64,000 nucleotides of DNA from Antedon mediterranea (lineage: Eukaryota; Animalia; Echinodermata), in contig NC_092671.1 in assembly GCF_964355755.1 (NCBI RefSeq), positions 11,656,001 to 11,720,000 on the forward strand, in the 5' to 3' direction. The position numbers and the translations under genes are program-made. The notes beneath the pieces were generated by a model, which saw only the letters and a program-made list of their open reading frames with translations, was not told where the DNA came from and ran no database searches. Positions 1-64,000 of this stretch are shown here, one piece after another. Every line of letters starts with the position of its first letter. Position 1 is the stretch's first letter.

Positions 1-66
1 ATATCGCATAACATATGGTCTAAACACGCATTAAATAGCATGATTAGAAATCCTGTTTGTCATGCA
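1..66 (-). ncRNA. Box H/ACA snoRNA, family A, partial (5' hairpin only), CCT5 intron 9
   Basis: Near-identical to the 5' hairpin of the full copies at 417-551, 1990-2123 and 2455-2589; cut by the window edge. Confidence 0.8.
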
Positions 67-130
67 GTCTCATGATTTTAAAAAATACCTGTAACTATGT
101 ATAAATATAAATTGAATGATGGTGTCTTAC

Positions 131-3100
131 CATTGGTACCACTGTTGAGGCAATCAATACCTAAACGTGGGTTGTTCTCTTTCAGCTGTTTAGATTTCAC
201 CTCCGATAGAGTGCGAATCGGGTGCAGGCCGCTGTTCTCAGCCAGGGCCATTGGAATGCTTTCCAAAGCGTCTGCAAAGGCTCTCATTGCATACTGTTCA
301 ATGCTGGATATCTAAAAAGAATATCAAAATGTGTGCTTACATGTGTATCAATCAATATTACTACTATTAACACTGTCTTACATATTAAATACAGTTCCTA
401 AGATGAGTATCTGTTACAATGTAGCACCATAATCAGTATGCAGGGGCGCACGGTAGGCTGCCCGACAATGGTTCTTGGTGCTTTAATCTTGCATGACATA
501 TGGTCTAAACACACATTAAATAGCATGATTAGAAATCCTGATTGTCATGCATACATATTTGCCAAATACTGTATATTTCTTTAGAATGGTTTGTCTTTGC
601 GAATGAATCAAAGTCCTCTTACATTGTCGGCTCTTTCGCTAACTGCTAGTGCACAGGCAATCTCGGCAGCTCCGCCACCATACACGATATGATTACTACG
701 TACAAGATTACGTGTAACACACAGAGCATCATGCAGCGCTCTTTTAGCTTCTTCAATAATCTGTAAGAAAATAGTACATTATTCATTATAAATTCAATTT
801 GAATAAGATGCAAGATAATTATTTGCAGTAATGTTACAGTCATATCAGTATGCAGGGTCTACAATAAATGACCCGACAATGGTTCAGACTGTTGATTGCT
901 TTAGCATGAACTCTAGCCTGAAAAGTTACAAATTAACCAATCAGGAATTCCGATAGTCATGCAGATTTCTACACACCACATGTATGTTAAAAAAAAAAAG
1001 AAATTATCTCACCATTCTGTTTCCTCCTCTGATAAAGATGGTAACAGCTTTAGTATTTGGACAGTCTTCTATGACAAGCATGTGGTCTTTAGTTGTGCCA
1101 AATGACAACTCTCTTACGATGCCAGCTGTGCCAAGCTTTTCTGCCGTTAACTCTTGGAATCTGGGTACGATCCTTCCACCGGTTGCAATGGCAATTAACT
1201 GCAATTAATATTAATACAAGAGAAACATTATTCATACAATTACGTAAATTGAAACAAGAAATAAGAAAATTCAGAATTGTAACTATTATCACAGTCATAT
1301 CAGTATGCAGGGCCTACAATAAATGACCCGACAATGGTTCAGACTGTTGGTTGCTATAGCATGAACTCTAGCCTGAAAAGTTATAGATTAACCAATCAGG
1401 AATTCCGATAGCCATGCAGAATCTTGATTTACTTTTGTAATAAACTGGAAACATGTAAATTTTACACATATCAAAGTTTATGTGACAACAAAATGTGATG
1501 TGCCCATGTGGATACCACCATATTTGGGTATTTTTTTGTCAAACTAGCTAGTACCATTACGACAACAACAATGCGGTATCACTGATTACCTCAATTTCCG
1601 GTCCTCCAACCCATCGTACAGCAGGTAGTTCATTCTGTAACAGTAAATGATTGGCTTCATCATCAAATCCCCATTGACAGATTGCTAGGTTAGCTCCAGT
1701 GTCCTTCACTTGTTTGATCATCTCTGTAAACTTCTCTTTCTCGTAAGCCTGCAGCTTTTTGTAGTCTTCAACAGACTTAATGTCCAGTTTGTGCGTCGTC
1801 TTTGGTTTCGGTGGCTCAAAAGGACACGTCAAAATGGCCATCTTCGCATCCTTGATTTCCTAAAGTGATAATTCATGCAAAGTTTTATTGCAACTTATTG
1901 AATTTAATATACCTAAGCAAACTTTTCATAACTAGTTTTTAGTATTTTTCAGAGTGATAATTTCACTTGATAAATATTTAAGGTACTTATGATGTAGCAC
2001 CATAATCAGTATGCAGGGGCACACGGTAGGCTGCCCGACAATGGTTCTTGGTGCTTTAATCTTGCATGACATATGGTCTAAACACACATTAAATAGCATG
2101 ATTAGAAATCCTGTTTGTCATGCTAAATAAATATAGCTTAATAACAGGTATCTAAACAACATGAGGTAATGAGGTATGTCTTACTTTTGGCATCTGTGGG
2201 TGGCTGAAATCTTTATCAACTACTACTCCCTTCACCAACATTGTGTCTTCCAGTTTTCCTCCTACTTTGCCGTCAACTTTGATCAGTTCAAAATCAACAT
2301 CTTTTCTTTCAAAGTCTGCGACAGACATGATTGCTTTTACAGCAATTTCTGCCATCTGCTTATGACAACGATTGATACTGTAGGACAGGGACAAAATATA
2401 GTTTAAAGTGAATAATATATTTACTTATTTAAACATTACACAATGAATTGTTAGAAGTGTAGCACCATAATCAGTATGCAGGGACGCACGGTAGGCTGCC
2501 CGACAATGGTTCTTGGTGCTTTAATCTTGCATGACATATGGTCTAAACACACATTAAATAACATGCTTAGAAATCCTGTTTGTCATGCACTTTAAGTGGA
2601 AAATTTATTAACACTAGAATCCCTAGTAAACAAAACGTCCCCACTTCAATATGGGTACTATACGAAGACTCCCATACTTACATTTTAGAACCTAGTGTTG
2701 TCATTGCCACTTTCACTAGTGGTTCTATGTTATCCTTACTAACTTCAAAGCTTTCAGCTATCTTGTCCAGCCTGGCACTGGCAATTTGAGATGCTAATTC
2801 GTAACCATCGGCGATGCGAATCGGGTGAATTCCACGATCTAAAAGTTGCTCAGCTTGTTCAAGTAAAGATCCAGCCAACACTTTAAACATAGGATAACAA
2901 CTTATTAATTGCAAAAAATAATGGCAAAAACAGATGGAGGTGAAATTGAGATAATGTTACTGGAGTTTTTCTTTGTAAAAAAAATCATCCTCACCTACAA
3001 CTCCTGTTGTGCCATCACCAATTTCATCATCTTGTGATTTGGAAAGTTCCACCATCAACTTTGCTATTTGATGCTGTACATCCATTTGTCCAAGAATAGT

Positions 3101-6100
3101 GGCTCCATCGTTTGTGACTGTTACATCACCATCAGGACTAACTATTAATTTGTCCAAACCTAGATATTTAAGAGAAAATACCTGATAATAACCTCTGGTA
3201 AAAAGTAATTTATACTGTAGAAGAAATTTGCTTGATTAATTAACAATGAAAATATTTATTATGAATCAGATCAACTTCTTTCTATTGTTCTCACCATTTG
3301 GTCCAAGTGATGTTTTTAAAGTGTTTGCTACAGCTTTTGCTGCCATGATATGCGACTAAAAAAAACAAAGAGAAAAGTAATCAAGCATAACATTATTTAG
3401 TGCACAGCTGATATACTTTGTAGCCTATGTATGTGGTCAAACCATATCGTTTAAAATTAGAACAGTAAAATACAAGTAACAACGTGCAACATTTAACTTT
3501 TGGGTCGAAACATCCCAATTTGTGGGCCGAAATGTCTCACTTGCCTCACTTTAGACCAAATTCATATTAATTTTTTTTGGTATTTATCAAGTTTTTAAAG
3601 GTGTTTATCAATCAAACCAAAGAATATATATAACAAGAATGAGTATTCCGCGATTTTTCCATGAGAAATTTGTAACAGAGAGCTCCAGAGAGTGATGCCC
3701 GCCCTCATAAGGGCGGATGTATAGAGTACAGAAAGAAAATACTGCAACTTTACCTACGAAGTAGCTTCGTAGATAGAACGTAGGCTACGTTGTTGGCTTC
3801 GTAGGTTCCATTGTTTGGCTTCGTAACCTCAATAAACAACTTTCAATGAGCTACGTTCTGAACTTCGTAGGGAGTTCGTAACCAAAATAAACAACCCTAC
3901 GATGTTCTTAGTGAAGTAAGGTGTGAAATTAATGTGTTAAATTTAATTGGCGGAGGACAAAGTTGTAAATTAATAAAAAATAAATAATATTTTTTAATCG
4001 TAATATTTTCCTTCGTGCGTGTTTACCTACTCAACGGCAAATATAAATTTCCCACGATGTATAACGTAGAGAGAGACACGATCCAACACAGGTGAACCGC
4101 AATGAACAGGCCAACTAATAAACATAATATAGCGAACGTCCCATCCAGAAACGATGCCGAGAAAAAAAGATCGTAAACAATTCATTCTAAATATAGCATC
4201 AGGACGTTCAATCGGTCGTTCAAAAAGACTGCCGACAGAACGACCGTAATTAATACAGACCTAGTTTTTTTTTGGGTCACTTGGCATGAAACGCGATACT
4301 CTCTGCTTACCCGCAATCTCTCACATGTTTTTTTTTTTTAGGGTGGCTACCGTCTGACGACGATAAAACAGTAATTAAGATCGTGTACCTGGATTTTGTG
4401 TCACATGACATGAAACATAATACTCTCTTTAAACTGCTCAGCTCACATGTTTTTTCCCCTCCAAATTCTGGTCGGGCCTTTTTCTTTATACATGTCGTAA
4501 TCATTTTAAAAGGCCTATTTATTTATGTTAAATCTTAATATGGAATATATATTTATTTTGCATATATTTTGTTGGTGTCCTAGCCTAGTTGTCGTTTTTA
4601 TAATTCGCTAACCCAACAAGGTAGGAATAAATAATTTATAGTGTAGGCCGCCGAAACAGGCTAGTTAGGCCTAGCCTAGCCTCGACTCTCTCTACGTGAG
4701 CTGATGTCCACCGGCCCGATGTCGTTTCGTCGGCGGATTTCCGTCCAAATTAGGATAACAAACAATACATCGTAGGCTACAAACAATACATCGTAGGAGA
4801 GAACAATTGCCTACGATGTAGGGCGGCTACAAAAATTGACCTACTATCTTTAGGTAGGATTTTAATTAGCAAACAATACATTGTTTGTTTGCATTGTCCA
4901 TGCCATGCCATGCTTCTACGAACCACCCTACGATCGAGGCGTAGCCTAGATTTCATAACAATACATCGTAGGCTACGAACAATACATCGTAGGTAGGAGA
5001 GAACAATACATCGTAGGCTACGAACAATACATCGTAGGAGAGAACAATACATCGTAGGTAGGAGAGAACAATACATCGTAGGCTACGAACAATACATCGT
5101 AGGAGAGAACAATACATCGTAGGCTACAAACAATACATCGTAGGAGAGAACAATGACCTACGTTCTACCTACGATCTACCTACGAAAGCCTACGCGTAGA
5201 TACGAAGCAGTAATTTCTTTCTGTACTGTACATACTAAATAAGACTTGATTTAATAGATATTGTACATGTCACATTAAATAGAATTATGATAATATATTT
5301 CGCAATTGTAAACTATTTTATAATACATATTTATTAACAAACTAGTGTACATTCACTTACAGACAGTTATTTACTAACATGCTAAATTAGTTCACAAAAA
5401 AGGCCTAACACAGCAACACCAAAATCAACGAATCGTTACTCAGCACGGCCTATTCTTTACCATTGCAGCGTACTACTCTACGCCCGGTAAATTAAGTATT
5501 GTTTTAATGATATAAATTAGTATAAAATACATGTTATTTATAGGATAAAATGTTAAATGTCATTAACATTTATTTGTTTTACCAGAAACAAGTTAAATAT
5601 AGGAATATTATTAAACTATCCTTCGTGAAAATGCGTAAACACCAACACGCCCGGTCACGCTATCGTAGCGCCCGGTTGATAAAGCGAACTGTTTATACGG
5701 CAGTTTTTACTAAATAAATTGCATAAAACGAACAATTAAATATCCAAATAGCATTTAACATGATGTTGGCATGTAGTTGATAACATTTTTTATCATGAAA
5801 ATACTACCGGTGGTCCAGCCCTTGATTAGTGAAACCGTCACAAACAGTTGTATACATCCCAGATACATCCTCACTTATGGCGGCGCCCTACCACATGGAC
5901 AATATTACTGTTACAGGGAAAATCGCGGATTACTCATTCTTGTTATATATATTCTTTGATCAAACCAACTCGTACTCGCTAGCAGTAGCCTATTTTAGGC
6001 TGATAGGAGTCTAGGCCTAGCCTATCTTTTTATTAGGTAGCCTACTAGACTCTAGCTAGCCCTACCTACTCATAATTAGCCATTAGTCTACTCCTAGATA

Positions 6101-6315
6101 AATAAACAATTGCTGGCAGAGGCATGGCCTATACCCTCCTACACTAGCCTAGACCATCAGTCATGGCTGCAGCCCATTATAGGCCTAGCCGTGGGACAGT
6201 TAGCTACCTTGTGTGCATCAATTCCAGATAGTCGTGTTTTGGATTCTTGATCTTTGATGATAATAAACGGTCTGCCATATTCATCAAATGCCAGTGAACC
6301 CATAGATCCACTCAT
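131..6315 (-). CDS. CCT5: T-complex protein 1 subunit epsilon (chaperonin CCT5), coding exons 1-9; last exon lies before position 1
   Basis: GT-AG exons in consistent phase: 6208-6315 ([24 protein letters not shown]), 3295-3355, 2995-3159 ([16 protein letters not shown]), 2682-2880, 2185-2377, 1590-1859 ([25 protein letters not shown]), 1013-1198, 623-760, 131-311. These motifs are diagnostic of CCT5. Confidence 0.97.
417..551 (-). ncRNA. Box H/ACA snoRNA, family A, CCT5 intron 8
   Basis: Minus strand: UGCAUGACA...UGUCAUGCA hairpin, H box AGAUUA, AGCACCA...UGGUGCU hairpin, ACA+3 nt. 3' pocket GAACCAU/CUGAUU is complementary to 18S AAUCAG-UU-AUGGUUC. Confidence 0.92.
829..964 (-). ncRNA. Box H/ACA snoRNA, family B (SNORA15-like 5' pocket), CCT5 intron 7
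   Basis: GCAUGA...UCAUGC hairpin, H box AAAGCA, ACAGUC...GACUGU hairpin, ACA. 5' pocket UAUCGGAAUU/CUAGA matches 18S UCUGG-UU-AAUUCCGAUA; 3' pocket GAACCAU/CUGAU matches AUCAG-UU-AUGGUUC; each 3' pocket arm starts 14 nt before its box. Confidence 0.92.
1284..1418 (-). ncRNA. Box H/ACA snoRNA, family B, CCT5 intron 6 (terminal box AUA variant)
   Basis: Close paralogue of 829-964; H box AUAGCA; terminal box reads AUA instead of ACA; both pockets intact. Confidence 0.88.
1990..2123 (-). ncRNA. Box H/ACA snoRNA, family A, CCT5 intron 5
   Basis: Near-identical to 417-551; H box AGAUUA and ACA box present. Confidence 0.92.
2455..2589 (-). ncRNA. Box H/ACA snoRNA, family A, CCT5 intron 4
   Basis: Near-identical to 417-551; H box AGAUUA and ACA box present. 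Confidence 0.92.
3727..5225. mobile_element. Non-autonomous DNA transposon in CCT5 intron 1 with subterminal CTACG/CGTAG repeats
   Basis: Terminal inverted repeat TACAGAAAGAAAATACTGC / GCAGTAATTTCTTTCTGTA (one mismatch; terminal TA may be the TSD). No transposase ORF. Confidence 0.8.
4757..5160 (+). repeat. Minisatellite ACAATACATCGTAGG(CTACGA/AGAGA) inside the transposon end
   Basis: Many ~20-25 nt units visible directly; explains the spurious ORF 4777-5076. Confidence 0.9.
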
Positions 6316-6819
6316 TTTGGTTTCAAATGTGTTAAATTCTTGAAAGAAATGAGAACAAAGCTATACGATTACAACGGATTTTATACTTCGTTCTTCCAAA
6401 AATCCTTCTAGAATCCTCCACACACACACGACGACCGACCAAACCCCATGCGCGCACTCGGTGCAGTTACGGGTCACTGGGTTTCTAGTTAAGATGGACA
6501 TGCGTACAAAATATTTAAATACAGAACCTTGCTGGTAAAAAAAGTGATATCTTTATTTTTTTTTCCCTATTTCTTTTTATGTAAATTAAAATTATTTTTA
6601 TTGATTGTTTTATATACTAGATTGTAAAAGTAATTGGGATAATTTTTAGATTAATGTTGGTAATTAGAATTTTTTCAGACTGAATAGGTCATATAGAAGT
6701 TACCGTGGGAACCATAGACGCAATTAAATCACTTCCTGTTTCGATTGGTAAACAAACGCTGCTGCCAGAGAGCACACACGGCTTTTATTATTATCCAATT
6801 TTCTACCTTTTCTCGGAAA
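6316..6819. promoter_or_regulatory. Bidirectional promoter region between CCT5 and TEX49-like gene
   Basis: Start codons ~505 bp apart, divergent. HSE-like TTCTAGAA 6406-6413, X-box-like GTTACCGTGGGAAC 6699-6712, ETS ACTTCCTG 6731-6738, inverted CCAAT 6744-6748, forkhead GTAAACA 6748-6754. Confidence 0.7.
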
Positions 6820-7688
6820 ATGTCTTTCTTCAATGTGACTGCTTTGGGCTACCAGGATCCTATTAGAGCTCAAGCTATCAATCCTAATCCAGAATACTCG
6901 TACAGTCTCGTGCATAAAATCCCAGACAATTCATACGTATCGTTTAGGCCACCGACTTCGCGTTTACCACCAATCAACATGGATCAGCATAACAAAGTCG
7001 TTCAACCTGGCGATTATTCAGAACACAAGGGGTCATACGTGGAATACACAAGAAGGCTAACTAAGCATACAAGAACACAAAATGGTATGTATGGCCCGGG
7101 GGTAGGGCCTATGCCTGGGTCTAGAATAGGTTATGTAACAGAATAAAATGTTGTTTGTAAGTCTAGGCCTAGGGCCTATAGAGGCTAGCTAGGCCTAGAG
7201 AGGCTAGCTAGGCCTATTCAATATTATATTCTAGGCCTAGCTTAGGCCTATTCTGATTCTCCATTTTACATTTTTTTTAGCACCAAATGACCTGTATAGA
7301 AATCCTTTAACATCCGCTCAAGGACATGGATGGTGGGATAAAAAAGACAACATAGAAAAACGAGAACCCTGGACACACGTACCCCGACATCGGCATGTTA
7401 ATAGTGAGATGACAAGGTAATTACTAGACTAGGCCTATATTATTATTAATATTATTAATTAATATAATAATAAATAGTTTATAAATTCAATAATTATACA
7501 AAAATTAAAGGTATGAAATAACATTATAACAATAGTATGTAACGCAAGATTAAGTTAAATGTAAACATACCTTTTGAACAAAGGCCTTAATAATAATTTG
7601 TCATGATAAAGTATCATTTTTTTCTGTCTTCTTTTACAGCTTTGTGAATGAAATGGCAATTACCAACAGGGAATTTTCCTTATTTTGA
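6820..7688 (+). CDS. TEX49: TEX49/SPMIP11-like sperm/ciliary microtubule inner protein
   Basis: Exons 6820-7084, 7281-7416, 7640-7688 in phase: MSFFNVTALGYQDP...RLPPI...PNDLYRNPLTSAQGHGWW...EPWTHVPRHRHVNSEMTSFVNEMAITNREFSLF*. Resembles TEX49 as recalled. AATAAA at ~7764. Confidence 0.85.
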
Positions 7689-9572
7689 ATCAAAGGTGCT
7701 GGGTATGCTGCCCTCTGTAATCACAAAAGTAGTTGCCAAAGAATTTTTGTAATCGCTTTTTTCAATAAAAAAAAAAAAAGATTTGTTAAATATTTTTATA
7801 CCCATTTATGCCAGTAACCATAGTTTCCTTGCAAACATTTGTAGTAGTAATAATGCAATGTACAGTATATAGAGTTTCCAAAGTATAGCATTGTAAACTC
7901 ATGTTGAATTAAAAAAAACTAAATATACTAGTAATTATTTTGTTTTTGCATTAATTATGTCTTCGTTAAAGATTATGTCAACTTGGAACCATTTGTGCAT
8001 GAGAGTTTATGTTAACTTTCGAGAAACTGTAAAGATTCAGTGTGCTGAAAGAGGAACCAGTGTGCTGAAAGAGGAACCACTGTTCACGAGTGCTAATGTT
8101 GACATTAAACTGACCGGGGGTCATCCATACTGCATGTATTCATATTTATTGTCCAGAAACATAATTAACACATACAATAAAAAACAACAAGTAAACATGA
8201 TAGATAACAATACAAACCCCTACGACACCATTCTAGCGGATTGTCAAAAAGCAATAAAAAATATCGCTGTAGACAGACCATCCCAATAGTGCTATTGGCA
8301 AAAAAACCATAATTAAGCACGATACAATTCATGGTTTTTAGTTGCATATAGCTCCTTTCATCAGTTCCGAAACATCTTCGACTCGATACAACATAACCCC
8401 GCTTATGATTACCTATTCTGCGGAATTGTGTGCTACTTTGAGTTGACTGCAGCTTTGTTCATATTTGGAATAATTATGTCCACACGGTTGATTTAAGTGT
8501 TAGTTTCTCCCTACAAACCCATTTTAAAAAAACCATTGAAACTTGCTTTACATGCCAATTTATATTTCAACATGAACTGCTATAAATACATACAAAATAT
8601 TTGTACAATCTAAAAAGATATATCACACACTGCTAAAATAAATCACATTAAAACACAATGTAAGTGTCTATAATACAATATATAATCCTATGCATTTTAA
8701 ATGCACTGTATAGCATGACTTTCTTGACACATGATACTTTACATTAGTGCTCGTCACCCTCGTCACCATTGTCATACTGTATATTCAAATACTATCCTCT
8801 AACTTCAGACACCAGACTAATTAAATTTTACTCAATTATAATATATTAACTAAATCTAATACTTTACATTTATAATATATTTGTTCATATGATATAACAT
8901 ACTATTTCTATGAAGTTCTTAAAATATCATTCACATTGTCATAATTATACATTTGTTTTATGTTTATAATTACATTCTCTGCAGACATAATAGCAATTAT
9001 AACACCTTATAAATGTCTTTTTTTATCAGTTGTTTAGAGATATTTAATAAAAAGTATACCTAGTCAATAATTTGGCACAATCTGAGGAATTCTAAAATGG
9101 TGTCTTGTTTGTGTCCTTTTTCACATGTAATATTATCTATTAATAAAATAATGTTCTACCTTTAGATAACTTGTATAAACACACCTGGAATAGCCATAGT
9201 TACCTTATTCACAATGCCTTTAAGGTATATTAATCAAATTGTGACTTATCAACTAAATGACTTAAATAATAAAATGAATGTTTAAAAAAATTAATATTTT
9301 TACTTTTGGAATGTAAACATAAAAAACTGAAAATGTTAAATTTACAGAATATAAAAAAACCAAATATCACAATAATATTATCTTACACACGATATAAAAT
9401 AGTACCAACACACAGACCCTATAATCACACCCCTAAGGACCATGTGATGTACTGAGTTCCCTAACACCATGAATTATTTTGTAGGAAAGCTACTACACAT
9501 TTGGGGTATTCAGTCACTGTGTCCAGGTTAATGTACCATCTATAGAAACAATTTCCAATGTCTGCCTGTTGG

Positions 9573-27981
<18,409 letters not shown>

Positions 27982-28777
27982 CTAAATAAAAAAGAAAAAG
28001 TCTAATCAAGATACTATAAACTTCAAATTTAAAATAAGGAAAAGGAAAAATGTAGTTAAGTCTGATTGCAATCAATATATCTTCCATTATTACTAAAAAT
28101 GAATATATTTAGATTATACTCTATAATAGCGTTAGTATACAATTACGGTACGGTATGTCTATTAGAAATATGTATTTGATTAATAATAAAAAGGGTTAAC
28201 ATTCAATAATATTATTATTTGTGAAAATATTTTTTTTCTACAGAAATGATTTTTATTTAAAAAAACTGCAAAATAGACTATTCAAATGTTTTTAGGGGAC
28301 AACACATCTTTATTAATTGTGCAGTTTCAATTGGTTATTGAAACCAATAATAACACTCCCACGATTGAAGGTACTGTATCATCAGACTGTCAGTTTTGAA
28401 CAATAATGCCTTGTGAGAATGATCAATAGCTTATTTTCAACTAACATTTTAATATTGTCTACAGTGACAATAAACCATTAGTATTATGTGAAGAAACCAA
28501 AATCTCTTTTGTTTACTCAATTCTTCAATAAGCAATGCTAATCAGCATAATGCTACAGACAGGGGATTAGTCAATCACAAATAAATTCCACTCATAAATT
28601 TGTATCCAGCAGCATGAATTCAGAAAGACATCAATCTCATGAGAGAAAGTCAGAAATTAGTATCCTACACCTTTATCCAAATGATTGGCTTTTCCACAAT
28701 TCCACTAATTTAACCAAAATTACATGAGCAGAAAGAAATATACTGCAGTTTCCTATGTTATACTGTTTCAAAATTCT

Positions 28778-29100
28778 TGCGGGGGTTCACTTTTATATTT
28801 TTGAATATGGGGAGATACCACATTTAATGCATGTATTTTGTGGGCCTGGTAGTAGTAGTGTGAGAAAATATGGGAAGGTGCTGTTTTTACGGGGTATATT
28901 TTATGGGCTTGGTAGTATACTGTAGTGTGGCAAAATATGGTGATGGTGACACATTCATTGGGTATATTTCTGAGGACTAATTGGTGGTACAAGTGTGGGA
29001 AATGATGGGGTGAAATTAGTAGTTTAAATCTCTGGCCTATCCTGTGTCACAATTTATCGAACAATTTTAGGGGGGATTTTATCTAAAGGAGTCCTACCTT
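28778..29100. mobile_element. Degenerate remnant of the 31087-33325 DNA element family
   Basis: Shares CAAGTGTGGGAAATGA...GGGTGAAATTAGTAGTTTAA with the reverse complement of 32300-32445. Confidence 0.65.
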
Positions 29101-29685
29101 TGAATCACCCACCGTGAATATTCTTAATAAAGATAAAAAAACTGTATTATATTTACAATTGTTTTTAGTTTTTTATGTATTTGGATCTATTTTTATGCCA
29201 TGCTCCTTGCTTCCTGAATTGACCATAAAGTATAACAATAGTAATATTCAAAGAATAAAACCTTGCCTACTAGAAACAACTGCCTATTTATATCACTTAT
29301 TTTGTTTGTTTAACTACAATCAGGGTATTACTGCAGACGTTACTAAATAACAGAAATGGTTGTTCTATCTACAGTATCAACACTATGGGCCATGGCCACT
29401 TATTATAATAATATGACATTGACTTGATAAATAGATAGATAAATTATACATATAAAATTTGTATTGGCTTAATAAATAACATTCACAACAAAAAATGCAT
29501 TCATTTACCTATACAGCAAGAAGAGATCGAGGCCTACCGTATGCCTGTAATATGCCTTTTCATTTATTGTTTTATGATAATAACTACTGTATACTAGCGA
29601 AAAAGGCCTACCCACATGTAATTTGTAGCTTAATGCTTATCCAACAAAGCAGCACTTATCAAAGGTCACATCACATATTACTTAC

Positions 29686-29892
29686 ATCATCCTCAACTTC
29701 TAATATTGATATCTCTTTTTTAAATGTACCCCCTCCTGATCTCTCTCGCTTGACCCTATGCACAGATGATCGTTGTTGACCTACAGTTTCTTCTATAACT
29801 GGAACAACAATTTGCACATCAGTATCCATACTGTTGTCATCTACTTGAGTGTAGCTACTAGTGCTACCAGCATTTCTAACAGATTTCCTCAT
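29686..29892 (-). CDS. TRPM2: Candidate TRPM2 N-terminal exon 1a (MRKSVRNAG...EVEDD)
   Basis: ATG-initiated ORF ending at a phase-0 GTAAGT donor, compatible with the phase-0 acceptor at 27981. Confidence 0.7.
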
Positions 29893-30364
29893 TACTGAAG
29901 CTGATTCATGCGTTCAGTGAAAACAAATATTGGCATCAAATTACTGTGTACTATTCCATGCTACAACAGCTATGTACAATTACAGCATTAGAAACATTCC
30001 ACTATGTTTTTGACCGTAGAATCAGATTTTAAAATTATGGTTCCTGCTTGTTCCCCTATATGCTATTTAGATTAAAGTTGGAAAACTAGCTGTGCATGAA
30101 AAAAGGTGTGTGAGTCTATACATTTTTGGGATTTTTTTGGTCAATAACCAATTTTCCATATGTGTTTAACAACAGTTGACCTTCAAAGTTAATACAGGGA
30201 TATTCCATGATGTAGTGTATACTGTAGCTCTCTTTTGTTGAGTATTCAATAAATATCCCGGATTAAAAATCCTAAATTAAGTCATGGAAGAAGGATGGTA
30301 TATTTTAACAAATTTTTTAAACTTTAAAAACTGCAGTAAATGAACTTCTTTATTTATTTTATAT

Positions 30365-30716
30365 ATTCACTGATGAAGGGCTAGTGTTGCCCGAAAGCTC
30401 TGCTAACTTTTCTGGCTGTTTTACTTATCGTTTTGATTTAGCTTTTTTGCTTTTTTTTGTATCTCCATTGAGATCCAGTCACTGATACCCACAGATTTTT
30501 ATTTTTTTTTAGTAATTTGCCTTTGGATTTATATATATTCCTTCACTTGCACTGATGAAGGGCTATAGTGTTGCCCGAAAGCTCTGCTAACTTTTCTGGC
30601 TGTTTACTTTATCGTTTTGATTTAGCTTTTCGCTTTTTATTTTTGTATCTCCATTGAGATCCAGCCACTGATACCCACAGCATTGTCATTTTGTTCAGTA
30701 ATTTGCCTTTGGATTT
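30365..30716 (+). ncRNA. Two tandem ~184-nt repeats, each with a minimal type I hammerhead ribozyme (Penelope pLTR / retrozyme-like)
   Basis: CTGATGA-A-GGGC-loop-GCCC-GAAA-GC-TC at 30370-30400 and 30552-30584; a degenerate inverted copy lies at ~43435-43562. Confidence 0.8.
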
Positions 30717-30850
30717 ATATATATATATATATAAACACATCAGGCAATGAACATTATTTCTAAACCGCCCGGTGATATACTGTACTGAAATTTTTAATTA
30801 ATTAATTTGAAACGATAAAGATGAGGAAATCTGTGAGAATGAGAAAAAGT

Positions 30851-30921
30851 CGCCCCAACCGAGACTCGAACTCGGACCGCCTGCTTGATAGGCAGATGTC
30901 CTAACCATTAGACAACTGGGC
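30851..30921 (-). pseudogene. tRNA-Asp-like sequence (ATC loop) inside an element flanked by (TA)n
   Basis: A-box-like TTGTCTAATGG, anticodon arm CTGC/GCAG, T-loop GTTCGAGTC, T5 terminator; acceptor stem poorly paired. Confidence 0.65.
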
Positions 30922-31396
30922 TTTCATGGTATTGTTCAAACTCGATTGGATATCGACTCTTTAACATTCTCGGCGTGGTACGGCGGAACAGCACTAGTCC
31001 TCAGTTGTACGCACGCGCACCAGAGATCAAATTGATACACCCTCATATATATATATACAGTTTTTAAGAACACTGTAGCTGAAACTCCCGGGGGGTCACT
31101 TGTATATAAACCATTTTACTGAAAAATACTATGGACTTGAACTACCATTTACCAAAATCCAGTGTTCTCTAAAAAGACGGCAGAAACAAGGCCACGCCAG
31201 AGAGGGCGCAATATTTGTACTGGTTCCCGGCATGATCTGCGCATGGCCAAAGAGACATGGCAAAATCACGAACGTGTTTTGACAAGTTTATCGCTCGTCC
31301 GCGCGGTGCATGACGACGATGATCAAGAGTGGTCACAGTTGAATGATTTTGTCCTAGGCTATGTTTCGTGTTCTTCTGCTGATGCGAAAACTCTAG

Positions 31397-32155
31397 GGTC
31401 GTGTTCGTACGGTGGTTAAAATAAGCGCTTAATTTCACCCATAGCCTTGGGTTATAAATTGAGCGTCATTCGTACTTGAAATATTTAACCGCTTAAATGC
31501 TTAATCGACGAATCACGAACTGGAAATTACGTTTCAAGGTCAATTGTCCTTATACTGTAACCTACGACCCCATTTTCGCGCGCTAGTTTCGTGTTGTATT
31601 TTTTTTACTCGCGATCTTTCTTTACATTACAATAACAATTTTTACACTGCTTATCTTTGCGACAAACCTTATGCCTCTTAATGCCGATAATCCTGCCGAA
31701 ATATGCCTTCTTCTGACGACCATTATTTTACTCCTTGACGAAGAATTTGAGCCCAACGTTACACGAAACACCACCGACCAGCTAGGCCTACTAAGCGGTC
31801 TACACCAACAGGGACAGCACCAGCTGACGATCGCTCTCGTAGCGTGTACAGAAGAGCTTCGTAGGAGAAATGACAGGCCTAGGCAGCGAACGTTTGTATT
31901 CCGATCGGACCACTGGTGGACTGTTTGTGTTCTAGAAAATTTTGTTTACAAATTGAAAGGTCAAAATTTGACACAACGCCTCTATCGGAGATTTATTATC
32001 CCCGAAGGCCGAGTATAATTGGATTATCGCTGAAATAACCTGCAAATTTGGTGAACATTTTGCCTCGCATTTTTTGTAGCCTGAGGCAAAAGTTAATTGG
32101 GCAACGTGAACGGAAATTGGGAAAGCTGGTATTTTCAACCCCTACGAACAGGCCC
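31397..32155 (+). mobile_element. PIF/Harbinger-like deletion derivative (nested)
   Basis: 3-bp TSD TAG; imperfect TIR GGTCGTGTTCGTA / TACGAACAGGCCC; ORF fragment RSDHWWTVCVLENF resembles a Harbinger transposase N-terminus. Confidence 0.6.
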
Positions 32156-32546
32156 TAGGCCTATTCAAAGGGGTATTTAGCGATGGGCTTATATAGCCGG
32201 CCGATAGCCGGGCTTATAGCATCCATTATGCTAAAATACCTGCAAAATTTGGCGATAAATCGTGACATTTTGACACGGGTGGGCGGGCCAGGGACTAATT
32301 AAACTACTAATTTCACCCTGTCATTTCCCACACTTGTGCTACCAACTCTCCATGATTTCCCACACTTGTGCTACCAGGCCCTCGAAAATATACCCGTAAA
32401 TGCGGCACCTCCCCATATTGAAATATTTAAGAGTGACCCCCCTGGGGCCCAGCGATGGGCTTATAGCATCCAGTATGCTAAAATCCCTGCAAAATTTGGC
32501 GATAAATCGTGACATTTTGACACAGGTGGGCGTGCCAGGGACTTAA

Positions 32547-33151
32547 CACATTGACTGCCAAGGCATTTTCCGTAATTTCTGTCCCAGTGCCAAGTCCCGT
32601 TTACATATTAAATTACAGTTTGAAAGTGTAACATCTGGTCACAGACTATCATGATGTCATTCAAAATACGATGGCGGGAAAAACCGTTGAGACGTATAAA
32701 TACGTCACTGGCAATGGTCCAACAATTTTATTGACTTTGCCAGGAACGTAAATATACGTCGGGGATTTTCCGCGCTAAAATCGGTCAAACCTATCATCGA
32801 GAGATAAAAACAGTAAACCACACTGAATCATTTCATCCTTTATTATTTTTATTTACTATTAGTGCAATTTATGACATGTTTGAGATGATTATATTGAGTG
32901 TGAGGGCGCCATCGTATCAACCATATTCAATGCATGAGGGAATAAACACAAACAAACATATGACATTTATTTTTAGATTATCGTTTACGTACATCATTCA
33001 TAAACTGCCATGCGATAATTCCTGTTCCAATCACCACTGCCAGCGATTCTACATACAATACAAAAGTGCTACGATTTTGACGTAGTATTACGTCTTGGCA
33101 AGTAGCGACACGCAATTTTTGACGTATAAATACGCCGTGGCAGTGAACGTG
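32547..33151. mobile_element. piggyBac-type MITE (nested)
   Basis: TTAA TSD on both sides; TIR CACATTGACTGCCAAGGC / GCCGTGGCAGTGAACGTG; the empty site is visible in the sister repeat at ~32292. Confidence 0.85.
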
Positions 33152-35362
33152 TTAAACTACTAATTTCACCCTGTCATTTAATTCCCACACTTGTGCTACC
33201 AACTCTCCATATTTTGCCACACTTGTGCTACCAGGCCCTCGAAAATATACACGTAAATGCGGCGCCTCCCCGTATTGAAATATTTAAGAGTGACCCGACC
33301 CACTCCCCCCCCCCCCCCATCCGGGCTGAAACTGCGCAACAACAAGGATAAATAAAGACAAATATTAATACAGAAACAGGAAATAAGAACAATGGATCTG
33401 TACAAGCTTTATTTACTTTCTTAAGACAGAAATGAAACTAGTTAGATTCTTTGATAAAGCACTTTCACTTCCTCCTTGGAGAAAAAGTCTTTAATATTTA
33501 AGGCATTTATATTGATATTATTTTAAAACCTACAGTACCAATTTAAAGTTTTCTTCAACTAGGGTTCCCGCTAAAGCATAGCCATATTCCCAATATCAAT
33601 TGTATAAGTACTGCTGTACGTCTATAGATACTAATAATTACTGTACAGTACAGTAATAAATCATGATTGTAATTAGATCAGAGATTTAGTAATAAATACA
33701 TATATGTATAAAGAAAATTTCCAATGAATGGATATAAGTTTCTGTCCCTTTTCTTTTAAACAATTTATATATAAATATAATCTTTATACTGTATTATAGC
33801 CAGGCCATAGTGAGAGGATAAAAACAGACCAGGCAAAGATGCTTTAAATATAGTTAATTATTAATATAAAATATGACGACCTGTGCTGGGGAACTAGGGT
33901 GGGTGGTGAAAATTGAAATGGCAAAAGAGGCGAAGCTGGCTTTGGCTCTGATTATTATAGGCATACACATGTAATCATTGTTGCTTTCTTCAGATTGTTT
34001 TGTATGCGTTGGAAAACTTACCTTAAAATGGTCCAAAATTAAGAATAAACTTAATAAATAGTATTACTAGGTTTGAATACTTCATCAAACCCTAGATTAC
34101 AACATAAATTTGATAAACATTTTTGTTAGCCTGCTGTAAAAATTTAGTGAAACTAGATGGTACGCTTGCTTCGCTCGCGTACCATCTAGGTCGTGCCCAC
34201 AGATGGTTCTCGAATACACAGTAATTTCAGCGTAACAAAACTGGCGATTTCAAATGTACGTACCGCAGGACTATAGGCGGGACTATAGGCCTATACATTG
34301 TCGTTTACAGAAACGAATAAATAGACACGATGATTTATGTAGTCAACTAAAATTAGCACCCTGGGAATTACTTCCGAAGGAGAAACTTATCACAAAATGA
34401 GTCCAAGTTTTTGATTTGGACTCATTTAAAGAAACCCAATTTGTGTTTTGTATAGTAACATTAGGGTTGAGGGATGGGAAAGCGGATAGGTACAAAGAGG
34501 AACAATTTTTAAATATATTCTTTATCCACTCAGTAACGAAATATTTTTTTCATGTTTTATAGGCCTATAAATAATATACCTCTAAATACAGTAAAACTTT
34601 TGCGATTTAATACTTTTTTTATTTTATTTATTTATTTATTTCTTTTAAATATTCATTGTACACTAATTTTCCCCGTGTATGGCAAGAGATTCCTAATTAT
34701 ATTAGAGAACATTCTTTATTTAGTTTAGTTAAAACTGTCACTGTCATAATCGATTGAAATATTAAAGTACCATGTCACGATACACCACTACGACGTTTAT
34801 ATTTGGTAATTATTAATTAATACAAACGTTGAGAAAGAACTGTCAGTATAAAGTTTATTTGTATATAATAATGTGTTTATATATCTAACAGTAGAGCCTA
34901 TCCACAATCTCGCAAGTTTATTCTCAAAGGGCCCATATATTTACCTACCGTATGTGTTAAACCAAGGGCTCATAAATTTACCTACAGTACTTGTGTTAAA
35001 CCAAGCTCTGGCAGACTGAGAGATTGGGATGTTCCATTCATCGCAAATCAATAGATTTGTATAATCGTATATTAAATCTATCAAAATAGTATTTTTTAAA
35101 GAAAATCGGCCTGTCTTCAACATTATGATGGTGTACTCTAGCTGTTCAACCGGTTTTCAGCTATTAAAAACAATTATCGTAGGAGGAGATAGGAAAATGC
35201 GAAGATGGACATCCATTATACAGTGTATACCACGGTCGGAAAACACCCCTATTTGGGGCAAATCTTGGAACCTAAATTCGTTTTAACCGTCAATAACTTA
35301 TTATCTAACTTAATTTAATTAGTAAACAGGGTTACATCAGGTGGTTAAAATCAGTACCGAAT

Positions 35363-38300
35363 TGTTATATATGCATGTTGTAACGACGCCTTTGGCGTGC
35401 CATAATTGTTCTCTCTCTTCTGAATAAATGTTTAGTTGTACACGCTGTGTTTAGAGCCCTTACTTTACATTATAATTTACTATATACAACATAAATTTTG
35501 GCGACGAGGATGAGCATGGCAGTTATAATAGGAAAGGTGGAAGAATTTGATTCATCTTTAGAAGCTTGGGATTCGTATACCGAACGGTTAGATCAATATT
35601 TTGTAGCCAACAAGGTCGATGATGATCGGAAGGTACCGGCATTGCTTGCACTCATCGGACCGAAAACGTACACGCTACTAAAGAATTTGTGTTCACCGGA
35701 GAAACCAGCGACACTGTCTTACGCAGATTTAATTACAAAGCTCACGACACATCTTTGCCCAAAGCCATCGGAAATCGCTGAACGATTTCGGTTCTACAAA
35801 AGAGAACAGCATAGCGGGGAAAGCATTGCTTCATACATTGCTGAACTACGAAGGTTAGCCATTCATTGCAATTTCGGAAACACTTTGACCTCGACACTGC
35901 GAGACATTTTCGTCTGCGGGTTGCGTCAAGAGAACATTCAGAAACGTTTACTGGCGGTTCATGACCTTAAATTAGATGATGCAATTAAAACCGCTGTAGC
36001 TATGGAAACAGCAAGTCGTGATGCTACAGAATTTCAGAAAACAAGGACACCAAATACTACAGGTGAGAGCAATGTAAATAAGTTTACTACAAAAAATTAC
36101 CAATCTAAAAGACACCAAGGTCATAAACAAAGTAAAGCATCTGCACACTGTTACAGATGTGGTAATACAGGCCATAAAGCTGATCGCTGCAGGCACATAC
36201 ATACTGTTTGCAATTACTGTTCCAAGGAAGGACATCTAGAAAAAGTATGCATGAAGAAAAAGAAAGACAATAATGTGTCAAAGCCTAACACTGGTAACCT
36301 TAAAAAGAATGTACAGTATGTACAGGGAGAGGAAGTCAACTATGAACCTATGCTATATGCAAATCATAAGTCAAAAGTGGAGCCAATTATAGTGGTTGCA
36401 TCTATAAATGGAAAGAAAATCCCTATGGAATTGGACACTGGATCATCAGTATCACTGATTCCAGAGTTGACCTACAAGAAAGCATTCCAGTCGTTACCAT
36501 TACAGAAAACTACAATTAGGTTGAAAACATATTCTGGTGAGACTATTGTACCAATAGGCATGCTAAATACTAAAGTGTGTCTTAACAATCATGAAGAAAT
36601 TGCAGAGTTATTGGTCGTTCCATTGAACGGACCAGCCTTATTCGGACGTGATTGGCTGAAGAAGTTTAAATTAGATTGGCATGAAATAAAAGCCATTGAT
36701 GAGGCAAAAGCAACAACTAAAGGTCTGGATGAAATTTTAGAAAAACATAAAGCTGTTTTTAAAGATGAATTGGGGAAACTGGAGAATATTAAAGCTAGTA
36801 TCTACATAACTGAAAACAGCAAACCACAGTTCCACAAGCCAAGAAATGTCCCATATTCAATGAGGGACAAGGTCGAAAAAGAGCTTGGACTACAAAATCA
36901 AGAGATTATTAGCCCTGTGAAATACAGCGAATGGGCAGCTCCCATTGTACCTGTACAGAAGAAGTCAGGGCAAGTTAGAATCTGTGGTGACTTTAAAGTT
37001 ACAATTAATCCTGTGATGAAAGTAGAACAGTACCCATTACCTAAAATAGAAGATATCTTTGCATCTCTAGCAGGAGGTCAGAAATTTACAAAAATTGACC
37101 TTAAACAAGCATATTTACAGATGGAAGTGGAAGACACTTCAAAGGAACTGTTAACTATTAATACGCATAAAGGGTTATTTAGATATAACCGACTTCCATT
37201 TGGTGTAGCCTCAGCTCCTGCAATCTGGCAAAGAGCGATGGACCAGGTACTGCAAAATGTACCCTTTACATCTTGCATATTGGATGATATGATCATCAGC
37301 GGAAAAACAACTGAGGAACACTTAAAAAAACTTGGACACAGTTTTAGAGAGATTAGAGAAATACAACTTAAGAGTAAATCGTGAGAAATGTGAGTTTTTC
37401 AAAGAGGACATCACATACTGTGGTCATGTGATAACTGAAAAAGGGTTACAGAAATCCCCTGACAAGATACATGCAGTTATCAATGCGCCAAAACCTGACA
37501 ACAAACAGCAAATGCGATCATTCTTGGGTTTAATAAATTACTATCGTAGGTTTTTGCCAAACTTATCGTCCATAGTCGCACCCCTGAATGAACTCTTACA
37601 AAATGAAAAAACTTGGAAATGGACAAATTCATGTGATGAAGCTTTTAAAGCGGTCAAAGAACTTATAACTTCAGACCAAGTTCTATGCCACTATAATCCT
37701 GAACTAACAGTTAAACTAGCCTGTGATGCATCGCCATACGGCCTTGGTAGCGTTCTTTCACATATTATGCCAGACGGAAAGGAAAGACCAATTGCATTTG
37801 CTTCTCGCTCCTTAACAAAAGCTGAAAAGGGCTATGCCCAAATAGATAAGGAAGCATTAGGACTTTATTGGGGAATACAAAAGTTTCATACTTACCTGCA
37901 TGGCCGACATTTTACTTTGGTTACAGATCATAAGCCGCTAGTAAGCATCTTGCATCCACAAAAGTCAATTCCAGCAATGACTGCTGCAAGACTACAAAGA
38001 TATGCCCTTTACCTATCTGGACATACATATGATATCGAATATCGCAACACGCATGCTCATGGGAATGCTGATGGATTGAGTAGATTGCCTATACCTACAG
38101 ATGTGATTGATTACGTCGATGAGGCATCTACATTCTACACCTCCCAGATTGAAAGGTTGCCGATATCAAGTACAGAAATACGGAAAGAAACACAGAAAGA
38201 TCAGATTCTGTCACACGTATTAGATACTGTTTTAAAAGGGACTAACAAACTTCCTGACAAAGAAGCGTACACACCCTACAAGCGCCGTCTTACAGAACTT

Positions 38301-39783
38301 ACTTGCCATCAAGGGTGTTTAATGTGGGGAAATCGAGTACTAATTCCAGATAGACTTCGTGCTGCTATTCTTAATGAAATACATGATGGACACATTGGGA
38401 TTGTTAAGATGAAAAACTTAGCTCGCTCTTACATCTGGTGGCCTAACATTGATTGCGAAATTGAACAAGTTTGTAAATCTTGTATCGGTTGCCAGCAAAC
38501 AAGCAAAATGCCAAAATCCGCACCAGTACACCCTTGGGAGTGGCCATCTGCCCCATGGGATCGCTTACATATAGATTTTGCAGGGCCATTCATGAACTCT
38601 ATGTTTTTAATTGTTGTTGACGCCCATAGCAAATGGCCAGAAGTTTATCCAATGAGATCTACTACAGCACAACTGACTATTGAGAAATTGCGAATTATGT
38701 TTAGCCAATATGGTATTCCCAGACAAATTGTATCGGACAACGGTCCTCAATTTAAGTCGGAGGAATTTACAGATTTCATGAAAGCAAATGGTATTCGACA
38801 TACCACATCATCCCCATATCACCCCAGAACAAATGGCCTAGCAGAGAGATTTGTGCAAACGTTTAAATTGGCCATTAAGCAAGCAAGAGGAAACAGTTGT
38901 TGTTCATTACAGCAACATCTGAGTACATTTCTGTTTAAGTACAGAACAACTCCTCATACACTTACCAAGGAAACACCTGCAAAATTACTCTACGGACGCA
39001 ATCTACGAACGCGTTTGGATCTTTTGAAACCGGATCTAACAGCTACTGTCTTGAAAGGTCAAGATCGTATGAAGTTTGCAAAACATTGTGGAACCAGTAT
39101 CCGAGAGTTTCAACCCGGACAATCAGTAATGGTCCGTGATTATCGTAACACAAACCAGAAATGGATACCAGCTCAAATACAAGGAAAAACTGGTCCACTA
39201 TCTTACACAGTTGACACAGGACTTGGAACAGTATGGAGGCGTCATGCTGATCAACTACACCCAACTATGGTGAATGTCACTCCTACAGAAATATTCACCC
39301 AGGATGACCATGTTCCAGAAATACTAAATCCAACAGACGCTCCACAATCAGATAACCTTACTCGAAATGTTAACGCCGACACACCTGTTACAACTGGCAG
39401 CGCATCTCTTACACAAGAAACTGCACCCATACGTCGATATCCAAAAAGAAATAATATTCGCCCACCAAAGAGACTAGACTTGTAAATAGACATGAAACAA
39501 GAAGTTGATTTTAGTTGAACTTTATTATTCATTATTGCATTGAAAGATATTATACAGAAAACTTTGATTGAAACATTATAATTACGAATGATTACAGAAC
39601 AGTACAGAACTCTAGAATCTAGTCTTTACTATTCTTAAAATGGTAGGGAGGATGTGTTATATATGCATGTTGTAACGACGCCTTTGGCGTGCCATAATTG
39701 TTCTCTCTCTTCTGAATAAATGTTTAGTTGTACACGCTGTGTTTAGAGCCCTTACTTTACATTATAATTTACTATATACAACA
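35363..39783 (+). mobile_element. Full-length Ty3/Gypsy LTR retrotransposon (Mag/SURL-like)
   Basis: Identical 129-bp TG...CA LTRs (35363-35491, 39655-39783); TSD CGAAT; PBS TGGCGACGAGGATG (35499-35512) complementary to the tRNA-Ser(GCU) 3' end; purine tract at 39642-39654. Confidence 0.97.
35510..39485 (+). pseudogene. gag-pol polyprotein (2 CCHC knuckles, protease DTG, RT, RNase H, integrase) with one frameshift
   Basis: ORFs 35498-37384 and 37332-39485 are split inside RT just after ILDD at an A7 run; domain order PR-RT-RH-IN. Confidence 0.93.
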
Positions 39784-40026
39784 CGAATGTACGAACCAAC
39801 TTTATATACCATCGAGTAAAAATTATAGAAGTAAGGCGCGATTTACCGAATTTTGCCCTTACGTAAATTTATATATAGATAGAACAGAATAGAACATCCT
39901 GGTTAGATGTAGGTCTATTATAATGCTTATAAATAAATAAATAACTACAAACGTATATAGCTACATGAGGTATAAGTTTAAAAAAGATTTACAAAAGAAA
40001 CTGATTAAAATAACCTGACAACCAAC

Positions 40027-40101
40027 CTCATCTTCCAGCTCATCAAAATCATCAAAATCAATCTCAAACTCGTCATCGACAATGGTGTTAAAAGCCATCA
40101 T
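40027..40101 (-). CDS. TRPM2: Candidate TRPM2 N-terminal exon 1b (MMAFNTIVDDEFEIDFDDFDELEDE)
   Basis: Acidic ATG-initiated ORF ending GAG|gttggt, phase 0. Confidence 0.55.
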
Positions 40102-40233
40102 GAAACTGAATGAAGTTTATTTGAAATAATTTCTAACTTCTCTCTCAGAATAATTTCCTGTCGGTGAATCACTTCTGGTATGAGTGTCACTTATATTAAC
40201 TCAGATTGGATACAAGGATCTGAAAACTTCACT

Positions 40234-41148
40234 GGGTCTGTTTCTGCTGAAAAAATCAAAATAATCGATTTTTTCCAGTCACCGCAAACCACAAAAATAA
40301 TCGCGTTGCAATTGAAAATTGCTACGACTTTAATCGGTTATTCAGGTAATCGGTTTTTAAAATCACGTCATCATTCCCCCACAGCGCAGTTCAAGTTATG
40401 AAAGGCCGATGAGAGTTGGTTTGTTTACATCCTATCGCTGCCTAAAACTCTCACATGTAGGATTAAAAATTACTCTTACGTAAAGCTTTATTATTTCTAA
40501 AATAAACATCTAGGCCTACTACCGATGATGTTATATTAATAAGGACACGTCGGCGAAAAAGGTTCGTTTCGCCGTTCGTTGGTTCTACCTTCGGCCTGCT
40601 AGGCCTAGAGGCATTATTCTTTACTCCATGCCTAGAGGCTATTATATTTCTACCGAAACAAGTCAACAGACAACAGGCCTACTAACAAATGACATGTAAA
40701 ACATCGTTAGCCTGAACTGGTGGTATGTAACGGGTGTACTTGTAACACAGAATCCCGGAGTCTCTCGGTATAATTCTCCCCCACAAAATAATAAAAATCA
40801 AATGTTTAACATTTGATTTTTATTCGGTCTACATCGCGATCGTGGTTTTGCTGATCGTCGTCGATATCGCGCAAATAAACAGCATGCTTTGTGACGTGAA
40901 TAAGTTTGTCATACTCTAGAGGTCAAAGTGAGGTCAATAATCGCTATTTGTGTTGCAGCTCAAAACTGCTCCGCAATAATCGGTTAAAACAAGAAATAAT
41001 CGATTAAAACACGCAATGGATTGAGTGTTTTTAATCGGTTATTTTTAATCGGTTATTTTATTTTGCGCCGTTTCTGCTGCCCAAAAATAATCGATTAAAA
41101 AAATAAACGGTTAATAATCGATTATTTCTGCTCAGCAGAAACAGGCCC
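40234..41148. mobile_element. PIF/Harbinger-type MITE
   Basis: TIR GGGTCTGTTTCTGCTGA / TCAGCAGAAACAGGCCC; 3-bp TSD ACT; subterminal AATAATCG repeats. Confidence 0.85.
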
Positions 41149-41937
41149 ACTGAGGACCACCAGGAATGTTTGTTGGGCATTCATCCAACCCTATTTTTTT
41201 TCTCCAGAGAATATTTAACTAACTTTGAATTGCAGTAAGTAGGAACTATTTGATGAATACTATTAAAAAAGAAACAACTAAAACAGAATTTGCATTTCAA
41301 ACCTATTTAGTTCTGCATCAGTAAAAAAAAAAGAAAAAAAACACAATAGAGGATATTTTTTGTTACTAATCACCCTACCTACTGTAGATGGATGCTAAAT
41401 GAATGTGTGTACAGTTATTGTATAATACTTGAAAAGATAGGCATTGTACGTGTTCTTAGCATAAACTAAATCCTTAGCATTAGCTTGCTTTCCACACCAT
41501 ATACACAGTAGACCTAATTCTAATATTATAAAATACTGTATATACAAAATTAAACCAACTTGATTTGATTTTTTAAATCAGAAAAAATGTAATTAAAAAT
41601 AATATTTTTTTTTGTGTGTGTTGGAATGTCAGAGGAATCCAAGAGCTGCACTTGGAGCGTGGCTTCCTTACTTCGTTTTATTCAAAGCAGGTCATTATTA
41701 TATTAATTTAAGCGCTCCCTATCCTGGATCTCCTGCTGAATGGAACTTACCAAATAAACTGATTTAAAAAAATGCATTCTGTACAGTACTGTTTTTTTAA
41801 ATAAATAATTGAACAATGGACGTGTTTTTGAGAAAGTAAATTATTTTTCAGGGCCATTTATGCCAACTTTCCAAATCTATAGATGGGTGTTGGGTGTGAC
41901 CCAATTCTTTGTATTACAATCAAATGAGATGTTTTAC

Positions 41938-42140
41938 CTCATTGTGGTTAAGAAGATTGACAGTGCTGCCAGACGTCCGTCGTTTTCTAGGTCTTCTTGC
42001 GGTAATGACGACTTTTTCCTTCTTTACCAAGCCCTCTGGTCCCACCTTATTCACAGTCAGGTTTAGTGTACTGCCTTCCTGAATTGATTGATTCAAAGCA
42101 GTTGACAAGCTATGCTTCATGTTTCTGATATTAAATAATC
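41938..42140 (-). CDS. TRPM2: Candidate TRPM2 N-terminal exon 1c (MKHSLSTALNQ...RRPRKRR...NHNE)
   Basis: Acceptor tttttgttcacag at 42141, ATG at 42120, phase-0 donor GAG|gtaaaa; possible upstream non-coding exon donor at 44484. Confidence 0.6.
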
Positions 42141-43434
42141 CTGTGAACAAAAATCAAAATGGAATCTGATGAAGGTATATGTATACTCTCACCAAACAGT
42201 CTGTTCCTTCAATTCAATATTTAAATGTATGTATTATTTTTGATATCATATACTATTCAGGACAAATTAATTATTCATAATTCAATTCATATTTATTGTC
42301 TTGAGTATCAGAGTATGTTATTAATTTTGCTTCAGTACATTTACGTCATCACCAGCAAATTAAAATATATTGATATAAAGAAAGGCATATTTAAATGTCA
42401 AGGATTCAGTAAGCTTATATTCTCAAATTGTACATAAATTAATTAAAATTTAAATGTTCGTTTATGTACTGCATGTGTAGCGCCTGAATTGAATAAAATT
42501 GTGTTATTTGGCATGTTTATAATAGAACAGTCAGTCTTTCAAATTTTTCTCTGTTCCGACATATATTATTTGTATATATGCAGTATATAAAACTAATTTA
42601 TTACACATTATTAAAATGGCCATTGACTAGGTTATGCCTAATTGTATTACTTGTTATATTATATGAAAAGGAATTTCTATAAATAAAAAACAACCTCAAT
42701 AAACCTCTATCTATATTAAAATATTGATTTTTTTTATATATTGGATTAAAGACTTTTGTATTAATCTATCATTCAGTAACATCATAAAAACTCAATGAAA
42801 TGTTAATCATATTGATTTAGTATAATACAGTACAAAACATTATTGATATATTATTAAAGTTTCACTAAAAGGGCCAACTATAGAGGGCAGTATTATTGTT
42901 TACCTAGATGTCAGAACTTGTATTTTCTCCATAATAGCAGTATACTGTTCTCACACATTTCCTTGGACAATGAGCTAATTTATCTATCAAAATAGGATAC
43001 CACTGGCTTGGAGGGGAATACTAAGAATATTTTTCCTTTTTGATATGTTCTCACCTATGTCGGTTAATCCGGGTAAGCTAGGCACAAAATAGACTTATCT
43101 ATCTTTTTATATTGAAGTATAATATATTCTATTTACATTTATAGAGGATTCCGTAATATAAGTTCTTTTGTAATAAAAAACTGCATCCTCTTGGTAATAA
43201 AAAAAAATGACAACTTTTATTATATTTAACCCTTAATTAGAAGGACTTTCCATTTGTCAAGTTGCATTCTACCTAAAAATGTATGTGATAACAACATCAG
43301 TTGTTTATTAATATTACATTATCCCTTCTGCATTCTCCAAATTCTAGTAATATAATATTATAATATAATAATATATACTAGGAGCGATCAGGACATAGTG
43401 TATAATAAACTATAAATGTTCCTTAATTATAAAT

Positions 43435-43562
43435 CCAAAGGCAAATTACTGAAAATGCTGTATGTATCAGTGGTTGGATCTCAAAAATAAAATAAACAAA
43501 AACTTAAAGCTAAATCAAAATGATAAAGTCAAACAGCCAGAAACATTTACAGAGCTTTCGTC
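43435..43562 (-). repeat. Truncated inverted copy of the hammerhead-bearing repeat
   Basis: Reverse complement reads CGAAAGCTCTG...TTTCTGGCTGTTT...GAGATCCAACCACTGATAC...CAGTAATTTGCCTTTGGA; the CTGATGA half is missing. Confidence 0.8.
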
Positions 43563-43757
43563 ATGTGCAAAGAAATATAAACATATGTCCTCATTTTTAT
43601 TGACATATTTTATTTTTTAAACTGGAATTTTGTTATGTGCTTAAATTACGGTGCGTTACGTTCACACACAAAAATAAATAATGCCAAATAATCTAGGTTA
43701 AAACCAGTTTAAATCATATATATATATAGATATTAAAATATCCTATGTTTAAATTAA

Positions 43758-44202
43758 CGTTATGTCTAAAGATACGGTACCGTATCCATACTTTTTAAAA
43801 CTAAAAGTACGGTAATTATAGAGGGCGCTATGTAATGTGGATGTTAATCAAATAGGTTATTGCATTGGTTTTCTGCAAGCTAGCTGTGTAGCCTAGTGGG
43901 CATGTGATGAGGCTTTGGCTTAAGGGGTTGGGGGTTCGATGCTCTTCTTGACGTCTTTTTTTTATTTTATTTTTTTAGTTTTTAATTTAAGAGAGATTAT
44001 TTAGAGGGTTAGGTTTTTAATATTTAGGAAGGAGTTTAATATTTAGGAAGGAGTTTTATATTTAGGAACGAGTTTTATATTTAGGTACGAGTTTTAGGAA
44101 TACAATTTTACCGTACTTTTAGCAAACGGAAGCGCCCTCTATAATTACCGTATCTTTAGTTTTTAAAAGCATGGATACGGTACCGTATCTTTAGCAACGG
44201 CG
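43758..44202. mobile_element. TTAA-flanked MITE with ~70-bp TIRs and an internal tRNA-like A/B box
   Basis: CTAAAGATACGGTACCGTATCCAT...TACGGTAATTATAGAGGGCGCT is inverted at 44130-44194; internal TAGCCTAGTGG and GGTTCGATGC. Confidence 0.8.
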
Positions 44203-44884
44203 TTAAATTAATTATAATTAATTTTGTCAGATTTATATTAATTTAATAAGAGTATTAATTAAGAGTATCCATTTCCCCATTATATTCATTTCCCCATTAT
44301 ATTGTAAGTATAATTATTGTATAAGCATTGTATATATTTTGTAAGCTCATGTACTTTAAAAATTACGTGTACTAGCCCTGGGCCTAGGCTAATTTCTCTG
44401 CCGAGAAAATGGACGGTATGACCACGAGCGCCGCCGTGATTATATATCTGACAGGTAGGCCTAGCTAGATATACTACAGTTACCTCGTAACGTAACGTAA
44501 CGTGACTTCTAAGAACAGCCTTAATTAATTAAGTAAGAATAAGATAATAATTTTAAGAATTCATACTCTAGGCTTTATACATACCACAGAAAAAAGCAAC
44601 GTAACATATATCCCAGAATTAATTTACATTAAACAGGTATAAAAAGAAGATTCAACGAAGACTCATAAACGATCCCTGCTATAGGCTATGCCTTAATTTA
44701 TTTATCGATTCTTCCAATTAATTTCACAGTTTGATGATGACCACAGAATCGTACCAAGTGCGGAGGTGTTTCCATGACAATTAAGCAACTACTACCGCCC
44801 TCTATAGCAAGATCAGAATAAATATTAAAGTGTAGCTCCGGGGTTTAAACCTAATATTTATTGGCAACAGATAATAACTTCACT

Positions 44885-45212
44885 TATTTTTACTCGGGGT
44901 ACCCGAGTCTAGGACTTACTCATTTTCTCCTCCTCTTCCTCCATCTGGACACTATTGAGTAAAAAGTGCGATTTTTAAAGTACTACTCCTCCCTTATTAG
45001 TTTTGACATGAATATACTACAGGGACATGTCCTCAAATCTATAGAGCCGGATTTTTAAATTTCAAACCGGATGCAGCCATATGATGTCTCGAAGATGGTA
45101 CCATATAGCCGTATTTGGTAGGTTATTGATGTGTATGTGACGTCACATCCCGTCTTATGACGTCATTACAGCTTCATTTGCTGTACCCCGAGTATCGCAC
45201 ATTCGTGCTTTT
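44885..45212 (+). mobile_element. Helentron-associated non-autonomous element (HINE/DINE-like)
   Basis: Sub-terminal IR TACTCGGGGTAC / GTACCCCGAGTA, 5' palindrome, 3' hairpin GCAC-ATTC-GTGC, T-rich ends. Confidence 0.75.
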
Positions 45213-45283
45213 TTGTTAATTAATTTGTTTAATTAAGAAGCCACAATGTGTGACACACCACACAGCGTAAGGTAGTTATATGC

Positions 45284-45356
45284 GGCTTCTTGGCGTAGTG
45301 GTTATCACGTTTGCTTAACACGCAGAAGGTACCTGGTTCGAGCCCGGGCGAAACCT
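45284..45356 (+). pseudogene. tRNA-Val(AAC)-like pseudogene, copy 1
   Basis: D, anticodon (TTTGC-TTAACAC-GCAGA) and T arms intact; two acceptor-stem mismatches; followed by a T-run. Confidence 0.75.
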
Positions 45357-45571
45357 TTTTTTTTAAATTTTATGGTGAAAAGTTCTGTATACGCAATATG
45401 ATAATTATACACAGTATATCTTATTTTTATTATTTTTTTTAATAACTATTTTGTGTAATCGATAATTATCACTTTTACACATGTTTCTTTTGCTTTGTGC
45501 TTATTACAATATTTATTCTGTAATGTAAATGGATTAAAAAACTTTGTGTAACCCACATTTTTAGTGCAAGA

Positions 45572-45649
45572 GGTTTCGTAGTGTAGTGGTTGTCAAGTCT
45601 GCTTAACAACACGCAGAAGGTCCCGGTTGTTCGAGCCCTGGCAAAACCT
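45572..45649 (+). pseudogene. tRNA-Val-like pseudogene, copy 2 (degenerate)
   Basis: GGTTTCGTAGTGTAGTGG start; 3-nt duplications in the anticodon and T regions; same 3' flank as copy 1. Confidence 0.75.
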
Positions 45650-45711
45650 ATTTTTCTTTAACTTTATGGTGAAATATACTGTATACGTAATATGATATAG
45701 AGTATATCTCG

Positions 45712-46062
45712 TTTTATTACTCGGGGTACCTGAGTCTAGGACTCTCTCATCTTTTACTCTTCTTCTACCATCCAGACACTATTGAGCAAAAAGTGTGATT
45801 TATAAAGTACTACTCCTCCCTTATTCGTTGTAGTATTGAGCTCGGATTTAGCATGAATATACTACAGTGACATGTCCTCAAAGCTATAGAGCCAGATTTT
45901 TTAATTTCAAACCGGATGCAGCCATATCACGTCTCGAAGATGGTACCGTATAGCCGTATTTGGTAGCGCGGTTATTGATGTGTATGTGACGTTACATCCG
46001 GTCTTATGACGTCATTACAGCTTCTTTCGCTGTACCCCGAGTATTGCACATTCGTGCTTGTT
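45712..46062 (+). mobile_element. Second HINE/DINE-like copy
   Basis: Direct repeat of 44885-45212 with the same sub-TIR and 3' hairpin. Confidence 0.75.
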
Positions 46063-49000
46063 TGACAGAAGTACCGTTGTGCTGCTGCTGCCTTTTCAAT
46101 GTATATGATAGGAAAATCATTAAATAATTTTTTTTTTAAAGTATAGAAATTTAAATAGCAATTAATTTTACACACAAACATGTTTTATTACAAATTGTTA
46201 CCCACTTTAAACCCCAGAGCTACGTTTCTTATATTCATAGTATAGTAATAATTGTTTATCATGTGACCATCAACACATCAACATTAATCATTCCATCAAT
46301 AAACAAAAATGAAAAACTACATTATTAGGTATGACAGAAAATTTATTTACAAGCATTAACACTGCACACATACCAATACAAGACTGTTGCATGCTAAGAT
46401 ATAAATTGGAATATCATATACATTCTTACTGCCTTTATTATGGCATATTCGTTTTGACAAAATAGTTGCAATTATTATTTCTATACTATTTAATGGTCCA
46501 TTTTTACTATCATAGTTTATTTATAAGTTTTATTAGTATTAAGTTCCAAAAAAAAAAAAAAAAAAAAACATACAGAGTACAGTCAATAAACACTGTACAC
46601 TTTTGTTTATCTCCAATATTATTTTAAACTTGTTCGATTTTATAATACAAAATATACATAAACTGCCTTTCCATGGTTAAATAATAAAAATGGGTAATAA
46701 TAATATCAAAGATTATACTAAGGATTGCACTCACTTCAAAACCCTTTAAATAATATTAGTTGAAAGTTCACATGAACATTATAAAATCAATTGTCTTTCT
46801 CATAAAAGGATAATATATAGATATTGTTTCATTTAATGTAGCGCAAACTAACATTGGATGTTTTGATATTATTCATTCTAATTTTAGCTCTAAAGTATGG
46901 GTATGAGAAGCCACATATGTCAAAATGTAAGTGTATCCATTTGGTTGGATTACATTATGCAGTGCATAATTTGGATCCATCTTCACGATTTGGTGGTACA
47001 TCGCACATTCAGGTGTTTGTACAAATTTTGAGTTTGTGCAAAAACAATTTGTTTATCCATTATGATGATGTACATTGACGTAATTTAAAATGATAACCTT
47101 CTTCCTTTATGAATCAATGACTTAATATTTATATCTTTTAAAAGTAATATTTATTTAATTAATTATAATTATTTTATGTTTTATGTTTAAACCAAGGTGA
47201 TTTAAAGTTTGTGGTACACCTTATATATTAACTAGTTCTGAAAGAAGAGTTTCTAGACGTTTAGATCAATACAATTTGATCGCCAAACCTTTAAACAATA
47301 GAACACCAGATGAGGTTACTCTACATTTCGATCTATACACTTTGATCGTCCTCAGGAGTGAGGAAACATTAAATTCAACTGTTCAGAACTATAGTTAATA
47401 TAATGTGTGTAACGCAAACTTTGTATCAGTATTGATTTCGCCATGAAAACATTTAAACAATTTAACACAGGATGAGCGGTAGAAAAAATTACACAAGTTT
47501 ATAAAGAATTTATGAGAATTTGTCCAATCGAGAAATCAACGAATAAAGTGTACCACTCCCCAAGATTTAAACCCTAATAAAAAGAGATACAAATAAATCA
47601 TGCAGCACATTAGAAGCAGGATTTAGCATGTATCCCTGTCAATACGAATAAAATATAATAATAGAATTTAATATATATACAGTAATTTACTATTATATAC
47701 TTTCAATTGTACCTTTTTATACCCTTACTGTACATTAACTTTGTATTTCGTTCAAAATATTAAACTTGTTTTTACCTTGTATCATTACAATATTTACATA
47801 ACAGCAATTCGTAATAACAAAAAATGTATATCATTGTATAGTATACATTACAGTATCTACAGTATTTTTCCAAATGAAATTGTGAAATATTTGTGCAATA
47901 TATAGCAAGGTGTGTATTTCATTATTTTCATATAAATTATTAATTTCATGCCTTATAATTGTATGTTCCAATAAAATGGTGATGGTGATATATACGGTGA
48001 TTTGTAATAAATATATGGATTACTATAAGCAGATATTTTTTAATATAAGGTCAACTATATGTTCAAATAGGAAATTATTTTTTAAATTTTAAAATAAAAA
48101 TACACTTTATTTTGAAGGATCACACATTTTAGGTGAAGTAGTAGTATAAATAAATAAAATTTCATCTCGTGAAGATTTTTTTATTACGGAAAGGTGATTA
48201 GTCAAGAATGTTTTGCAAAACCAAGAGTTTAAAAACTATGAATTCTTAATTAGCCTACTCATTGATTTTGACAAGGATGGCACATTAAAGTTCACACCTC
48301 AATATATTGACCATGATAGTACAGTAGTATCTTGTCTTCATGAAAGCTATCTAAGAATCTGATTGTGAGGGGAAGTATGGGGTATTTTCCACCTACAGAT
48401 AATGAGCATCAGAAATCAGTTTTCTGAACTTTCACGGGTAAGCTAAAGCATTTCCGGCAAGTTGTAAATTAAGTCTTGTTTTACAAGAATCTGTGCTTTC
48501 TAAAAGATACACAAAACACAATCTTGGCTGTCTGCCATACCAGGCAGAACCAGGATGAAAAAAATGTTAAATTAATAGAGGTTGACTACTTTAATACCAC
48601 ACTGGCACATCATAAAACATACACATTATTTTATTCCCCAAAACAATATTGCTTTTGATATTCTACTAAACTTAATGGATGACAATGAAATAGTGGGAAA
48701 AGTTTCATATCAAATTAATGAATTTAACACTGAGCATGTTCATATTATATCTTATTTTATAATAAATTATATAATTATATTATCAAAATTATATAATTTA
48801 TTGCATAGCAGTGTCAACATGTCAACCTCAAAAAACACATCTGTTATGACTTGAAAATAAAAAATATTTCTTAAAAAATAATTTTAGCTATTTAAATAAT
48901 AACACAATACACCCTTAAATCCATAATGAAATTTATAATACTGTAAATTATATATAAATAAGATTTATACAACCAATAAATGAATTTTAAAAACTAAATA

Positions 49001-49089
49001 AAATAATTATATAAAATATATAAATGTATAAACATTCTGTAATTAATTTTCCTTACATCTGGTTTAACTGTTTAGACATATTTTTTACC

Positions 49090-49232
49090 AATTAATATCA
49101 ATGTGATACTGTACCAATACCAATCAATATACAAACTTATCAATATCAATATTAATTTATCAATATTAATTTATCAATATCAATTTATCAATACCAATTT
49201 ATCAATATCAAATTTATCAAAATCAATTTATC
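49090..49232 (+). repeat. Low-complexity tandem repeat (ATCAATATCAATTT)n
   Basis: Visible directly; explains the spurious ORF 49103-49309. Confidence 0.85.
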
Positions 49233-49618
49233 TCACATCTGGTTTTACTTATATAGGAATATCTCACCAGGATCAAGGAATCAAGTTTGGTTTAGGTGGA
49301 CTAAAATAAAAGAAACACAAATCAATCACAGAAAATGGAAATGTCACATGTGGATGCTGTCCAACTTTAAACCCGGATCTGGTATAAATTCAGCCTCATA
49401 CAATAAACTTGCTGTATGCTTCTTCTGGCTCTGCTGATGTCCATATTTATTGAAAGTCTTATAAACAATAGAGTAGAGGAAATCCATTCATAACCACCGT
49501 AATCAAATATAAGCTAAGAATACTGTAATCAGTTTTTGTTCAAAATGTGTAATAGATTTACAGGTACTGTTTTGCTGATTTTTAGTTGTGTACAATATCG
49601 ATGTTGAATTGGTTCTGT

Positions 49619-52600
49619 CTACAATGAGTCCAGTTTGTCACGACAAGCATTTGCCACAACTTCCAGACTATCTTGATCAAGTTCCTTCACTAACGCCAGT
49701 ACTGCTTGCAACACATTAGAATTCTGAAATTACAATAAAGAAAATGTAAGATTACTATTTATTAGTATATGTCAGATTACCTGGTTTAATAGCAGACAAT
49801 ACCAAACAAGTTGAAGCAATGTGGTAATACCAAATACGATTTCCCCAGTTCACGCACATGACACAGTGACTACCATAATAAACACTATACCTATATTAGG
49901 TTATTATTATTAGATTATCTATCATACAATTAAAGATAAGTTCTACTTTGAAGCTCTTTTTAAAGCATAGTAGTAAAACACAAAGCATTATGGAAAGATG
50001 ATGAAAATGGTATGCTTTTAAAATGTAATTGTAATAAATCAGAGATTTAATATTCTAGCCTTTACACAGATCAAGCTTTCAAAGCAAACATTATGTATTA
50101 TGTAGGACATCTCCATTAAACTATAATAAATGTTTTATTCGATGAGTGACCTCTAACCAGCATGATAATAAAACAGCAAGTAATCATAAAACACATTACA
50201 CACTGGACAATTAGTTGCAACCTCTATGTCACTTTTCTGTCGCCACATTTGTCTGGCAAGGCTAACAAATTGTCACAAAATATGGTTTGATAGTATGTTA
50301 TGGTGTGCTCGACGTTATTGAACTAAACTGAATTAAGTAGAAATGTGCGGGTTTTTGGTGCAAAGCAATAACAAGTGTATGTAAATGTGGATATAAAGAG
50401 GCGCTGGGTATCCAGTCCAGCTCTTAACAGGATGCGATAAAATGTTTATTAAAATGGCTGTCTGAAGAAAACATAGAATATAATTATGATCAGAAAGTTT
50501 TCTAATATTTTAGATGCAATGGCTAATTCTACTACTGTACATTATTACTAAAATACTGTAAATTTATACTTTTTTAGGCCTAGATCGATCATGAAATACT
50601 GTTCATGAAAACCTAATTTGAGGTATGTGAATAATTTTGTTTAATAAATCTTCTACTGATAAGATATGACAAGGGTTGAATATTACATTTCACATGTAAT
50701 ATCTATTTGAGCCAATTGTCACTTAAATATTAAACTAAACATTCGCAGTTTGATTTGTAGCGAAGAACTATCCATTTACATTCATTTAGCGGATGCTTTA
50801 AAAAACACAAACTATCCTTAACCACCGCAGGGATAATAATGAAAAGACTTAGAAAATAACAATAGGGAGAAGAAAATTTGAGATTCCATTAAGACAATGA
50901 GCAACAAAGGATGTGTTATGTTTTAAAATGATACCATGTAAGAAGAAATTCTGTTGATGAACAATTAAGGGCTAAAAAAACAAATTATTCGTTGAAATAT
51001 GATAGTAATCTGTATGCATGCCGCCGTGTACAATCACTACTTTGCAAGAATTTGGGTTGTAAATGAGTCTCATGTTCATGTGATTTTGAGTCGTTCGCTG
51101 TCGTTTTTTTCATAGATGATGATGAAACTTGGCATTTGGTAGTGGATTGATTGAAAGTGACGCGAGCAATTTAGCCCAGTTTTTGTACGAGGGGAATAAA
51201 GGTAAACATTTTCTCTTCTGACATATAATGTACATTTTGTCTTTTTGACATAACATAAATAAAGTAGTTATTTATTATAAATATTTATTGTGTTTTCATA
51301 TTTTTCTGAAGGTTTAAGATTAGCGTCGCCAGATTACACTATCACTATTATGTTTGTTATTTTTCATAGAATTTAATATATTAATGAATCAATGTGTATA
51401 CTGGTGTGAAATAATGATATAAATTTGAAATAATGTCATTATCAATATTAATAAAATGATTTTTTATTAGATAAATCGCAAAATAGGATAAGGATAGGAT
51501 AAAAACCAAGTCTTGCACCAAACTTATTTCTATTGTCTAAAAAAGTATGTGATATTAAGGTGAAATAATGGCAAAAACAACTAAAATGCAGTTTTCAAAT
51601 AGTTAGCAGTACTCCATAATGCAAACTTTGTTTTGGATGTCACATATGGATCATCAGTTTATACACCTGAACTAATTGCCACTCTAAAACTTTATAAAAC
51701 AAAATCTACACTATTCTATTAATGAAGTTAAATTATTTTTGCAATTTAACTCGATGTCAAATCCTGTCAATCCAAGCGATGACGTGATGGGATAACAAAG
51801 CAATCACAATTTCTGACATAATCTACTCAGTACCTAACCTCTTTCTCACTTTATGTATACATTCATCAATAGTTATTACATTATAAATTCTAATTACAAA
51901 ATCTAACATCATTCAGTATTATAAAAATTCAATGCTCGTTTAATGTTTTAAATGTGTTGTATTTTTATAATGTCAATGCAAATTTCATGTTCTATGACAC
52001 GTTTTATTGACAAGTTATAATTATCTTGAAATAATTTCATTTGGTGATGTATTGACCGGACTGTAACCTAGATCAACAGTCTACTTGACAAAGCAAACTA
52101 AATGTTGAACGTCTGTGTAAATATAATTTTTAATACTTTTCCATCTATTGGATCAACAAAGTATAATTAGTTTACACCACACATACAACCAAAAGTTACT
52201 GTAGTGTAACAGACATTTTAGTTACTTTTAAAAAAAGATTCTTAGAATTTGAATAAAAACAATTTGATTTAAATGTATTAAAAACATCTTTATGCCCAAC
52301 TTTTTTTTATTGACGCAGGCATCGTGACAATAGTAATATAATTATTGTATATAGTGGATAAAAATTAAATATTACTGAACAATATTGTCTTACAAATTAT
52401 TTTAGATCTTTTATCAATAGACAATATTTTTGTATCATTATCCAATCTTCACCCATCTTTCATGATTGATTGGACATGCACTGGTCTATAAAAATCACAT
52501 CTCAAATAAAGTGAGAATCAATGGCCGTATATCAGATGTCCCCATTGGCTATTACTTATTATCGTATGTTTTATTGACTCATACATTTCCTATAAGTTCA

Positions 52601-55600
52601 ATCTTAAGACCAACGACGTTGCAATTAGATGTACATTACGCAACCACGTTTCTGGTGATTTCATTGAATTTTACTCATCAGTGTTTACGTGAAAAGATAC
52701 GCATTTTTAAATGGGATAATACTAATTATAATGAAACCAGCTTTCTAAAGTTGTTTTGATTTTTTGTAATAAATTGTTTTTCGGTGCAACAAATGGTGTA
52801 AACATTGAGAGATGTTACTTTATTTGAAATTATAATTATTGACAAATTTGTTTTGCTGTTTAAAATTTATATATTTATATTTATACTGGGTAACCTCTTC
52901 AGTCAAAGACTGGTTTCCCAGAGGGCCCAGTTGGTGATCAGTGGCTGTGATGTACTAATACACCAGGGTAACCCCCTACTCGTCTCGAAAGATGTACTAG
53001 GTTCTTTAAAGTGCACACGAGTTAGATGTCTACACTGGACCTACGGTTTATAGTCCTTATCCGAGAAGACTCGTTCTACCACCAGAACCATGGAGTGAAT
53101 GAGCCTCGAACCCCTGCCGATGTTATGGCTACGTAATTACGGTTCCATTGTCTTAACCGTTCGGTCACTCACTTACTCGGTTGTGATTTTAAAATAAAGA
53201 AATATAAATATACCTTATATTTAAATATAAATTAACATAAAATAGTCCTGTTCATACTTAATAGTATACATATTTAAATAGTACTTTACTTTAATATAAA
53301 AAATGTTATGTTTGTAAATTTTTTTTCAATCAATCACACACACCACATCAAGTGTTCATTGTTGGTAGGTGTAAACTATCCGCAGTCAACTTGGCTGCAT
53401 TAGTTTTTTTCCTGCCTTTCCCAAGACACGGATAAATCACTTACCTTACAAATAATTTTCCTGTTCCTAGCCGGCACACTTACAGGGTAACAGACAAAAC
53501 AATAAATCACAACACACATCCTTTACATTTAAGAATTTCCGGCGGAAAATTGTGACGCAGTCAAACAAACTCACGTTCGAAAGTTCAAAGTAAAATATTG
53601 TATAAAATTACAGGTTTTTATTCTACATATTCATGTTTTATCCCATCAAATTAGTATGCTATGGCACAATATTTAAATGAATTTCTGACTGCTTTTGTTT
53701 AAAAATCTGATAAACAAAGAATAGAATTACAGTCTTCTTTAATTTATAATTAACTTTTATAAACACAATCTACTTCACACATAAACACAACGTGTGAATT
53801 GATGATTTAGTATCAGTGGATCTCAGTCTGAAAATTAACAGCCAAAAAATGTTACTACTATGATGATTATAAATAATTGTTTATGATAATATTTCATTGG
53901 GCAAAAGTTAATCAAAATGTATTAGATTACAGATTTGCTTGCTAAATTCTAATTTGTACGAATCAATTCCAAACTAATTAATTAAGCTAATTAAACTTTT
54001 TGTGTGTATATATGGGCATTAAAATAAATAAAATGACATTATAATACTGTATAAAATTACTTTTAATGTGAAGCCAAGATCTGAAAATTTGAAGGCAAAT
54101 TTATTATTTATTTCTCTCCAGACAACCTAATCCATAATTATACAATTTATCTTAATTTGCAATTACCAAACAAAAACAAGATCCTTGATATAAAAATAAA
54201 CATAATGTAGGCGTCAAAGTACTGATTCTAGCTTGGTTGATGTTTAGATAATAGCTAATGGACTGCAATAGCTTTCTTTGCCTCGTCAACTTTCACACAA
54301 GTGAATGAATCAATACATATAGTTATTAGATTGGCTTAGCAATATGACAGGGTCATAAGATAAAAAAATTAAAGATATATTACTAGCTATCAAGCGTGGC
54401 AATGTTAGAAGTAGGAAGAGAAATTGGAAATGTAATATCAATTTTACAGATGCAGATTTGACAATGATTTGCAGAAAATTAATGAGTATTCAAGGATACT
54501 AATAAATAATACAATAAGTTGATTAATAGGATTTATCTGTTACTAGGAAAGAACGCCACCCCAAGGGCGGCTTCTGCTACCCTTCCCCATCCAATGTGTT
54601 TTCAAACCTTCCCAGCCATTTTGAAACGCCATGTGTATGGATGCATGAAACAGGAAAAAACAGAAATCCATACAAACTCACTCTAATATAGAATCAAAGT
54701 ACAAATAGACAAGGTGGGTGGGGAAGTACAGTATGGTGTTACTGTTGCCTGACATATGGTAGACACCACCAACCATCTGATTATCCCTCAAACTACTTTA
54801 CAAAATCAATTTCTAGTACAATAATGTTATTTTAAATTCTCAATAATTTCTTGTGTGGTATTCATGTTTAGGTGGTAAATCACTCTGCTGAGTGCTGAAA
54901 AATATATATAAACAATATAACACTTTTGGGGTTTCTGGTAAATCCAATTAACACATTCCATATGATATTGCGATGGGGGAGTTGACTTGCCCAAACAATA
55001 GGTTAAATAAAAGCAAGGAGACCGTTAAAAGCAAGTTGTATCAAGTATATACCACACCATTGCTTATTTGTTATGTCCTGCTCGATAGCCTTCCCCTACT
55101 TACCCTTGTTTTTGAAATTCCTGAACGTTGATGATTTTTTAATGGTGATATTTTCTCAGCTGGTAGTGCTCGTAACCCTAGTTGTTGCCTAATCTTGCTA
55201 TAAAGAACAAAATTCAAAAACATTTATATTAAAAAAAATATGAACTAAAAGAAACATTTTCATTTTAAAACACATTAAAAAAAATATGTACTGCTCTATG
55301 ACAATTTTAGAAAAATCATGATACGATAATTAATTTATAAAGTAGAGTTAAACTTTTAATTGCAGATGTATTATGCCCATAAAAGATAACATATTTAAAA
55401 GCATTAAACAGAACTACTACAGTACTGTCAAACACAATACAGTCATTACATTATCGATTTAGATCAAATATAATTGCAAATGAGCTAGACATGTAAAATT
55501 TTAAATAAATATTGAAGCATTTAATGTAATAATACTATAGTTATATTGTACAATGATAACCTCCATAGCCTCATTTCAATACTATCATTCCCTTGGGGAA

Positions 55601-58600
55601 TCTTTCGTTGCTTTGTCTTTCAAACTTTGCAACATAAATCTGTTTTGCAGTCATATCTCATGATGAGATTTTTATGTCATTGGTAATATTAAGAAACATA
55701 AAATATGACATTAATGAATGAAGGTCGTGATAAAACAGAGAACGATTGTCTTTAAGTTTTAGAGTCGTGGTCTACATATATTGTTATGGATTGATGTTCT
55801 TGGATTTTCTACTGGTGATAAAGTTAGATTATAAATTAATTATTCTTTTGGTACCGTTATTAATGTAGGATAGAATTTATTTAATGATATTTAAGCACAG
55901 TCAACAATAATGTTATTGATTTAGACTATTTATGTTAGTTAAGTTAGGCTTGGCCTACTCTGATGTATTTGTACTGAATGCTCAATATTGGAAACACTCT
56001 TTTAGGGAATGTGAGACTTGATCCGGCTACCTCATGCTCATGCTCGAATCCAAGTCGAGCTAGTGATCTGGTGGTTGTAGCTTCCAGTCTCACCAGAGAA
56101 TTACTCCCTTAAAAGTGCTCTCAAATCTACTGAGCATTCAACATAATCACGACAGAGCAGGACAAACCATACTTACTTATTTAACGCAAAGCTACTTTGT
56201 ATTAGTTAAATCATCATCATATGTTAGTTTATGTTCACTTTATAACATGTTAGTCACAGAGCATTGAACTCAGGTTATCAAGAACATTGAATCTATCTTC
56301 TACAGAATATTACTTTCACACATTGAATTCTGGTTTTATAGAACATTACGGTAATGAGATGAAAAATTGGTGACAGTGGACAAATTGCTGATTGGTCTAA
56401 TGACGAGGCATCTGCTTACCAAATGGAACACCTGGGTTCAAGTCTCTTATTAATATTAAGCATTTGGACTTACTATGAAAGTTATAAGAATAGCATTTCA
56501 ATTTTTTTTTAAATTAATGTTTAAACAAGTAGTATTAAACTTTTCAATTTATAGCCAGTTTTGTCAAAAAAAAATATAAAAACCGTCAATCATGTTAATT
56601 CAACAATCTTTCCAAAAAGATCAAATTGTCATTCACAATCATTGAAATCTCTAAAATATAATTTATTGTTTTGTAAAATGCATGTTTGCTAATAAAATAT
56701 TATTGAAAAACTTCAGAAAAGAAACAAATCCAAAAAGTTGAATTTTTTCGAGCACTGTAGATTTAGTGTAATCTGTTATAGACCTTTTTGCATTTAGTCT
56801 AAATCCCTTTAAATCCCTCTCTTAATTTTGAACAATGCATTCAGCTGTAAACAATGCCATTATGACTTCAAATGTACATGGTGTTGAATAAGTGGATTAT
56901 CTGTCATATAAAGAAGGATCACTATTAACGTCAAGTTTTGAAGTTGAGGCATTAAATTCATCTTTTAATATTTAAAATGTAAAAACTTTCTTAAATATTT
57001 TTTTGAATATTTTTAATATGGAATTTGGAAGAGATTATAAAACAACCATAGAGCATTTAAATATAACTAGAGAGGTAACTACGTGACAGCTATTATAGCT
57101 GTGATTGTGCTGGAGTTGACACTCTAGGGGTACAATACATCTATGGATACAAATGCTTTTCGATCAATCGTCATTTTGATCACTTCTGTCTCTTTTTTGA
57201 TTCAGTAGTTTTGAATGAAAATGGGAAACTCATGGTTTATTTAAGCATGGTTTATAATAAATAAAGCTCTGTCTACACTAATTTGATGTGCTCAAATATG
57301 GTAGTTATATGCCCAAATATGGTAGTGATATGACATCATCATGTCCATATATGGGCACATCACATTTTCTGTCACATAACATTTGATAGTGTAGACAGAG
57401 CTTAGTATTTTAGTGTACTTACTTGGTTTCACCAAGACTAAGCTCAATAGGACCATCAGGTTTGTCCTTGTACAATGAGATATTACCATTTGAGTTGAAT
57501 TTTGTGATGGGGCAAGGTAAATCATCCCCAGTTTCTAACGCTCTATGAACTTCTTCAGAGGTGACAGCTAGGTACAAAAAAAAAAAAAAAAAAATTAAAA
57601 CAATGAAAAGATGTTATTCCTCGGTTCTGTTAACAATATACAGCAATGCGGTGACATTAAACGCATACAATAACCTTTTAGCGTCACTAAAACATTCCAC
57701 TAGTCAAAATATTTTTCACCATGCTATGAAATGAACCATCTTGCTGGTATAATAATATAACTTTCACATGATTAAAACATTCAAGAAAAGAATAATAAAT
57801 AACACCATTGTTTTTTAAAAACTTTTCTTATCAATTGTTATTCATAATTTCCAAATATAATTCTTACATAAACGTAAATGGTAACATTTTAAAAAATGTC
57901 ATTACATCATGTCATACTTTTTTCATTTGTCTCACTCTTATATTTGGTATATTATCTTGTCATTTATACATTAAGAATAGGGCTAAACTGGAGTTTATCT
58001 CCTGTACACCTAATCCCAGTATAGCCTCATTATGATGCAAATGAAATCCAAACCATGAACACACAAAAACACTTACCAACATTATCTAATCTTTGTAAAT
58101 TTGGTAAAATTTTTAACACAGTCATTCTGTACATGTCACCTGCGGCGCAGGGATTGTCCGCCAGCCACAACACCCTCAACTTTGGAAGTTTGCGCAAGTA
58201 CCAGATCTCAGACAAATCCGCAATGCAATTTTTTCTTATGTATAACTCGACGAGGTTCGGACAGTGTGTGAAGTCTTCCAAAGTGGTGAGGCTGTTGACA
58301 CTTAAACCAATTATTTCCAGACTTGGCATCTGTCTTAGTATTGACACCTGAAAGACATTGCAACACAAATAAAATATGATGAAATTTATAAAATTGTTTA
58401 ACTGCATAGAAGGAGTTTGTGGTTCATTTCATAAACTTGCAAAACAAGTTTGCTTATGTGGTAAAAATGAGAAATATTGGTATATTTTACTTTTTTACTC
58501 TTATGGAGTGTACCAAGCAATTGTTTATGTGTATATGTTATATTTAAATTTTAATAATAATACTTTGTTAGGAAGGTACACTTTTTGAAAAAGTCACTGG

Positions 58601-61002
58601 CACACTTCTGAATGAAGGTGCGTCCAGAGTATTAGATTTCGCAATCTTTTTTATCCTCTTATTTCCCAACTTCTTTTTTATCTTCCTTCATTTTGCATAA
58701 CTTTTACATCTCGTTGCAAATTTACTGCCCATTCCAGGGTGCATAATGTTTTGCTATCCCTGGATCTGCAGCTAGGCACTGTGGCATGTTTTATGGGAAT
58801 CATGCATCTATGTAAAAGACTATAACTGGTAATAAACTCACACATAACATTATATACTTCTATTAAATTTCAACTTAATAGCAGTTAGCTATTATGAAAA
58901 AATATAAATAAATTTCAGTTACTATACTAAAGTATGAATCAAATCTTTGGACACAAAATGTTTTTAAGGTTTTTATATTGCATAATATAAAATTGCAATG
59001 GACAGTTTCATTATTAAATATATATTGTTACAATTGTATTAATACAGGTATAAATATTATGCATTAGAATAATGGAAAATGCATTACTAATACCAAATCC
59101 ATATGCAAGTAGACAGAGCTTTTTATAATTGAGATGTAGATGTAGTAAATGATAAGTTCAGGATTTGCAAAAATGAGGTTAACTGCCATCATGTGTATAG
59201 TCAATGTATTAAAAGCTATAAAATGTCTATAAGCCTAAAGAACAACATCGAGTCTAATATGAACAATACACTGTAACAACTTACAGAGCCCTCAGGGGCA
59301 AGTCACGAACAATATGTTAATAGTTTGTCATATATAGGTAGGCCTAGGGACAAGAAACAGTTCAATAATAATATTAATATAGTCAGCGATAACTTGTCCT
59401 AGAGATCTTACAGTCAATGCCCTCATTAATTAAAAATCCATGTTAAGTTTACAGAAATAATATTTTGATTGGAGACCAAATTAAATGAAACAGAAAGATG
59501 AAAAGTTGTTATTATTTGGCTTTGTTTAATCATATAACTACTTTAGCTACGTTCATTGGCTCTTTTTTCTATTGGAGGTAAATTGAGGTAAATTGAGGTA
59601 AATTGAGGTCTATAGGAGTTTCATTGCAGTTTAACTTGTTCTGTACTTAAATGCAGATAAATCTGATATACAGTATCAAGATTCAAGACATTTTTTTTTG
59701 GTCCACTTAGTAAAATGGAAATTAATTTTGCTTGGCATAATTTAGAAAATAATTTAGAAAATAATAAAAAAAATACATCAAATTGCAGAAATGATGGGAA
59801 GTGCTTGTCTATTAATATACATTCTGAAGTTCATTGGATGTACCTCTGACATAAAAACAGTCCACAATACAGGTTTAAAAGTAAGTTTTTGAATGTGCAT
59901 TGCCACCAGTACAGCTTTCTCTAATTTTTTACAAGAACATGAACTTGCAATGTACAGTACTGGTACAGATCCAAATAATGCATGGCAAGAGATAGAAAAT
60001 TAACCAATCAAATAGCAAGGATACATTGATGACATTAAGAAATAAACTTTTGATCTCTGACTAAATTCATAAGATGAAATAGTCATGGAATACTATTTGT
60101 CGCCAAAACCTAGAATTGCTTTCCTAATAAGATTACTATTATTGAAGCGGGTAAATTAGTTTTGAAGATGAGATATTTCAATTTGTTATTGATTTTCAAT
60201 ATTTGCATTCTCAGAACATATGAATTTGTAACACAATTAGCCAAGCTATGAATAACTTATGATCATATTTCTTTAATAAGCCTAATCTCAGGGCTGTTAA
60301 CTTGGACGTGTTAAGTCAGCCATGGGTAAGTGCCCTGGTAATAATGTGTAACATTGGAAAGCCCATTTAAAGTAAAAAGAAATGTTCTCATTGAATGGAA
60401 CATCTTACATTACACATAAATATGTGTTTGTGTACAATTCATAATAGGTAAGTTAACCCATTTTAAATTCAGATTATTAAGATATATTACTACAGTAAAC
60501 TCTTCAATACCGGACACACTTGGGTTGGGCTTATTGTTTGGTTGTCTAAAAAGTCTGCAAATGTGCTTTTAATGATAAACATTTTGGACATGATCGAGAA
60601 GAATCGGGTATTGTTAGAGTTTATTATGTTTAAAAGAGGAAGAAACAAGCCCCTTTTTTCTCAATAAACCTGTCATACTATACCAGTAACTAATACTTTG
60701 ATAGCAAAGTTTAAATTTATATGTATTATCTGTATAAAATTTATGATATCTAGACGACTGACGATGATGCACTACAGAAGTTGGACTACGATCAAGGTTT
60801 ACAGCAGTTGATGGATCGAGAGAATTTCATGAAATCTAATGATTGCTTTCTGCTTAGCAGTAAGTGGGTTATCAATTTAATCCACTGTTTTCGCCATTAA
60901 GTGATCCATTCTAATACAAGAGGTTGTATTTCCAACGAATATTAACTTTGGCGTATACGAATTGGTAAGAAAAAGATACTTACATCCGTCAAACAGGCAG
61001 CC
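49619..61002 (-). CDS. CFAP410: Cilia- and flagella-associated protein 410 (C21orf2), 5' exon outside the window
   Basis: In-phase exons 60984-61002 (19 nt, ...AACLTD), 58077-58347 (LRR: LSVNSLTTL, ELYIRKN, LRVLWLADNPC, YRMTVL...LQRLDN), 57423-57567, 55104-55197, 49619-49723 (NVLQAVLALVKELD...*). Confidence 0.93.
52860..53180 (-). mobile_element. tRNA-derived SINE with Deu/Nin core domain
   Basis: A box TGACCGAACGG, B box GGTTCGAGGC, core GGATAAGGACTATAAACCGTAGGTCC...GCACTTTAAAGAACC...GAGTAGGGG, AT-rich tail; tail copy at ~18925-19005. Confidence 0.8.
57262..57404. mobile_element. MITE, same family as 13116, close to a CFAP410 splice donor
   Basis: AAAGCTCTGTCTACACTA...TAGTGTAGACAGAGCTTA inverted termini. 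Confidence 0.85.
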
Positions 61003-64000
61003 CTGAAAGATATAAACAAAAAATGTCATTATTATTTATTTATAAAAATGTTCACATAATGGAATGTTCAATGTTTTTGGGTATGCGAAATGTAAGAAAA
61101 ATGAAAGACAAATGGGAATCGATATTTACAAAAATATACGGTATAAATAGGCCAAATAATACATGGAAAATAAATATATAGAATATGAAAACTGCAATGT
61201 TTTTGGAAAAATATAAATAAATGTAAGTTTGTATTTAATACTATAGAAAATAATCGATAAGATCAAAGTTTCTCTTTCTCTCTAAGCTTTCTTTTTCATT
61301 GAAGAGTATAAACATTATTTCTTGAACAATCATATTTGAAATTTCTAAGGAATTTGATTTCAAAAATTAAAAGGAAGTTATTTCAAAGCAATTTCTTTCT
61401 ATGAAGCTGAAAATAAGCTTTTGTTATGAACCAATTTAATAGGACTTCAAACAGCTGCCGTAGACAACGCACTGAATGAAATTTCAAGCTTGACGACACA
61501 AGCCTGCCACAAAATGGCAACGACTGTATCCCAGTGTGTGTTTTGCACCTATTGATGTAAAATACAATCGTTTACTGTCGCCAATATTGTAGTGAGAAGA
61601 TACAATGTATTGTAAAGACAATACAGATATGTAAATAGAGGATGCTTACTTAATTATATAACATGTCATCAGTTGATAATAGTATTTATATCAGTCCCAG
61701 ATGATTTATAATGCTTTTGCAGATAGATTACATTGAATCATGAAAATTAGATAACAGGGGAATGTGTTAATGACAACAAGAATAGATACTATACTAGTTT
61801 ACAGTTCGAAAAAACAGCACTACAAGCAGTTCTTCCAGTGTGGAGGCTTTTTTCAAAGTTCTGGTTTCTTTATTATTGGGCATTTTATAGCGAAATTTTT
61901 TAAATTTTAAATCACTATATTTTCCTACAGTATTATCTATTTGATTTATTTATTGTTATTGGCCACATTGTAGTACTAGTAGTAGTATGGTTCGTATTTA
62001 AGTTATTTATTTATTATTTTTGTGAACAAAGTTAATAAAACATCAGGCACGAGTGAAGATGTATTTTGCTACTATCTAATGTATTTGTATGATTCTAATA
62101 TATTTATTCATAAATTATCATGGGCCAGTATTTTAAAGTATTTTGTTATGGAAATAAATATTAATATTGTAGTTTGTATTTGAGTTAATAAATTTTTTTT
62201 GTGAACAAAGTTAATGAAATATCAGGCATGAGTGAATTTGTAGTAGTACAGTACAAGACTAATTGAATGTCAAATGGCTTAAGTGGAGCAGAGTACCCAG
62301 AGTATTCACAATGTGCAATTACAGATAAAAAGTAAAGTCCTCCTGTACCAAGTCAACAATAGGAATAAACAATACGTAATTATAGGGATCGCCGATTGTG
62401 GTTACAGCCTTGACCACATGAGGTAATATTATGCGAAAACGCAATAAAATCTAAACAATTATAGGAAAGAATGGTCAGATATTAAACAATCAGGAATATT
62501 AATGTTAAGAACATCTTCACATTTCCAGGGATTAACCAGGGAGGAATCCTCTATGGAATAACAGAGTACATAGTTCTGGACTTAAATCTGTTTGGAATTC
62601 AACAAGACCCTTTACAAATTCAACTCAAAATAAAAGAATACGTTTTAAAATAAACATATTTGAGTAAAAAAAACTTCATCCAGATTATCTCAGTCAATTT
62701 ATGATAAAAACAATTTCAATAAAAAGTTTAATCTATCAGAAATTATTCAAAAATCTTTTCAAATTTTTCTATAGATATTGTACCAAGGGACTCCAAATTA
62801 GATCATGATGGATTATGATATAACAACCATAAACAATAAATGCCTAAAATAGCATTACATTTTATGTTCAGGCAATTTCAAAATTGATTCTTTTTGACAT
62901 GACTAAGCATCAAGATATTTTTACTTGATCTTATAATACAAGAAATAAAATTTAAACAGGTTCTGAAGGATTTATTTTTATTCTAACTGTAAGATGTTTG
63001 AAAGGTTTTAATAAAGCCTTGAAAATCTTGTTTCAAATAGCTAAAAATCAAAAGGCTGCAAACTACTGTAACCATAGTGTTTTCCGTTTTACAAATTAAT
63101 ATTGTAGCGCCGCCGACATTAACATATTGTCTTTGATTAATTACAATCGTCATTGTGCCAGAGAAAAGAAATGTTAAACACAACAAATAAAGAAAAATAT
63201 CACTTTCATTCAAAGTGTTAATATTGAGTAACTTTCGGGAATGCGACTACAAAACGATATTAAATCAATCAATTCACAGCAGTAATAGGAATACTGAAAC
63301 ACTACAAATTATTACATAATACATGGATCTGTTGAAAGAAATAGAGTAAATTAAGTTATAAAAATCTTCAACTAGGAATCTGGTTTTGTCAATTATGTGT
63401 GGAAACAAATACAGACAAATCTGAACTTTAGGCAATAAGTGGAAAAATATGAAAATATGTTTTATTAAGTTATAGCAGCATCGGTAACATTCATCCAACA
63501 AGCGTTTTTACAATGACACATATAATCAAAATAAATAAAAAGAAATATAAAGGAATTACAGCACATTTGTATACTACTGTACTGTAGGTTCAAAAGTCAT
63601 TATGGAAAAATTGTTCTATCACGGTTGCTTAGTTTCTGACAAGTTAAAAGGCCTAAAATACAGTAAAACTTTTAAAATGTTTACGGAAGTAGTTTAAAAT
63701 GTCTATCAAAAAGACAAATAGATTATTTTGTATTTAAAGCATTCACAGTTTTCTAAGATATCTGTATGAAGTAAAACACAATTAGGCCACAAATGCAATT
63801 TTCTAAAAGAACAAAAGACTTGCCATGAAAGATCAATCTCGCCAACAATAGATCACAAGGCAGTGTGAATCTTCAGTAACAAACATTACTAATCAGGTTT
63901 TTAGAAATTCTCTCTATTGAAATTTTATCTCAAGATTTTAGTGAATTGGAAAGAAAGAAAGTTTATTTTATTTTTATACAGATTTCAGGTTTAATGTTCC

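What the first reader, a model, noticed from the sequence alone, without database searches (positions are those of the whole stretch)
1..2589. Array of six H/ACA snoRNAs, one in each of six consecutive CCT5 introns (A-A-B-B-A-A)
Seen: introns 4-9 each hold one ~135-nt sense-strand element with hairpin-H box-hairpin-ACA layout, conserved between copies while the flanking intron sequence is unrelated. Introns 1-3 show none. Family A has 4 copies and family B has 2; the families share the 3' pocket but differ in stems and the 5' hairpin. Known: intronic snoRNAs favour translation/chaperone host genes, and in human the paralogue CCT6A hosts SNORA15 and SNORA22. Inference: lineage-specific intron-to-intron amplification with concerted evolution, making CCT5 a multi-copy snoRNA host. 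I do not know of this cluster being described.
Basis: partly seen in the sequence, partly recalled or inferred. Interest (0 to 1): 0.85.

Follow-up and report, generated by a model that had tools for sequence, protein, structure and literature searches.

The report
Six retargeted snoRNA copies inside CCT5
A feather star's CCT5 chaperone gene carries six related small-RNA sequences, one in each of six successive introns, that likely guide ribosomal RNA pseudouridylation: the five complete copies keep one predicted target site while two sub-families are predicted to aim their second guide at different sites, an uncommon but known kind of gene arrangement.

Summary
Confirmed. A crinoid CCT5 gene (96.6% to Anneissia japonica; introns 2-8 spliced in a public run) holds six sense-strand 135-nt elements in introns 4-9, order A-A-B-B-A-A; the sixth is cut by the window edge. 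The five complete copies fold as H/ACA RNAs, with boxes 14 nt from both pockets and compensatory stem changes. All five hit Rfam SNORA42/SNORA80 below threshold. Paired by eye with vertebrate rRNA, the shared 3' pocket fits 18S U109 (12-13 bp). B's 5' pocket fits 18S U1367, the SNORA15 site (15 bp). A's best fit is 28S U4558 (10 bp, about 50% likely). A and B are paralogues over their whole length whose 5' pockets differ by 6-7 substitutions. Not a MITE. Expression, modification, crinoid rRNA sequence and concerted evolution are untested. One-per-intron snoRNA duplication and target switching are published; Xenopus has three tandem SNORA42 copies. I found no paper on this cluster or these target pairings. 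The scan has noted similar arrays of other snoRNAs on other DNA, not this one. New variant of a known kind; interest 0.3.

The parts
6208..6315 (-). CCT5 coding exon 1 (ATG at 6315)
   Evidence: intron 1 not covered by the read laying
131..3355 (-). CCT5 exons 2-9 (3295-3355, 2995-3159, 2682-2880, 2185-2377, 1590-1859, 1013-1198, 623-760, 131-311); the gene runs off the window start
   Evidence: open frame, GT-AG; spliced contig over introns 2-8
2455..2589 (-). H/ACA snoRNA, family A, intron 4; H box AGAUUA, ACA at 2460-2458
1990..2124 (-). H/ACA snoRNA, family A, intron 5; ACA at 1995-1993
1284..1418 (-). H/ACA snoRNA, family B, intron 6; H box AUAGCA, variant AUA box at 1289-1287
   Evidence: one contig of organism C covers 1267-1420 with 9 differences and no gap
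829..963 (-). H/ACA snoRNA, family B, intron 7; H box AAAGCA, ACA at 834-832
   Evidence: two compensatory pairs in organism B
417..551 (-). H/ACA snoRNA, family A, intron 8; ACA at 422-420
1..66 (-). 5' hairpin of a fourth family-A copy in intron 9, cut by the window edge; 3' half and boxes not seen

Best explanation
Six paralogous box H/ACA snoRNA-type genes sit one per intron in introns 4-9 of a crinoid CCT5 gene; they are likely released from the spliced introns and likely guide pseudouridylation of ribosomal RNA, with the 3' hairpin of the five complete copies predicted to target 18S U109 and the 5' hairpin predicted to target 18S U1367 in family B and, less surely, 28S U4558 in family A (human numbering of PMC6984369). 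Shown: host gene, splicing, copies, fold, boxes, 14-nt spacing, compensatory changes, homology of A and B. Inferred: one ancestral SNORA42/80-like gene entered CCT5 and was copied into neighbouring introns (cis-duplication); 6-7 point changes in the 16 nt of the 5' pocket, made inside an intact stem frame, sent the two sub-families to different uridines while the 3' pocket stayed fixed; later copying gave 4 A + 2 B. A's left arm still fits 18S U572, the vertebrate SNORA42/80 site (7 bp), and that site shares five letters 3' of the uridine with the 28S site, so changing mainly the right arm would be enough for the switch (inferred). Release by debranching and trimming and assembly with dyskerin, NOP10, NHP2 and GAR1 follow from established H/ACA biology and were not tested. 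Odds by step: functional H/ACA guides 0.9; 18S U109 0.9; B to 18S U1367 0.88; A to 28S U4558 0.5.
For: Fold and boxes: in 5 of 5 complete copies the H box lies 14 nt and the ACA/AUA box 14 nt from the top of the respective pocket arm. On 23 named stem pairs 115 of 115 cells pair and 6 pairs changed on both sides between A and B; slid controls pair 31-43% (five related sequences and a structure drawn from them, so about one A/B event per pair). Independent: organism B changes both sides of two adjacent pairs in the intron-7 copy and none of the pocket letters covered. Rfam: 5 of 5 complete copies hit RF00406 SNORA42/80 (27-49 bits, E 2e-8 to 7e-3); B's 3' hairpin alone hits only RF00406 (E 6.7e-5); B's 5' hairpin alone ranks RF00398 SNORA15 first of 4 (E 0.0065). 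Targets paired by eye on human/Xenopus rRNA from the supplement of PMC6984369: 18S U109, 7+6 (A) and 7+5 (B) Watson-Crick pairs; 18S U1367, 10+5 with one G-U; 28S U4558, 4+6 in human and in the animal 28S fragment L081. Expected chance sites in 7 kb: 3e-5, 1e-4, 3e-6, 3e-3 (uniform bases). SNORA42/80 guides 18S U109+U572 and SNORA15 guides U1367; 28S U4558 is pseudouridine in four amphibians, lizard and chicken. All exceed the 8-bp minimum (PMC6049503).
Against: No mature RNA, protein binding or modification was seen. The crinoid's own rRNA was not read. The 28S site varies: Xenopus breaks one of the four right-arm pairs, and the A pairing needs one spare guide U or a single unpaired uridine. 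No exhaustive target scan was run and snRNAs were not checked. All Rfam scores are below the gathering thresholds (49<70; 30<47). A's 5' hairpin alone hits neither SNORA42 nor SNORA15. The intron-6 copy has AUA for ACA. The direction of the pocket changes cannot be rooted without other echinoderms.
Confidence: 0.8

Rival explanations
1. Same snoRNA array, but family A's 5' pocket does not guide 28S U4558: it is an orphan or relic of the 18S U572 guide, or aims at 18S U8, an snRNA or a crinoid-specific site.
For: A's left arm pairs 7 of 7 with 18S 574-580, with at best one pair on the other side. 18S U8 gives 3+7 pairs (one G-U) in textbook register. The 28S fit is the weakest of the four (expected 3e-3) and fails in part in Xenopus.
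Against: The right arm is identical in 4 of 4 A copies and unchanged in organism B, which points to a live target; 7+1 pairs is at the lower limit; no pseudouridine is marked at 18S U8 in the map, whereas 28S U4558 is a mapped site.
Confidence: 0.4
2. Family B is a chimera made by recombination between a SNORA15-type 5' hairpin and a SNORA42/80-type 3' hairpin, or it reached U1367 independently, rather than showing a shared ancestor of the two vertebrate families.
For: The two halves of B rank different Rfam families first. Shuffling of antisense elements between families is reported in vertebrates (PMC6984369).
Against: A and B 5' hairpins align in register with two compensatory pairs, and B's 5' hairpin also hits SNORA42 weakly (E 0.75); much of the SNORA15 score may come from the shared target and short stem words.
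Confidence: 0.3
3. Only one or two copies are expressed; the others are recent, decaying duplicates.
For: AUA box in the intron-6 copy; 93-96% identity fits recent copying; no expression data.
Against: Pockets are invariant within each family, stem differences keep pairing, and organism B has sequence over the same introns.
Confidence: 0.12
4. The elements are a MITE, SINE or snoRNA-retroposon family inserted in introns.
For: Repeated ~135-nt elements with unrelated flanks; SNORA80-family retrocopies are common in vertebrates (PMC1687206).
Against: 6 of 6 are sense-strand, one per intron, in one gene; none elsewhere in 64 kb; longest word shared by the 15-nt flanks is 3-4 nt and there is no A-tail; in run X10 summed contig depth over the A copies is about 100-120 against 30-50 nearby, while a true repeat in intron 6 reaches 214,000 (a rough measure).
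Confidence: 0.02

Closest known systems
Vertebrate SNORA42/SNORA80 (ACA42, ACA67; Rfam RF00406)
   Same: 3' hairpin sequence and pocket for 18S U109; start of the 5' stem; tandem copies: Xenopus tropicalis has three within 3.4 kb.
   Different: Scores 27-49 bits against a cut-off of 70; the 5' pocket no longer fits 18S U572; hosts are KHDC4 and ODC1, not CCT5.
Vertebrate SNORA15 (ACA15; Rfam RF00398)
   Same: Family B's 5' pocket fits 18S U1367 and its 5' hairpin ranks SNORA15 first; host is a chaperonin-subunit gene (CCT6A); two copies 2.6 kb apart in Xenopus.
   Different: 30 bits against 47; B's 3' hairpin is SNORA42-like with a U109 pocket, whereas the predicted 3' targets of Xenopus SNORA15 were found unmodified; CCT5 and CCT6A are different subunits.
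SNORA25 of amphibians, reptiles and birds
   Same: Guides pseudouridine at the equivalent of human 28S U4558, the best fit for family A's 5' pocket.
   Different: Uses its 3' hairpin, partner target 18S U801, TAF1D cluster; no Rfam match to SNORA25 here, so the shared target would be convergent.
Cis-duplicated intronic snoRNA arrays (chicken, platypus; Drosophila Psi18S-1377a-e and Psi28S-3316a-e)
   Same: Paralogues in neighbouring introns of one host with conserved guides (PMC2653536); five-copy H/ACA sets in the fly annotation.
   Different: Here two sub-families with different predicted 5' targets alternate in one array; the fly 3316 copies seen lie 9 Mb from fly CCT5.

Membership tests
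Box H/ACA guide snoRNA | Hairpin-hinge-hairpin-tail fold | tested here: met
   5 of 5 complete copies, z -2.0 to -3.4; 115 of 115 stem cells pair, 6 compensatory pairs
Box H/ACA guide snoRNA | H box (ANANNA) in the hinge and ACA box 3 nt from the end | tested here: met
   H box 5 of 5; ACA 4 of 5, AUA in one; sixth copy cut. The mature 3' end itself is inferred
Box H/ACA guide snoRNA | Pocket 14-16 nt from the box (range recalled) | tested here: met
   14 nt in 10 of 10 pockets of the complete copies
Box H/ACA guide snoRNA | Two-arm complementarity of 8 bp or more around a target uridine | tested here: met
   3' pockets 12-13 bp to 18S U109; B 5' pocket 15 bp to 18S U1367 (by eye), on vertebrate rRNA only
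Box H/ACA guide snoRNA | Target of the family-A 5' pocket | tested here: inconclusive
   28S U4558 4+6, 18S U8 3+7, 18S U572 7+1; crinoid rRNA not read
Box H/ACA guide snoRNA | Sense orientation in a spliced intron of an expressed host | tested here: met
   splicing of intron 9 not seen
Box H/ACA guide snoRNA | Stable small RNA bound by dyskerin that installs pseudouridine | not testable with these tools
   only contigs available, no raw small-RNA reads
Rfam RF00406 SNORA42/SNORA80 | Score at or above 70 bits | tested here: not met
   27.2-49.2 bits; no gathering hit
Rfam RF00406 SNORA42/SNORA80 | 3' pocket for 18S U109 | tested here: met
Rfam RF00406 SNORA42/SNORA80 | 5' pocket for 18S U572 | tested here: not met
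   A: left arm only (7+1 at best); B fits U1367 instead. Not filed as a member; a likely homologue
Rfam RF00398 SNORA15 | Score at or above 47 bits | tested here: not met
   30.0 and 26.3 bits for the B copies
Rfam RF00398 SNORA15 | 5' pocket for 18S U1367 | tested here: met
   family B only
scaRNA (H/ACA type) | CAB box (ugAG, motif recalled) in an apical loop | tested here: not met
   none in the loops shown (by eye)
MITE/SINE | Target-site duplication or A-tail, dispersed high copy number, random orientation | tested here: not met
   whole genome not available

The most novel reading that the evidence does not exclude
The array is a preserved record of guide evolution: family B is the surviving form of an ancestral deuterostome snoRNA that guided both 18S U1367 and U109 from a chaperonin gene, and vertebrate SNORA15 (in CCT6A) and SNORA42/80 are its split descendants; family A jumped from the small to the large ribosomal subunit by a few pocket changes and installs the 28S U4558 pseudouridine that frogs, lizards and birds make with the unrelated SNORA25.
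Probability: 0.2. Interest if true: 0.5.

Novelty: new variant of a known kind. Interest (0 to 1): 0.3.

Why it matters
It gives a compact case in which duplication and retargeting of an H/ACA guide can be read base by base in one gene, predicts three pseudouridines in echinoderm rRNA, and offers a testable link between two vertebrate snoRNA families that Rfam keeps apart. All copies fall below Rfam thresholds, so threshold-based annotation would miss them. It does not change how snoRNAs are thought to work or spread.

Tried and rejected
No whole genome is held, so no genome-wide copy count. My recollection that fly CCT5 hosts Psi28S-3316 was wrong: 2 of the 5 copies were seen, at chr2R 21.33 Mb, CCT5 at 12.18 Mb. 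My first numbering of A's 28S target as U4643 (SNORA30/37) was wrong; the site is U4558. Run search: no RNA holder listed. Low-depth intronic contigs of X9 (depth 3-9 against 306; one runs from exon 8 into intron 7) may be pre-mRNA or DNA and show nothing about mature RNAs. X15 and most X14 cover were uninformative. Scans for rDNA loci: 0 in viral contigs; one chance phage hit, L082, with no Rfam match; one 612-nt animal 28S fragment, L081. CCT5 loci from metagenomes: 80 kept of 543 confirmed in a partial scan; model R1 found nothing in 80 of 80, but only 3 of 80 have a gap of 150 nt or more, so only L016 is an informative negative. One search had helix 1 off by one column; one search replaces it. 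In one search the 3' arm of B was mis-picked; one search corrects it. A's 5' hairpin hit to trypanosomatid TB11Cs5H3 (E 0.024) is taken as a generic hairpin match. Paper searches that found no description of the cluster: (open-licence library only).

Full report
Host gene. The - strand encodes CCT5. Nine exons from 6315 down to 131 give 499 codons without a stop, 482 of 499 identical to Anneissia japonica CCT5 and 77-83% to six other animal CCT5 proteins compared (exon 6 search), so the animal is a crinoid. Introns 1-8 are GT-AG. One contig of run X9 (RNA by guess) skips introns 2-8 at these places.

Observation. Six elements lie on the sense strand, one each in introns 4-9: A 2455-2589, A 1990-2124, B 1284-1418, B 829-963, A 417-551, A 1-66 (cut). 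A-A identity is 94-96%, B-B 93%, A-B 61-64%; flanks are near shuffled levels, with 3 of 10 downstream pairs slightly above. A model built from the five complete copies finds only these six in the window. Introns 2 and 3 are too short for a copy; intron 1 has no Rfam match at E<=1.

Anatomy. Each complete copy folds into two hairpins (z -2.0 to -3.4). The H box lies 14 nt after the top of the 5' pocket's right arm and the ACA box (AUA in intron 6) 14 nt after that of the 3' pocket, in 5 of 5 copies. On 23 named stem pairs all 115 cells pair and 6 pairs differ on both sides between A and B, against 31-43% pairing for slid controls. These are five related sequences and a structure drawn from them, so this is about one event per pair. 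A second crinoid (organism B, run X10) adds independent support: of 7 substitutions in the covered 95 nt of the intron-7 copy, four form two compensatory pairs, two are unpaired, one breaks an apical pair, none touches the 3' pocket arms; the covered 60 nt of the intron-8 copy has 3 changes, none in the predicted target-pairing letters.

Family. Rfam gives nothing at gathering level here. At E-value level 5 of 5 complete copies hit SNORA42/SNORA80 (RF00406; 27-49 bits, cut-off 70) and both B copies also SNORA15 (RF00398; 26-30 bits, cut-off 47). Split in halves, B's 3' hairpin hits only SNORA42 (E 6.7e-5) and its 5' hairpin ranks SNORA15 first (E 0.0065; SNORA35 0.22; SNORA42 0.75). A's 5' hairpin alone hits neither.

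Targets. I paired the pockets by eye with human and Xenopus rRNA from the supplement of PMC6984369 (parts 1-4 of 12 read); no exhaustive scan was run and the crinoid's own rRNA was not read. The 3' pocket (arms GAACCAU and CUGAU(U)) pairs 7+6 (A) or 7+5 (B) around 18S U109, the SNORA42/80 site. B's 5' pocket (UAUCGGAAUU and CUAGA) pairs 10+5, one G-U, around 18S U1367, the SNORA15 site. A's 5' pocket (CAGGAUU and CCAU) keeps a left arm that fits 18S 574-580, but gives 7+1 pairs at best for U572. Its best two-sided fit is 28S U4558: 4+6 in human and in an animal 28S fragment (L081), 3+6 in Xenopus. That uridine is pseudouridine in four amphibians, lizard and chicken, guided by SNORA25, but not in mammals or fish. 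18S U8 (3+7, one G-U) is a rival without a mapped modification. Expected chance sites in 7 kb are 3e-5, 1e-4, 3e-6 and 3e-3. The experimental minimum is 8 pairs (PMC6049503, abstract and passages).

Mechanism. Shown: gene, splicing, copies, fold, boxes, spacing, compensation, A-B homology. Inferred: each intron releases one H/ACA RNA that assembles with the four core proteins (established knowledge) and modifies pre-rRNA, so one CCT5 transcript would deliver six guides for 18S U109, two for 18S U1367 and four for, probably, 28S U4558. History, inferred: one SNORA42/80-like gene entered CCT5 and was copied into neighbouring introns; a few substitutions redirected the 5' pocket. Concerted evolution is not shown. 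The excess of changes in the intron-7 copy between two crinoids (7 in 95 nt against 5 in 141 nt of flank; P 0.04-0.06) hints at copy replacement. Lineage specificity has one informative outgroup: a coral-like CCT5 locus with the same intron positions has no copy in introns 6-7 (L016).

Transposon alternative. 6 of 6 copies are sense-strand in one gene; no target-site duplication or A-tail; summed contig depth over the A copies is two to three times that nearby, while a real repeat in intron 6 stands thousands of times higher (rough, and 2200 pieces and 90 loose-end rows were not shown).

What is known. Cis-duplication into adjacent introns is described as the main route of snoRNA expansion in chicken (PMC2653536, passages). 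Xenopus has three SNORA42 copies within 3.4 kb and two SNORA15 copies (supplement rows); the fly has five-copy H/ACA sets (PMC13228274, passages and supplement rows). Target switching by point mutation and shuffling of antisense elements are documented, with only 39% of H/ACA orthologues keeping their targets between frog and human (PMC6984369, first parts of sections 6 and 11). Host change is common (PMC3511168, passages; PMC13736004, abstract only; PMC1687206, passages). SNORA15 in CCT6A is confirmed (PMC6466398, table passage). Searches found no description of snoRNAs in CCT5 or of these target pairings; the library lacks most subscription papers, and one scanned supplement file of PMC13228274 could not be searched.

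Verdict. Real, well-formed and most likely functional; a new variant of a known kind. The part worth following is the retargeted 5' pocket and the possible link between SNORA15 and SNORA42/80 (probability 0.2). Interest 0.3.

Noticed in passing
window 3618-5958: CCT5 intron 1 is swollen by nested inverted-repeat elements: arms 3618-3660/5916-5958 (95%), 3722-3745/5207-5230 and 3767-3784/5157-5174, with a 17-24-nt tandem array at about 4760-5150; probably nested non-autonomous DNA transposons.
   Followed up: partly
window 1463-1547: Fragment of a very high-copy repeat in intron 6, 5' of the snoRNA: hundreds of contigs with loose ends in three runs and 4 further matches in the window.
   Followed up: partly
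window 6718-7143 (+): SPMIP11-like gene (PF22593, E 7e-14) head-to-head with CCT5, about 500 nt between the starts; likely a shared promoter region.
   Followed up: partly
window about 12400-24700 (-): Exons of a TRPM-type channel gene (PF18139, PF25508).
   Followed up: partly
window 35495-39482 (+): LTR retrotransposon pol region (protease, RT, RNase H, integrase) in two overlapping frames.
   Followed up: partly
window 30851-30922 (-) and 45284-45356 (+): Two tRNA-like sequences; the first has the unusual anticodon ATC, the second has mismatched stems; probably pseudogenes or SINE heads.
   Followed up: no
window 58033-58428 (-): Leucine-rich-repeat exon (PF12799).
   Followed up: no
window 1287-1289: The intron-6 copy has AUA in place of the ACA box, yet a contig of organism C covers the copy with 9 differences and no gap.
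   Followed up: partly
L081:202-612: A bacterial genome assembly holds a 612-nt contig that is the 3' end of an animal-type 28S rRNA gene: contamination.
   Followed up: no
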